Assembly: GCA_965223425.1 (NCBI GenBank)
Contig: OZ245003.1
Location: 1,152,001-1,216,000 of the forward strand
Direction: 5' to 3'
DNA: 64,000 nucleotides
Origin: Nitrosopumilus sp.
Lineage (GTDB): Archaea; Thermoproteota; Nitrososphaeria; Nitrososphaerales; Nitrosopumilaceae
Shown: piece by piece, positions 1-64,000 of the stretch
How the letters are laid out: the number at the start of each line of letters is the position of its first letter
Numbering within the stretch: position 1 is the stretch's first letter
Made by a program: the position numbers and the translations under genes
Notes under the pieces: generated by a model
What the model was told of the DNA's origin: nothing
The model's database searches: none
The model's input: the letters and a program-made list of their open reading frames with translations, nothing else

Positions 1-471
1 ATTGAAATTTCAAACATTGCAGACATTACAGTTGTAGTGTTTAATCCTCATACTGGTGACAGCATTCAAACAATCAAAGCTGGATTGACTGAAATTGGAG
101 ATATCTATCTTGTAAACAAAAGTGATCTCAGCGGAACAAATCAACTATTTGATGCAGTAAGGGACCATATTGGAGACTCGGAACGAAACCCGACAATTCT
201 AAAAACCTCTGTAAAAAAAAATACTGGAATTGCTGTATTTGCAAAAACACTCAAAGAAATGATGAAATCCAAAAAGAAATCTAAAAAAGAAAAAGATCAC
301 AAGCGACTTGAAGCAGAATTAAAGGATATTGTTTTAAATAACATCCAGGAAAAGATCGATGACGTGTCTGATTCTGATAAATTATTTTCAAAATACCTCA
401 AAAAACTGCAGACAAAAAGCATCGATCCATTTGAAGCTGGAGATAAAATTACAAAATCTTTGTTAAAGTGA
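1..471 (+). CDS. meaB: MeaB/ArgK GTPase chaperone of methylmalonyl-CoA mutase (5'-partial)
   Basis: Frame is open from base 1 (IEISNIADITVVVFNPHTGDSIQTIKAG...VNKSD, G4 motif) and lies directly upstream of the mutase. Confidence 0.85.
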   Translation: MEISNIADITVVVFNPHTGDSIQTIKAGLTEIGDIYLVNKSDLSGTNQLFDAVRDHIGDSERNPTILKTSVKKNTGIAVFAKTLKEMMKSKKKSKKEKDHKRLEAELKDIVLNNIQEKIDDVSDSDKLFSKYLKKLQTKSIDPFEAGDKITKSLLK

Positions 472-475
472 TACT

Positions 476-2071
476 ATGGCAACAAAAAAACAAAAGCAAC
501 CTGAAAAGAAAATTTTCACTGACTCTAACTTTCCAGTAAAGCGAATCTATCAAAAATCCTCCAGAAAAAAACCAGTCGAAGATGCAGGACAATACCCGTT
601 CACTCGAGGAATTCACCCTGGAATGTTCCGCGATAGATTTTGGACCATGAGACAATATTCGGGATTCGGTGATGCTAAACTTACCAATGATCGATTCAAA
701 TTCATGCTTGAAAAGGGGCAGACTGGTCTTAGCATGGCATTTGATCTGCCAACACAAATTGGATATGATTCTGACTCTCCGCAAGCTGAAGGTGAAGTAG
801 GCAAAGTTGGCGTTTCCATTACATCAATTAAAGACATGATGACTGCCTTTGATGGCATTCCACTAGGCAAAGTTAGTTCCTCAATGACAATTAACTCTAC
901 TGCATCAACACTGCTTGCATACTATATTGCAGTTGGCAAATCACAGGGATTCAAAAGCCATGAATTGCGAGGAACTACCCAAAATGATATCCTCAAAGAA
1001 TACATTGCAAGAAATACCTACATCTATCCTCCCCAGCCATCAATGCGGTTGATCGGTGATATGATTGGTTATTGTGCAGAAAAAGTGCCTTCTTGGTATC
1101 CCGTGTCAATATCTGGATATCACATGAGAGAGGCCGGTTGCACTGCAACACAGGAAGTTGCGTTCACACTGGCAAATGCTATTGCATACATCCAAACTTG
1201 TCTAGATAAAGGATTAAAGATTGATGACTTTGCACCACGTTTGTCATTTTTCTTTTGTTGCACTATAGAATTCTTTGAAGAAGTTGCAAAGTTTAGAGTT
1301 GCAAGAAAAGTTTACGCTAAAATTCTCAAAGAGATGTTTCATGCAAAAAACCCGCGCTCATTACAGCTAAAATTCCACACTCAAACCAGCGGTGAGTCAT
1401 TAACTGCCCAACAGCCTGATAACAATATTGTTCGTGTTGCAATTCAGACAATGGCTGCAGTTGCCGGCGGTACACAATCTCTTCATACAAACTCCAGAGA
1501 TGAGGCATTGGCACTCCCTACACAAGAATCTGCAAAAATTGCGCTTAGAACGCAGCAAATAGTCGCCCATGAGAGTGGAATTACAAAGACAGCTGATCCA
1601 ATGGCAGGATCTTACTATCTTGAGGAACTATGTGATCAAATTGAGGACGGCGTATGGAAATATCTTAAAAAAATTCAAAAAATGGGCGGCTCTGTCAAAG
1701 CAATAGAAAAAGGATTCTTCCAATCCGAAATAAGAGCAAACGCTTACCGTCTAAAGAAAGAAGCAGATGATGGTGAAAGAATTCTTGTTGGCGTAAACAA
1801 GTATTCTGAAGAAGAAGAGCAACAGCCAGAACTACTTAGAATTGGTGGCAAAGTTGAAACCCAGCAAAAGAAAGCACTCAAGGCATTACGCTCATCTAGG
1901 GACAAAAAGAAATGGGAAAAAGCGTTATCTGCAATGCAAAGCGCAGCTGATACTGATGAAAACCTAATGCCGTACATAGTTACTGCCGCAAAGGCATTTG
2001 CCACCACCGGTGAAATTAGTAGTGCTTTCAGAGAGGTGTTTGGCGAATATCGCCCAAAAGAAGCATTCTAA
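476..2071 (+). CDS. mcmA1: Methylmalonyl-CoA mutase, large (substrate-binding) subunit
   Basis: YPFTRG, WTMRQYSGFG, GTTQNDILKEY, ISGYHMREAG and LHTNSRDEALALP motifs. Confidence 0.96.
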   Translation: MATKKQKQPEKKIFTDSNFPVKRIYQKSSRKKPVEDAGQYPFTRGIHPGMFRDRFWTMRQYSGFGDAKLTNDRFKFMLEKGQTGLSMAFDLPTQIGYDSDSPQAEGEVGKVGVSITSIKDMMTAFDGIPLGKVSSSMTINSTASTLLAYYIAVGKSQGFKSHELRGTTQNDILKEYIARNTYIYPPQPSMRLIGDMIGYCAEKVPSWYPVSISGYHMREAGCTATQEVAFTLANAIAYIQTCLDKGLKIDDFAPRLSFFFCCTIEFFEEVAKFRVARKVYAKILKEMFHAKNPRSLQLKFHTQTSGESLTAQQPDNNIVRVAIQTMAAVAGGTQSLHTNSRDEALALPTQESAKIALRTQQIVAHESGITKTADPMAGSYYLEELCDQIEDGVWKYLKKIQKMGGSVKAIEKGFFQSEIRANAYRLKKEADDGERILVGVNKYSEEEEQQPELLRIGGKVETQQKKALKALRSSRDKKKWEKALSAMQSAADTDENLMPYIVTAAKAFATTGEISSAFREVFGEYRPKEAF

Positions 2072-2356
2072 AATAAGTAAAGACGAGCGTAATGCATTCT
2101 TAATTAAAGCGATCAGTCATTTAATGCCGGGCACCTCTAAAATGAGATGTGCAATCTAGTTACTGTGGAGAAAAACTTTGGAAAATTCCTAAACCTAAAA
2201 CCATTCTTCGCTGTTTCACTAACTATCTTTTCACTAACTGGCAGGTGAGAAAGAATGTTATCTTAATAATTTCATATAAATTTAGACAACAAATTTTAGA
2301 TAATCTAGTTTTTTTCCTGAAATTAATTAAAATAGGCGTAAAACATGCTATAACTC

Positions 2357-2755
2357 ATGAAGATCGACCATATTGCAATCGCGGTAAACGATGTTGAAGA
2401 ATCTGCCAAAACATATCAACAAGCATTAGGTGCTGATAGTGTAGAATTTGAAACAGTTGAAACTGAAGGTGTCAAAGTTGCGATTATTCATCTAGAAAAT
2501 GGACGTGTTGAGTTAATGCAACCAACAAACGATGATAGCCCAATCAAAAAATTTCTAGAAAAAAAAGGCCAAGGACTACACCACATGGCACTAGAAACTG
2601 GCAACATTGAAGGCGAGGTAGAAAGAATGGAAGGGTGCGGTATTCAGTTCTTAGGAAAAATAAGGCCTGGCTCTGCAGGAACCAAAGTTACTTTCATCCA
2701 TCCAAAATCACTTCATGGCGTATTGGCAGAACTTTGCTCTCATCCTAAAGAATAA
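2357..2755 (+). CDS. mce: Methylmalonyl-CoA epimerase
   Basis: IDHIAIAV, GLHHMALE and FIHPKS..GVLAEL motifs; next to mcm. Confidence 0.93.
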   Translation: MKIDHIAIAVNDVEESAKTYQQALGADSVEFETVETEGVKVAIIHLENGRVELMQPTNDDSPIKKFLEKKGQGLHHMALETGNIEGEVERMEGCGIQFLGKIRPGSAGTKVTFIHPKSLHGVLAELCSHPKE

Positions 2756-3313
2756 CTATTCCATCATCTTCAAAGTATCCGAAGCTGTGATAATTCCGAC
2801 AATTTTGGATTTCTTTGAAACAAGAATGCATTTTGAGTATCTAATTAACGGCACAAGCACATTTGCTGGAGTATCAAAATCCACTATTGGTGGGATTGGA
2901 TCCATGGTGTCTGCTAGTTTGGCTTTTTTGAGTTCTGCCTCTCCAATGTCTGCTAGATGCTTTACAATTCCGTCTTCAGATACCACTCCAACAATTTCTG
3001 AATTATTAAAAACAGGAATCTGACTAATTGATAGCTGGTGCATCTTTTTTATTGCATCGTGAAGTGTATTTGCTGGCCTTAGTTTTACAATATCTTTACT
3101 ACAAAAATCCCCCGCAATGTGTGATGATGACTCGCCCTCTAATTTTGCAAGACTCTCAAAAATTTTCTTTGCTGTATCGTAACTTGGTTGACTGCGCCCT
3201 GACTCTATCTGGTTAATCATTGATGTGCTAACTTCTGTCATTGCAGCCAGTTTTTTCTGTGTAATTCCAATTTTTTGTCGTATCTGTTTGATTGAATCAA
3301 TTCTGGGCAACAT
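2756..3313 (-). CDS. XRE-type HTH plus CBS-pair transcriptional regulator
   Basis: N-terminal HTH_3 (GITQKKLA...INQIESGRSQPS) followed by two CBS domains. Confidence 0.9.
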   Translation of the reverse strand: MLPRIDSIKQIRQKIGITQKKLAAMTEVSTSMINQIESGRSQPSYDTAKKIFESLAKLEGESSSHIAGDFCSKDIVKLRPANTLHDAIKKMHQLSISQIPVFNNSEIVGVVSEDGIVKHLADIGEAELKKAKLADTMDPIPPIVDFDTPANVLVPLIRYSKCILVSKKSKIVGIITASDTLKMME

Positions 3314-3316
3314 CTT

Positions 3317-3709
3317 CTACAATCCTCCTCCGGGAATTTCACCTAACTCTATTTCATATCCACTGGGATCTACAATATACACTGATTTTGATTTCTCCCA
3401 ATCTATGGGGCCGCCATAAAGTATTTCCACATCAAATTCTTTACATTTTCCTGTTATCTCATCAAAATTTGCAACATTGAATCCAAAGTGAGCAATTCCT
3501 CCCTCCGGTGACATATCTGGGACCTCGTACAAGCAAAGCTTGATTGAATCATTGCCAATAATTTTTGATGGCACATCTGTTTTATTTGGATTCTCTTCCT
3601 GCTTTACCTCAAAACCAAAAAGATTTTTGTAAAACTCCACACTTTGCTCCAAATTCTTGACTTTCATATTCACATGATCAATTGATGCAGCCTTGAGAAA
3701 TTCGCCCAC
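3317..3709 (-). CDS. VOC/glyoxalase family protein
   Basis: IDHVNMKV..LEQSVEFY, HFGF and YIVDPSGYEIEL motifs. Confidence 0.88.
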   Translation of the reverse strand: MGEFLKAASIDHVNMKVKNLEQSVEFYKNLFGFEVKQEENPNKTDVPSKIIGNDSIKLCLYEVPDMSPEGGIAHFGFNVANFDEITGKCKEFDVEILYGGPIDWEKSKSVYIVDPSGYEIELGEIPGGGL

Positions 3710-3739
3710 GCATTTCTTGGGATATTATAGATATTTAGT

Positions 3740-6400
3740 CTAGCGTTTTTTCTTTTTGGGCTGCTCAATTGCAGCCTGTGCAGCTGCGACAATTGCGATT
3801 GGAATTCTGTGCGGTGACGCACTAACATAACTAAGACCTGCATCATGGCAAAATTTGATAGATATTGGATCTCCGCCGTGCTCGCCACAAATACCAATCT
3901 CCATATTTGGTCTGGCTTTACGTCCATAATCAATGCCGATCTTCATGAGACTGCCAACACCATTAACGTCAATTGATTGAAATGGGCTTCTTTCAAGTAA
4001 CTCTTTTTCCATGTATTCTGGAAGGAATTTCCCTTCCACATCTTCCCTGCTAAAGCTAAATGTTCCCTGTGTGAGATCATTTGTGCCAAAACTAAAGAAT
4101 TCGGCAGTACTTACAAGCTCATTTGCAGTTAATGCAGCTCTTACCACTTCAATCATAGTTCCAAAGTTGATCTTTAGTTTCATTTTATGCTTTGACTCCA
4201 TCTCTTTTTTGATAGAATCATAAATTTTCTTAATGTGGTTTAGCTCGGCAATACTGCTAATTTGTGGAATCATTATTTGTGGATGGGCATTTACTTTTTT
4301 CCTTGTTAATTCAACTAATGCCTCAAAGACTGCACGAATTTGCATCTCATAAATTTCTGGATATGTTATGCCCACTCTTACCCCCCTGTGCCCCATCATC
4401 GGATTAACTTCGGCAAGCTCTTTTGCTCTTTTCAGAATGATTTTTGCTTCTTTGATCTCGCTGGTTGCTTTCTTTAACTCTAATTTGTGAATCTTTTCAG
4501 ACAATTCTTCAGGATTTGGCAGGAATTCATGTAATGGCGGATCCAGTAGTCTTATTGTTACTTCGTACCCCTCCATTGCATTTAGAATTTCAATAAAATC
4601 ACTCTTTTGTAGCTGGCCTAGTTTTTTTAGAACTTTGGATCTTTCTTCAATGTTTTTGGCCATTATCATGTCTACAAACAAGCCGATTCTGTCTTTTCCA
4701 TTGAACATTCTTTCAGTTCTACACAAGCCAATTCCCTGGCCACCAAACCCTCTTGCGAGTTTTGCACCTTCTGGCGTGTCTGCATTTGCCCTGATTCCAA
4801 TTTTCTTTGCTTTTTGGGCCCATTCCAAAATTTGTTTAAAGTCTGAAGTTATTTTTGGCTCTATTGTTGGAATGTCCCCGATGTATATGATGCCAGAACT
4901 TCCATCAATTGTTATGGCATCTCCTTCTCGAAGCGTGTTTCCATCAACATTACACTGTTTCTCATCGTAATTTATTTTCAAATCGGCGCATCCTACAATG
5001 CATGGCTTGCCCATTCCTCTGGCAACAACTGCAGCATGGGATGTTTTGCCCCCTCTGCTGGTTAGAATTCCTACGGATTCAAAAAACGCTGGAACATCTT
5101 CGGGCTTTGTTTCTTCTCTAATCAGAATCACTTTGACACCATTCTCTCCCATTGCAGTTGCCCTTTTAACATCAAAGACGGCAATTCCGCTTGCCGCACC
5201 AGGCGATGCTGCAATTCCTTTTGCTAGTTGTGTATAGTTTTTGATGGCATTTGGATCAATTGTTCTGTGTAATAACTGTTCTAATTGTTCTGCTTGAAGT
5301 CTAGTTAGCGCCCTGTTTTTATCGATTAATTTTTCTTTGACCATGTCAACTGACGTTTTTACCATTCCAACTGCGTTCATCTTTGCATTTCTTGTTTGAA
5401 GTAAGTAGAACTTGCCTTGCTCAATTGTAAATTCAATATCTTGCGGTTCTTTGTAGTGTTTTTCTAACCTTTCACAAGTTTTTGCCAATTGTTTATATGA
5501 TTCAGGTAGTTCCTTTTTCATTTGGTCTACCTGCCTTCCTGTCCTTACGCCAGCTACAACATCTTCTCCCTGAGCGTTAATCAAATATTCGCCATAAATG
5601 TGGCGTGAACCATCTCCTGGATTTCTTGTAAATACAACACCTGTTGCACTACCATCACCCATGTTGCCAAATGCCATGGAAACAATATTTACTGCAGTAC
5701 CATCTGCGATATCTTTTGTAATGTTGTTTCTCTCTCTGTATACTATTGCCCTTTCCCCCATCCAGCTATCAAAAACTGCTTTTATTGCAAGTTCAACTTG
5801 CTCAGTAGGGTCTGTTGGAAATTTCCTCCCAGCATGCTTGTCACAGATCTGCTTGTATTGCCCCACAATTTTTTTTAAAGATTTTTCATTTAAATCACTG
5901 TCTAGTGTTACATTTTGTTTTTTCTTTGTATCATCTAAAACAACATCAAATTTTTTATCATCAACTCCAAAAACCACCTTTCCAAAAAGTTGGATAAATC
6001 TTCTGTAAGAATCCCATGCAAATCTGGGATTGTTGCTTTTCTCAGCTAAACCTAATACTGTCTGATCGTTTAGTCCTAGATTCAAAATGGTATCCATCAT
6101 ACCTGGCATGGAAATCACCGCTCCTGATCTTACTGATACCAATAATGGATTTAATTTAGAATTCCATTTTTTCCCAGATCTTTTCTCTATTTTTGCAATA
6201 TTTTTTTTGACATCGGCCATCAAAGTTTTTGGTAGTCTTTTGTTATTTTCATAATATTTTTTACATACTTCAGTTGTAATTGTAAATCCTGGTGGTACCG
6301 GTAACTTTAATCTGGTCATTTCACACAGACCTGCCCCTTTCCCACCTAGAATCTTCTTGTTTTTACCGTCGCCTTCGTCAAAAAAGTAAACCTGTTTCAT
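3740..6400 (-). CDS. ppdK: Pyruvate, phosphate dikinase
   Basis: LGGKGAGL, SVRSGA..SMPGMMDT, GGKTSHAAVVARG (phospho-His), FSFGTNDL and GICGEHGG motifs. Confidence 0.97.
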   Translation of the reverse strand: MKQVYFFDEGDGKNKKILGGKGAGLCEMTRLKLPVPPGFTITTEVCKKYYENNKRLPKTLMADVKKNIAKIEKRSGKKWNSKLNPLLVSVRSGAVISMPGMMDTILNLGLNDQTVLGLAEKSNNPRFAWDSYRRFIQLFGKVVFGVDDKKFDVVLDDTKKKQNVTLDSDLNEKSLKKIVGQYKQICDKHAGRKFPTDPTEQVELAIKAVFDSWMGERAIVYRERNNITKDIADGTAVNIVSMAFGNMGDGSATGVVFTRNPGDGSRHIYGEYLINAQGEDVVAGVRTGRQVDQMKKELPESYKQLAKTCERLEKHYKEPQDIEFTIEQGKFYLLQTRNAKMNAVGMVKTSVDMVKEKLIDKNRALTRLQAEQLEQLLHRTIDPNAIKNYTQLAKGIAASPGAASGIAVFDVKRATAMGENGVKVILIREETKPEDVPAFFESVGILTSRGGKTSHAAVVARGMGKPCIVGCADLKINYDEKQCNVDGNTLREGDAITIDGSSGIIYIGDIPTIEPKITSDFKQILEWAQKAKKIGIRANADTPEGAKLARGFGGQGIGLCRTERMFNGKDRIGLFVDMIMAKNIEERSKVLKKLGQLQKSDFIEILNAMEGYEVTIRLLDPPLHEFLPNPEELSEKIHKLELKKATSEIKEAKIILKRAKELAEVNPMMGHRGVRVGITYPEIYEMQIRAVFEALVELTRKKVNAHPQIMIPQISSIAELNHIKKIYDSIKKEMESKHKMKLKINFGTMIEVVRAALTANELVSTAEFFSFGTNDLTQGTFSFSREDVEGKFLPEYMEKELLERSPFQSIDVNGVGSLMKIGIDYGRKARPNMEIGICGEHGGDPISIKFCHDAGLSYVSASPHRIPIAIVAAAQAAIEQPKKKKR

Positions 6401-6559
6401 TTTTACGATTAATCCTTCATTTTTGGATAATTGATTTAATAAAAATCATACATTTCATGCCCAGATTTACATGCTCTTCAAAGAATTAACCTCTTTATGC
6501 TGTTTAGTATGCGGGGTCTGTCCAAATTATTGCAAGCTAGAGACATGATAAATTTTATC

Positions 6560-6677
6560 GGCTCTGGCCACTTTTGGTGATCTAGGTAACTAACTGCCCA
6601 AAAGTGAGCAACATCAGATCCCAAACAACCCTGCTATTTGATTCTGGTGATCTGGATTCCCTAAATTGACTAGAGCC
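6560..6677. mobile_element. Putative ~118-bp MITE
   Basis: Left end GGCTCTGGCCACTTTTGG versus reverse complement of the right end GGCTCTAGTCAATTTAGG; the ends resemble the 47-bp elements at 29214 and 57336. No TSD seen. Confidence 0.5.
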
Positions 6678-6873
6678 AAGAATCATTCCAGAGAGTAATT
6701 TTTTCCAAAACCAGCCATGCCAACTATTTGGAGTATTGCGTTCATCTAAGTAATCTTATGTGCCCCGATCAAGGAAATCAGATGATAAGAGTGGTTCTGG
6801 TTCAGAAAACAGAGCCGGTACTGCAAGGATCAGAAATGCAAACAAACACACAACCCCAGATCCGAGGATATGC

Positions 6874-7913
6874 ATGTCAGCTGTCTTTGTCGGCCTGGAT
6901 GTCCACAAGAAGACCATCCAGATGTCAGTCATGGATGAAAACGGCGAGGAACTGCTCAACAAAGAGATAGCAAACACAGCCGAAGACATCAGGTACAACA
7001 TAGGCTGTTTGCACAAGGACTCTAAGCTTGTGATGGAATCCTCGTCTGTTGGAAGGCGCCGTTCTTTCAGACAAGAGACGAGCTAAGCATGGACGTGTCG
7101 CTGTCAAACCCGTACACCACCAAGCTCATAGCAGAGTCCAAAAAGAATACTGACAAGGTGGATGCCAGAATTCTGGCAGACATGCACAGGGGAGGATACA
7201 TAGTATCGTGCCACGTACCCACGTTGCAGAACATGAACAACAGGGACCTGGTGAATTACCGGCACAACCTGGTACGCCACAGGACAGGACTGAAGAACTC
7301 CATACACGGCATACTGCTGCAGAGATCGATTCGGCCTGACGGCAAGCCGTTTTGCGGGCCATGGATTGCGCAGGTTCGAAAGATAAGCGACTATAGGATA
7401 GACTCGTACCTGGACACGATAAACAGCATAAACGACAAGATACTCCAGTCAGATGCAAGGGTGCGCCAGGCAGCAAAGGAGAACGAGGATGCAACTCTGC
7501 TGCAGACCGTTCCGGGTGTCGGGGCATACTCTGCACTGGTCATTGCATGTACAATAGACGGCATAGGAAGGTTCGTCAACTCGCACAAGCTGTGCTCTTA
7601 TGTCGGCGTTGTTCCGTCTGTGAGATCCTCCGGCGAGTCCGTGCACTATGGACACATAACGCACCATGGAAGCAGCATATGCAGGTGGGTTCTGACAGAG
7701 TGCGTCTTGTCGCATGTAAGGTATGCGCCAGAGTCTGACATTTCGATATTCTACAAGAGGCTTGCAAAGAGGAGGGGCAAGGGACGTGCATCAGTGGCTG
7801 CTGCCTCAAAGCTGCTGCGAGTCATTTACCGTATGCTCAAGGAGAGAAGGGCGTTTGTTACAAATTACAGTCAGGATGCCAATTGCGATGAACTCGTTGA
7901 GGGACAGACCTAG
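6874..7913 (+). pseudogene. IS110-family (DEDD) transposase with a 1-nt frameshift at ~7050
   Basis: VGLDVHK, VMESS, NTDKVDA, TVPGVG and SYVGVVPSVRSSG motifs. A -1 shift at GTT/GGA restores ESSSV-WKAPFFQTRDELSMDVSLSNP. Confidence 0.9.
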
Positions 7914-8120
7914 TAGTCTGTATGCCTCGCCTTGTAATTGCATTATACCCTGATAAAAGAATGGAGAATGATACTGAGGGATTGCCTCTGTGATTGCCTC
8001 GGATGGATAACTGTTCGCCTCTTTGTTGTCTTGGGCCTTTGCGGTCTGGAAATAATCCTAGCTTGTGCCGTACCTGTCAGGATGAAAAATGTTGGGAATT
8101 CTTATAAGGATGGCACATGG

Positions 8121-8200
8121 ATATGAGTTCACCTACTCTGCGTAAACAACACAAATTCCGTAAAATTCGCGCCTATTTGTAAGGGGACGTGAACTCGTAC
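8121..8200. mobile_element. 80-bp MITE-like unit forming the right end of the composite
   Basis: ATATGAGTTCAC versus reverse complement of the right end GTACGAGTTCAC (10/12 match); repeated at 52072-52151. Confidence 0.55.
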
Positions 8201-8248
8201 TCATCTAACTAGAGAATCTTTATTACAGATGTATTGTAATCCGTCTTA

Positions 8249-8350
8249 TTGTCAAAAGAGATCAAATGCCCGTATTGTAATTCTATATTTGACAACAGTC
8301 CTGACTATAACAGGCACATTGACAAAGTTCACAACAACTCTCTGACTTGA
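8249..8350 (+). CDS. Small C2H2 zinc-finger protein (33 aa, below the ORF-track cutoff)
   Basis: Hand translation MSKEIKCPYCNSIFDNSPDYNRHIDKVHNNSLT gives CxxC-x12-H-x4-H. Confidence 0.7.
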   Translation: MSKEIKCPYCNSIFDNSPDYNRHIDKVHNNSLT

Positions 8351-8511
8351 GATCCATGCTTGTAATTTTTTCAGAAGTTTTCTCTCTGAAATTTTATCTT
8401 TCTGACACTCTCTCTGAAATTAATCCGATTGAATTTGATTTGAGGTGCTTCGTCTCTTATGCTGTCTGATTTCCCTTTCTTTGTATTCACATATAGTGTT
8501 ACCAGAACCAC

Positions 8512-9168
8512 CTAAACCATCGCTCTGGCAAATTCAGATATTGCACTACTCCAATCTTTGGATTTGACAATCCCGCTTGCGACAAGAATTCCTCTGGAAC
8601 CTAGCTCAACTGCTTTTTCTACGTCTTCTCCAGAGACAATTCCTGCACCGCAAAGCAACCTTGTTTTATTCCCTGCACTCTTCACTGCACTTGAGGCTTT
8701 TGTGATCAGTTCAGGTTTCTCTTTTGACACTGCCTTTCCTGAGCCGATTAGCTCTGGAGGCTCTATTGCAATATAATCTGGTTCAAGTTTTGCATATCTT
8801 CGCGCCTCTGCGACATCTTTTACACATACAATTGACATCATTTTCAATTCTTTTAATTTTAAAACTGCCCTCTTGACCTCATTGCTTGAAACCCTGTGTT
8901 CGCTGTGGTTGATCAAGGAACCTCTTACTCTGGATTTTTTTAGCAATTCTGGAATCATAAAACCTGTTGTGCTTCCAACCCCTGAACCATCTATGTGCTG
9001 GGCTAAGATGGGGATTGAACTGCCTGCAACTACTCCGATTAGATGCTGTGGCGGCGCTATTGCAATCTTTACCCTGAATCTTCTGGAAATTCTTTCTGCT
9101 GTTCTTACAAGTTTGATGATCTTATCTCCTGCGACCTCTTCATAATTTTTACAGTTTATTACAAACAT
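8512..9168 (-). CDS. tpiA: Triosephosphate isomerase (archaeal type)
   Basis: INCKNY, LINHSEHR, AIEPPELIGSG, LCGAGI and GILVASG motifs. Confidence 0.96.
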   Translation of the reverse strand: MFVINCKNYEEVAGDKIIKLVRTAERISRRFRVKIAIAPPQHLIGVVAGSSIPILAQHIDGSGVGSTTGFMIPELLKKSRVRGSLINHSEHRVSSNEVKRAVLKLKELKMMSIVCVKDVAEARRYAKLEPDYIAIEPPELIGSGKAVSKEKPELITKASSAVKSAGNKTRLLCGAGIVSGEDVEKAVELGSRGILVASGIVKSKDWSSAISEFARAMV

Positions 9169-9208
9169 TCTCTTGGATATTCCTGCACCTATTTAATCTC
9201 TGATTAGA

Positions 9209-9493
9209 TTAATTTTTTTGCAACTGTCTGTCGTACCTTCTCTTCATTCCAAGAACAATCATCATAAGAACAATTGCTGCCAAATTCGTGCCTACGACAA
9301 ACACATCTGATATGATGATTCCATAAATCAGCCACAAGATCGCTCCAGCAGAGATAAAGATCATCAAAAATCTTGAGATATCTTTTAGACTCTTTGTTTT
9401 GTATCCTTTGTATATTTGCTCAACCCACCCGGTTAGAATTAAAATTCCAGCTGCGGTTCCTAATAATGTCAGTAGAATCCCGTCAACTTCCAT
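9209..9493 (-). CDS. SemiSWEET/PQ-loop family membrane protein
   Basis: Three hydrophobic helices with QIYKGYKTKSLKDIS and LWLIYG motifs. Confidence 0.8.
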   Translation of the reverse strand: MEVDGILLTLLGTAAGILILTGWVEQIYKGYKTKSLKDISRFLMIFISAGAILWLIYGIIISDVFVVGTNLAAIVLMMIVLGMKRRYDRQLQKN

Positions 9494-9501
9494 ATTTCAC
9501 G

Positions 9502-12060
9502 CTAGTTCCAAAAGAATTCGTCTAATCCTGTTTGTTTTGGTTTTCCCAAAATCGTATCAAAATCCAAATCCATTGATGATGTTATCTGCTCTAAAGTTGA
9601 TTCCATAAACTCCATGTATTTCTTGGAATCGATCTCTTCTTTTTTTGCCAATTCTGCAGGTTTTACACCTGGTTTATTTAGAGTTTTGATGTATGAGATT
9701 CTATCCCCTTTCTTTACCTCTCTTATTGATTCTAATTGTTTTGCAGCTCTGATGTGCTGTGGGATTGTTTTTGTGTATTCTGATGGTGCTTTACTCAGCA
9801 TTACATTGAATGTTAATTCTTCTACCGGTATCTCCCTTGATTCTACTTTTCCCCCACATATTGCAATCTTTTCTGAAATTTCTCTTTTTGCTTTTTCAAA
9901 ATCTTCCACTGTTTGAACTTTGGACAATACGTCAAGCAATTCAAAAAATAATTTTTTAATAAACGGTGGTGTGTGTGATTTTTTTCCTGTTAGACCCTTA
10001 ACATCTACCTTTCCAGTTTTTGTAACACCAAGATAATTTTTCTTTCGATTACTTAGTACACAATATCTGTATACTTTGTCAATTTCTAAATCTACCCCGT
10101 GATCCTTTTTTGCCTGTTCTATCACTCTTTGAACTTGCTCCTCGGTCGGTTTTCTGATAAATAATGAATCAGTGTCCCCATACAAAACTTCAATTCCAGA
10201 TTCTTCACATTTTTTAATTGTCTCTAAGATTGTATGTCTGCCAATAGCAGTTGTTGCCTCTGCTGCAGGAAGAAAATATAGCGGAAATATCTCTGCACCC
10301 ATCACACCATAACTAGCATTCAAAATTACCTTGAGTGCCTGGCTGATTACTGTATATTGCTGTCTTTGTTCATCAGTTAGCGTCTCTTTTTTTGATAAGC
10401 TCTTGTAATAATTTACTCTCAAATCTCTTAATGAACCAATAATTATCGATGTAAGCCCATTTCTCTTTGAACATGCCCAGTGATTCGTTTGTGGAATTGT
10501 ATTTTTTTTGCATTCTTCATGAGGACATCTTACAGTTTCATATGATAGATTTCTCACTTTAATGATACTTGGGTATAGGCTTGCAAAATCCATGACTATG
10601 ACATCAAAGTGAATTCCTTCTTTGGGCTCAATAACAAGGCCTCCTCTGTATTTTTTGTCTTTGATTACTGCATCTGACATTACACCCTCTGATCTTCGTT
10701 GAAGCTCTTCTCTTTTTGGAATCAGACAGTTTCTTTTTCTATGTTCATAGTATAGCAAACTTCTAATCCATTGGGATACCCCCACCCTTGCAATGTCATC
10801 AATTGGCATTCTTCCAATTCTTGCAATAATTACAAGCAGGTTCATCAACAAATCGCTGTTAAAACTGGTCAACTCGTACGTCAACAATGCATCGTTGTAA
10901 CAATAATTTGCAGTCTGATAGAGACTTAGTTCATCAAATTTTAGCCCATAATCGATCTTTTCCTTGCCTAACAGAGCTTTTGACACACTATTTAGTGAAA
11001 AATCTGTGTATTTTTGACTGAATGCGTAGATTTGAAATGAACGATTAGAAAATGCTCTATACAAATCAAGATGAACACCTTTCTTTAGTGTAGCAGAATC
11101 CCTCATCATGTAAAATGGATTTTCTGACTTTTTAATTCCAAGTCTTTCTGCTCTATTGTACAGATACGGCAAATCAAATTCATCTCCGTTGTATGTTACA
11201 ACAAATGGAAATGTTTTGATAATTTCAAACGCATCATGTATCATTTCTTTTTCTTTGTCTAAATCATAAAATACCACCTTAATGCCTTGATCTAACTCAT
11301 TTACTCCTTGTTCTGTTCCCTCTGTTTTGAGCACAAAAATTTGATCAAACCCATCACTTCCTTTGAGTCCAATCGCTGTTACCTTTTTTTCTGCAATTTT
11401 AGGATCTGGAATTCTGCCTACCTCAGCTTCAACTTCGATATCTACGCTTAATCTCTTAATTTTTGGAATAGGCTGGTTTAACAAATCTGCCCATTCTGAA
11501 ATAAATTTCTTAAATTGTTCTGCATCAACCATTGTTTCACTGTCAACCTTGTCCCACAGCAAACTTTTGAGTGCTAACTTAACTTCATCAGAAATTTCCA
11601 AATCATGTGGTTTTATTTTTCCATCTATAGCCTCATAATATTTTCCAACAATTAGTTTTCTGTCATAAAGATAGCTTTCATAATATTTGATATCTGATTC
11701 CCATGTTTCCATTACGTTTCTAATGCTCTTGTCACCTGTGGTGCCTCCAATTGCAAGAGGATCTGCTACTGTTATTTTTGACATGTCAATTTCCTTGTCT
11801 TTGATTAAATCATATTTCTGCACTGTTTTAATCTCAAGAACGTCGTCTCTTTCTTGAAGGAAACTTAATTCATCTGGAGCTAGTCTTGAATAACAATATG
11901 GTTTGTGATTTATTTCATCTTTCCACAAGAACAATTTATGAGATTCTGGCTCATAGAATTTCAAAACTGCTGATTTTGAACTGTTATCATATGTGGCTGA
12001 GACCAACATTGCCGGTGGCATTGATTCGATTTTTTCAGTTTCTGTAACGTTTGCTTGCAT
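9502..12060 (-). CDS. polB: Family B DNA polymerase (PolB1)
   Basis: DIEVE and YNGDEFDLPYL exonuclease motifs; DFASLYPS, KVILNASYG and YGDTDS polymerase motifs. No intein. Confidence 0.97.
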   Translation of the reverse strand: MQANVTETEKIESMPPAMLVSATYDNSSKSAVLKFYEPESHKLFLWKDEINHKPYCYSRLAPDELSFLQERDDVLEIKTVQKYDLIKDKEIDMSKITVADPLAIGGTTGDKSIRNVMETWESDIKYYESYLYDRKLIVGKYYEAIDGKIKPHDLEISDEVKLALKSLLWDKVDSETMVDAEQFKKFISEWADLLNQPIPKIKRLSVDIEVEAEVGRIPDPKIAEKKVTAIGLKGSDGFDQIFVLKTEGTEQGVNELDQGIKVVFYDLDKEKEMIHDAFEIIKTFPFVVTYNGDEFDLPYLYNRAERLGIKKSENPFYMMRDSATLKKGVHLDLYRAFSNRSFQIYAFSQKYTDFSLNSVSKALLGKEKIDYGLKFDELSLYQTANYCYNDALLTYELTSFNSDLLMNLLVIIARIGRMPIDDIARVGVSQWIRSLLYYEHRKRNCLIPKREELQRRSEGVMSDAVIKDKKYRGGLVIEPKEGIHFDVIVMDFASLYPSIIKVRNLSYETVRCPHEECKKNTIPQTNHWACSKRNGLTSIIIGSLRDLRVNYYKSLSKKETLTDEQRQQYTVISQALKVILNASYGVMGAEIFPLYFLPAAEATTAIGRHTILETIKKCEESGIEVLYGDTDSLFIRKPTEEQVQRVIEQAKKDHGVDLEIDKVYRYCVLSNRKKNYLGVTKTGKVDVKGLTGKKSHTPPFIKKLFFELLDVLSKVQTVEDFEKAKREISEKIAICGGKVESREIPVEELTFNVMLSKAPSEYTKTIPQHIRAAKQLESIREVKKGDRISYIKTLNKPGVKPAELAKKEEIDSKKYMEFMESTLEQITSSMDLDFDTILGKPKQTGLDEFFWN

Positions 12061-12064
12061 TTTC

Positions 12065-12592
12065 TCACACAGAACTTTCGTATTTGCTAACTAACTCTTT
12101 TGCCCATCTTGCAATTTTTTCTTTATCTAGCTGAATCACTTCGACTTCTGCTTCTCTTAACAAGCCAAAATTCGTTTCAGGATATGAGTCAAGACAGACA
12201 AATTTTCTAATTCCAATTGTTATTGCCATTTTTGTACATTCTAAGCATGGAACAAACGTTGTATACAGTATTGCTCCTTTTATCCCTGCCTCAATTCCTA
12301 AGATTGCACAATGCAGTATGGCATTAGCTTCTGCATGATTACAAAGACATCTATCAAGTGACGCACCTGATTCAATTTTTCCCTCCATTCTAAGTTGGCA
12401 TCTTTTACATCCCCCCTCAAAACAATTTTTGATTCCGGGAGGGGTTCCATTATATCCGGTTGCCAGTTGTCTATGTTCTCGAACGATGACTGCTCCAACT
12501 TGTCTTGCCATGCAATTTGAACGAAGTTTTGCCAATTCTGCTTGCAACATAAAATATTCATCCCAGTTTGGTCTATCAAAAGAACTGCCCAC
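12065..12592 (-). CDS. dCMP deaminase (ComEB family)
   Basis: RPNWDEYFM, TGYNGTP, HAEANAI and PCLEC motifs. Confidence 0.92.
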   Translation of the reverse strand: MGSSFDRPNWDEYFMLQAELAKLRSNCMARQVGAVIVREHRQLATGYNGTPPGIKNCFEGGCKRCQLRMEGKIESGASLDRCLCNHAEANAILHCAILGIEAGIKGAILYTTFVPCLECTKMAITIGIRKFVCLDSYPETNFGLLREAEVEVIQLDKEKIARWAKELVSKYESSV

Positions 12593-12719
12593 ATCAATCC
12601 TGCTTGTCTGTTCAATATATGGATCGCGTTTTTTGAAATTTTATTTGCGATCAGCATTCAAATTAGTTTATACTAGCATATACACAAACTTCTTTAGTCT
12701 CTCTGCAAAAATCATTCTG

Positions 12720-12908
12720 ATGGCAAGCTATTCAGCTCAAGTAAACGTCATTCATAAAACATTTCAAAATGCTGTAAAAAGAGCAAAAACAAAACAATCG
12801 CTTAACAAAGCGTATAGCGTTCACAAAAAAGCTCATGAACGCATTTTGAAAACACACCTGCGTGAAGAGACTCGAATGATCAACAAGGCCAAGAAAAAAT
12901 TAGGATGA
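12720..12908 (+). CDS. Small basic hypothetical protein
   Basis: ATG at 12720 gives MASYSAQVN...KAKKKLG (62 aa, K/R-rich). The longer ORF-track version overlaps the deaminase antisense. Confidence 0.7.
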   Translation: MASYSAQVNVIHKTFQNAVKRAKTKQSLNKAYSVHKKAHERILKTHLREETRMINKAKKKLG

Positions 12909-13229
12909 GCCTGATTTCACTTTTCCTTTTTTTCTAAAAACGCATATAGTGCTTTTTCTTTTTGCCATTTTTTTATATTCTTTTTTCACTTCCAACCCCA
13001 AATCAGCGATCACCTTTTCTTCTTTTGACAGTTTTTTTGATTTTTCTTCGCGTGTTCGTGTTTTAGACTTGTTTGGCGTTATATTTCACGATTTGCTTTG
13101 AGATTCAAAATTTTACCATTCTTCTTAATTTAAGAAATGGATCTTTTGTGTATGTAGATAGTTGAGTAATAGATAACATTTTGCTATACAAAAGCATAAA
13201 ATCAACAAATTCTGGTTTTTCTTTGTGGA

Positions 13230-14738
13230 ATGACTCAATATATTGAGAAAAAATATGTTCAAAAAAATTCTATAGAAAAACGAGATTATCAAGTAAACCT
13301 TGCAAACCAGGCTATTGATGAGAACTGCGTTGTAGTTTTACCTACCGGTCTTGGAAAAACTGCTGTAGGATTACATGTCATTGCAGAATATCTTTCAAAA
13401 GGAACCGGGGGTATTTTGTTTTTAGCACCTACTCGAGTTTTAGTTAACCAACATTATGAATTTCTAAAAGCAAATCTTACTTTAGATGATATTTCATTAA
13501 TTACTGGAGAAGATTCTGTCCCAAAGCGAACCAAGCTTTGGAATACCAGTATAATTTGCGCGACTCCGGAAATTACCAAAAATGACTTGGACAGACAAAT
13601 TGTATCTCCTGATCAATTCAATCTTGTGATCTTCGATGAAGTGCATAGGACTGTTGGTGATTATGCTTATTCCGGAATTGCAGAACGATTTGGAAATTCC
13701 TCTGTCAGAATTCTTGGAATGACTGCTACCCTTCCAAGTGAAAAAGAAAAAGCAACTGAGATCCTAACAAAACTCAAAATTTCAAGTGTGGTTGAAAGAA
13801 CTGAAGATAGTCCTGATGTAAAACCTTACATTCAAGAAATCAACACTGAATGGATTAACGTAGAGCTTCCCTCCGAATTAAAAGCAATTCAAAAATTATT
13901 GAAATTAGCATTAGACAAACGATATAACATTATAAGAAAAAACGGCATTCGTCTGGCAGAACAGCAATCTCTTTCTGCATTGCTTGGAATTAGGCAGTTT
14001 GTACTAAATCGGAATCGACGTTCTGCCAAGCCCCTCTTTGCTGCCATTAGAATTCATTATGCATTGAATATGCTTGAAGCCCATGGAATCACCCCCTTTC
14101 TAAAATTTTGTGAGCGTGCACAGGCAAAAAAAGGTGCAGGAGTAAAAGAACTCTTTGAGGTTGATCCTAATTTTACAAGAGCATTACATCTCGCTAAAGA
14201 AGCGCAATCCCACGGAATCGAGCATTCAAAGATTCCAAAACTAAAAGAAATAATTGAATCTGTTCCTGGCAAATCTCTAATCTTTACTAGTTATCGAGAT
14301 TCTGTTGACTTGATTTTCAATAAATTAAACGATATGGGAATTTCTGCAGGAATTCTAATTGGTAAAGCAGGTGAAACTGGATTAAAACAAAAGAAACAGA
14401 TTGAGACTGTACAAAAATTCAGAGACGGGCTCTTTCAAGTGCTGGTTGCAACACGTGTTGGCGAGGAGGGATTAGACATTGCCGAAGTAAACCAAGTTAT
14501 TTTTTACGATAACGTGCCAAGCTCCATTCGCTTCATCCAAAGGAGAGGCAGGACTGGACGCAAAAATACTGGTAAACTTGTAGTGCTTATTGCTAAAAAT
14601 ACAATTGATGAAAAATATTATTGGATAGGAAAAAGAAAGACGTCTATTGCAAAATCTATGGGGGCAAAGATGGCCCAAGTTCTTGAAAAAAACCAGGAAT
14701 CTAAATCCCAAAAAACAGGTCTGGATGTTTTTCTCTAG
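13230..14738 (+). CDS. Hef/FANCM-like SF2 helicase without the nuclease domain
   Basis: LPTGLGKT, DEVHR, GMTAT, VGEEGLDI and QRRGRTGR motifs. Confidence 0.92.
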   Translation: MTQYIEKKYVQKNSIEKRDYQVNLANQAIDENCVVVLPTGLGKTAVGLHVIAEYLSKGTGGILFLAPTRVLVNQHYEFLKANLTLDDISLITGEDSVPKRTKLWNTSIICATPEITKNDLDRQIVSPDQFNLVIFDEVHRTVGDYAYSGIAERFGNSSVRILGMTATLPSEKEKATEILTKLKISSVVERTEDSPDVKPYIQEINTEWINVELPSELKAIQKLLKLALDKRYNIIRKNGIRLAEQQSLSALLGIRQFVLNRNRRSAKPLFAAIRIHYALNMLEAHGITPFLKFCERAQAKKGAGVKELFEVDPNFTRALHLAKEAQSHGIEHSKIPKLKEIIESVPGKSLIFTSYRDSVDLIFNKLNDMGISAGILIGKAGETGLKQKKQIETVQKFRDGLFQVLVATRVGEEGLDIAEVNQVIFYDNVPSSIRFIQRRGRTGRKNTGKLVVLIAKNTIDEKYYWIGKRKTSIAKSMGAKMAQVLEKNQESKSQKTGLDVFL

Positions 14739-14913
14739 TCATTGTATTGGTTTGAAATGTAGGTAATTTTTTTGTTTTCTCTGAATCATTTTGTTTTTTT
14801 ATTCTTGGTTCTATGGTGGATACTATCACTTTCAATAATTTGCGTGCAATTCAAACACAATACTTTCCAATTTCTTCAAGACTTTATTATCAATTATAAT
14901 GCGTAATGGCAGC

Positions 14914-17900
14914 TCATGTCTTGCACCTTGTTTTTTTCCTAATCATGTCTGCAGCGTATACTGGCATTGCGACATACATTCCTGCCAAGACGCCGATAGT
15001 CAAGGTGCCAAACAGTATCACCGAAGCATCAGAACCGGGATCTGCCATAGACATTATGCCCAACACGTATACTGCCGGTGTGATTGCAAGCTTTACCGTC
15101 TCCTTGAACAATGGATTTTCTCTTTGCAGATCCGCAATTGTGGGGGAGAACGTATAGTATGCCTTGTTAAAGCCATTCATGAATGTGGCACCAGACGCAG
15201 TAGAGAACAGTGTCTCGTCTCTTACCTCGCGCAGGAACTGGACCTGTGGTGCCAGCTCAGAGCCGTATGTGGCAGTGGCAATGAGGCACCCGCCATCCTC
15301 GATGCTGATTACACATATGCCATCCTGTAGGACGGTGCCTGGACCACACTCCCGTTCTGCTACTGGCTCCATATCTACTGGCTCCATATCTACTGGCTCC
15401 ATATCTACTGACTCTTCAGGTTCTGTTATTGAAGGTTCTGGCAAACCCACTGCCTCATAGATTGTCATGGTGGGATAATTTTTGTGGAACCATTCCTGGT
15501 AAGTTACATCATTATTGTACCTGTCAACGTAGAATTGTGGATCTTCGTTGGCAAAATCGGCCGGTTGGTCTTGCTGGACAGGTGGAGAATCACTCCTATC
15601 TTCTGGCACGGCCGGTTCTGATCCTGTGTCTGTGGCAGGCTCTTCTATTGGAACTTCAAATAACCTCTCATCGATACATGCATCCACGTTGACTGATTTG
15701 CTGTCTGTACTTACACTTCTGCCTTCCTGCGTGAATGCATTCACGCCGATATATCTCTCAGTTTTATGCATGGAACCTGTAAAATTCATGTATCCTGATA
15801 TGGTGCTGTCTGTTGGGGTCGCTTGATTTACACCCAGTTCTGTCGTACGGATGGAAACGGAGATGCCACTAGAACCAGGCCCTGCAATTATGCTGACTGT
15901 GCCGTCATTGCAGTTCCACGATATGGACTTTATGTAGATACTACTCTGCATGTTGCTAACATCAATGTTGATGCGGTTTCCTCCTCCTCCTCCGCCACCA
16001 CCACCACCACCACCACCACTGCCCCCGTTACTGCCACTAGATACTGAGACAGATGGCTGCATGTCTGTAACGTCTTCTGACTTGTCTGTTAGTAGTCTCC
16101 ATTCTTGCGTGCTTGTGTCTATAGGTTGAACTTGGTAAACTGCATAGGTTCTGGGGCGATTCAGATCCCCATTCTCGTCAAGAGAGTAATCACCAAGCGC
16201 ACCGACGGTCTGTGTTGCAACGGTCGGAATGGCATCTACAACAGATGAAAATATCCTGTAGTGTACTGCCTTTATAGAATTGCCAATCAGGTGTACTGCA
16301 TCATAAGCTGAGAATGAATATGTCGCAATGGACAGGCCCTCGCCTCGTATACGTGCAGATAGCTCAGAGTTGATGGGATTGCCCTTGACATCAAAGATGG
16401 TTGCAGTAAGACCCACACGGGCCGCAATTGGGCCTGCAACAGGATCGGTTACTATGGTGTGGCTGTTTGTAACGCCGTCTACGCCATACCACTTGACATC
16501 AAATGCCTTGTGTGCATCAGCGCCACTGTCCATCTCTTTGACTAGATTGACAAACTCCGTCTCAAATCCTACAAACAACACTGCAACTACAGATTTATCA
16601 TGAGGCGAAAGTATCTCAGACAACTTGGCTGCAATGGCTGGATAATCCGGTTCATCAATGTCATATTGTATGGTCGATGCAATGCTGCCCTCGTAATTGG
16701 AATCCCTGGCGGCATCAAGTATGCCGTTGCCATACGTGTCATTTCTGCTTATGATGACAAGATGCGTCTTGCCGTCCTTGTTTATTTGGGATATGATCTC
16801 CGGGGCTTGATAGGCATCTGCTGGCGCCAGGCGGAATATGTTGTCCTGTTTTGCAAGAGAGGGAGCAGTGGATGAATGCGAGACCATGACTGCGTCTGTG
16901 GCATATGTCTCAACGTATGATTTTAGCGCGGCCAAGTCTCTACTGGATGACGGTCCTACAAAATAAGAAACTCCGCTCCTTTCAAGATAGTATCCCGCAC
17001 CAAAGATGTAATCTTCATGTTTTGCCAGCAGAGATCGTTTTAACTGCAGCGAGGCGTCATCAGGTGCTGGTATCATGTACTGCCACCAAGTCTCACCGTT
17101 GGGATCATTTGCCAAGTCGGCATTGATTTCTTCTAGGTCTTTATCAAAAGTGTTCTCCATCAGGCTGATATTTGTGCCAACTATGGTTGCGTCTTCCTCG
17201 TCTGCAACATTTTCTCCAGTAGTGGCATTTATGACAAACAGGTAATATGACTGATCTGGTTTTGTGTCCGATATTGAATCAAAGTAGGATTGGGCTCCAC
17301 TATCTGGATTTAATCTAACGCTTTCATCAAAGTTGGTAATTGAGGTGCTAATTAGTTCTCTGAGTGCCTCCTGATTAACACTGTCCTCTTTGTCATAGAG
17401 TATGTCTTGCATGGCCACATGCGGCCTTGTGCTTGTGATGTTGCCTAGGACCAAACTTATCGGAGTGGTTGGATTTTGCTTGTTAAAGTCAGAAGCTGCA
17501 AATTTCATTGCACTAAAGCGTGCATATTCGTCAGATATGGGGCCAGACAGGTTAAGTAGGGCCCCAATGACGGTGTTTGTGTGTACCAAGCCTAAATCTG
17601 AAACATATGTGCCTATGCGCTCCCATCCATTGGGTTCTATTCCCCACACAGCATAACTTGTCTCCCTCGAGTCGCCTGCATCATTTAGTTCTACATCGCC
17701 CAACGCACCTTTGTAATCTGATGTCACTAATGGAATCTGTCTTTTTATCTCATCAAACCCTGCGCCGTTGGCTGCCTCTATTGCAAGTCCAAGTATTCTT
17801 ACGGTGTCATAGGATGCATATGTGTAGACATTTGGAGTGTCTATAATCCTTGGATCCTCAGATAAGCGCGTCTCTAGCTGTTGGTATCTCTCACTGGTTG

Positions 17901-20900
17901 GATCTGCATCAAATATGCATGACCTAAAGTTGGCATCTACCAGAAATTCAAAGATTGTGGGGTTATCTACAAGGGATTTACTTAGTATGTTGGCATCAGA
18001 ACCTATCCATTGCACAGTACGTAACACCTGATGTTCGCTAGCTTTTAGAATGAAATCTTTGGTTTCGTCAATTCCGATATACAACACTGCTACTTTGTCA
18101 CTGCCATGACTATCCACATATGTTTGCACTTTTTCACTTAGTTGTTGTGCCAGATCCGTAAATGTAGCATCGTAACAGCCGTCCCCGTCACATAACTTAT
18201 AGCTGCTCAGATCGTCTACGGTACCTCCAAGTTCCTTAAACTTTGATACTGCGCTATTGTGCAATCCATTACCAAACGGTCCGTCTCTCCAAACAGAGAT
18301 CAACACTTCTTTTCCATCGGATCCTAGCAGGTTGGCAATTACTGGTCCGTGTAAAGCATCGTCTGGTGCCAAACGAAATACATTGTCTTTCTCTATTGCA
18401 AGTGAGGGGGCAGTAGAGCAACAGCTGAGAAGCAACATGTCATTGACATCCACATAATCTCTTATCTTACTGACGCCGGAACTTGCAGAAGGTCCTGATA
18501 TGAGATTGATATTGTCATCATGAAATGACTCGATCAGATCCAAATAGGTGGCCAAAGGCGCGGCAGTATCTTTAATGTTTACATCTAATCTCCATTGTGC
18601 GTTTTTTTGTTCCAAGTACTCGTTAAAGTCATCTGCGGCAATCTCAGTAGCAACCTGTCTGTGTATGCCTGCCCCGTCATTTCTGCTTACTGGTACAAGT
18701 GCTCCAATGCTGATAATCTCTGTCCACTCCCCGTTGATCATCTTCCATGTGGCATACTGTCCATCAGCTAGATCGCCTGCAGCATTCAGCTCTGTGTTTC
18801 CTACCGCACCAATGTACTGTTTTGCCACATCTGGAAGCGTCTCTTTGATCGTAGTTGCATTGGTACTCTGAGATTCTAGAATCGATAGGCCCAAAAGCCA
18901 TACTGCATCATATTCAAAGTTGGTAAAAACGCTGGGCAGCCTTGCAAATTGGTTTACAAGTCGGTCAAAGTGTTCTCTTATCTCAGTTGTAATTTGACTG
19001 TCTGGTGCTTTTAGCTGAACTGCCACAAGATTCACCGTTGTGGCAAATGATTTTGCTTCTTCGTCATCTGCTACATTGGGAGACACGGTGTTCAGATCTG
19101 CCCCAAACCATCTTACATCATCTAGTATGTCTTGCTTACTGGACAGTTTGATAAACTCTACATTTTCACCAAATCCGATGTACAACACTGCCACCTTATC
19201 TGCGCCGTGCTCGTTGACCTGACTCTGTACGGCAGATGCAAGATCAGTAACAGGCTGAGTCAGGTTTGCACCAAAGTCGTAGCTTATTCTGGTATCTGCC
19301 ACGTTGTTATTGTCAAGACCTCCAAAGGATGTCCTGACTAGCCCCAGCAGATCATTAACCCATATGTTGTTGAGGCCGACAGGGACTACTGCCCTGATGC
19401 CGTCTTCATACATCAGGTTGGCTAGCTTGTTGGCATGATGGGTATGATCTGGGGCCACGCGGAACAAAGAGTCATCTTCTACTGCAAGCTGTGTGGTTAC
19501 GCTACAGCAGCTAACAAGAAGCATGTCGTTTTCATTTGCAAAATTCAGTATGCCTTCTGCTACACTGTCAATGGGAGGGCCGTCTACTATTTTGATGCCT
19601 GTCGAATTCAGTCCGGTTAGCGCCTCCAGTCCTGTACTTGGAGCAGTTGCTGTGTCATGTCTGTCCAGTGACAAGGACCAAGATGCACCTCGTTTTTTGA
19701 GGTACTCGTTAAAATGATTCATTGCAAGATCTGACACTTCACTCAACTCTTTTCCATAACCTGATGCGCCGCCTGTCAGCGGTGCCAAGGAGCCGATGGT
19801 GATGTTGCCTACAAGAGCGTCTTGCCTTTCTGTAAAGTAGTTCCAGTGTCCTGGTTGGAGCGGATATGTCTGGTCATCAAAAGCCTTTACCATAAGGGTA
19901 TTCGTGGCAGGAGTGTAACTATCGAGGAAAAATGGACCGTTGCTTATCACTGCATTACTCTTGTTTGTTATCCAGCTAATCGAAGATTCGTATCTGTCAT
20001 ATGCATATTGTAGATCGTCTGTATCTGTATCGTATACTTGAGATGGAATTGCATTTGTGTCATTAAAACTCTGAAGTGCATCCCTTATCAGATTTGAATC
20101 ACTGCTCTCAAGTAATGAGAGCCAAGGTATGCCCCTCTCGTTTGCCACAGAGTTTGAAAATGCCGCTGTGCCATCTAGTACCACCTTTTCCATTGCGGCA
20201 TAAATCTCCCAAGGAACGCTGCTCCAAAGCGATGCCTTGCCAACGATCTCTGCCTCATCCATGTTCCAATAGTCAATGTATACTTCTATGGCAGTGGCAT
20301 TAAGTACGTGAATTCCCTTGATCCTATCTGTGTCATCTGACACAATCTCTGCACTGTACTTTTTGAGATCCTCGGCATTTTCACTGTCATTGGAACCCCA
20401 TTCTGTTACAAAGTATAGCGAATAGAGAACATCCTTGATGTCCATTGGCTGCCCGTTGTGCCAGTTGCTAAATTCAAAATCAAATGTAACCTTACTTGCA
20501 GACTTGGTCTGAGATGGAACGTTATCCCATGTTTGATTGGCAGGATTCCACATAACTGCATTATTTGGGACGTCTAGCTGCCCGTCCGAACCTCTAGTCT
20601 CTACTTTCCATTCTGTTCTTACCGGAATCAGATCCCCTGTAAATGGATCCCTTGTGGTTGACGGATCCCGTAATATTTCCCAGATGTCCCTGCCGTATGC
20701 ATCACTGAATCCCAGAACTGGATTCCATGAACTTTGGGTAATATGCTTGACGCCTATTGTGATGTTATCATCATTATTATTGTTGGGATCATCATCTTCT
20801 ATGCTCACATTAATTGGGGTAAATCTGTTGGTAATTCCCAACCCTTGTGTGTTTATTATGCCGTTAATGCCCTCTTTTGCTATGTAATTGTCATTTTTAA

Positions 20901-21891
20901 CGGCAAGAAATATTCTTACTGCTTCTTGCACTCCCTCCATACTAGCTTGTCTGACCAGACTTGCTCGTTGTTCCACATTGTCAAAGTCTTCATTATAGAT
21001 CCTCATTGTGATGCTATCTAAGAACTTGTTTTCATAGTTCCAGTATGATGGATTATTGCCTCCGGGCATATTTGAGAACCATGGGGCATAGTATGATGAC
21101 AAACCTACGTTGTCATATTTTATGACCTGCGAGCCACCATATGCTCCAGTGTAAATATGCCATGTGAAATTAACCGGATCTGATCCATAAACCTGCGCAA
21201 ATGCGCCGCGCAGGTCACCAGTTGTTTTTTCAATGGTAAAACCCAATTTCTCCAGCTCGGCTGCAAGAGAGTTGCCAATTAAGAGCCTGATTGGATCATC
21301 GTCCCGTATGAACATTTTAATTTGAATCGGGCTGCCGTCGGCATGCCACTTGCCACCTGTTTTGACTGCCCCCTCTGCTGCAAGTATCTTGCTGATCATT
21401 TCGTCTGCAAGTTGCGGATTGTAATGAATATCAAGTGCATCAAGCTGTCTGTAAACTAGAAGGTAATCCGGATGAGTGGGACCAAAGTTTGAGAGTATTG
21501 CTTGGCCCTGCCCATGAAAGAATTCATCAACAATGGCAGTCCTGTCAACTAGATAGTTCAATGAATATCGAATCTCTTTATGTGAGAAAGGATTGAACTG
21601 GCTTGTACTGTCTGCAGGATTAACAAAGAGGGTGTATTTTATCCCTTCTGCGGAGTTAAAGATCTGAATGTCTGTTGGGGGATTGCCATCATCTGTTATT
21701 ATTTCATTGTAAGGCACAGGATAATTGTAGATATCAAATGTGCCTTTTTGTATTTCTTCTAATGCAGTGTTCTCATCAAGGTGCTGAACAAATGTTATGC
21801 TGTCAACATTGGTACCTTGGTTTGCAAAAGAGTCATTGATGCCAAAAAGAAGCGCTATCACCAATAATAATGGCAGAAAGACATACCACAT
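14914..21891 (-). CDS. Giant secreted, membrane-anchored substrate-binding protein: SBP family 5 + three LivJ-like PBP1 domains (third with a Cache insert) + poly-Gly linker + CFI-box-CTERM-like anchor
   Basis: Signal peptide, NPFSHKEIRYSLNYLVDR and SNGPFFLDSY, three IG(S/A)L...FR(V/L)AP...YD(A/T)V units, and GCLIATATYGSELAPQVQFLREVRD followed by a TM helix. Confidence 0.88.
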   Translation of the reverse strand: MWYVFLPLLLVIALLFGINDSFANQGTNVDSITFVQHLDENTALEEIQKGTFDIYNYPVPYNEIITDDGNPPTDIQIFNSAEGIKYTLFVNPADSTSQFNPFSHKEIRYSLNYLVDRTAIVDEFFHGQGQAILSNFGPTHPDYLLVYRQLDALDIHYNPQLADEMISKILAAEGAVKTGGKWHADGSPIQIKMFIRDDDPIRLLIGNSLAAELEKLGFTIEKTTGDLRGAFAQVYGSDPVNFTWHIYTGAYGGSQVIKYDNVGLSSYYAPWFSNMPGGNNPSYWNYENKFLDSITMRIYNEDFDNVEQRASLVRQASMEGVQEAVRIFLAVKNDNYIAKEGINGIINTQGLGITNRFTPINVSIEDDDPNNNNDDNITIGVKHITQSSWNPVLGFSDAYGRDIWEILRDPSTTRDPFTGDLIPVRTEWKVETRGSDGQLDVPNNAVMWNPANQTWDNVPSQTKSASKVTFDFEFSNWHNGQPMDIKDVLYSLYFVTEWGSNDSENAEDLKKYSAEIVSDDTDRIKGIHVLNATAIEVYIDYWNMDEAEIVGKASLWSSVPWEIYAAMEKVVLDGTAAFSNSVANERGIPWLSLLESSDSNLIRDALQSFNDTNAIPSQVYDTDTDDLQYAYDRYESSISWITNKSNAVISNGPFFLDSYTPATNTLMVKAFDDQTYPLQPGHWNYFTERQDALVGNITIGSLAPLTGGASGYGKELSEVSDLAMNHFNEYLKKRGASWSLSLDRHDTATAPSTGLEALTGLNSTGIKIVDGPPIDSVAEGILNFANENDMLLVSCCSVTTQLAVEDDSLFRVAPDHTHHANKLANLMYEDGIRAVVPVGLNNIWVNDLLGLVRTSFGGLDNNNVADTRISYDFGANLTQPVTDLASAVQSQVNEHGADKVAVLYIGFGENVEFIKLSSKQDILDDVRWFGADLNTVSPNVADDEEAKSFATTVNLVAVQLKAPDSQITTEIREHFDRLVNQFARLPSVFTNFEYDAVWLLGLSILESQSTNATTIKETLPDVAKQYIGAVGNTELNAAGDLADGQYATWKMINGEWTEIISIGALVPVSRNDGAGIHRQVATEIAADDFNEYLEQKNAQWRLDVNIKDTAAPLATYLDLIESFHDDNINLISGPSASSGVSKIRDYVDVNDMLLLSCCSTAPSLAIEKDNVFRLAPDDALHGPVIANLLGSDGKEVLISVWRDGPFGNGLHNSAVSKFKELGGTVDDLSSYKLCDGDGCYDATFTDLAQQLSEKVQTYVDSHGSDKVAVLYIGIDETKDFILKASEHQVLRTVQWIGSDANILSKSLVDNPTIFEFLVDANFRSCIFDADPTSERYQQLETRLSEDPRIIDTPNVYTYASYDTVRILGLAIEAANGAGFDEIKRQIPLVTSDYKGALGDVELNDAGDSRETSYAVWGIEPNGWERIGTYVSDLGLVHTNTVIGALLNLSGPISDEYARFSAMKFAASDFNKQNPTTPISLVLGNITSTRPHVAMQDILYDKEDSVNQEALRELISTSITNFDESVRLNPDSGAQSYFDSISDTKPDQSYYLFVINATTGENVADEEDATIVGTNISLMENTFDKDLEEINADLANDPNGETWWQYMIPAPDDASLQLKRSLLAKHEDYIFGAGYYLERSGVSYFVGPSSSRDLAALKSYVETYATDAVMVSHSSTAPSLAKQDNIFRLAPADAYQAPEIISQINKDGKTHLVIISRNDTYGNGILDAARDSNYEGSIASTIQYDIDEPDYPAIAAKLSEILSPHDKSVVAVLFVGFETEFVNLVKEMDSGADAHKAFDVKWYGVDGVTNSHTIVTDPVAGPIAARVGLTATIFDVKGNPINSELSARIRGEGLSIATYSFSAYDAVHLIGNSIKAVHYRIFSSVVDAIPTVATQTVGALGDYSLDENGDLNRPRTYAVYQVQPIDTSTQEWRLLTDKSEDVTDMQPSVSVSSGSNGGSGGGGGGGGGGGGGNRINIDVSNMQSSIYIKSISWNCNDGTVSIIAGPGSSGISVSIRTTELGVNQATPTDSTISGYMNFTGSMHKTERYIGVNAFTQEGRSVSTDSKSVNVDACIDERLFEVPIEEPATDTGSEPAVPEDRSDSPPVQQDQPADFANEDPQFYVDRYNNDVTYQEWFHKNYPTMTIYEAVGLPEPSITEPEESVDMEPVDMEPVDMEPVAERECGPGTVLQDGICVISIEDGGCLIATATYGSELAPQVQFLREVRDETLFSTASGATFMNGFNKAYYTFSPTIADLQRENPLFKETVKLAITPAVYVLGIMSMADPGSDASVILFGTLTIGVLAGMYVAMPVYAADMIRKKTRCKT
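15359..15410 (-). repeat. 15-bp coding tandem repeat (DMEPV x3)
   Basis: Unit CTACTGGCTCCATAT is repeated three times. Confidence 0.85.
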
Positions 21892-22097
21892 AGGCTTGTT
21901 TTTATATACTAATAATAAAAACCTACAACTATCCTAATCCTTCAACACATGACAACTGATGCAACATAAACAAATGATAAATAATTCTCAGCGATCTTTT
22001 CATAACGCATTCTAGTTCTGCGAATCCTTCCTCAGCCACGCAAAGAATCGCTCTACACAAAACCTGTCTTGCTGTAATTATTTTGTAAATGTCGGTC

Positions 22098-22366
22098 ATG
22101 ATGCCTGATGTGTTGGGATTTTGCCCTACATCAGAAAATACCCAAGTTTCATAGTGTGTTGCAACAAGAATTATACTGTACTGATACGCAAATGATGCCT
22201 GATGTGTTGGGATTTGACATGTCAACAGTTTCATAACCATTTCTAAATTAAGAGAGGATACGCAAATGATGCCTGATGTGTTGGGGTTTGGCCCTACATC
22301 AGAAAATACCCAAGTTTCATAGTGTGTTGCAACAAGAATTACACTGTCCTGATACGCAAATGATGC
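22098..22366 (+). repeat. Intergenic array of ~33-bp repeats with hairpin-forming units
   Basis: GATACGCAAATGATGCCTGATGTGTTGGGRTTT at 22183 and 22257, with partial copies at 22098 and 22351. Intervals 1 and 3 are near-identical. Confidence 0.85.
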
Positions 22367-22459
22367 TGCCGTCATCGGTGGATGTTGCCATGAAGTGTAT
22401 GTCCATTCTGGCTTCTTCCAGTGATTCTAGAAACTCTGTTTATTTTTGATTGAGCTTGT

Positions 22460-22738
22460 TCACTTGAAAATCCGTTCTCTTATTTCTGGAATGTGTCTGT
22501 AGACAATGTCTCTTACCTTCATTTGGTCTTCTGCAGTTGGCATTTCTTTTTGTGCACTGAGAATGGCGCCACTCATACCAAGTGCCATTCCCATCACAAT
22601 TCCATAAACAAATTCCTGAGGATTTTCTACTTTTAGCACGTCTTTGTTTTCTTTAATTTCTTCTAGATATGCTGGAATTGTTGATACTGCTCCATTGATT
22701 GTTTGGACTATTAACGTCTCTAATTGTTCTTCACTCAT
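22460..22738 (-). CDS. Conserved hypothetical protein
   Basis: Clean ORF MSEEQLETLIVQTING... with host-like composition. Confidence 0.75.
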   Translation of the reverse strand: MSEEQLETLIVQTINGAVSTIPAYLEEIKENKDVLKVENPQEFVYGIVMGMALGMSGAILSAQKEMPTAEDQMKVRDIVYRHIPEIRERIFK

Positions 22739-22810
22739 GTCAAGATTTCTGAGATAATTCTTAATAAATTTGCACCTAAGATATTTAATCAAGGCTTTCT
22801 GAGCAGATAC

Positions 22811-23212
22811 ATGTTCTCATTTTTCACTATAAATGAAGCAAACAATGCCCTTCCTGATGTAATAAAAAAATTTGAGTATGCACTATCTAAAAAACAAGAA
22901 ATATCAAAATTAGAAAAACAGATGCAATCGAGTCTTTCTACTATAAACTCTTTTGAAGAATACGTGAATCTCAAGCAGAAACTAAATTCTGCAATTACAA
23001 AATTTTATGAATCAGTAGAAATTCTTGAAAATACCGGAGTGATGGTAAAGAGCATTGAGCAGGGCCTTCTTGATTTTCCGTCAACTAGGTTTGATGAAGA
23101 AGTTTGGTTGTGCTGGAAATACGGTGAAACCGAAATAAAATTTTGGCATGAAAAAGATTCTGGTTTTATGGGCAGAAAGCCCATAGAAACTAGCGACGAG
23201 TCTCTAATTTGA
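22811..23212 (+). CDS. DUF2203 family protein
   Basis: FTINEANNALP, GLLDFPS, VWLCWKYGE and WHEKDSGFMGRKP motifs. Confidence 0.88.
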   Translation: MFSFFTINEANNALPDVIKKFEYALSKKQEISKLEKQMQSSLSTINSFEEYVNLKQKLNSAITKFYESVEILENTGVMVKSIEQGLLDFPSTRFDEEVWLCWKYGETEIKFWHEKDSGFMGRKPIETSDESLI

Positions 23213-23413
23213 AACTTTAATTGTTACGTTGTAATTGGCAGAATTCTGATGATAGGCTCAGTCATGTTCATGTTCTTAAAAAAATCAAAAGATGATTTAG
23301 AAGAAGAAGAACAACGAGAGAAGAAAGAAGACTTTCTTTAACCTTTTCGCCTTTTGGTTCTGTCAAATTAACGAGGCTTTATTTCATGATTTTCTCTTGT
23401 AAAGTGTCGAGAT

Positions 23414-23780
23414 CTATTGAAAATGCAGGTTATCTGTACCGTCTTTTCCTTTCAAAAGTTTTAAAATTTCTTGTAATGAACGTAAAATCATATCATTTTG
23501 TTGTTCTAAATTTTGTAATGCAAAAAATGTATCTTGGGTATTTGCAAACATGACAAATTTTCTCCAATATTCAGAATTTATACGGATTGTATTTAATATC
23601 ACTTCAAGTTTAGAGTCTGAAAAATCAGATGATTTGCATAATTCTTTAATTTTTTTCTCAGATAACGACGATCTCACCATTTCATTCATAAGAACACGTG
23701 TAACATCGCTTATGATTTGTATTTGAGATATTGAAAGACTTTGTTCTTCACTAATCTGTTTTACAGGTTTTCTTTCAGTC
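23414..23780 (-). pseudogene. Cargo gene of unknown function, 5' part lost at an IS903-like insertion
   Basis: AT-rich helical ORF (TERKPVKQISEEQ...). The upstream part of the ORF-track translation is antisense to IS sequence. Confidence 0.6.
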
Positions 23781-24773
23781 GGTGCTGTCCAAATTTTTCC
23801 CGGAAATTTCCAGAAAAGCTTATAGATCATGACGAAATCCTGCTGCAAGGCTTTTGGATCACGAGCTTGGCAACACGTCAATGTCAAAACGACGAAAGAA
23901 GGGCAGGAAAAACGGACAGCATGACGCCCACGTCCGAAGGTACAGGATCCAGATGTGCCGGAACTATTCAGCATACGAGAAGAAGAGGAGGAGGGGCAAG
24001 GGCAACAAGATAGTGACGAGGATCAAAAAACTCAAAGAAATGATCCCCGCCGTCTTGAAGGGCGCCTCCAAGGACGAGACATCGGCACTATTGTGTGTGC
24101 TGGACATGGTGCTCCGTAACCACTCGTACAGGGTTCACGTCACGTACATGGAACTGCACCCGGGTACGGTAAACGCCTACGGCCTAAAAAGGACTCCATC
24201 AAAATCGTCACTGCACAACATGGCAAAAGCGCTGTCAGCAGGACCGAGCAGCTCGCAGGACTGCTTCTGGCACAGGCAGGAGACGACGCGTGCGGCACCA
24301 TCATAGGCGACTCGTCTGGGTTCTCCATCATGAATTACGCGGACTGGGATGGGAAAAATGCTTCGTTGGCACAGGGACGACCCGTGCGGGTTTGCAAAGG
24401 CCTACGACCAGCGCTGTTGGTAGAGAACACGTTTTCTGTCATGAAGGAGAGGTTCGGCGCAGTCGCCCGTGCAAGGACGGCATCCATGAGAAGGCTGCAG
24501 CTTGTCCTAAAGTGCATCTGCTACAACCTGGCCGCATAAGACTGCCGTAATGCGGAGAGGGCTTTCCCAGCGTAAGCTGTACTCCTGCTTGCCATTCTTT
24601 GGGACAAGGCAGCACCTGATGATATGGTGTCACCGGTATTCTTCTGGCATGGGCAGCACCTGATGATATGGTGTCACCGGTATTCTTCTGGCATGGGCAG
24701 CACCGCCGTCTTGCCTGTTTTTGCGCAAAAATCACGAAACATGTGATCGAAATCAGTCAATTTGGACAGCATC
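23781..24773 (+). mobile_element. IS5-family (IS903-like) element, internally deleted copy
   Basis: TIRs GGTGCTGTCCAAATT / AATTTGGACAGCATC. Near-identical to 52488-53715 but lacks ~0.3 kb of transposase, has a 44-bp tandem duplication at 24608-24695, and has non-matching flanks. Confidence 0.85.
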
Positions 24774-24788
24774 GTGATCGAAGAATGA

Positions 24789-25031
24789 CTAATTAGCAAT
24801 GATTTTTTTCTTACGTTTTTTTAATTCAAATTCAATCTGATCAATTTTCTCTACTAGTCTCTTTTTTTGCTCTTTCAATTTATTTGATTCAAATTCTAAT
24901 GCATTTCTTGTTGAATTTGAGTCTGTTGCAAGACCACAGTAAATCTCTTTTTTAGATTTTGTATTTGGATCATAATATGTGAAATAAAGATATGTTCTTC
25001 CTTTAACGGTCTTAATTGTAGTTCCCACCAT
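24789..25031 (-). CDS. Small accessory protein of the IS6-like element (beta-hairpin plus coiled coil)
   Basis: MVGTTIKTVKGRTYLYFTYYD...KKEIYCG followed by a coiled coil; divergent from the transposase. Confidence 0.65.
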   Translation of the reverse strand: MVGTTIKTVKGRTYLYFTYYDPNTKSKKEIYCGLATDSNSTRNALEFESNKLKEQKKRLVEKIDQIEFELKKRKKKIIAN

Positions 25032-25059
25032 TCTATTTTCTATTTCACATATTTTAACA

Positions 25060-25116
25060 TATACCAAATTTTGGGTATAACTTTATAAAGAGGTTATACC
25101 CTATAAATGGTATAAC
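25060..25116. promoter_or_regulatory. Two palindromic operators TATACC-N8-GGTATA flanking a TATA box
   Basis: Sites at 25060-25079 and 25095-25114, TTTATAAA at 25082-25089, transposase ATG at 25117. Confidence 0.6.
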
Positions 25117-26242
25117 ATGAATACAAGAGGAAAAAGAGCTCAACAAATTACAGACGAGTAGATTAAGAAATTGACGATTGTTCCTACAAAGTAAAACCTC
25201 AATCCTCAGACAAATGGTATGATGTTGTATCACTGAATCGGGGTTTGTTTGCTCTTGTTCTGCTTCCAAATTTAGAAAAGTTACTTGTAAACATTCCATA
25301 GCATTAGAGATTAGCTTCGAGATTAGAAAGAAAGTAGAGCAAACAAAACAAGAATAGATTATTGTCAAATCAGTCAAAATTAACGATTGCAAATTATGTG
25401 ACTCTGATAATATCATAAAGAAAGGATTACGCAAAAACAAGAACTATTCCATTCAGACATTCCAATGCAAGGACTAAGAGAAAATCCTCAACTAACATAG
25501 GATTTGAGAAGATGAGAGACACATCATAGTCATTACAGCATCAATTAATCTCTATTTCAACGAAGAATCTTTGAGACATGTTGCAGATTCCATGAAACTC
25601 TTTGGTGCCAAGGTAACACATCAAACTATTCACAACTGGATTAAGAAATACATCAGACTCATGGATAATTCCCTTGAATCAATTGCTTCTCAAGTATAGA
25701 ATAAATGATATTGTGATGAAATTTATCTTAAAATCAAGAGTGATAGAAAATATTTCTACACTATGCCTGATTTAGATACTAGAATATGGAGTCTCACCTG
25801 TAGCAGATACCAAATACACCGAAGATGTTAGACCACTATTCAAAAAGATTCAAGAGGTTGCAGGAAAAAAGCCCAAAGTCCTCTATTTTATGGATCTAAG
25901 AATTTCATGGAATCTCACAAAAAGGAATGGTACACAAGATACAAGGAAGAACAAACTCAACACACATGCCGTATTCCCTTCAAAAACGACAGAAATACAA
26001 ACAAAATGGAACAACTCAACGGTGGGATTAGAGATCGGGAAAAAATTATGAAACCTCCGAAAACTGACGATTCACCAATAATTACAGGTCTGCAGATTTA
26101 CCATAACTACATTCGCTCTCATATGGGAATTGATAGACATACGCCAAGTGAGAAAGCTGGGATTAAGGTCGAAGAATTGAATAAATGGATTATAATTATT
26201 CAAAATGCTCAGGTCTTGACACTTTACAAGAGAAAATCATGA
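25117..26242 (+). pseudogene. IS6-like DDE transposase with N-terminal SWIM and zinc-ribbon domains, many stops and frameshifts
   Basis: Fragments CSCSASKFRKVTCKH, CKLCDSDNIIKKG, TIHNWIKKY, CDEIYLKI, NKMEQLNGGIRDREK and YHNYIRSH...TPSEKAG. Confidence 0.85.
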
Positions 26243-26254
26243 AATACAGCCTAG

Positions 26255-26473
26255 CTAACTCGACATAACCCTCCTTTTTTTATCTCTGCAAACTCCACAG
26301 AAATAATTTTTCTTAAAATCCTCCAACTCTACTTTGAATTCCCTGGTTTGGAAGTATTTTTCTCCAGTCTTTAGTCCTCCCGGCACTTTTTTGCCGCAAT
26401 TATTACAATGGATCTCAACGTCAAATTTTACTATTTTTTCATTTTCTGAAATTTTGCCAATTATCATAGGCAT
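26255..26473 (-). CDS. Small zinc-binding conserved protein; last codons supplied by the TIR
   Basis: CNNC...CGVC. The empty site reconstructs ...RDKKRRKG-stop. Confidence 0.75.
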   Translation of the reverse strand: MPMIIGKISENEKIVKFDVEIHCNNCGKKVPGGLKTGEKYFQTREFKVELEDFKKNYFCGVCRDKKRRVMSS

Positions 26474-26549
26474 ATTTTATTTAATTTTCATATAAACAAT
26501 AGCCAAAAAACAAAACTCATGAATATTATACTGAAAAATTACTACTACT

Positions 26550-27437
26550 TTGATGCTTACAGTTTGGCTGCGTGTAATTCGAGTAAGATTTCTTCTTGCA
26601 TCTGTGATTGCAGTGTCTGTTGGATTGGCAATTAATTGGTGGCAAAATGCTTCAATAGAGCCCTTTGATGCTGTATTGACATTTGCGGGAGTAATGGCGC
26701 TTCATGCAAGTGTTGATCTGCTAAATGATTTTTGGGATTTTAAACGAGGTATTGACACAAAAACCAAGCAAACTAAAATGAGCGGCGGTACCGGAGTGTT
26801 GCCAGAAGGGCTACTCAAACCAACTTCAGTCTACCGTGCAGGAATCATCTTCTTAATAATTGGCTCTATAATTGGAGGATACTTTGTAATGACTGACGGT
26901 ATAATTATTGCAGTAATTTTGGGATTTGCAATTTTGTCCATCTATTTTTATTCAACTAAAATTGTTGATTCTGGTTTAGGTGAATTTTTTGTTGCCGTCA
27001 AGGGCTCCATGATTGTTATTGGAACATATTTTATTCAATCAGGACAAATCACCATAGAGTCTGTTCTTGGCAGTATTGTTGTTGGGGTTTTATCCTCGTT
27101 GGTGCTCTTTATTGCCTCATTTCCCGATCATAATGCTGACAAGTCTAAAGGTCGAAAAACCCTAGTTATTGCAGTAGGAAAAGAAAAAGCTACGAAACTT
27201 TTTTGGATTTTTCCACTGGTGTCATATGCTGCAATAATTGTTGGCGTGTCGGCAAATTTATTCCCCTTGATTTCTTTAATCGCCCTTCTTGGCTTCCCAT
27301 TAATGATGAAATCCGGACTGGGATTGAAGAAAAACTTTGACTCTGTTGACAATCTTGTCCCTTACATGTCTTTGACTTTAAAATTTAGTAGAATTACTGG
27401 TGCCTTGTTTGCAGTTAGCTTTTTGATAGGACTGTAG
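26550..27437 (+). CDS. UbiA/MenA-family prenyltransferase
   Basis: LLNDFWDFKRGID and PDHNADKSKGRKTL motifs; multiple TM helices. Confidence 0.9.
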   Translation: MMLTVWLRVIRVRFLLASVIAVSVGLAINWWQNASIEPFDAVLTFAGVMALHASVDLLNDFWDFKRGIDTKTKQTKMSGGTGVLPEGLLKPTSVYRAGIIFLIIGSIIGGYFVMTDGIIIAVILGFAILSIYFYSTKIVDSGLGEFFVAVKGSMIVIGTYFIQSGQITIESVLGSIVVGVLSSLVLFIASFPDHNADKSKGRKTLVIAVGKEKATKLFWIFPLVSYAAIIVGVSANLFPLISLIALLGFPLMMKSGLGLKKNFDSVDNLVPYMSLTLKFSRITGALFAVSFLIGL

Positions 27438-27459
27438 TACGACATAAATTTAGTAATTT

Positions 27460-28581
27460 ATGATAAATTATGTGATTTCGGGATTTGCAACCGCTGAAGG
27501 AACTCAAAAATTTGCCCAAAATTCTGGTATAAATCAAGCCAATTTCAAAGAGTTTGAAAAATTAACTCTGTCTAATGTTGGAATTGGCACTTATCTTGGC
27601 GAACCAAATGATCGTACCGACGAATTAGTAAAAAATGCTATAAAACAATCCGTTGCTTCTGGAGTCAATGTTATAGACACTGCAATAAACTATCGCTCTC
27701 AAAAAGCAGAACGCTCAGTTGGAAAAGCTATCTCTGAACTAACACAAGAAGGAAAAATTTTACGTGATCAGCTGTTTCTTAGTACCAAAAATGGATATGT
27801 CACAAATGATGCTGATGTCCAACAAGGTTTTTGGGAATATGTTAAAGAAGAGTATGCTCAAAAAGGAGTGCTCAAAGAGGGCGATGTCACATCTGGATAT
27901 CATTGCATGACTCTGACTTATCTTTCTGATCAGTTAGACCGTAGTTTGAAAAATCTAGACGTGGAATGTGTTGATTTAATGTACTTACATAACGCAGTCG
28001 AAGGCCAAATCAAAGATGTTTCTAAAGAGCAATTCTTGGAAAACTTAAAATCTGTTTTTGAACTGTATGAACAAAAACGTGATGAAGGCAAAATTAAATT
28101 CTATGGAATGGCAACTTGGGAATGCTTTAGAGTTACAAAAGACAATCCACAATACCTTTCACTGGAAAAAACTGTTGAAATGGCAAAAAAAATTGGAGGA
28201 GAAGAGCATGGATTTAGATTTATTCAGCTGCCATTCAACCTGTATTATGATCAAGCGTTACTTGGAAAAACCCAAACACTTGGAATTGACTCTATGTCAG
28301 TTTTAGAAGCGGCAGCCAGGTTGGGAATTGGAGTATTTACTAGCGTTCCCTTGATGCAAGGAAGGCTGTTGCAGCCCGGCGCCATGCCTGAATTTTTAGA
28401 TTTGAAGCCATCTTTGCGTGCTTTGCAATTCATTCGCTCCTCTCCTGGCGTGTTGGCTCCGCTAATTGGCCAAAAATCCCCCGAGCATGTTTCAGAAAAT
28501 CTTGAAATTATGAGCATTCCTCCAGTGTCTGAAGGTGAATTTTCAGCACTGGTAAAAAAACTTCTTGACACTCATTATTGA
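27460..28581 (+). CDS. Aldo/keto reductase
   Basis: GIGTYLG, IDTAINY, STKNG, DLMYLHN and IQLPFN motifs. Confidence 0.92.
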   Translation: MINYVISGFATAEGTQKFAQNSGINQANFKEFEKLTLSNVGIGTYLGEPNDRTDELVKNAIKQSVASGVNVIDTAINYRSQKAERSVGKAISELTQEGKILRDQLFLSTKNGYVTNDADVQQGFWEYVKEEYAQKGVLKEGDVTSGYHCMTLTYLSDQLDRSLKNLDVECVDLMYLHNAVEGQIKDVSKEQFLENLKSVFELYEQKRDEGKIKFYGMATWECFRVTKDNPQYLSLEKTVEMAKKIGGEEHGFRFIQLPFNLYYDQALLGKTQTLGIDSMSVLEAAARLGIGVFTSVPLMQGRLLQPGAMPEFLDLKPSLRALQFIRSSPGVLAPLIGQKSPEHVSENLEIMSIPPVSEGEFSALVKKLLDTHY

Positions 28582-28629
28582 GTTCAAAATTATATAGAAA
28601 GATAATAAATGAGGTAATCTCAAAGAAGT

Positions 28630-29001
28630 GTGGGTAACTTGTCTGACAAAATTTATGATTATGCAGGTATTTGCAATTCTGTTCTATCACTTGATCCTAA
28701 AATTAGATTTGCAGGGGTAATTAATGAACGTGGACGGTTAGTAGCAGGCGGCATGAAGGAAAATGTTGAGCCTCTGGAAACTGAAAAAGATGACGAAATG
28801 ATTTTCATGGAACTTGCATTACGTGTAAAAATGAGAAAAGAATTTGATAAACAACTTGGCCCTGTGAACTTTGCAATGGCATCACGCAAGCGTGCTCTTG
28901 CAATCAGTGTTGTAGTTAATGATGATATTTTGTATGTGGTCTCAGAACCTGATGCCGATTATGGATCCCTTCCAAAGAAAATTCTTGAAATAATCAATTA
29001 A
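28630..29001 (+). CDS. DUF6659/roadblock-like thaumarchaeal protein
   Basis: DPKIRFAGVINERGRLVAGG...RKEFDKQLG motif. Confidence 0.75.
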   Translation: MGNLSDKIYDYAGICNSVLSLDPKIRFAGVINERGRLVAGGMKENVEPLETEKDDEMIFMELALRVKMRKEFDKQLGPVNFAMASRKRALAISVVVNDDILYVVSEPDADYGSLPKKILEIIN

Positions 29002-29213
29002 CACAGTTTTTCACCACATTTAATTAATAAATTCAGTATTTTGTGCCCAGGTTTGTCATATACTTTAGTCCGAGCTCTGTAAAAAATTCATACTTCTAGA
29101 TTTCATGCTCTTCAAAGAAAATAATAACTATTGCTAGTGACAACAGGCTAAATGTTTAATTCTGCCTATAGTTTCATTGTAACTTGGATCCAATTCTTCT
29201 ATATTATGCCGTC

Positions 29214-29260
29214 GGTTCTGGGAGATTTTGGTGATCAGATCACTCAAATTTACCAGAACC
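29214..29260. mobile_element. 47-bp minimal MITE (two 23-bp arms separated by 1 nt)
   Basis: GGTTCTGG-N9-GTGATC A GATCAC-N9-CCAGAACC; a second copy lies at 57336-57382. Confidence 0.65.
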
Positions 29261-29683
29261 GTGTTTGCATCCCTGATAGAGAAGATCAAAAAGACAGGCA
29301 TTGCATTTTCTGGCAGCGTCAACGCAGACAAGGGATATGACTCTGATGAGAATTTCAGGCTTGTCTTTGATGCCGGCATGACTCCAAACATAAAGCAGGG
29401 AAACAACGCCATAAGCAGCTCAAAGCCATTTCGTAAAAGGGCGGCAGGAATGTTTGGTGCAGGTGTCTACAAAAAACGCGGCATGATAGAGGGGATATTT
29501 GGAACCGAAGAGATAGAGGGTCACCGGTTGCTGTGCAGGTTCAGAAAAAAGTCCACAAGAAGGCGGTTTGGACTGTGCAAGGCGACATGATGGAACCTTG
29601 AGGTGTTAAACCGTCTAGAGTGTGCAGCAAGGCAGAATGTTGTGGTGGTGGCAGCAGCTTGATGTGAATTTGGCGGCAACCCC
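29261..29683 (+). pseudogene. 3' remnant of an IS5-family transposase with right TIR
   Basis: ADKGYDS and YKKRGMIEGIFG motifs. End GAATTTGGCGGCAACCCC; a similar end lies at 60088-60105. Confidence 0.75.
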
Positions 29684-29870
29684 TACAGATCATCAAAATG
29701 CACCAGATCGGATTTGAACTAATGAGATTTTGTGATCTTAAAGTCCCAAAAAAATGGTTTCTCTATAAATTCTCTCTACCACTTTAGGCATAGATACACC
29801 TAAGAAAATTGATCTTTTTGTCAGGGCCTAAAATAGAACTATTTTATAGTCACTTACGTGAAAGTACGGT

Positions 29871-30014
29871 ATGGCTTTGAGAGAAATAGAACCACTAACA
29901 GAAGAAGATTTCACTGCATTGGCTGCTGATATTGATAAAGGTCAAACAGCAGAACAAGAGAAAGCAGTAACTAACGCCCTACATGCACAAGAAGTTCCAA
30001 CAGTAGAATTGTAA
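29871..30014 (+). CDS. 47-aa putative antitoxin (below the ORF-track cutoff)
   Basis: MALREIEPLTEEDFTALAADIDKGQTAEQEKAVTNALHAQEVPTVEL, acidic, ends 1 nt before the GNAT start, TATA-like TTTATA upstream. Confidence 0.6.
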   Translation: MALREIEPLTEEDFTALAADIDKGQTAEQEKAVTNALHAQEVPTVEL

Positions 30015-30015
30015 A

Positions 30016-30525
30016 TTGGACGTCGATTTTTCACTAGTAAGTAAACATCTCATTACCAACCTTACTCCTGTTGATACGTTTTCTTGTGTTGAGTCAGAAA
30101 TGGAACACTACATCAAACATGAAGCTTTGAATGATCAAAACAATATGCTTGGTAAAACAATGTGTTGGGTTTTAGACAAGAAGATTCTCTTGGGATTTAT
30201 TTCTCTTGCAACATATTCTATAGACAAAAAAGAAATGCCAGAGGATGGTCAGAGACCATATCGATATCAAACAATTCCTTCATTACTTATTGGACAATTT
30301 GCAGCTCACAAAGACTATTCCCACAACGGTTTAGGGGAAATGATGTTGAACTATGCTATCAAAACAGCTTATAATACTAGTATGGATGTGGGTTGTAGAT
30401 TAATTGCGTTACAGCCCCTAAATGAAAGAGCACAAAAATGGTATGAGGATAACACTGCTTTCAAACCTTTGACTAGAAAGTCTGGCAAAAAATCAATTTT
30501 ACATTTTAATTTGTTAAAAAAATAA
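30016..30525 (+). CDS. GNAT acetyltransferase, AtaT/TacT toxin-like
   Basis: FSC...MEHYIK..A, IPSLLIGQFAAHKDYSHNGLGEMML and GCRLI...A.KWY motifs. Confidence 0.8.
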   Translation: MDVDFSLVSKHLITNLTPVDTFSCVESEMEHYIKHEALNDQNNMLGKTMCWVLDKKILLGFISLATYSIDKKEMPEDGQRPYRYQTIPSLLIGQFAAHKDYSHNGLGEMMLNYAIKTAYNTSMDVGCRLIALQPLNERAQKWYEDNTAFKPLTRKSGKKSILHFNLLKK

Positions 30526-31191
30526 TTAATTCAAGGTTAATTCTTAACAAAATTATTTTTCATATGTAGTCAATATGCGCTAAACATATTTTGGTGTGCA
30601 AACCTGTCTGCATCCATTTTCATCCCCAAAATAATGGCTGAATTCATATGGATTTGAATCAAAAAGGAGTGTCATTTTGTAGATGAGGCCCAAAAACTAA
30701 CAGTCCCTGTGATTCTGTGACGGAGTAATTTTGAAGTACCTACTTTGAAGAGTATCAAACTAAAACAACAATTCCCTTTGAAGGACTAAATTTAATTTCG
30801 AATTTAACAATCTAAGTTGACTTGGATGATTTTTTACAAAACATTCTCATCTAGGTTCTGGTGATCCTTGACTGCTCAAAGTCTTTTGAATATGTCAATG
30901 GATTTCAGCGAAGAAATAGGCTAATGATTGTTTGGTAATGGCTGATCTAACTGAGGAATGTTCTCTTGTCCCAAACTCTACTGATGAACGCAGAGACGAG
31001 TCAGCATCTGAAGATACTAAACGCATTACTGAAATAACATCTGCTGCGATTACCAAATTAAAGAACAATCTGCAAACTGCTGTATGGTGTCAAATTTCCT
31101 TGCCGGACGTAATTTTTAAAAGACCAATTAACCAGACTGTTCTTTTGCATTTTTGCTCAATCTATAAATAGAATTCATATATGAAAAACTT

Positions 31192-31338
31192 GTGCCAGTT
31201 GATCCAGTTTGTGGAATTGAACTTGATGAGGACATAGCGCTACTCCATGAACATGATGGTAAAAAATTCTATTTTTGCTGCAATGGATGCAGGAGAATCT
31301 TCGTCAAAAAACCTCGTAAATATAAAAACAATGTTTAG
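31192..31338 (+). CDS. YHS/TRASH metal-binding small protein
   Basis: Hand translation MPVDPVCGIELD...HDGKKFYFCCNGCRRIFVKKPRKY. Confidence 0.85.
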   Translation: MPVDPVCGIELDEDIALLHEHDGKKFYFCCNGCRRIFVKKPRKYKNNV

Positions 31339-32285
31339 ATTGGAAAAGCCCCGCACATTCTACAAAATTTTGAATTTTTAACTTCGTGTTTGCAATAAGG
31401 GCAAGCATTTTCTGGGTTTTTATCTATGGGAGATCCAAATAACTCTCTAAAGATTTCATAGTAATGCATTGATTCCCTGCTCCTAATTACAACTCCGTCA
31501 TTTTTTTCAGTAGTGAGTTTTTTTTCAACATATTTTTCTTCCTCTATTAATGAATTGAACAAATTTGTTAGTCCCACGGTTCCTGCGCCTTCCTGCATCG
31601 GTGATTTTTCCCTCCACGCAATTTTTTGTGGAATGCATTTTTCAAACGTTTTCCGTAAAATCCATTTGCCGTGTCTTTTGCCACCTTCGTCTCGTACTTT
31701 TAGATCCACCGGAATTTCTTTGGCCAACTCTACTACTGCTTTGTTTAGAAAGGGCGATTCGACGTTTATCCCTAGCGCCTTTCCTATTTCCTGTGTGGGA
31801 AAGTGCATAACTGAGCAAATTCGTTTTATTTCTTCTTCTAGCTCTTTTTCTGGTTTGTTTGTTAGAAAATTATATCCTGCAAATATCTCATCTGCTCCAT
31901 CCCCCGTGATAATTGCTCTTTCATTATTTTCTTTTGCCCATTTTATTGCCAAATACATTACTACGTTGTTACGAATTTCAATATCGTTGAAATTTTTTAA
32001 AATCTTGATGGTACCTTCAATTGCTTCTAGAATTGTTGCAGTTTTAACATTATAAATTGATAATGGCAATTGCAATTCCTTTGAAATCATTTGGCAGTAT
32101 GTCAGATCTGTTGAAACAAAATCTTCTGCAATTATTGCAATGGTTTTTGGTTTTTTTTGTCTTAGGAAATATGCTATGATGGAACTGTCTAATCCTCCTG
32201 ATAACGAAATCAAATTTGATTTGCATGAATTACAAGATTCTTCCAATGTTTTGTAAATCTTCTTGGAAATTTCATCCAACACCAA
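31335..32285 (-). CDS. Asparagine synthase C-terminal-domain protein
   Basis: SLSGGLDSS, TGDGADEIFAGY and GKWILRK motifs, C-terminal zinc ribbon, no glutaminase domain. Confidence 0.88.
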   Translation of the reverse strand: MVLDEISKKIYKTLEESCNSCKSNLISLSGGLDSSIIAYFLRQKKPKTIAIIAEDFVSTDLTYCQMISKELQLPLSIYNVKTATILEAIEGTIKILKNFNDIEIRNNVVMYLAIKWAKENNERAIITGDGADEIFAGYNFLTNKPEKELEEEIKRICSVMHFPTQEIGKALGINVESPFLNKAVVELAKEIPVDLKVRDEGGKRHGKWILRKTFEKCIPQKIAWREKSPMQEGAGTVGLTNLFNSLIEEEKYVEKKLTTEKNDGVVIRSRESMHYYEIFRELFGSPIDKNPENACPYCKHEVKNSKFCRMCGAFPI

Positions 32286-32386
32286 ACGTACAATTTTGAA
32301 ATTAAAATAGCTATGCCTAATGATTTCGTGCCGAGCAATTCGTTGCTTTATTGCAAACTTTAAATTCTTTATAGAATCCTTGAGAA

Positions 32387-32806
32387 TTGATGTTACTTCC
32401 CGCTGAAATTGAATCTAAAACCCTAATCCCTGCATTGCGGGCGATTCTTGCTAAGAAACTAGCCGAAGATCACAATATTAGGGAAGATGAGATCTCAAAA
32501 ATGCTTGGCGTTACTCAAGCAGCAGTTAGCAATTACATTCGTGGCACAAGAGGTGATCCATCCTTGATTGCAAAACTTTTGGCAGAAAAACAGGTTGCGA
32601 CTATGATTTATGAATTAAGTGATAATCTTTCTTCAGACATGGCCTACACTCCATCTAGCCTTTCAAAATTCATCGGTCTTTGTAACTATATTAAATCGAG
32701 TCTGCTAATATGTGAAATTCATCACAATTTGGAGTCAAACATTGACGAACAGGTGTGCAAGGAATGTGAAAACATGCTTCTTAAAGGCCCTGGAAGCGTC
32801 TACTAA
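32387..32806 (+). CDS. HTH transcriptional regulator (ThiR N-terminal-like)
   Basis: LIPALRAILAK, LGVTQAAVSNY..GTRG and ICEIHH motifs. Confidence 0.85.
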   Translation: MMLLPAEIESKTLIPALRAILAKKLAEDHNIREDEISKMLGVTQAAVSNYIRGTRGDPSLIAKLLAEKQVATMIYELSDNLSSDMAYTPSSLSKFIGLCNYIKSSLLICEIHHNLESNIDEQVCKECENMLLKGPGSVY

Positions 32807-33117
32807 TTTTTATTTAAGACAAGTTCGATAGTTGATGTCATTCTACCAATACCTGCAGCTTCTACTGTGTCTAAGGTGATTTTTTGAACACTGGAATTTC
32901 CCTTTAACATTTTTTCTGTAATTATGTTTGCAACTGCTACTGCATTTGGAATTGAATTTCCTCTTGCTCTGAGAATGACGTTGTTCTTGTCTCCCAATAT
33001 GGATAAAACGTCAACAGCTGATTGCATTACTGGGTCGTTTCCAATGTTTATGATGGTCTCCTCAGACATGCTGGTCTGCTCATGACCATACTGTTCACTT
33101 GTCTCCTCCATGAGCAT
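32803..33117 (-). CDS. albA: Alba DNA/RNA-binding protein
   Basis: INIGNDPVM, VILRARGNSIPNAVAVA and STIELVL motifs. Confidence 0.85.
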   Translation of the reverse strand: MLMEETSEQYGHEQTSMSEETIINIGNDPVMQSAVDVLSILGDKNNVILRARGNSIPNAVAVANIITEKMLKGNSSVQKITLDTVEAAGIGRMTSTIELVLNKN

Positions 33118-33168
33118 TATTCAACAATCAGCAATTTTTTCTTCTTTTAAGTTTTATCGACCAATGAT

Positions 33169-33651
33169 TCATTTTTCAGAGTATTCAATTGGAATATTCT
33201 GATAATCCCCGTTTGGAAGTACTCTTCTAATGGTAATTGGGATCACCCTCTGTTCAAGTTCTTCCATCGAAATGTCCAATGAAATTCTTGCAGTTTTTGG
33301 AATTGGGATAAATGGCGGTGCCCCTTGAGATAATTGTAATGCTCTGGCGCCCATAATTCTTGCTTTCTCAAATCTTGTTAAAGTTGGTGGGCCTATTGTT
33401 ATCTTTTCTTTTTCACATGGAATTTCTGTTGGCTCGTGCTCCTCTACCTTTTCAACAACCTCCCTGTTTTCAATTTCCTTGATTCTCTTTTCAAGATCTT
33501 CTTGCTCTTTCTCTGTTAATGCCTCTATCCCGTCTTTTTTCTCAATTAATTTCCGATACGTGTCGAGTGCTTTGTTTAATCCGACATTTTCTTCTACTAT
33601 AATTTCTTCAGGGTCTTCTATTACTAATTCAGTTTTCTCAGCATCAGGCAA
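33169..33651 (-). CDS. rpoK: RNA polymerase subunit K (Rpo6)
   Basis: LTRFEKARIMGARALQLSQGAP...IPITIRRVLP motif. Confidence 0.95.
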   Translation of the reverse strand: MPDAEKTELVIEDPEEIIVEENVGLNKALDTYRKLIEKKDGIEALTEKEQEDLEKRIKEIENREVVEKVEEHEPTEIPCEKEKITIGPPTLTRFEKARIMGARALQLSQGAPPFIPIPKTARISLDISMEELEQRVIPITIRRVLPNGDYQNIPIEYSEK

Positions 33652-33800
33652 GTACCAAAATTTTCTTAAAACGTTATTTAATTGCTACTTTTCCCGATTT
33701 TCATTTATTCAAACCATGTAATTTGTGCCTATTTTTTTCATCGTATTTTCAAATAATCTGATAGTATCTTGTCTGTCTTTTTTGTAATCTCGATCTTTTT

Positions 33801-34064
33801 TCATCGATAATCTTCTAGATTCTTATCTGATTCTTCAAGTAATTCATCACCCAATACTTTACCATCATCATCATCATCATCATCATCAAGTTTCTCATCT
33901 GTCTTGCTACGTCTAAGTCTGGATCTATCTGTATTATCTTCTATGACTTGTATTTTCTTCAAATCTTTTCCTCCGTATCTGCAATACTCTCCACCACCAT
34001 CTGGAAATGTCCTATTCTCACATGAACATCTAATCAAATTATGCACTGACTTGCTTTCTAGCAT
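33801..34064 (-). pseudogene. 5'-damaged small Cys-containing protein with acidic poly-Asp tail
   Basis: ESKSVHNLIRCSC...DGGGEY pattern and a (CAT)n microsatellite; abuts an IS5 end. Confidence 0.5.
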
Positions 34065-34167
34065 TTCTCCGAATAGTGAGTATTTTTCGGCTACCTAGAA
34101 ATCATCACTAAAACAATACAAAAAATAATACACATTCTGTGACAATTGTAAGCCAGTACACGATACG

Positions 34168-35690
34168 AGACTTTATGCATAATTGAATCATAAAAATTTT
34201 TCCGAAAGATTTAGATCCATTTTGATCGCCGCAACAGGTAATGGAATCTTCAGAACAGACTATACGCAGGCTGCAAAGGGAGCTCAAGCAAAAGGACACA
34301 GCAATCAGGCAAAAGGACACAGCAATCAGGCAAAAGGACACAGCAATCAGGCAAAAGGACACAGCAATCAAGCAGAACAACAGAGCAATCAAGCAGAACA
34401 ACAGAGCAATCAAGCAAAAGGACGCAGCAATCAGCAGGCGCGAGAAGACGATTGGCCTGCTGCGCGAGCAGCTGCTGCGCGAGGACAGCCTGTGGGCCGT
34501 TACAGATGCAGGCCGCTCTGATACGGACACGTCGCTGCTGCACATCAGGGAGGTGATCCACGGCATACTGCACAACAGCGCAAAGCTTGCGGGAATTACC
34601 TCGTATGACCTTGACCAGTTTGACTACATCTGCAATGACTTTGTGGCAGAGTCAAAGAGGCACAACAAAGACGCGCCGCTCTTTTCAGAGGACGGGACAC
34701 CGGATCCCGGAAACCGCTGCCTGCTTGACCGCAGGTCCGTCCTGCTGCTTGCGCTGTTCCGCAAGCGCTCAAACGTGACGCAGGATGCCCTGGGTGTGCT
34801 GTTTGATGTTGACCAGTCCACCGTGTGCAGGTACCTCCGGTTCGCAGATTCCGTGCTGGCAGGGATCCTGCCTACTGCAGACAGGATGACCCGTCTGGTA
34901 AAAAAGGCCGAGACATCAGAGCAGCTAGAGCAGCTAATGCCGGACAGAACCATCATAATTGACGGCACCGAGGTGGTGCCAAGGCAGCGTCCGCAGGACA
35001 AGGATAAAAGAAAAAACACGTACTCTGGCAAAAAGAAGCGCTTTACGATTAACACCACCATAACAACAAACAAGGCAGGCCTGATACTTGCAGCAGGCAG
35101 GTCCTTTGAGGGCGGGACGCACGACCTTACCATGATAAGAGAGGATCCGATAGACTTTGGCAGGTGGTCTGAATCCATGTACAAAAAGGACACTCCGGAA
35201 AAGGACAGGATACGGTGCTTGCAGACAAGGGGTACCAGGGATGCCAATCACTACACGGGAATAGCACTTGAGATGCCGGAAAAAAAGAGGCCACGAGCGG
35301 AGCTGACGCAGCAACAAAAGGACTCGAACAAAAGGATCAGCGCCAAGAGGGTAAAGGTGGAGCACGCCATCGGAAGAATAAAGCAGTGGGCGAGGATGAC
35401 AGACCCGTATGACGGCACGGTAGAGGAGTTTCACGAGGAGCTGGTTGTGTGTACCGGCCTTGCGAACTTTCAACTGCTGTGGGATGCAAAGAAAAAGCGG
35501 CCGTCACTTGGTTATTGACGGCACAGCACAGGGTGCATGAGGCACTGCAAGAGTGCGCACGGATTTCTAATTTCTGCGAATTTACAATGATCTTTTGCAT
35601 CAAAATTAAATAATTTCCTGGACTGGCTTTGTGTGTCTTGGTAGTGTGTGCTGCAGAAAAAATTTGACGGGTCAATTATGCATAAAGTCT
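34168..35690 (+). mobile_element. IS5-family (ISL2/DDE_Tnp_4-type) element with 3-bp TSD
   Basis: 19-bp TIR AGACTTTATGCATAATTGA and ACG duplicated. Transposase ORF 34241-35518 has IIDGTE, YSGKKK, HDL and RVKVEHAIGRIK motifs. Confidence 0.9.
34285..34440 (+). repeat. 21-bp coding tandem repeats (KDTAIRQ / NNRAIKQ heptads, about 7 units)
   Basis: GCAAAAGGACACAGCAATCAG and variants are repeated in the transposase N-terminus. Confidence 0.85.
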
Positions 35691-36125
35691 ACGGTAACTC
35701 CTGTGTCTTCATGACATTATCACGTGAATCAAGTTCTGATCCAAATCTCCTCTTCACTACAGAAAGTATTGTTTCAGTCTTGTTTCTCTGAGAGTAAATG
35801 ATTACATCAAATTCCCCTCTCATCTGTTTTCTGTACTTTCCTTTGGTTGAACCGACTGTATTTTCTCCTCTTACTGGAATAATCATTGAGAGAATATTCT
35901 TGTCTCTGATTCTCTTGTGAACTGATTCTGCATCATACCCTCTGTCTAACACTGTACTCATTGAAGTCACATCAAGCATTTGTGAGAATAATTTTGGAAA
36001 ATGTTTGATGTCGTGGGATGTGGGATGATGCTGTATTACAACTGCACAGATCAGCTGCGATTCCATGTCAGAACCTGCTGACGTTTTTGTAAATGCATGC
36101 CTGAGACTGCATCTGTAAGAATAGT

Positions 36126-36224
36126 AGACCTTATGCGTAATCGACTAAAAATTCAAAATCAAATTGGTTTACTAAGGCAAAAATCATCTCGCAATATTAG
36201 TTTGATCGATTATGCATAAGGTCT
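36126..36224. mobile_element. 99-bp MITE related to the 34168 element
   Basis: TIR AGACCTTATGCRTAATCGA at both ends; flanks are not duplicated. Confidence 0.75.
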
Positions 36225-36780
36225 ACCACAGAAAATAGATTAATAAAAATAGTAAGTGTTCGCATAGTTTCTCTTGTTTTTTTGCTGCAAGACCACTAGC
36301 TCAGAAATTAAAAATATATCCCTACCGTAGGCGTTGTCCAAATCTTAGTTTTTCAAGCCTGTTTGATATTACTTTATCTCACTTCATTACTTCTAATTTC
36401 CGGCATGCTGCAGAATTTTCCCGTAACAGGATCTGTGGTGTATCTTATATCAAAACGTGAGGGTTGTGCAGTTGACATAGCAATCATTGGTGTAGTGGAA
36501 CCTGAAAATGCCGCGCAATCGGACCGGAACTGGTACGATTTAAAAATATAGTTCAAACACTATGGATCTGAGTAACTGCCGGAAGGAAGATCATTCTCGG
36601 AACCATAATGACGTGCTTGCTTACGTGGGACATGCTGGGACTGAACTGGTTCAAAAAACAATCCAAAGTATTATGGGCTACCCAACCTTTAACCTCCAAA
36701 ACTGAAGCAAAGATTGATTTTGCTCTTCTGTTAATCATTTCTGAATAATATTTAATATACTACAAAGTATCATAATCTGT

Positions 36781-36969
36781 ATGGGCAAAAAGAATTCTGC
36801 AAAAAATAGTGAATATGACAAACTCCTAAACCAAGCCTTAAAAAATCCCGGAATCCGAGAAGTCTCAAAACTGTATGACAATTATCATGGAATTGCCAAA
36901 CAAATGAATTCCATAGAATCTGGCATGCATAAGGGATCAACTATAATAACGTCAAATTCTTCTGCGTAA
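36781..36969 (+). CDS. Small protein (62 aa) immediately upstream of the SDH protease
   Basis: ORF with upstream TATA-like TTTAATATA; its stop is 1 nt before the protease ATG; it ends STIITSNSSA. Confidence 0.7.
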   Translation: MGKKNSAKNSEYDKLLNQALKNPGIREVSKLYDNYHGIAKQMNSIESGMHKGSTIITSNSSA

Positions 36970-36970
36970 C

Positions 36971-37464
36971 ATGCCTACTTGGGGAGAATTATTAATTGAA
37001 TTAAACAAGGAGGTTGCTTCTGGAAATAAAATTCCTCATGATTTTCTTCGAAGAAAATATCTGACAAAGTTATATCAAAAAACAGGAAGAAATGTAATTC
37101 TGTATGCATCTGCATGGACTCAAACTGGGAAAAATATTGATCCTGGACTGTTAAGCATCACTGAAGAAGATTTACAGGGTTTGATGGAAGTGGTTCACGG
37201 ATTAAAAGGAGATAAACTTGATCTAATTATTCACAGCCCCGGCGGATCCCCGACTGCAACTGAAGCGCTAGTCACTTATCTTAGATCAAAATTTGAAGAT
37301 ATACGGGTAATTATTCCTCATGCCGCAATGTCAGCAGCTACCATGTTAGCTTGTTCAGCAAACAGTATTGTCATGGGAAAACATTCGTTTATCGGACCAA
37401 TCGATCCACAGATGATTCTGCAAACCAAATTAGGTGCGACATCTGTCCCTGCACAAGCTATTAT
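36971..37464 (+). pseudogene. SDH-family ClpP-fold serine protease, truncated by an ISH3 insertion
   Basis: DLIIHSPGG, AMSAATMLA and GPIDPQ motifs; IS end CAGTAG begins at 37465. Confidence 0.85.
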
Positions 37465-37978
37465 CAGTAGTTGGGATTGTACCGTTCCAAAACAGCCTGC
37501 CAGTCACCCAATAGGCGGCGGCCACCTGGCGTAGACAGATGTTACAAACACGCGGATTATCCTGTTTAAAATACCGGCAAGTGTCACATGATATCTTTGC
37601 TTGCCCACCATGCGACGCAGGCCTATCCAGATGTTGCTGAGCACCAGTGACAAGACAAACAAAAGCATCCGTACGGAGGGGTTCTTGCTGGAGGTGTGCG
37701 GGCGTATGCTCTTTGCAGACCTGTACCCCGTTTCAATTCCCCACCGTCTTTTGTACTGCTCTGGGACGTACTTGACAACATCCCTTTCATTCTCGCATGG
37801 CAGCGACGTTGCAAATGCGCGGTACCTGTCAAACATGTTGGTGCCGTCTTTTTTCTTGGCGTCATCCCTGATCAGAACCAGGTTGAACGTGAACTTCTCG
37901 GAGCCTGACTGTATGGTGTACTGTGAAACATCGCCGCGCTTTCCTTGGGCGTGCTGTACAATGGCGCGCTTGATGCCG
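37465..37978 (-). mobile_element. ISH3-family element, right-end fragment (type a)
   Basis: CAGTAGTT terminus; transposase C-terminus FATSL...YKRRWGIETGYR. Confidence 0.78.
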
Positions 37979-39123
37979 TAGTTAGCACATTAAATAATTG
38001 AACATTTTCACAGGCAGGATCTCCTTTCTGGCAAACAGCTTGCGTACTGACTGCTCCATCCCACCTGGCGTGCCAAACACCTTTGCAGACAGTACCCGTT
38101 TTATCACCCTCCACTGCATCTCAATGGGATTAAGCTCCGGCGTGTACGGCAGCAGGCATTCCAGAACTGTCTCGCCGTTGTATCTTTCCAGAAACTCCCT
38201 TGCCTTTTTGGATTTGTGATATGACGCATTGTCCACAGACAGCAGCAGCACCTTGCCGAATCTTTTGTGAACCCGTTCCAAAAAGCTGCAAAAGCTGTCG
38301 CTGTTTGACTTTTCATAAAACATAAAGTAAAACGCGCTTGCTGACAGGACTCCAAATGTATCTTCTCTTGCGTGACAAAACAGAGGGCGGGGATGTGGCG
38401 CGCTTGCCGCGCCTTCTCCATCCGTAGCCGGGCCTGTCTGGTGCCTTTTGAATCGAGGATGCATCGCCGGCCAGTACGGCGTATCCCTGCGCCGACTTTT
38501 CTGCAACGGGTTTTTTTGCCCGCTCCTGAAACTCTTTTTGCTTTCTTTTTGAGGCTGATTTTGGGTTTTTTGGACGCGCCCTGCTCCACGAAAAGCCCAT
38601 CTCCCTGATCAGCTGCAGCACGCCTGCCTTGCTGTACTGCACGCCGAACTTTCGCCTGATGTGCAGCCTTGCGAGGTTGGAATCCCACAGGCTGCTCTCA
38701 AAGCCGCATGACTCCGGGCCTGCATCCAGGTCTGCTGCAAGCTGTCTTGTCTGCGGTCCGTCTATCAAACGCTTTCGTCCCCTGCCGCTGCGCTCGAACC
38801 TTGCGCGCATTCCCTCTTCCTGTGCGCGGTTGAGCCATGCAGATATGGTGGATTTGGGCCTTCCCAGCATCCTTCCGATCCTGTCTAGCGGCACGCCGTC
38901 CTTGCGCTGCACGTACGCAAGCAGCCTGTCGCGCCTTCTGGGATCGGTCTCCTTTTTGTATGCCCTTTTGAGGTCTGCAACGCCGGTGTTTGGCAGAAAT
39001 TTTGCCCCCCTGCAGCCTGTCTCTTTTTTTGTTTGTACATGCAGTGTGTGCGATATGGCCGGTCTTGGATCTTTTGGCCAAAAATAATTGTCAAAATGGT
39101 TCAGGTTTTTTATGTACTTACTA
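37979..39123 (-). mobile_element. IS630-family element, copy 1 (frameshifted, hybrid flanks)
   Basis: TIRs TAGTTAGCACATTAAA / TAGTAAGTACATAAAA; DNASYH and LPYTPELNPIE motifs; flanks CG (left) and CA (right). Confidence 0.92.
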
Positions 39124-39603
39124 CAGAGGCAGGAAGGGGCGGGTGCCGCCATATCATGCCTGTCATCATGAACTCCAAGATCAGGAAGATAGCCAAGCTG
39201 TACGAGGATGGAAAGGCAAACCATGTGTCGCAGCAGTCAATGGCTAACAAAGACGGCCTAACTGTGACCTGCAACCTTGTAATTGTCAAAAGAGACAGGA
39301 AGAGGAGGAGAAGGAGGAAGAGCAATACATTGCATTTGCAACAAACATTCCCATCAGGAGTGCCAGGGCCATGACAGACATCATACCGGAGCAGTACCGC
39401 AAGAGATGGGGCATCGAGACGGGATTTCGCGTCATAAGGGAGCTGGAAAGAGGCATGGAAGAGTATCTTCTGCAGGAAAAAAACTTACCATGGTGCTGTT
39501 TATTGTGCATATTACAAGCAGAAACGAGCTGTTTGTCAATGATCGAGGCAAGTAGAACCGATGCTAGTTGTGGTAGCGGTAAACCTACATCTGGGAACTA
39601 CTG
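39124..39603 (+). mobile_element. ISH3-family element, right-end fragment (type b, internally deleted)
   Basis: Similar to the reverse complement of 57392-57993; ends CTACATCTGGGAACTACTG. Confidence 0.8.
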
Positions 39604-39608
39604 AAATG

Positions 39609-40166
39609 TTATGTACTTACATGATTTGCTTTTGGTGTTTCTTCTGACATGCTCTCTAATTCTGGATACAATTCCAGTGCACCTTTTGCAATGTATAATC
39701 CATCTTCTGTAAGGTAGAATTTATTGTCAATCTTGCCAACATGTTCTGCCTCTACTAACTCTTCAATCATTTTACCTTCTGGCAGAAATATTGCATTTCT
39801 TGCCTCCGTTGCATTTTTCAAAAGTAAATGTACTAGAATCTCTTCGTCTCTTGATGCTACCGGATAATGGTTTGTTTTGATGATTAGATTCTGTATAGTT
39901 TCTGGAAACAACAACAATCCTGTTTTTTCTTTTAGTTGTATTATGGTGGTGCTCTCTAAATTTGATACTTCAAGCTGTTTTCCAGAAAACGAGTCATGAC
40001 TTGACTGTAAAACACCTATGATCTTTTTTACAGTTCTAAAGTTCAGGTCAGATTCCCTTGCTAGTTTATTTAGAGTAAATGGCTCCCCTGATTTCAAAAT
40101 CTCCAGTATGATGTGTACTGCATCAACGATGCTTGTTCGTGATTTCATTTCTATGCTTATTATCAT
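39609..40166 (-). CDS. Winged-helix DNA-binding protein (probably two wHTH domains)
   Basis: FTLNKLARESDLNFRTVKK HTH and KFYLTEDG wing. Confidence 0.7.
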   Translation of the reverse strand: MIISIEMKSRTSIVDAVHIILEILKSGEPFTLNKLARESDLNFRTVKKIIGVLQSSHDSFSGKQLEVSNLESTTIIQLKEKTGLLLFPETIQNLIIKTNHYPVASRDEEILVHLLLKNATEARNAIFLPEGKMIEELVEAEHVGKIDNKFYLTEDGLYIAKGALELYPELESMSEETPKANHVST

Positions 40167-40184
40167 GTATACTTATATAATAAT

Positions 40185-40204
40185 TACTGTATAATTATAC
40201 AGTA
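40185..40204. promoter_or_regulatory. Perfect 20-bp palindromic operator TACTGTATAATTATACAGTA
   Basis: Lies between TTATATAA (40173-40180) and the TTG start at 40207, in the 40-bp gap between two divergent genes. Confidence 0.65.
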
Positions 40205-40206
40205 TA

Positions 40207-40530
40207 TTGCCACTTAAACCGTATGAAATTGCTATTTTACTTCAAATGTATGATGAGCGAATCATTGGACCAGGTGGTTACACTAGTATCCAAACAGTTC
40301 GAAGTAAGATAAACTGGAAAAGAATCTCATCATATTATAGAGTTAAGGAAAGTTTTGAATCTATAGCCCGAAAGCTGGTCAGAAAAAAACTACTTTTTGA
40401 TGATGGAAAAAGTATGGCAGTCTTGCTTCTATCTAAACTAGGCGTGTCATTTGTAGTTGGATATAACAAAGTAAATCCTAATTCCTTTAAGGAATTAGAA
40501 TTGATTCTTAGTGGCATTGATCCTAAATGA
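40207..40530 (+). CDS. Hypothetical wHTH-like basic protein
   Basis: ARKLVRKKLL...LLLSKLG resembles a recognition helix and wing. Confidence 0.6.
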   Translation: MPLKPYEIAILLQMYDERIIGPGGYTSIQTVRSKINWKRISSYYRVKESFESIARKLVRKKLLFDDGKSMAVLLLSKLGVSFVVGYNKVNPNSFKELELILSGIDPK

Positions 40531-40565
40531 TAGTTAATTTTTAAACTCATTATGATAAATTATTT

Positions 40566-40973
40566 TTGATAGCCTTTTCTAGCTTGTTTCTTATTTGTAT
40601 TGTTATTTGTATTGTTATTTGTATTGTTATTTGTATTGTTATTTGTATTGTTATTTGTATTGTTATTTGTATTGTTATTTGTATTGTTATTTGTATTGTT
40701 ATTTGTATTGTTATTTGTATTGTTATTTGTATTGTTATTTGTATTGTTATTTGTATTGTTATTTGTATTGTTATTTGTATTGTTATTTGTATTGTTATTG
40801 CATTATTGATTGTAACTGAAACATTTTCTGGAATTGATGTATTTAATTATGAAATAATTGAAGGAACAACTGTAAAAAATGGAATTCTAGTTGGTGTCTC
40901 AACATATGTTGCAGTATTTTTTATAATTCTGATAACTGTTAAAACGTTATATAATCTAATTATTTTAAAGTAG
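40566..40973 (+). CDS. Small membrane protein expanded by a VNTR
   Basis: Only this frame continues beyond the repeat into a second hydrophobic segment. Confidence 0.4.
   Translation: MIAFSSLFLICIVICIVICIVICIVICIVICIVICIVICIVICIVICIVICIVICIVICIVICIVICIVICIVICIVIALLIVTETFSGIDVFNYEIIEGTTVKNGILVGVSTYVAVFFIILITVKTLYNLIILK
40591..40799 (+). repeat. Perfect 12-bp tandem repeat (TTATTTGTATTG) x17
   Basis: 17 exact units at 40591-40794 plus a partial unit. Confidence 0.97.
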
Positions 40974-40976
40974 AAA

Positions 40977-41363
40977 TTGAGTACGTCTTCTGTCTCTAGA
41001 AAACAACTGATTTTAGAAATTCGAGGAAAAGCAAAGATTTCCTGTGATCTTAAACTTCATTTATCTCCGCGAACTGTTGGAACAATTATGAGATCATTGC
41101 CCTTAGAGGGTCATGCTCATCAGCTCGGACAAAGTATTTTGTATTTTGAAACTTCAATTGATTCAGGGATTGAAAGGGCAAGGTCTGAATTTAAAAAAGG
41201 TGACGTTGCTTTTTTGCCTTCAACTGGAAGCATTTGTTTTTTTACACACGATGTGGGATCTGGGAAAACTATGACTCCTATTGGAAAGCTAAGAAATAAT
41301 ATTGATGCATTAAATGATGTCAAGTCTGGAGATGTCTTTTGTATCTATGAAGAAACCATTTGA
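40977..41363 (+). CDS. Cyclophilin-like fold protein (TM1367/DUF369-like)
   Basis: SPRTV..I.RSLPL, YFET, GDVAF.P..SICFF and PIGK motifs. Confidence 0.82.
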   Translation: MSTSSVSRKQLILEIRGKAKISCDLKLHLSPRTVGTIMRSLPLEGHAHQLGQSILYFETSIDSGIERARSEFKKGDVAFLPSTGSICFFTHDVGSGKTMTPIGKLRNNIDALNDVKSGDVFCIYEETI

Positions 41364-41653
41364 TACAGGTGATGTCCTGAATGGCCCCCGACACGTTTTA
41401 TGGTTCCTTTTTTTGCAGATTCTTTTAGGAATGCGTTTGCAGCAGAAATCTTAACCCCTGTTTGTCTTGCAAGGTCTTGAATTGTAACTACTTTGGAGTT
41501 TTGAATAATTTTCATTGCTTGTTGTTCGTTTACTTTAACTGTGATCTCTGCTTTCCTTGGTCCGCCTTCCCCCCTGTCTTTCTTTCCTTTTTTGGATTCT
41601 TTACTAGTCTGCTTGTCTTGTTTTGCAGCAGTTGGTTTTTTTGCCCCGCCCAT
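41345..41653 (-). CDS. rps25e: Ribosomal protein S25e
   Basis: K-rich N-terminus, KVVT..DLA...GVKISAA and GHHLY motifs. Confidence 0.88.
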   Translation of the reverse strand: MGGAKKPTAAKQDKQTSKESKKGKKDRGEGGPRKAEITVKVNEQQAMKIIQNSKVVTIQDLARQTGVKISAANAFLKESAKKGTIKRVGGHSGHHLYQMVSS

Positions 41654-41773
41654 AAATTGAGAAAAAATATTCCTCTTATAAACGATGAATCATATTTTAA
41701 AATTATTTTTTTATCAAAAACTCAGACAGCTTGTTCTTTTCAACTATAAATAACATCTTGATCACTTGGTTGT

Positions 41774-41986
41774 ATGGGAATTGTCTCAAAAGGTGCAAAA
41801 TGCAACGTTGAAGGATGTGATCAAGGCGGTGTTCGCTCTCTGAATACCACTAAAGTTGAAAACGCAGGATTGAGCGTAAATTCTACGGGCAAAAAAACGG
41901 TTCTTTGCAAAGAGCACTACAAAGAATGGAAAAAAGAGTCCAAGGATGATAGGGCACTTGAACGTGCTAGATTCGACAAGTTCTAG
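41774..41986 (+). CDS. Conserved archaeal small Cys/His protein
   Basis: GAKCNVEGC...LCKEHYKEWKK...LERAR motif. Confidence 0.75.
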   Translation: MGIVSKGAKCNVEGCDQGGVRSLNTTKVENAGLSVNSTGKKTVLCKEHYKEWKKESKDDRALERARFDKF

Positions 41987-43077
41987 CGTCTCTTTTTTGA
42001 TTTTTTAGCATTGCTTATTGGATTTTTGAAATAATCATCACGTAATCTGTCATACAATTTGCCTAATTTTCTGTATAGCCGTTTTGGCTTACGTTTCTTT
42101 TGGTTGCTCAACACATACAATGCAAGAATAGGAAATGCAATTGTTGCATCTGCATAAACTGTCACCATTCCATTATGTGCGTCTTGAATTTTACCCCAAC
42201 TCTTCCCTTCTTGCAATGTTGCCCCTGATAATCCTCCGGTGTCTGGACGTGCATCTGTAATTTGAATTATGTAGTCCTGTCCTCCATCATTTCTTCTGAG
42301 AATTTGATCTAGTATGGGGCCTGTTTGCTGAGCAGTATTTTTTGGCACCCCTCCACCTAACTCTACAATTCCAGATTTTTTTGAACCGTAAAGAATTGCC
42401 GCCTGCTCAATAATTTCCCTAACAAAATCTAGGTTGTATTCCTTGTTCTGTAACCTATGAACCACTAAATTTAATGCCAACGACGAGTCTTTTATTGTGG
42501 AAACATACACTGGAACGTCATATTTATATGCTGAAGTAATGAAACTTTTTTCAGGGTATTTTGCATGGTCTTTGCTCATTTTTCCCATTAAATTACAAAA
42601 TTCCGCTGTTGTAAACGGTTTGTTTGGAAAGTCTTCACCAAACATTTTCTGAATAACCTGATCTTCTGCTTCTAATGTTTCATAAAATTTTATGTACACA
42701 TCTCTAATTCTAACAATCTCATTTTGATACAGTTTCATATCGTCAACTTGAGAGCTTCCTTGTTTTATGGGCAGACCCCAGGCAAAATGGTCTTCGTGGT
42801 ATACATTTGCCCCAGTTGTAACAATCCAATCAATAAAGCCCCTTTCAATCAATGTCTTAATTATCCCCCCAAAACCTACTGGCGTCATTGCGCCTGAGAC
42901 TGTAAGACAAATTGTAGCATCCTCCTTTATCATCTTTGCAAAAAGTTTTGCAGCCTCTCCAAGACTTCTTCCGTTATATCCCGTATCTGCAAACACGTTG
43001 ACCAAGTCCTCTATAGACATTTTTGGATCTAGTTTTATGTGTGGGATATCTTTACCATGAAATTTGTGCGGATCCAC
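41983..43077 (-). CDS. Deoxyhypusine synthase-like / homospermidine synthase
   Basis: SGAMTPVG, TTGANVYH, LGGGVPKN and DTGGLSGATLQEGKSWGK motifs. Confidence 0.9.
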   Translation of the reverse strand: MDPHKFHGKDIPHIKLDPKMSIEDLVNVFADTGYNGRSLGEAAKLFAKMIKEDATICLTVSGAMTPVGFGGIIKTLIERGFIDWIVTTGANVYHEDHFAWGLPIKQGSSQVDDMKLYQNEIVRIRDVYIKFYETLEAEDQVIQKMFGEDFPNKPFTTAEFCNLMGKMSKDHAKYPEKSFITSAYKYDVPVYVSTIKDSSLALNLVVHRLQNKEYNLDFVREIIEQAAILYGSKKSGIVELGGGVPKNTAQQTGPILDQILRRNDGGQDYIIQITDARPDTGGLSGATLQEGKSWGKIQDAHNGMVTVYADATIAFPILALYVLSNQKKRKPKRLYRKLGKLYDRLRDDYFKNPISNAKKSKKRR

Positions 43078-43197
43078 TTTAACAAATAATCTTATACTGT
43101 AAATAATACTTGCGCAAGGATTTTCTTATGTGTAATATATTGTTCTGAATTTTCATACAAACATTACTTATGTGGGAATGATGTGTATTGATACTAC

Positions 43198-43530
43198 ATG
43201 ACTGTTGTTGATCTACATAATCCAGAACGTGTAAACAAGGCTCCAAACGCTGTTAAGGTCTTGCTCTCTTCGGGCGGCTTTATTCAAGATGAATTTAAAA
43301 TTTCCAAAGTGGAGTTGCGTCTTTATCTGGAAAAAACTGACAAAAAATTAGGGGACTATGCTTTGATAACATCTTTTGTTGAAACTGACAAGGGTTCTAT
43401 TGAAATGATTTATGATGAAGGATTTCGTGGAAAAGAACCCCTTTTGCGTGCAACAGAATTTCTTACTTCTAATCTGGGAATCTCTGGGTTGATTTTACGC
43501 TCAATAGTTTCCCTGCGCGAGAAAGCATAA
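43198..43530 (+). CDS. Conserved hypothetical protein
   Basis: Clean 110-aa ORF with host-like composition. Confidence 0.7.
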   Translation: MTVVDLHNPERVNKAPNAVKVLLSSGGFIQDEFKISKVELRLYLEKTDKKLGDYALITSFVETDKGSIEMIYDEGFRGKEPLLRATEFLTSNLGISGLILRSIVSLREKA

Positions 43531-44033
43531 AATTTAAAATATTTTTAAAAGATTGAAAGATTTAACACCACTATTCTCAAGATTGTATATGGCTGAAAAT
43601 TCCAGCTAAACAAAAGCCAATAAAAAGTACTTGCTTCTCAAGTAGAAAATTTTGTTTTATTCGTATATGAAGTAAAATAACAAAAAACATATGCTCTTTG
43701 CAGTGCCTGTGTTGGCAGCATCTATTTTTGGTTCACTAGCAACAACTAGTGTATTTGCCCAAGATGCAAATTCTGATCTTGCCGCTGACAACGTTTCATC
43801 AATGAAAACAGATGGGCTCTAGATGCGCCTGTTGCACCACCAAATCAAAAAGCCAAAGTCGTATTTTGAGGCGGCACTTATGGAGGGACATGTTTGCCAG
43901 TCAAGCATCTTCTGGAATAGAAAGTATCTGGAAACGCAGTTGATCAACCTCTTTTTCCCCTTATCCTAGTAAAAGATTCTAAACCTGCCCAAAAGTGAAA
44001 GATTTAATTCAATTGTGGTTACTGTTTGAAATT

Positions 44034-45899
44034 ATGCGGATATTACAACTACATTGTGACAGTATCGAGTATACGCCCACAAAAAAGGAGATCAAAATGG
44101 CCGAAGACATTGAAAATCCTGAAACTCAGCGACTTGAAGAAATTGTAGTTGCGTTTGTTGCAGTTGAGGATGGTGATGACTCCTCAGTGGCTCAAAATGC
44201 AATGTCTCAAATAAAAAACTCTATGGATAAAATCGGTTGTAAGAAATTGTTGTTGTACCCCTATGCCCATCTTAGTTCTAATCTTGCAAAACCCTCTGTT
44301 GCTATGACTCTGCTCAATGAAATGGAAAATGGTGCGCCAGATCTTAAAGTATCGCATTCCCCATTTGGTTGGACCAAATCATACAAAGTGCAAGTCAAAG
44401 GCCATCCATTAGCTGAAAGCTCCAAGGTAATCACAAAGGATTCTTCAGATTCTACAGATGCCGAAATTACTTCTGATGCCCTAAAAAGCGAGTCAAAAAT
44501 TCGCTCTTACTGGAAAATACTGTCTCCTGATGGAACGATGGCAAATATTGGTGATTTTGATTTTTCAAATCACAAAAAATTAGAAATTTTAGCAAAATAT
44601 GAATCAGCAAAACAACGCCATGTGGATGAACCCTCCCCGCATGTTGCATTAATGAAAAAAATGGCAATAGCAGACTATGAGCCCGTGTCTGATTCGGGCA
44701 ATATGAGGTTTTTTCCTAACGGCCGTTTGATAAAATCCCTGATTGAGCGTTATGTTACTGACAGAGTAAAAGATTATGGCGGTTTTGAAGTTGAAACCCC
44801 AATCATGTATGACTCTGAGCACCCTAGCATGGCTAGTTATTTTAACAGATTTCCGGCAAGACAATACAGCATTGACTCGGAAGGAAAAAAACTATTTTTG
44901 AGATTCGCTGCCTGCTTTGGGCAATTTTTAATGGCAAATCAGTTTCAGATGTCGCACAAAAATTTGCCATACAAACTCTATGAATTAACACGATACAGCT
45001 TTAGGCGAGAACAATCAGGCGAGCTTGTTGGTCTGAGACGACTCAGGGCCTTTACCATGCCTGACTGCCATGCATTTTGCAAAGACATGCCCCAGGCAGT
45101 TGATGAAATTATGACAAGATTTGAGTTATCTCAAAGTGTACTCTGTGAGCTCGGAATTGAAGAGTCCGACTATGAGATGGCAATTAGATTCACTGAAGAT
45201 TTTTACAACGAAAACAAATCCTCAATTGAAAACCTAGTCAAGAAACATGGAAAACCCGTCCTAGTTGAAATGTGGAAAGAAAAATTCTTTTATTTTGTTT
45301 TAAAATGGGAGTTCAACTTTATTGACAATCTTGGAAAGGCCTCTGCTTTGTCAACAGATCAAATTGATGTAGAAAATGGAGACCGATATGGAATTAAATT
45401 TATTGATGAAAATAACAGTGCACGACATCCTGTTATTTTACACAATTCTCCTAGCGGTGCAATTGAAAGGATTATCTATGCACTGCTAGAAAAAGCAGCA
45501 AAAGATTCCCAAGAAGGAAAAAAACCCCAATTTCCATTATGGTTGGCACCAACGCAAGTGAGAATTATTCCATTAAAAGAAGAATTTTACAATTTTTGTG
45601 AAACTTTGAGTGATAAAATTTCTGGCAACAATGTCCGTGTTGACATGGATGACAGAAATGAAAGCATAGGAAAAAGAATTCGTGAGGCAGAAAAGGAATG
45701 GATACGATACATTTTGGTAATTGGTGAAAAAGAGGCAGGTTCTGCAAATCTTAGTATTCGTGACAGACAAACAGGTGACGTTCGAGAATTACCCCTTGGT
45801 GATTTCTTGACTGAAATTAATAAACAGACTAAAAACAAGCCGTTTACAGGCTTGAATTTGCCAAAACGTCTTTCAAAGAGGCCCCAACTAATGGTGTAA
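44034..45899 (+). CDS. thrS: Threonyl-tRNA synthetase (archaeal editing domain)
   Basis: MRILQLH, YPYAHLS, PFGW.K, LRFAACFGQF, FRREQSGEL and HNSPSGAIER motifs. Confidence 0.97.
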   Translation: MRILQLHCDSIEYTPTKKEIKMAEDIENPETQRLEEIVVAFVAVEDGDDSSVAQNAMSQIKNSMDKIGCKKLLLYPYAHLSSNLAKPSVAMTLLNEMENGAPDLKVSHSPFGWTKSYKVQVKGHPLAESSKVITKDSSDSTDAEITSDALKSESKIRSYWKILSPDGTMANIGDFDFSNHKKLEILAKYESAKQRHVDEPSPHVALMKKMAIADYEPVSDSGNMRFFPNGRLIKSLIERYVTDRVKDYGGFEVETPIMYDSEHPSMASYFNRFPARQYSIDSEGKKLFLRFAACFGQFLMANQFQMSHKNLPYKLYELTRYSFRREQSGELVGLRRLRAFTMPDCHAFCKDMPQAVDEIMTRFELSQSVLCELGIEESDYEMAIRFTEDFYNENKSSIENLVKKHGKPVLVEMWKEKFFYFVLKWEFNFIDNLGKASALSTDQIDVENGDRYGIKFIDENNSARHPVILHNSPSGAIERIIYALLEKAAKDSQEGKKPQFPLWLAPTQVRIIPLKEEFYNFCETLSDKISGNNVRVDMDDRNESIGKRIREAEKEWIRYILVIGEKEAGSANLSIRDRQTGDVRELPLGDFLTEINKQTKNKPFTGLNLPKRLSKRPQLMV

Positions 45900-45905
45900 G
45901 TGAAA

Positions 45906-46778
45906 ATGAGCTATGTTGATTTATACATGAACAAAACCCCCCTCATTACTGCCTCTGATGAGGATTCAGAGCCTGTAGCAACCGTGTTTGGAGTTCCCTT
46001 TGATGCCACGCACTCTTACAAACCTGGCTGTAGGTTTGGTCCTGACGTAATTCGTGATTCATTTAACAACATTGAGATCTTTCACCCGGATCTACAAGTA
46101 GATGTGGAATCTACGCATATTGAAGATTTAGGGAACACCCGTCACACTGCTGTTCCATCTGAAATGGTTGACATGGTAAAAAAAATTACTGCCGAACTTG
46201 TTGCAAAACACAGACAGCTTTTCATTCTGGGTGGCGAACACTCGATAACATACGGTGCGTATACAAGTTTTCCAAAAGAAGCTGGCTATGTTGTGTTTGA
46301 TGCACATTATGACCTGCGAGATGAATTTGCAGATACAAAACTAAGTCATGCCTCTTATCTAAGGCGGCTTGTTGAAGAGCGAGGTTCTGAAAACATCTTA
46401 CATGTGGGTGCTAGGGCGTTTGTCCAAGAAGAGTTGGAGTTTTTAAAAGAAAACAACATCAGGACAATTTCTGACAAAGAAATTAGGGAGGGCAAGGCCC
46501 CCCAACTCTTAAAGGATCATCTGTCTACATTTAATGCCGTTTATTCTAGTTTTGATCTTGATGTTTTGGATCCCGCGTTTGCACCAGGGGTTGGCAACCC
46601 CGAAGCTGTGGGAGTCACGTCTAGAGAACTGTTTGACTTGATATCCTCCTTTGAAGAGACCAAGATTGTTGGTGCAGACATTGTGGAGCTTAACCCCTAT
46701 CATGATAACGGCTCAACTGCAGCTATAGCGGGTAAAATAATGTCTACATTGATTGCCATGAATCTGTCTCAAAATTAG
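45906..46778 (+). CDS. speB: Agmatinase
   Basis: GVPFD, GGEHSIT, DAHYDLRD and SFDLDVLDPAFAPGVGNPE motifs. Confidence 0.93.
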   Translation: MSYVDLYMNKTPLITASDEDSEPVATVFGVPFDATHSYKPGCRFGPDVIRDSFNNIEIFHPDLQVDVESTHIEDLGNTRHTAVPSEMVDMVKKITAELVAKHRQLFILGGEHSITYGAYTSFPKEAGYVVFDAHYDLRDEFADTKLSHASYLRRLVEERGSENILHVGARAFVQEELEFLKENNIRTISDKEIREGKAPQLLKDHLSTFNAVYSSFDLDVLDPAFAPGVGNPEAVGVTSRELFDLISSFEETKIVGADIVELNPYHDNGSTAAIAGKIMSTLIAMNLSQN

Positions 46779-47027
46779 AGATTATGCATGTTGATCAAGG
46801 GCACCATCAACAAGTTTAGATCAGCCTGGTGATTGCCAAGTCTGTCTTTTCTGCATCAAGGCGCCATGCTGCCGTCATCTGTAGAAATTTTTATCCGTTA
46901 CGATGATCTCTGCTAATATTCATTATTGAAAATTCAGTTATCACGCCTGATTTTGTAAACTTTGACGCCATTTTGGCTTTATTTTCTCCCTGCTTACTTT
47001 ATTAGCTAGTGGTGTTGGGTTTATCAC

Positions 47028-47600
47028 GTGCTAAATAATCTACGAGAGACACTCGGCCCTACCCTGGAAAAGATTGGTAAAGGGTTTGCATCCACAGGAT
47101 TGACTCCAAATTTCTGGACTTGTGTTGGCCTTGCATTTGCATTTTTGTCTGCCATCGTATACGGCTTGGGAATTGAATTTGGATTAATGCTTGGAGGAAT
47201 TTTGTTGCTTGTTTCAGGATTTTTTGATATGGTGGATGGTCAAGTAGCACGAGTTACTGGCAAGACTTCCAAAAAGGGCTCCTATCTTGACTCAATGTTT
47301 GATAAGACTGCCGAAGTCGCAATATTTTTGGGAATCTTAGTTGGCGGTTATGCCGAACCTTATCTGGTTTTACTTGCAATATCTTTGTCACTGCTGGTCA
47401 GTTACGCAAGAGCAAAATCTGATGCGCTAAATGTAAAGTTGCAGGGGGTTGGAATTGGAGAAAGGGCTGAAAGACTTTTAGTGCTGGCAATAATTGGAAT
47501 GGTCGGTTTCATGGAATATGCCGTGTTGATTGTTGTGGCAATTGCTGGAATTACCTTGATTCAAAGAATGGTTGTCACTTTAAAAAGTATCAAGGAATAA
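47028..47600 (+). CDS. CDP-alcohol phosphatidyltransferase
   Basis: DMVDGQVAR...G..LD...D signature. Confidence 0.93.
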   Translation: MLNNLRETLGPTLEKIGKGFASTGLTPNFWTCVGLAFAFLSAIVYGLGIEFGLMLGGILLLVSGFFDMVDGQVARVTGKTSKKGSYLDSMFDKTAEVAIFLGILVGGYAEPYLVLLAISLSLLVSYARAKSDALNVKLQGVGIGERAERLLVLAIIGMVGFMEYAVLIVVAIAGITLIQRMVVTLKSIKE

Positions 47601-47602
47601 TC

Positions 47603-47890
47603 CTATCGAAGTTTTCCACGCTTTCTTCTACTGTCTGCGGATCTAATCTTAAGAATTTTAAAGTGAATTGCACATGAAATACAATACCATTTCAAAACTG
47701 TCGGTGATGCAATGTATGCCCCCTGTGCCCGTAGTTCTTTTGCCAACGTATGTTCCACTAGGTTTAGCCTAGATGTGACTTTTTTTGCCTTGTCTTTTGG
47801 AACTGTTTGTCCGCAATTTGTACATTGAACAACACCTGAGGAACCTTTTCCTCCTTTGGTACGGCCCCTACTTGCACGTTTTAGTGGCAT
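47603..47890 (-). CDS. rps26e: Ribosomal protein S26e
   Basis: VQCTNCGQTVPKDKAKK...YCISCAIH motif. Confidence 0.96.
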   Translation of the reverse strand: MPLKRASRGRTKGGKGSSGVVQCTNCGQTVPKDKAKKVTSRLNLVEHTLAKELRAQGAYIASPTVLKWYCISCAIHFKILKIRSADSRRKRGKLR

Positions 47891-47932
47891 GACCGTAAAC
47901 TCATCTGCCTACTTATATTCTTGCGGATAATT

Positions 47933-48276
47933 GGTTCTGTAAAGTTATCGGGAGTCAACCCCCATAACTCGACTTTGACATATCGACTATTCGGATTGCC
48001 AATGGTGTGCCGGGTTCCGTCATCGCCCGCTCAAAAGTGCCGGACTGCGCTTCACTTATGCCGCCTCTACTGCCCCTAAACCTAGGGGGCAGCTTGCGTG
48101 ATATGTTTTCATATCCGCAATTAGTACACGATTGTTGTTGCATGTCCTCTTGGAAATTCTTTCCGCATCATGGACACGTCATGCTCGTGTTTTTCATGTT
48201 TTTGAGTGTGTTATGTGGATATAAATATTCTGTGATGTGGTGGCTGCATGTCAACTCCCGACAGCGTTACAGAACC
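47933..48276 (-). mobile_element. 344-bp IS6-like non-autonomous element with a zinc-ribbon passenger ORF
   Basis: 27-bp imperfect TIRs GGTTCTGTAAAGTTATCGGGAGTCAAC / GGTTCTGTAACGCTGTCGGGAGTTGAC; perfect TSD GGATAATT. Confidence 0.88.
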
Positions 48277-48504
48277 GGATAATTCAAAAATTCTGATAAA
48301 TTTGTGCCTGAGTCAAGGTAAAAAATGCCCCATGTTTTAATCCTATATCGAGGGACTCTATTTGATAGTTAATGCGAGGTCTTTGTCATAAATGCCTGAA
48401 TTCGGGCGTTGAGCTGGTGGTATCAAAAGGAGAAATAATTTGTCATGACTGTCTTGATAAGAACAATGCAAAAAACTAAATCTGTTATTTAATGACCAAA
48501 AGAA

Positions 48505-49374
48505 ATGAAATTGGCGATTTTTGCCCACTGTGCCATAGATACAATTACTATCAACGATAGTAATTATGAGCAAATTGGCGGTGCTGCCTGCTATTGTGGA
48601 ATAACTGCAAGGCAGTTCAAGTTTGATGTGGATTTGTTTACAAAATTTGGCCCTGACTTTCCCAGGCAATATCTTGTTGAAAACAAAATAAATCTTATAA
48701 ATTCCGAGTCAGACAAAAAGACCACCAAATTTGCAATTTCTATCGCCGGTTCGGACAGAACTTTAAAACTTGAAAACCAATGTGAAGAAATAGCCTACTC
48801 TGATGCTGATGCTGATGGACACATTGTGAGTCCGATATATCATGAAATTTCTAGCGATACTTTTAAAAAAATTAAAGGCAATTCCAATTTTCTTTTTGTT
48901 GACCCTCAGGGTTTTTTGAGACAGCAGGACTCGCAAAATAATGTCGTTCTGGAAAAAACTGATGTTGATCTGGCAAATGTAAATGCGATAAAAATCAACC
49001 CTGAAGAATCCCAGCAAATTGTTAGTGGCTCCCATGATGAAATGATGCTGGCATTGCAAAAAAAAGGCGCGGAATACGTGCTACTTACAGATAAAACCGA
49101 TGTCTCCCTTTTGGTAAAAGATAAAGTCTATTCTATTGCTCTTCCAAACAAACAAATTCATGATACTACCGGAATTGGTGATATTTTCTGCTCAGCATTC
49201 TGCTGCACCATGCTAAAAGAAAAAGACTTTTTGTGGGCACTTTGTTTTGCAGGAGGAGCTGCCCAGGCTGCACTTGACTCAAAAAATGTGGGCCTGCAAA
49301 AAATCCCCAAAAAAGGCGCCATTCAGACCAATGCCTCTTATTTTTACAATCTGGTAAAATTCAGGGATTTGTAG
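48505..49374 (+). CDS. PfkB-family carbohydrate kinase
   Basis: GGAACY, DPQGFLR and DTTGIGDIF motifs. Confidence 0.9.
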   Translation: MKLAIFAHCAIDTITINDSNYEQIGGAACYCGITARQFKFDVDLFTKFGPDFPRQYLVENKINLINSESDKKTTKFAISIAGSDRTLKLENQCEEIAYSDADADGHIVSPIYHEISSDTFKKIKGNSNFLFVDPQGFLRQQDSQNNVVLEKTDVDLANVNAIKINPEESQQIVSGSHDEMMLALQKKGAEYVLLTDKTDVSLLVKDKVYSIALPNKQIHDTTGIGDIFCSAFCCTMLKEKDFLWALCFAGGAAQAALDSKNVGLQKIPKKGAIQTNASYFYNLVKFRDL

Positions 49375-49556
49375 AACATTATTCGGTTCTGTCAAGTTAT
49401 CGTGTGCTGAGCATGAATCTTAGGAATTCAGCAAAACATTACCTAAATCCAAACTCTTAATGTCTGTATGATTAGTTTGACCTGTTCAGGTGGCAGATTG
49501 CCTGAACTCTGAAATGATATCCATTTGCTGTTTATAGGATTATAGACACCTACAAA

Positions 49557-52151
49557 GTAATCTTATGTGCCCCGATCAAGGAAATCAGATGATAAGAGTG
49601 GTTCTGGTTCAAAAAACAGAGCCGTAGTTAGCACATTAAATAATTGAACATTTTCACAGGCAGGATCTCCTTTCTGGCAAACAGCTTGCGTACTGACTGC
49701 TCCATCTCATCTAGCGTGCCAAACACTTTTGCAGACAGTACCCGTTTTATCACCCTCCACTGCATCTCAATGGGATTAAGCTCCGGCGTGTACGGCAGCA
49801 GGTACTCCAGAACTATCTCGCCGTTGTATCTTTCCAGAAACTCCTTTACCTTTTTGGATTTGTGATATGACGCATTGTCTACAAACAGCAGCACCTTGCC
49901 GAATCTTTTGTGAACCCGTTCCAAAAAGTTGCAAAAGCTGTCGCTGTTTGACTTTTCATAAAACATAAAGTAAAATGCGTTTGCCGCCAAAGCTCCAAAG
50001 ATGTATCTTCTTTCGCGTGACAAAACAGAGGGGGATGTGGCGCGCTTGCCGCGCCTTCTCCACCCGTAGCCGGGCCTGTTTGATGCCTTTTGAATCGAGG
50101 ATGCATCGCCGGCCAGTACGGTGTATCCCTGCGCCGACTTTTCTGCAACGAGTTTTTTTGCCCGCTCCTGAAACTCTTTTTGCTTTCTTTTTGAGGCTGA
50201 TCTTGGGTTTTTTGGACGCGCCTTGCTCCACGAAAAGCCCATCTCCCTGACCAGCTGCAGCGCGCCTGTCTTGCTGTACTGCACGCCGAACTTTTTCTTG
50301 ATGTGCAGCCTTACCAGGTTGGAATCCCACAGGCTGCTCTCAAAGCCGCATGATTCCGGCCCCGCATCCAGGTCTGCTGCAAGCTGTCTTGCCTGCGGCC
50401 CGCCTATCAGGTGCTTTCGTCCCCTGCCGCTGCGCTCGAACCTTGCGCGTATTCCCTCGTCCTGTGCGCGGTTGAGCCATGCAGATATGGTGGACTTGGG
50501 CCTTCCCAGCATCCTTCCAATCCTGTCTAGCGGCACGCCGTCCTTGCGCTGCATGTACGCAAGCAGCCTGTCGCGCCTTCTGGGATCGGTCTCTTTTTTG
50601 TATGCCCTTTTGAGGTCTGCAACGCTGGTGTTTGGCAGAAATTTTGCCCCCCTTGCAACCTGTCTCTTTTTTTGTTTGTACATGCAGTGTGTGCGGTATG
50701 GCCTGTCTTGGATCTTTTGGCCAAAAATAATTGTCAAAATGGTTCAGGTTTTTTATGTACTTACTACGGTACTGCAAAGATCAGAAATGCAAACAAACAC
50801 ACAACCCCAGATCCGAGGATATGCATGTCAGCTGTCTTTGTCGGCCTGGATGTCCACAAGAAGACCATCCAGATGTCAGTCATGGATGAAAACGGCGAGG
50901 AACTGCTCAACAAAGAGATAGCAAACACAGCCGAAGACATCAGGTACAACATAGGCTGTTTGCACAAGGACTCTAAGCTTGTGATGGAGTCCTCGTCTGT
51001 TGGAAGGCGCCGTTCTTTCAGACAAGAGACGAGCTAAGCATGGACGTGTCGCTATCAAACCCGTACACCACCAAGCTCATAGCAGAGTCCAAAAAGAATA
51101 CTGACAAGGTGGATGCCAGAATTCTGGCAGACATGCACAGGGGAGGATACATAGTATCGTGCCACGTACCCACGTTGCAGAACATGAACAACAGGGACCT
51201 GGTGAATTACCGGCACAACCTGGTACGCCACAGGACAGGACTGAAGAACTCCATACACGGCATACTGCTGCAGAGATCGATTCGGCCTGACGGCAAGCCG
51301 TTTTGCGGGCCATGGATTGCGCAGGTTCGAAAGATAAGCGACTATAGGATAGACTCGTACCTGGACACGATAAACAGCATAAACGACAAGATACTCCAGT
51401 CAGATGCAAGGGTGCGCCAGGCAGCAAAGGAGAACGAGGATGCAACTCTGCTGCAGACCGTTCCGGGTGTCGGGGCATACTCTGCACTGGTCATTGCATG
51501 TACAATAGACGGCATAGGAAGGTTCGTCAACTCGCACAAGCTGTGCTCTTATGTCGGCGTTGTTCCGTCTGTGAGATCCTCCGGCGAGTCCGTGCACTAT
51601 GGACACATAACGCACCATGGAAGCAGCATATGCAGGTGGGTTCTGACAGAGTGCGTCTTGTCGCATGTAAGGTATGCGCCAGAGTCTGACATTTCGATAT
51701 TCTACAAGAGGCTTGCAAAGAGGAGGGGCAAGGGACGTGCATCAGTGGCTGCTGCCTCAAAGCTGCTGCGAGTCATTTACCGGATGCTCAAGGAGAGAAG
51801 GGCGTTTGTTACAAATTACAGTCAGGATGCCAATTGCGATGAACTCGTTGAGGGACAGACCTAGTAGTCTGTATGCCTCGCCTTGTAATTGCATTATACC
51901 CTGATAAAAGAATGGAGAATGATACTGAGGGATTGCCTCTGTGATTGCCTCGGATGGATAACTGTTCGCCTCTTTGTTGTCTTGGGCCTTTGCGGTCTGG
52001 AAATAATCCTAGCTTGTGCCGTACCTGTCAGGATGAAAAATGTTGGGAATTCTTATAAGGATGGCACATGGATATGAGTTCACCTACTCTGCGTAAACAA
52101 CACAAATTCCGTAAAATTCGCGCCTATTTGTAAGGGGCCGTGAACTCGTAC
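49557..52151 (+). mobile_element. IS66-like-ended composite carrying the frameshifted IS110, copy 2 (with nested IS630)
   Basis: TSD CCTACAAA at 49549-49556 and 52152-52159. IS110 pseudogene at 50825-51864 with the same frameshift as copy 1. Confidence 0.88.
49625..50766 (-). mobile_element. IS630-family element, copy 2 (intact ORF 49628-50737)
   Basis: TIRs present; GDAS/DNA/NPIE triad; CG duplicated relative to the empty site at 6811-6824. Confidence 0.95.
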
Positions 52152-52235
52152 CCTACAAAAGAAGGGGAAGTATGTTGTTCGATCTTGCATCCGAAACTTT
52201 GCAGAAGCTTCTGCAAGGTGTGGCTACTCATTCGA

Positions 52236-52445
52236 TTAGTTTGGCCCAATTTCTATTACGGAAATTTTCACATCAATGGCGTTTTTAGCTAACAATTCCT
52301 TGTGTCCTGGCAATGCTTCTATGAACATTTTTTTGAGTTCTTTGTCAGATTTTGCCGAGACGATAATCCCTGGGTATTCCACGCCTTGACCTACACAATA
52401 TCCATCATAGGATTGCTTTTTCATGTGCAATTTTTCCATCACCAT
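52236..52445 (-). CDS. HicB-like antitoxin (RNase H-fold domain only)
   Basis: DGYCVGQGVEYPGIIVSAKSDKELKKMFIEAL matches the HicB N-terminal pattern. Confidence 0.72.
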   Translation of the reverse strand: MVMEKLHMKKQSYDGYCVGQGVEYPGIIVSAKSDKELKKMFIEALPGHKELLAKNAIDVKISVIEIGPN

Positions 52446-52487
52446 ACTTTTGTAAAACTATTGACTTAATAGTGTTTGGTGTGAGAT

Positions 52488-53715
52488 GGTGCTGTCCAAA
52501 TTTTTCCCGGAAATTTCCAGAAAAGCTTATAGATCATGACGAAATCCTGCTGCAAGGCTTTTGGATCACGGGCTTGGCACCACGTCAATGTCAAAACGAC
52601 GAAAAAAGGGCAGGAAAAACGGACAGCATGACGCCCACGTCCGAAGGTACAGGATCCAGATGTGCCGGAACTATTCAGCATACGAGAAGAAGCGGAGGAG
52701 GGGCGAGGGCAACAAGATAGTGACGAGGATCAAAAAACTCAAAGAAATGATCCCCGCCGTCTTGGAGGGCGCCTCCGAGGACGAGACATCAGCACTATTG
52801 TGCGTGCTGGACATGGTGTTCCGTAACCACTCGTACAGGGTTCACGTCACGTACATGGAACTGCACCCGGGTACGGTAAACGCCTACGGCCTAAAAAGGA
52901 TTCCATCAAAATCGTCACTGCACAACATGGCAAAAGCGCTGTCAGCAGGACCGAGCAGCTCGCAGGACTGCTTCTGGCACAGGCAGGAGACGACGCGCGC
53001 GGCACCGTCATAGGCGACTCGTCTGGGTTCTCCATCATGAATTACGTGGACTGGGAGGACGCCAAGAAAGGACTCGTCTCAAGGCGCGAGTTTGACAAGC
53101 TGCACGTGCTGGTGGCCCCGCACGGCATGATATCTGCGTGCGAGGTGACGTACGGCAGAAAGCACGACTCGCCGGTGTTCTGCGACATGTACGGGAGGAT
53201 CCCGCACGGCGACACCGGCGGCCACGTCCTGCTGGATGCGGCATACCTCTCAAGGAAGAACTGCCGTATCATTGCAGACAGCGGAAGGGAGCCGGTCATA
53301 TGTCCCAAGAAGAACTCTGTTCCCAGGGGGTTTAACCCCATGGGAAAAATGCTTCGCTGGCACAGGGACGACCCGTGCGGGTTTGCAAAGGCCTACGGCC
53401 AGCGCAGCCTGGTGGAGAACACGTTTTCTGTCATGAAGGAGAGGTTCGGCGCAGTCGCCCGTGCAAGGACGGCATCCATGAGAAGGCTGCAGCTTGTCCT
53501 AAAGTGCATCTGCTACAACCTGGTCGCATAAGACTGCCGTAATGCGGAGAGGGCTTTCCCAGCGTAAGCTGTACTCCTGCTTGCCATTCTTTGGGACAAG
53601 GCACCTGATGACGGTGTCACCGGTATTCTTCTGGCATGGGCATCACCGATGCTTGCCTGTTTTTGCGCAAAAATCACGAAACATGTGATCGAAATCAGTC
53701 AATTTGGACAGCACC
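52488..53715 (+). mobile_element. IS5-family (IS903-like) element with 9-bp TSD and split transposase
   Basis: Perfect 15-bp TIR GGTGCTGTCCAAATT; TSD GTGTGAGAT; GDSSG, KLH, HDSP, LDAAY and RSLVENTFSVMKERFG motifs. Confidence 0.92.
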
Positions 53716-53857
53716 GTGTGAGATAACATTGCCCAAATTGAGAAAAAAATCGTAACAATTCGGATTTCTGGAGTGCCGTGCCTAAATTGGATGTAAAATC
53801 TGTGATTTTGATGTGTTTTACGCATGCAACTTCAGAAACTCGAACTGTTACAAAAAA

Positions 53858-54074
53858 TCAAATTGACCCTGTATTATGCAAACTGGCATTCTGTATGATA
53901 GTCTTCCATTTGTTAGAACCATCTACAAGAATACCTGCACATTCAGCAGGTGTCTCTTTGTTGATACCACCATGTTTTTTTGAGAAATTATAGAATGCTT
54001 GGAATCCGTCAAACAGCGGACTGTCCATCTTTTTTATTCCCCTGTATGCGACTTCTCTATCCCTGATTGTGCCA
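53858..54074 (-). pseudogene. C-terminal remnant of the IS6-like transposase of the 49385-56237 element
   Basis: Hand translation GTIRDREVAYRGIKKMDSPLFDGFQAFYNF..KHGGI..ETPAECAGI.V.G.NKW.TIIQNA aligns with the protein at 26020-26242. Confidence 0.8.
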
Positions 54075-55221
54075 TAGTTAGCATATTAAATAATTGAACA
54101 TTTTCACAGGCAGGATCTCCTTTCTGGCAAACAGCTTGCGTACTGACTGCTCCATCTCATCTAGCGTGCCAAACACCTTTGCAGACAGTACCCGTTTTAT
54201 CACCCTCCACTGCATCTCAATGGGATTAAGCTCCGGCGTGTACGGCAGCAGGTACTCCAGAACTATCTCGCCGTTGTATCTTTCCAGAAACTTCTTTACC
54301 TTTTTGGATTTGTGATATGACGCATTGTCTACAAACAGCAGCAGCACCCTGCCGAATCTTTTGTGAACCCGTTCCAAAAAGCTGCAAAAGCTGTCGCTGT
54401 CTGGCTTTTCATAAAACATAAAGTAAAACGCGCTTGCTGACAGGACTCCAAAGATGTATCTTCTCTTGCGTGACAAAACAGAGGGCGGGGATGTGGCGCG
54501 CTTGCCGCGCCTTCTCCATCCGTAGCCGGGCCTGTCTGGTGCCTTTTGAATCGAGGATGCATCGCCGGCCAGTACGGCGTATCCCTGCGCCGACTTTTCT
54601 GCAACGGGTTTTTTTGCCCGCTCCTGAAACTCTTTTTGCTTTCTTTTTGAGGCTGATTTTGGGTTTTTTGGACGCGCCCTGCTCCACGAAAAGCCCATCT
54701 CCCTGATCAGCTGCAGCACGCCTGCCTTGCTGTACTGCACGCCGAACTTTCGCCTGATGTGCAGCCTTGCGAGGTTGGAATCCCACAGGCTGCTCTCAAA
54801 GCCGCATGACTCCGGGCCTGCATCCAGGTCTGCTGCAAGCTGTCTTGTCTGCGGTCTGTCTATCAAACGCTTTCGTCCCCTGCCGCTGCGCTCGAACCTT
54901 GCGCGCATTCCCTCTTCCTGTGCGCGGTTGAGCCATGCAGATATGGTGGATTTGGGCCTTCCCAGCATCCTTCCGATCCTGTCTAGCGGCACGCCGTCCT
55001 TGCGCTGCACGTACGCAAGCAGCCTGTCGCGCCTTCTGGGATCGGTCTCCTTTTTGTATGCCCTTTTGAGGTCTGCAACGCCGGTGTTTGGCAGAAATTT
55101 TGATCCCCTGCAGCCTGTCTCTTTTTTTGTTTGTACATGCAGTGTGTGCGATATGGCCGGTCTTGGATCTTTTGGCCAAAAATAATTGTCAAAATGATTC
55201 AGTTTTTTTATGTGCATACTA
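54075..55221 (-). mobile_element. IS630-family element, copy 3
   Basis: TIRs and transposase ORF; CA on both flanks. Confidence 0.95.
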
Positions 55222-55419
55222 CATCTCTTCATACTTGTTTGCCATCTTTTCTATTGTCTGCTTTTGAATCAGATTTTCTGTGCGGAGCTGCTTGTACATT
55301 TTCTTGTAGTTGCGCGTATCCTTCAATATGACAGGTAAACCGAACTGGTATTTAGCTTGAGATGGTGATCAAAAATTGATCCATTGGGGAAAAATTAGGC
55401 ATGACGTGAACAGATACAA

Positions 55420-56196
55420 AAAATCAAATCTTATGGACAAACTGGAGGTGGTCAATTTGGGAAGGTTGTTTATTACAAGGACGAAAAAGGAAGTTATTCA
55501 ATAGTATCAGCATTAGACTGGTGGAATATATCCATGTTGGCAACAACGCATAGTGAACGACTGGGTTATCCTACACAGAAACCGCTTGAACTGTATGAAC
55601 GCATAACCAAGGCATCAAGCAATGAAGGGGACGTGGTACTTGATCCGTTTTGCGGATGTGCCACTACTTGTGTAGCTGCCGAGAAGTTAAACAGACAGTG
55701 GGTTGGAATAGACATCTGGGACAAGGCACACAAGGTAGTCATAGAACGTCTCAAAAAAGAGGGTTATCTGGCAGATACCGATGAAGAACGTGAGGATTTG
55801 ATACACACCAAGGGTAACATAACATACTCCAAAAAACCACTCATACGCACAGACGGGGGTTTTGAGGCAGTGCCATTTCTCGAGACAAAACTGAAACAAT
55901 TTGATGATATGGAGCGTGATCCATATAGCAACAAGGAGAAAAAATGCATGTTAGTGGAGCAATACGGATCGTATTGTCAGTGGTGTGGCTTTGAATTACA
56001 TGAAAGGTATCTTGAGCTGGATCACAGGGAGCCTAGATCAGACGGTGGATCAAACCTACTCAGAAACAGGATTCTGTTATGTGGGCCATGCAACAAGCTG
56101 AAAAGACATCTCTACACAATATCGTGGCTGAGAAACGAGAACAAGAAGCTGGGGTACATGGTAAATGAAAATGTACTTTTCAACCTGAAACAGTAA
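55420..56196 (+). pseudogene. 5'-truncated N4/N6 DNA methyltransferase fused to an HNH endonuclease
   Basis: DWW.I, GYPTQKP and VLDPFCGCATT, then CQWCG...LDHREPRSDGG.N...LLCGPCNKLK. The catalytic DPP motif is absent. Confidence 0.82.
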
Positions 56197-56274
56197 ACCC
56201 CTCATTAATGCTCAACACACGATAACTTGACAGAACCCATTATTCTTTTATTGTATTGATGGCTTGTTTCTTCT

Positions 56275-57273
56275 GTGCAAATAGGTATTTACGGTTCTGG
56301 AACTGCAGATATTGCAGCCAAGACGATAAGAAAAATTTTAGATGATGCCGGAATAAGCTCGTTTGTATTAACAAAGTCAAAGAGCAAACAGGCTGATTGT
56401 ATTGTTGTTTTAGGCGGCGATAAAGGGGTGCGAAATTATTTTCATAGAACGTTTGATTCTGCTTCTCCTGTATTGGGAATTAGTGAGGGTGAATCAAGTG
56501 GATTTTTGGCCCAAATAGATCTTCGAGAATTTTCATCTTATGTTGGCGTTTTAAAAAAACAAAAATACACTATTGAAAAAGTTCCACGTCTTGGTGTAAA
56601 AATAGATGGAAAAAATGTTTACCCGGTGCTAAACGATGTTGCTGTATTTTCCTCAAAAAGCGCAATGCTGATGGAGCATACTTTACATGTCAATGGTGAA
56701 GAAGTATGGCATGATAACAGCGATGGAATTATCGTATCCACCCCTATTGGATCTTCTGCCTATTCCATGTCTGCCGGCGGTCCTGTTTTGTTCCAGGACT
56801 CTGCGGTATTTGAGATAATTTCTGTAAACTCCCTTGATGTTACTAGAAGGCCCATCATTGTATCTAATGACAGCTCTATTGAAATTGATGACATTTTTGC
56901 GCGACTTCACTGTGAGGTGGTTCTTGACGGTTTGGATAGATACAAAGTAAACAAATCAGTTGAGTGTACCCAATTTTTTCCTCCTGCAAAAATCATTCGG
57001 CTTAAAAAAGATTCCACTGCTATTTCTGCCCTTGCAAAGAAAGTACACCTTGCCGAGGAGCTGCTTCGTATGCCTCCAAGCTCCAAATTACTTTTAAAAA
57101 CCTTGGAATACGAAGGTGCGCTAACTCAGAAAGACCTGGCAAACAAAACATTGCTCCCCGATAGAACCGTCAGGTTGGCGCTAAGCCATCTTTTGCAAAA
57201 AGGATACGTGAAAAAGAAAGTTTCAATCAGGGATGCCAGACAGAAAATTTATGAAATCTCAAAGATTGAGTAA
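56275..57273 (+). CDS. nadK: NAD kinase fused to a C-terminal wHTH
   Basis: LGGDKG, LNDV and SDGIIVSTPIGSSAYSMSAGGP motifs; LTQKDLA...RTVRLAL HTH. Confidence 0.9.
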   Translation: MQIGIYGSGTADIAAKTIRKILDDAGISSFVLTKSKSKQADCIVVLGGDKGVRNYFHRTFDSASPVLGISEGESSGFLAQIDLREFSSYVGVLKKQKYTIEKVPRLGVKIDGKNVYPVLNDVAVFSSKSAMLMEHTLHVNGEEVWHDNSDGIIVSTPIGSSAYSMSAGGPVLFQDSAVFEIISVNSLDVTRRPIIVSNDSSIEIDDIFARLHCEVVLDGLDRYKVNKSVECTQFFPPAKIIRLKKDSTAISALAKKVHLAEELLRMPPSSKLLLKTLEYEGALTQKDLANKTLLPDRTVRLALSHLLQKGYVKKKVSIRDARQKIYEISKIE

Positions 57274-57335
57274 TTTTTGAGAACTCTTTTTGGCCATTTC
57301 ACTTGTGCGTGATTTGTCGTTTCTTGTTGCTTCGT

Positions 57336-57382
57336 GGCTCTGGCGTATTTTGATGATCTGATCACTGTTTTGCACCAGAACC
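57336..57382. mobile_element. 47-bp minimal MITE, second copy
   Basis: GGCTCTGG-N9-ATGATC T GATCAC-N9-CCAGAACC. Confidence 0.6.
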
Positions 57383-57391
57383 ACCACACGT

Positions 57392-59901
57392 CAGTAGTTC
57401 CCAGATGTAGATTTACCGCAACCACAGCCAGCATCGGTTCTACCTGCCTCGATCATTGACAAACAACTCGTTCCTGCTTGTAATATGCACGATAAACAAC
57501 GCCATGGTAAGTTTTTCCCCCGCAGAAGACACTCCTCCATACATCTTTCCTGCATCAAGGCAGAACCTGGCAATCCTCCACAGGTTGTACAGAAGCAGCG
57601 GCAGATAAAACATCAGCAGCCTCACAGCCAGGGAGTTGCTGCATGTCCTGCCCATGATTTTCTTTATGACGCGAAACCCCGTCTCGATGCCCCATCTCTT
57701 GCGGTACTGCTCCGGTATGATGTCTGTCATGGCTCTGGCACTCCTGATGGGAATGTTTGTTGCAAATGCAATGTATTGCTCCTTCTCTTCCTCCTCCTCC
57801 CCCTCCTTTTTCTTCTTCCCGTCTCTTTTGACAATTACAAGGTTGTAGGTCACAGTTACGCCGTCCTTGTTGGTCATTGACTGCTGCGATACCTGGTTTG
57901 CCTTTCCGTCCTCGTACAGCTTGACTATCCTCTTGATCTTGGAGTTCATGATGACAGGCATGATGTAGCGGCACCCGCCCTTTCCTGCCTCTGTCATGCA
58001 GTCAACGTTGTAAAAGGCGCGGTCGTACAGGAACACAGTCTTTGAATGTGCGCCTCCTCTGAGGATTTTCGTGCGTGTTTTGGCGATAAAATCGGCCAGT
58101 TTCTCCTTTGCCGTAGTTAGCACATTAAATAATTGAACATTTTCACAGGCAGGATCTCCTTTCTGGCAAACAGCTTGCGTACTGACTGCTCCATCTCATC
58201 TAGCGTGCCAAACACCTTTGCAGACAGTACCCGCTTTATCACCCTCCACTGCATCTCAATGGGATTAAGCTCCGGCGTGTACGGCAGCAGGTACTCCAGA
58301 ACTATCTCGCCGTTGTATCTTTCCAGAAACTCCCTTACCTTTTTGGATTTGTGATATGACGCATTGTCTACAAACAGCAGCACCCTGCCGAATCTTTTGT
58401 GAACCCGTTCCAAAAAGCTGCAAAAGCTGTCGCTGTTTGACTTTTCATAAAACATAAAGTAAAATGCGTTTGCCGCCAAAGCTCCAAAGATGTATCTTCT
58501 TTCGCGTGACAAAACAGAGGGGGATGTGGCGCGCTTGCCGCGCCTTCTCCACCCGTAGCCGGGCCTGTTTGATGCCTTTTGAATCGAGGATGCATCGCCG
58601 GCCAGTACGGTGTATCCCTGCGCCGACTTTTCTGCAACGAGTTTTTTTGCCCGCTCCTGAAACTCTTTTTGCTTTCTTTTTGAGGCTGATCTTGGGTTTT
58701 TTGGACGCGCCTTGCTCCACGAAAAGCCCATCTCCCTGACCAGCTGCAGCACGCCTGCCTTGCTGTACTGCACGCCGAACTTTCGCTTGATGTGCAGCCT
58801 TGCGAGGTTGGAATCCCACAGGCTGCTCTCAAAGCCGCATGATTCTGGCCCCGCATCCAGGTCTGCTGCAAGCTGTCTTGTCTGCAGTCCGTCTAGCAGG
58901 TGCTTTCGTCCCCTGCCGCTGCGCTCGAACCTTGCGCGTATTCCCTCGTCTTGTGCGCGGTTGAGCCATGCAGATATGGTGGACTTGGGCCTTCCCAGCA
59001 TCCTTCCAATCCTGTCTAGCGGCACGCCGTCCTTGCGCTGCATGTACGCAAGCAGCCTGTCGCGTCTTCGGGGATCGGTCTCTTTTTTGTATGCCCTTTT
59101 GAGGTCTGCAACGGCCGGTGTTTGGCAGAAATTTTGCCCCCCTTGCAACCTGTCTCTTTTTTTGTTTGTACATGCAGTGTGTGCGGTATGGCCGGTCTTG
59201 GATCTTTTGGCCAAAAATAATTGTCAAAATGATTCAGTTTTTTTATGTGCATACTACGGCAGCAGCTTCGACTCTAGGACAACCTGCGAGGAGTCCCTGC
59301 CGACTCCGTGCACTGCGACATACGAGAGAAACGTGGATGTTCCTGCCTTTGGACGCGACTTTCTTGTATGCTCCTGCAGATGCTCCCCATGGTATGGCGT
59401 GTCCGTAACGTCTATTGCAATGGCGTCGATGTCCTGCAGCATTCCTGCACGGCCGGCGTGCCGTACCGTGCGTGCCAATGTCTTTGCACACCAGTCCTGC
59501 ACGTCTGCCGGTTCGACGCCACGGACTGCAGACATGACCAGGTCTGCATCAGGCGTACGTGCGCCCGTGTCTTGAAGCCTGCTGCGCCGTACGAGGGATT
59601 CTACAAACGTGTTTCTCTCAGACGCCCTGATTAGCACGTCCAGTATGTCGCCGCATCCGTATACGGCGTTGTGCCTCTCAGACATTGGCATGCCAAGCTT
59701 TTGAAACGACGAGCGCAAGATTTTAAACTGGTTTGATGCTATGTTGTACTGGTGTGCGATCGGATCGTCGTGTGTTTGATTGCTCATGACACCTTGCACA
59801 CCGTAACCTAATCTAGATCTTTGCATTGCAATATGCGGTAACGCACCGGCATCTGGGCACAAGCATACATCTGGGCACAAATCTACATCTGGGAACTACT
59901 G
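57392..59901 (-). mobile_element. ISH3-family element interrupted by IS630
   Basis: 23-bp perfect TIR CAGTAGTTCCCAGATGTAGATTT. Transposase 59787 to 57440 has IAIDVT, YDRAFY and YRKRWGIETGFR motifs. Confidence 0.9.
58114..59256 (-). mobile_element. IS630-family element, copy 4
   Basis: TIRs present and CG duplicated; removal restores the ISH3 frame (KLLP-AKEKL). Confidence 0.95.
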
Positions 59902-60356
59902 ATGTACGGGACACGGATTTTTCACAATCAAAGAAACTATATGGGACGTGAGAAAATCCAGTTCTTGGGTGTGGGCATCGTGATAGTACTTCCAGTACTG
60001 ATCACGTCTCTTATGACAATTCATTAGAGAACTCACATCCTCCCTGATCAATATGCGTGAAAAATCACAAAATTAGATCATTTGGTCGAATTTGGCGACA
60101 ACCCCCGCTCCACGTACTTTGCATTGTCTGTGGATGCCACTGTATTGGTTGACAGGCATGCCTGATCCAAGTGTCTTTTGGCGTAGCGATGTTTATCCCA
60201 ATGGCAAAAATTGTTGGCATCAGTCAGGTTTTAGGCGTGGTTATGCAACAGACTAACGTAATCGAAACCTACATTATATTGTGATTGTATCATAAAAATC
60301 GTAAGGTCAAAACAAGGCACGCATACGGTAGCGTGTTACTCTAACTGATTGTGATT

Positions 60357-60503
60357 TTATGCGTTATTTGTACTCTCAGAAATTATCTTTACATCATTAG
60401 TAGTGTCTACAAATTGTGATGCGGAACAAAAGCCTGCTGATCTCGAAAGATGTATTGGAGTTTTGTTTTGCTTCATTTTCAAATCATTATTACTTTTACT
60501 CAT
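60357..60503 (-). CDS. 48-aa peptide downstream of the second SDH protease (below the ORF-track cutoff)
   Basis: MSKSNNDLKMKQNKTPIHLSRSAGFCSASQFVDTTNDVKIISESTNNA, with TTTATATA about 25 nt upstream of the ATG. Confidence 0.55.
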   Translation of the reverse strand: MSKSNNDLKMKQNKTPIHLSRSAGFCSASQFVDTTNDVKIISESTNNA

Positions 60504-60569
60504 TAGTATATTTTCCCAATTTTATATATAAAAGAAATAGATACGTGAAATTTAACAGATTGTTACTCA

Positions 60570-62655
60570 TCACACACCATTATTAGAAATCCATTCTTCT
60601 TGTCTTAATGTGGATTGGTAACTAATTTCATTACCAGATTGACCAGATACCATTTTTTTGTCAACAGATCGGATTGTTGTATATGTATGGGTAAGTTCAA
60701 TACTCTCAACAAAACATCTATGAAATGTACATGTTTTAGAGTTGTTTCCATCCAACTCTAATTCATAATTCAGCGGTGAACCCAGCTTTAATATTGAATC
60801 ATAATGACTAAATAAATCCATGATATTTTCCTCTAAATCCTCAGAAATTTCTCTAATGTTTAATTTGAGAACTTCCTTAGCCTCTTTTTTACTGATCAAA
60901 TAATTATGTGAAAATCTTTCTTCTACCAAAATCTTAACAATACGTTTGAGGTCTTCATTGTTTTCTAAATGCCTTGAAAGCAACATTTCTGATAAAAATC
61001 TAATTTCAGCACGAGATCTATAGACCCTATCCGTTATTAACATAATTTTACCATTTTCCAGATATTTGTTCGCAACTAGATCCAAAACAGGCAAAATGCC
61101 ATGCATGTCATGTTAAACCACAAAAAGCTGGCAAAAAAACCAAAATTATTCCTGTCCATGACGGGAGTTACCCCCGGGCAGTTTTATGATCTGTGCCCGG
61201 AGATAGAGTCACAGTACAAGATAACGGAGGAAAGACGCCTCTCCAGGAATAACAGAATCCGAGACATCGGCGCAGGGCGCAGGTTCAAACACTGCCGCAG
61301 GGACAGAATCCTGATGGCACTGATCCACTACAGGACATACGTCACACAGGGTCTCCTGAGCCTGCTTTTTGACCTGAGCCAGTCAAATGTCAGCACCGGC
61401 ATACGATACATGGAGCCTGCCATAAAATCTGCACTGTCACTGCCTGACAAAAAGCTTGCAGAGACCAGACAGATATCAGACATTCGGGAGCTGGCATGCG
61501 CCTTTCCTGGGCTGCACGCAATCATTGACGCATCAGAGCAGCAGATTCAAAGGCCCAAGAACAAGTCCATGAGAAAAACACACTATTCGGGCAAAAAGAA
61601 GATGCATACGGTCAAGACACAGTACGTTGTAAACGCAGACGGCATGATTATGCACAGGACGCCGCACTCGCCTGGAAGCAGGCATGACTATTCTGTCTTC
61701 AAGTCAAAGTGCCCAAAACTTTCAAGAGATCTGAAAATCCTTGTGGATCTTGGATATCAGGGGATACGGAAGGACTATCCGGAGCTTGACGTGTTGATCC
61801 CGTACAAGAAGCCAAGGGGCGGCAAGCTTGATGATGCGCAGAAGGAATTCAACCGGGAGCTGTCCAGAGCAAGGGTACTGGTGGAGCATGTCATCTCAAG
61901 GATCAAGAAATTCGGCATAATGAGGGACAAGTTTAGGAACAGACTGTGCAGGTATGACTGCATCAATGCCATAATCTGCGGCCTGATCAACTACAAGCTG
62001 AAGACGCGCGATTTTGTTGTGATACCATGACGTAACAAGGAATCAGTTTGGTGAAACGTCAGGTTTTGTTAGTAATTACAGATCAGGTCTTATTAACAGC
62101 ACCAAGAACCAGAGGATGTATTTTTTCGGCTATAGATATAAAAATTTCAGTTAAATTGTCTTGTGTACTAATATTACATTGCGCTTTTGCCAAATCAAAA
62201 TAGCTCATGACATCCTCAACATTAACAGGAACCGATACAGGTACTGTTGGGTTTTGAGAAATGGGAACCGAAGGTGCAAGAGGATGTTGTGTAGAAGGAT
62301 CAACTGGACCTAGTTGAGCCATTTTAGACATCATTATTGAATTTCCGCCCAATGCCATCAGTGTGCCCGTACTAAGACATTTGTATGGAATAATAAAATG
62401 TAATTCTTTACAATGTTCTCTGATTAAATTAACTATGCCATATCCCGCAACAGTAATACCTCCTGGCGTATAGATGAATAATGATATCCTATCAGAATTA
62501 AATTTGGATATGTGTTTAGAAATAATTGGGATTACGTCATGTGATATTCTTGTTTCTAATCCTTGTCGATCACCTGTAAAATAAACTAAAACTTTTGAAT
62601 TTGTTTTCTCTTCAATCTGCTTAATTAATTTAATTCGTTCCTCTTTACTCAACAT
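60570..62655 (-). pseudogene. SDH-family ClpP-fold serine protease (337 aa reconstructed) split by an IS5 element
   Basis: SLFIYTPGG, CLSTGTLMALG, LGPVDP and FSHNYLIS..EA motifs. The empty site reads LGAVN-RSRAEIR in frame. Confidence 0.88.
61022..62090 (+). mobile_element. IS5-family (ISL2/DDE_Tnp_4-type) element, apparently intact transposase 61101-62030
   Basis: Imperfect TIRs AGACCCTATCCGTTATTA / AGACCTGATCTGTAATTA; TSD TAT; IIDASE, HDY, DLGYQG and RVLVEH motifs. Confidence 0.92.
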
Positions 62656-62752
62656 TTTAGCTGAAAAATATAAGGATATAAACCAATCTTGATTGCTAGG
62701 GTGGTTCCATATCTCAAGATTCTGTTCAATCAGAGTGATATAGGCCAATGGT

Positions 62753-63232
62753 ATGATTAACATTCATAAAACTAAGGAAGGAAAATCAGAAGAATATGAA
62801 TCCATATTACAACTCAATTTTGGAAATGTCATAAAAGAAATGCTAAATGTGTTTGACAATAAAGAAGAAAATATCTTTAATTATATGCTTCAAAATTTAA
62901 AACCAGTGAATTTTACTGAAAAAGAATTTGAAAACTGCCATATTATTCCAAATAACATTAAGCAAGAATTTACAAAAATTGCTCAACATACTAAGAGAAA
63001 AATAACGATTCCTAAAGAAGGTATTTCTGAGATTGATGAATCAAAAGCATGGATAAAGTGCAATGATGCGCAAGAAAAAACTGGAATGTCAGGTTTGGTT
63101 TATGATGATGAAAAATTGATAGGGTGTATCGTTGAGCATGAAGACAAATATGCATATTTTCCTTTGACGGCCTTGGAAAATTCAAACATGGCGAAGGTGT
63201 TGACTAAATTGATATCCGATAATTCTACTTGA
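62753..63232 (+). CDS. Hypothetical protein divergent from the SDH protease
   Basis: 159-aa AT-rich ORF with no motif recognised. Confidence 0.55.
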   Translation: MINIHKTKEGKSEEYESILQLNFGNVIKEMLNVFDNKEENIFNYMLQNLKPVNFTEKEFENCHIIPNNIKQEFTKIAQHTKRKITIPKEGISEIDESKAWIKCNDAQEKTGMSGLVYDDEKLIGCIVEHEDKYAYFPLTALENSNMAKVLTKLISDNST

Positions 63233-63337
63233 TCCTGACTTTTTGCTCGTAAAATATGCACAAATGTCAATACTTGAGTAGAGCCATCTTTGATAATAAG
63301 GCCTCAATAGAACCTGTAACAATCCCCCGTCTGTCAG

Positions 63338-63554
63338 CTAGAAAAAAGCGTCAGACTCAAGCTTTGACTCGTATCTTTTTATGTTCTTTTCAAGTTTTGA
63401 TCTTTTCCGTTTAAGATGCTTTAGATCTAGTCGCCGCCTTTTTGCGTGATTATGAATACTTGATGTTGTTACAGATAACATCTGCTCTTTTTCTGTTCTT
63501 GCTGTGTTTTTGATAGTAATACCTATTTCCAGTTATGGTTTTGATGATGCTCAT
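63338..63554 (-). pseudogene. Frameshifted homolog of the 24789-25031 accessory protein
   Basis: MSIIKTITGNRYYYQ...KKSRCYL, then in another frame ...LDLKHLKRKRSKLEKNIKRYESKL. Confidence 0.5.
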
Positions 63555-63586
63555 TACACATTTCTCCATCAAAGATTTTCTAAGGA

Positions 63587-64000
63587 TCATTTTTCAATCC
63601 AATCCAAATCTACAAACATTATATCAGTTGAATTATCTGTATGAGGAATGTGCACAAATCCTCTGCGTACATACCAATCCACTACATCAGATTCGGGATT
63701 CAACATTACAATTCTACAACCAATGTCTTTGGAATATTTTTTTGCTTCGTTGATAGCATGTTGGATCATTGCCTGTCCTACCCCAGATCTCTCAAAATCA
63801 GCATGTGTTGCCAGTTGTCCTATCAATAAAGCCGGAATGTTGCTATGTGGAAAAGCTTCTAGTTTGGCATGTTCTTTTTTATTCGTGTCTGCCATCGCAA
63901 TCGTGATGAATCCTATTACGTGATTTTCGTACTGAAAGACCCAAGTCTTGCCGATTCTGGCTTTTTGATCTTGGAATGAAGTGGTTTGCAAGTACGTGAC
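63587..64000 (-). CDS. GNAT acetyltransferase, AtaT/TacT toxin-like (5'-partial)
   Basis: IGFITI, IPALLIGQLATHADFERSGVG and IGCRIV...VDWYVRRGF motifs; similar to 30016-30525. Confidence 0.82.
   Translation of the reverse strand, partial: VTYLQTTSFQDQKARIGKTWVFQYENHVIGFITIAMADTNKKEHAKLEAFPHSNIPALLIGQLATHADFERSGVGQAMIQHAINEAKKYSKDIGCRIVMLNPESDVVDWYVRRGFVHIPHTDNSTDIMFVDLDWIEK

What the first reader, a model, noticed from the sequence alone, without database searches (positions are those of the whole stretch)
6742..8208. A frameshifted IS110 transposed twice as cargo inside IS66-like ends
Seen: two near-identical 1.45-kb units (6750-8200, and 49557-52151 minus its nested IS630) share the ends GTAATC...GTGAACTCGTAC. 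Each is flanked by a different perfect 8-bp duplication (TCATCTAA; CCTACAAA), and both carry the same IS110 frameshift. Removing copy 2 plus one 8-mer restores a gene in frame. Known: IS110 recombinases insert by RNA-guided recombination at a short shared core and do not make site-variable 8-bp TSDs, whereas IS66-family DDE elements have GTA-type ends and 8-bp TSDs. Inference: an 80-bp MITE (8121-8200) plus a degenerate left end captured the IS110, which now moves by a different transposase in trans.
Basis: partly seen in the sequence, partly recalled or inferred. Interest (0 to 1): 0.75.

Follow-up and report, generated by a model that had tools for sequence, protein, structure and literature searches.

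The report
RNA-guided IS1111-like element inside MITE ends
The two 1.45-kb units are an IS110/IS1111-type insertion sequence that aimed itself, by its own guide RNA, into the tip of an 80-bp miniature transposon, so the 8-bp duplications belong to the miniature transposon and the case is a new example of a known habit.

Summary
The sequence facts hold. Two 99.6%-alike units lie at 6750-8200 and 49557-52151. Each has a different perfect 8-bp duplication, and both share one 1-nt deletion in the IS110 gene.

The "cargo" reading is not the best one.
- The genome holds an autonomous 1526-bp IS66-family element (TIR GTATGAGTTCAC, 8-bp TSD) and a solo 80-bp MITE with the same ends and its own 8-bp TSD.
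- Each unit is that MITE with a 1369-bp IS1111-like element ("ISa") inserted after base 3 of one TIR, always as G-TA-[ATC...GGA]-TA-YGAGTTCAC.
- One MITE carries an ISa in each of its two TIRs. One ISa sits at a look-alike site with no MITE and no TSD.
- ISa's 3' region has a 9-nt guide complementary to the TIR, in an internal loop shared with three related elements. In three of the four elements the right-side guide matches that element's own right flank.
- A second IS1111-like paralogue sits in the TIR of a different DDE element.
- Intact ISa genes exist (copies A and B), so the frameshifted copies can be moved in trans.

This parallels IS4321/IS5075 in Tn21 ends. Movement of the composite by the IS66 transposase is not excluded (about 8%). 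Interest is moderate.

The parts
6742..6749 (.). Left copy of the 8-bp target duplication (TCATCTAA) of MITE copy 1
6750..6752 (+). First three bases (G + TA) of the MITE left TIR GTATGAGTTCAC. TA is the recombination core.
   Evidence: Compared with the solo MITE
6753..8121 (+). ISa copy 1: IS1111-like element, 1369 bp, ATCTT-ATGTGCC...GGCACAT-GGA
   Evidence: Boundaries from 6 near-identical copies. Pfam DEDD_Tnp_IS110 + Transposase_20.
6758..6764 (+). Left subterminal inverted repeat ATGTGCC. It lies 7 bases from the outer TA.
6874..7086 (+). 5' part of the recombinase gene. It runs into a stop because one C is missing after 7049.
   Evidence: read laying lists 'put in behind 7049: C'.
7050..7913 (+). 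3' part of the recombinase gene in the other frame (274-aa ORF from 7089)
7889..7897 (+). Predicted right-target (T) guide UGAACUCGU. It is complementary to A-CGAGTTCA of the TIR and lies inside the end of the gene.
7898..7929 (+). Hairpin (GAGG...CCUC) that closes the guide loop
7930..7938 (+). Predicted left (B) guide CCUUG-UA-AU. It has the same sense as G + core + the first two bases of the element.
8003..8009 (+). AUGGAUA, the same sense as the right end plus core. Conserved in three of the four related elements (G015 lacks one G). Candidate donor guide.
8102..8107 (+). TTATAA, 14 bases from the right tip. An A/T-rich TATAA-like box lies near this place in all four elements. Possible archaeal TATA box (inference).
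8112..8118 (+). Right subterminal inverted repeat GGCACAT, followed by the 3-base extension GGA
8122..8123 (+). Second copy of the TA core
8124..8200 (+). Rest of the 80-bp MITE (TGAGTTCACC...GTGAACTCGTAC)
   Evidence: 100% identical to the solo MITE over 79 bases
8201..8208 (.). Right copy of the 8-bp duplication TCATCTAA
49549..49556 (.). Left 8-bp duplication CCTACAAA of MITE copy 2
49557..49559 (+). G + TA tip of the MITE, copy 2
49560..49624 (+). ISa copy 2, left part
49625..50766 (-). Nested IS630-type element (369-aa ORF, DDE_3 + HTH domains)
50767..52072 (+). ISa copy 2, right part, with the same missing C (51000/51001)
52073..52151 (+). TA core plus the rest of the MITE, copy 2 (one A>C change)
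52152..52159 (.). Right 8-bp duplication CCTACAAA

Best explanation
Three layers of mobile DNA are stacked.

(1) A single-ORF IS66-family DDE element (1526 bp) and its 80-bp MITE transpose and make 8-bp duplications. These are the site-variable TSDs.

(2) ISa, a 1369-bp IS1111-group member of the IS110 family, then inserted by site-specific, RNA-guided recombination into the MITE's terminal inverted repeat.
- It lands between base 3 and base 4 (G-TA | YGAGTTCAC) and repeats the TA core.
- Its guide RNA is encoded at the 3' end of the element.
- A second segment has the sense of G-TA plus the first two bases of the element.

(3) An IS630-type element later landed in copy 2.

Copies 1 and 2 share the frameshift by descent. 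Their ends and guide region are intact. The frameshifted copy was most likely moved into a second, already resident MITE by the intact recombinase of copies A/B acting in trans.

Shown: the anatomy, the junctions, the guide complementarity and its change from element to element, and the intact paralogues.

Inferred: that the RNA is made, the trans-complementation, and the order of events.
For: Junction identity:
- All 5 MITE-associated ISa copies have the same junction G-TA-[ATC...GGA]-TA-YGAGTTCAC. These are copies 1, 2 and C in the left TIR, and A and B in the right and left TIR of one and the same MITE, whose outer TSD is AAAACTAT.
- Copy D lies at GTACGTGTTCAG, a 10/12 look-alike made of flank plus the end of an unrelated IS. 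It has no MITE and no TSD.

The MITE and its parent:
- The solo MITE has its own TSD AATAAATT.
- The parent element has Pfam DDE_Tnp_IS66 1.1e-27, TIR GTATGAGTTCACC and TSD GATGATTG.

ISa features:
- Pfam DEDD_Tnp_IS110 1.3e-23 and Transposase_20 4.6e-18.
- A 208-nt non-coding region downstream of the gene.
- 7-bp subterminal repeats with 7- and 3-base extensions.

Guides:
- In the alignment of four related elements, a shared scaffold holds two variable segments.
- T guide against its own right flank: ISa 9+0, 8+1 and 8+0 of 9; ISb 8+1 and 9+0; G015 7+1; G018 2+3 (fails). Non-cognate pairs reach at most 6.
- B guide against its own left junction: 6-8 of 9, against 3-6 for non-cognate pairs.
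- RNAalifold puts both segments on the two sides of one internal loop. 7 of 18 pairs have compensatory changes.

Other support:
- ISb (50% identical protein) sits inside the TIR of a 1527-bp DDE_Tnp_4 element at 3 of 3 places, at either end.
- Copies A and B have intact 346-aa genes.
- G-TA-YGAGTTCAC occurs 13 times in the genome, only in these TIRs, and 5 sites are occupied. None of 10 further TAYGAGTTCA sites outside TIRs is occupied.

Literature:
- IS1111 members have the long non-coding region downstream, subterminal repeats with 7- and 3-bp extensions, and a guide whose top-strand match comes first (PMC11187229: abstract, passages, section 9).
Against: - All 5 occupied sites are in MITEs. 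4 of 5 MITE left TIRs are occupied, but 0 of 3 IS66 left TIRs that are identical over the first 14 bases. The difference is not significant (hypergeometric 5/70 = 0.07, my arithmetic), but it is the direction expected if the composite itself had multiplied.
- Only 1 of 5 MITE copies is free of ISa.
- The left guide matches only G + TA of the target, because the bases further left vary from site to site.
- The T guide of G018 does not match its right flank.
- Single-sequence folding of the non-coding region is no better than shuffles (z 0.02).
- No Rfam family matches.
- No pre-insertion MITE at either window site was seen.
- The same 1-nt deletion also occurs in two diverged copies, so the deletion could recur or spread by gene conversion.
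Confidence: 0.84

Rival explanations
1. One reading: after one ISa insertion into a MITE, the whole composite (GTA + ISa + MITE) was moved as cargo by the IS66-family transposase, which made a new 8-bp duplication at each site.
For: - Copies 1 and 2 are sisters. They share the deletion, T at element position 399 and C at 323. Both have ISa in the same (left) TIR.
- 4 of 5 MITE left TIRs are occupied against 0 of 3 identical IS66 left TIRs.
- An intact IS66 transposase gene is present.
- The ISa left end has GTGCCCC where the IS66 TIR has CTGCCCC, two bases out of register.
Against: - Beyond GTA the composite's left end shares about 5 of the first 14 bases with the TIR (my count), so there is no recognisable second end for a DDE transposase.
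- The model cannot explain ISa in both TIRs of one MITE, or copy D without MITE and TSD.
- The element carries its own guide to the TIR.
- The MITE parts are too alike to test co-descent: 1 difference among the 4 MITE parts aligned, and the solo copy is identical to copy 1's over 79 bases.
Confidence: 0.08
2. Copies 1 and 2 were two independent insertions of intact ISa. The shared frameshift and linked bases spread afterwards by gene conversion between copies, or the deletion recurred.
For: - The same missing C is also seen in two diverged copies, deg1a (93.7% alike) and p522 (87.8% alike).
- Contigs of run X6 carry the flanks of the copy-2 site but show only the form with the C.
Against: - Copies 1 and 2 also share T399, which is found in none of the other 5 near-identical copies. 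This fits simple descent.
- Contigs drop variants, so X6 is weak evidence.
Confidence: 0.07
3. Artefact: the repeats were collapsed or mis-polished in assembly, so the shared frameshift or the junctions are not real.
For: The genome is very rich in nested repeats.
Against: - Contigs of independent runs show both the C-less and the C-bearing form at 7049.
- Contigs from unique flank reach 28 bases into the element at 6750-6777 in X1 and X3.
- The five junctions agree to the base.
Confidence: 0.01

Closest known systems
[quoted passage not shown]
   Same: - A DEDD recombinase element with subterminal inverted repeats and a long 3' non-coding region.
- It inserts at one fixed position and orientation inside the TIR of another transposon.
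   Different: - The host here appears to be an archaeon (my inference from context; not tested).
- The target is an IS66-family element's MITE.
- The cut lies at base 3 of the TIR, so almost nothing left of the core is conserved.
- Part of the guide lies inside the recombinase gene.
IS1111-type seekRNA / bridge RNA systems (ISEc11, ISKpn4, ISPa11 in PMC11187229; IS621 in PMC11208158 and PMC11208160)
   Same: - Two short guide segments on the two sides of an internal loop.
- The top-strand complement comes first.
- The two matches overlap at the core.
- A dinucleotide core is repeated at both junctions.
- Guides are reprogrammed naturally between relatives.
   Different: - The RNA was not observed here.
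- No Rfam model matches.
- The core is TA.
- The left guide is largely unmatched at the natural sites.
Single-ORF IS66-family elements (the ISBst12 group name is recalled, not tested) and their MITEs
   Same: DDE_Tnp_IS66 domain, ends beginning GTA, 8-bp duplications, and one ORF of 476 aa in 1526 bp.
   Different: This is the host of the insertion, not the mover of the IS110, on present evidence.

Membership tests
IS110 family, IS1111 group | DEDD (RuvC-like) N-terminal domain and Transposase_20 C-terminal domain | tested here: met
   PF01548 1.3e-23 and PF02371 4.6e-18 on the intact 346-aa protein of copy A. The window copies give the same domains in two pieces.
IS110 family, IS1111 group | Subterminal inverted repeats (7-17 bp) with 7-bp left and 3-bp right extensions | tested here: met
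   - ISa has TA+ATCTT | ATGTGCC ... GGCACAT | GGA.
- The repeat changes in step on both ends in the relatives: ATGTGAA/TTCACAT in ISb, ATGTGAAT/ATTCACAT in G015.
- The criteria are taken from PMC11187229 and PMC11208160 (passages).
IS110 family, IS1111 group | Long non-coding region downstream of the recombinase gene | tested here: met
   208 nt downstream against 121 nt upstream of the ATG at 6874
IS110 family, IS1111 group | Insertion at one sequence-defined site in one orientation, without a variable multi-base TSD of its own | tested here: met
   - 5 of 5 MITE-associated copies and copy D share the junction G-TA|...|TA-YG(A/T)GTTCA.
- Only the TA is repeated.
IS110 family, IS1111 group | Guide RNA with segments complementary to both strands of the target | tested here: inconclusive
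   - The sequence and comparative signal is strong.
- The RNA itself was not observed.
- No RNA run was listed.
IS110 family, IS1111 group | Circular intermediate with joined ends | not testable with these tools
   Only contigs were on hand. No such joint was seen, which proves nothing.
IS66 family (parent element and its MITE) | DDE_Tnp_IS66 transposase | tested here: met
   PF03050 1.1e-27 on the 476-aa ORF of L002
IS66 family (parent element and its MITE) | TIRs beginning GTA and 8-bp target duplication | tested here: met
   - Parent: TSD GATGATTG.
- Solo MITE: AATAAATT.
- Occupied MITEs: TCATCTAA, CCTACAAA, AAAACTAT, CTTGATAT.
Composite or cargo transposon moved by the IS66 transposase | Two ends that the transposase can recognise | tested here: not met
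   The left end keeps only GTA of the TIR. About 5 of the first 14 bases agree (my count).

The most novel reading that the evidence does not exclude
The composite is itself mobile. After ISa landed in the MITE, the IS66-family transposase still moves the 1.45-kb unit using a vestigial left end. On this reading an RNA-guided recombinase gene, even a broken one, hitch-hikes on a DDE-driven MITE and escapes its own target restriction. A milder form is that IS1111-like elements in this lineage are dedicated parasites of DDE transposon ends. Two separately programmed elements hit two different DDE families here.
Probability: 0.08. Interest if true: 0.7.

Novelty: new member of a known kind. Interest (0 to 1): 0.35.

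Why it matters
- It corrects a tempting misreading. An IS110-type element flanked by variable 8-bp duplications need not make them or ride on another transposase.
- It gives a clean natural example of guide reprogramming among related IS1111-like elements, each aimed at the terminal repeat of another transposon.
- The target sits at the very tip of the repeat, so the left guide is almost unused. That bears on how much pairing such recombinases need.
- For annotation, it shows how to separate nested mobile elements in a very IS-rich genome.

Tried and rejected
- Rfam scan of 6700-8260 at E up to 10 gave three chance-level hits and no bridge or seek RNA family.
- Single-sequence folding of the 208-nt non-coding region scored no better than shuffles (z 0.02).
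- I first read AUGGAUAACUGUUCGCCU (8003-8020) as a mirror of the right junction. The paralogue ISb has nearly the same string with a different target. Only AUGGAUA, which is the right end plus core, may be meaningful, so I dropped the rest.
- The diverged copy deg2 has a changed T guide (UGAAGUCAU). Its right flank matches this guide poorly: 5 of 9 when aligned from the right (my count). Inconclusive.
- Right flank of deg1: a 20-bp remnant ending in a TIR-like end, with no TSD. Too decayed to use.
- Sequencing runs: no RNA holder was listed.
- Contigs of X1, X3, X5 and X6 laid on 6500-8450 showed no joint that skips 6753-8121 and no end-to-end joint. Contigs cannot show rare forms, so this says nothing either way. 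X6 has no cover on the copy-1 flank.
- Empty-site search in 60 genomes of the genus and 5 fetched loci found no conserved empty site for copy 2.
- Exact scans for the 21-nt right end in metagenome contigs and genome contigs gave 0 hits each.
- Print search: searches listed no paper describing an IS110/IS1111 element in an IS66 or MITE end. I saw only titles and abstract starts, so I make no claim of absence beyond those searches.
- Supplementary files of the papers were not opened.

Full report
**Observation**

- Unit 1 is 6750-8200, between two copies of TCATCTAA.
- Unit 2 is 49557-52151, between two copies of CCTACAAA.
- Unit 2 is split by a 1142-bp IS630-type element.
- Both units lack one C in TCTGT-TGG. 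This breaks an IS110-type gene into a 5' piece (6874-7086) and a 274-aa 3' ORF.
- The claim that removing unit 2 restores a gene was not borne out. Only a 68-codon frame spans the restored site. Related genomes conserve only the gene that ends at 49374.

**More copies change the picture**

BLAST of unit 1 against the whole genome gave 26 hits. The informative ones are these.
- (a) A solo 80-bp element, GTATGAGTTCAC...GTGAACTCGTAC, at C1:2012427-2012506, between two copies of AATAAATT. It is a MITE with 12-bp inverted ends and an 8-bp duplication.
- (b) One MITE at C1:1500508-1503331 with a full IS110 unit in each of its two inverted repeats. The two units point inward. The whole is flanked by AAAACTAT.
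- (c) A further interrupted composite, flanked by CTTGATAT.
- (d) Copy D, which ends ...GGA-TA-CGTGTTCAGCTA and has neither a MITE nor a duplication. Its right flank is a few bases of host DNA plus the end of an unrelated DDE element. Together they mimic the repeat at 10 of 12 bases.
- (e) Several decayed or truncated copies.

In all five MITE-associated copies the junctions read G-TA-[ATCTTATGTGCC...GGCACATGGA]-TA-YGAGTTCAC. The mobile IS110 unit proper (here ISa) is 6753-8121, 1369 bp, bracketed by a repeated TA.

**The DDE parent exists**

GTAYGAGTTCAC also ends a 1526-bp element.
- An intact copy lies at C1:1529633-1531158, with TSD GATGATTG.
- It has a single 476-aa ORF that matches DDE_Tnp_IS66 at 1.1e-27.

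**What ISa is**

- The intact protein (346 aa, copies A and B) has DEDD_Tnp_IS110 and Transposase_20.
- The element has 7-bp subterminal inverted repeats (ATGTGCC/GGCACAT). Counting the TA, these have a 7-base left and a 3-base right extension.
- It has a 208-nt non-coding region downstream of the gene.

These are the marks of the IS1111 group as given in PMC11187229 (abstract and passages) and PMC11208160 (passages).

**Guide evidence**

Three relatives were compared with ISa.
- A 50%-identical paralogue in the same genome (ISb, 1314 bp).
- Two elements in other genomes of the genus (G018, G015).

The four 3' regions align on a common scaffold: GCG-[variable]-UUGRGG-loop-CCYCG-[variable]-UA-AN-UGC. 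Further on comes AUGGAUA (G015 lacks one G), and each ends in CACAUGGA.

*First variable segment.*
- In ISa it is UGAACUCGU (7889-7897, inside the end of the gene).
- It is the reverse complement of A-CGAGTTCA: 9 of 9 Watson-Crick pairs with the MITE's right repeat, 8 plus one G·T with the left repeat, and 8 of 9 at copy D.
- ISb's segment pairs 8+1 and 9+0 with its own right flanks, and G015's pairs 7+1.
- G018's does not pair (2+3).
- Non-cognate combinations reach at most 6.

*Second variable segment.*
- It has the sense of left flank + TA + the first two bases of the element.
- Identities with the element's own left junction are 8 of 9 in ISb and G015, 7 in G018 and 6-7 in ISa. Non-cognate combinations give 3-6.

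*Structure.*
- RNAalifold places the two segments on opposite sides of one internal loop between two stems.
- 7 of 18 pairs keep pairing through changes on both sides.

This is the layout of a target-binding loop.
- The right guide pairs with the top strand, the left guide with the bottom strand, and they overlap at the core (PMC11208158 and PMC11208160, passages).
- The order, top-strand match first, is the one reported for IS1111 seekRNAs (PMC11187229, section 9).

The RNA itself was not observed.

**A second case in the same genome**

ISb lies at 3 of 3 places inside the inverted repeat of a 1527-bp DDE_Tnp_4 element (TCAAT-TA-TGCATAAAGTCT), at either end of that element. Both IS1111-like elements examined here (ISa and ISb) therefore aim at the ends of DDE transposons. 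That is the habit known for IS4321/IS5075 and Tn21 ends. I saw that citation only as a title.

**The frameshift**

- Among the seven near-identical copies, 1 and 2 alone share the missing C and T399. They also share C323 with one truncated copy. They are sisters.
- Copies A and B are intact. Copy D has a 2-nt insertion. Copy C is interrupted.
- The ends and guide region of copies 1 and 2 are intact.

The simplest account is that a frameshifted copy was moved into another resident MITE by the intact recombinase in trans. Transposase, RNA and donor ends have been supplied from separate plasmids in experiments (PMC11187229 and PMC11208160, passages).

- All occupied sites are in MITEs: 4 of 5 MITE left repeats and 1 of 5 right repeats.
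- None of 3 IS66 left repeats with the same first 14 bases is occupied.
- Only one MITE is free of ISa.
- This skew is what composite amplification would give, but it is not significant (0.07).
- The model needs a DDE transposase to use an end that keeps only GTA.
- It cannot explain the double-hit MITE or copy D.
- The MITE parts are too uniform to test co-descent.

I keep the model at about 8%. Gene conversion, or recurrence of the deletion, is a further minor alternative, because two diverged copies show the same missing C.

**Reads**

Only contigs were available.
- They confirm that both the C-less and the C-bearing forms exist.
- They confirm that unique flank runs into the element at 6750.
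- They show no excision or circle joints, and they cannot be expected to.

**Verdict**

- This is a new member of a known kind: an IS1111-group element guided into another transposon's terminal repeat.
- The pleasing details are a target at the very tip of the repeat and natural reprogramming among relatives.
- Interest is 0.35.

Noticed in passing
G000:C1:2046227-2047578 (+), 323132-324481 (-), 2067353-2068703 (-); uninterrupted host element in window 34168-35692: A second IS1111-like element (ISb, 1314 bp, protein 50% identical) sits inside the inverted repeat TCAAT-TA-TGCATAAAGTCT of a 1527-bp DDE_Tnp_4 element, at either end. One copy lacks the second TA, and one has TAC instead of TAT.
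   Followed up: partly
window 7049/7050 and 51000/51001; C1:321205-321583 and C1:338427-338946: The same single missing C (TCTGT-TGG) occurs in copies 1 and 2. It also occurs in two diverged copies (93.7% and 87.8% alike) that carry a further shared 1-nt deletion. This points to recurrence or gene conversion.
   Followed up: no
window 8102-8107 and the same place in ISb, L007, L008: An A/T-rich TATAA-like box (TTATAA in three of the four, TATAAA in G015) lies a few bases from the right tip of all four related elements (14 bases in ISa). It could be an archaeal TATA box that fires across the joined ends of a circle, or outward into the flank when the element is integrated. Inference only.
   Followed up: no
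window 49623-49624 / 50767-50768; C1:1804991-1804994 / 1806123-1806126: The nested 1.14-kb IS630-type element in copy 2 is bracketed by a 2-base overlap (CG). The 1.13-kb insert in copy C is bracketed by a 4-base overlap (TACG). I had expected (from memory) a plain TA duplication for the IS630 family. Whether both inserts are the same element was not checked.
   Followed up: no
C1:319537-321583 and C1:100934-100976: Another small inverted-repeat element (AGACCTTATGCGCAATCG...CGATTACGCATAAGGTCT) is nested in decayed ISa copies. Its ends resemble the TIR of the 1527-bp DDE_Tnp_4 element, so it is probably that element's MITE.
   Followed up: no
L004 (C1:2373401-2376400): Copy D of ISa has a 2-nt AG insertion that breaks the gene. 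It abuts the end of an IS4/IS5-like element (DDE_Tnp_1, 3.7e-05) that is present in many copies.
   Followed up: partly
L007 minus strand, right of position 2699 (G018): The right flank of the G018 element (TA-ATCTGATACG...) does not match its predicted guide. It resembles the left end of an ISa-type element, so it may be a tandem or nested arrangement.
   Followed up: no
run X6, contigs on window 6748-8200: In this run the contigs carry both flanks of the copy-2 site but show only the C-bearing form, with the alleles of copies A/B at 7023, 7072 and 7148. A related strain may hold an intact ISa at that site.
   Followed up: no
G000 as a whole: The genome (2.64 Mb, 2 contigs; C2 is 123 kb with G+C 0.47 against 0.41) is crowded with nested insertion sequences. 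One 4-kb stretch at C1:691856 holds three different elements, each with 10 or more copies or fragments elsewhere.
   Followed up: no
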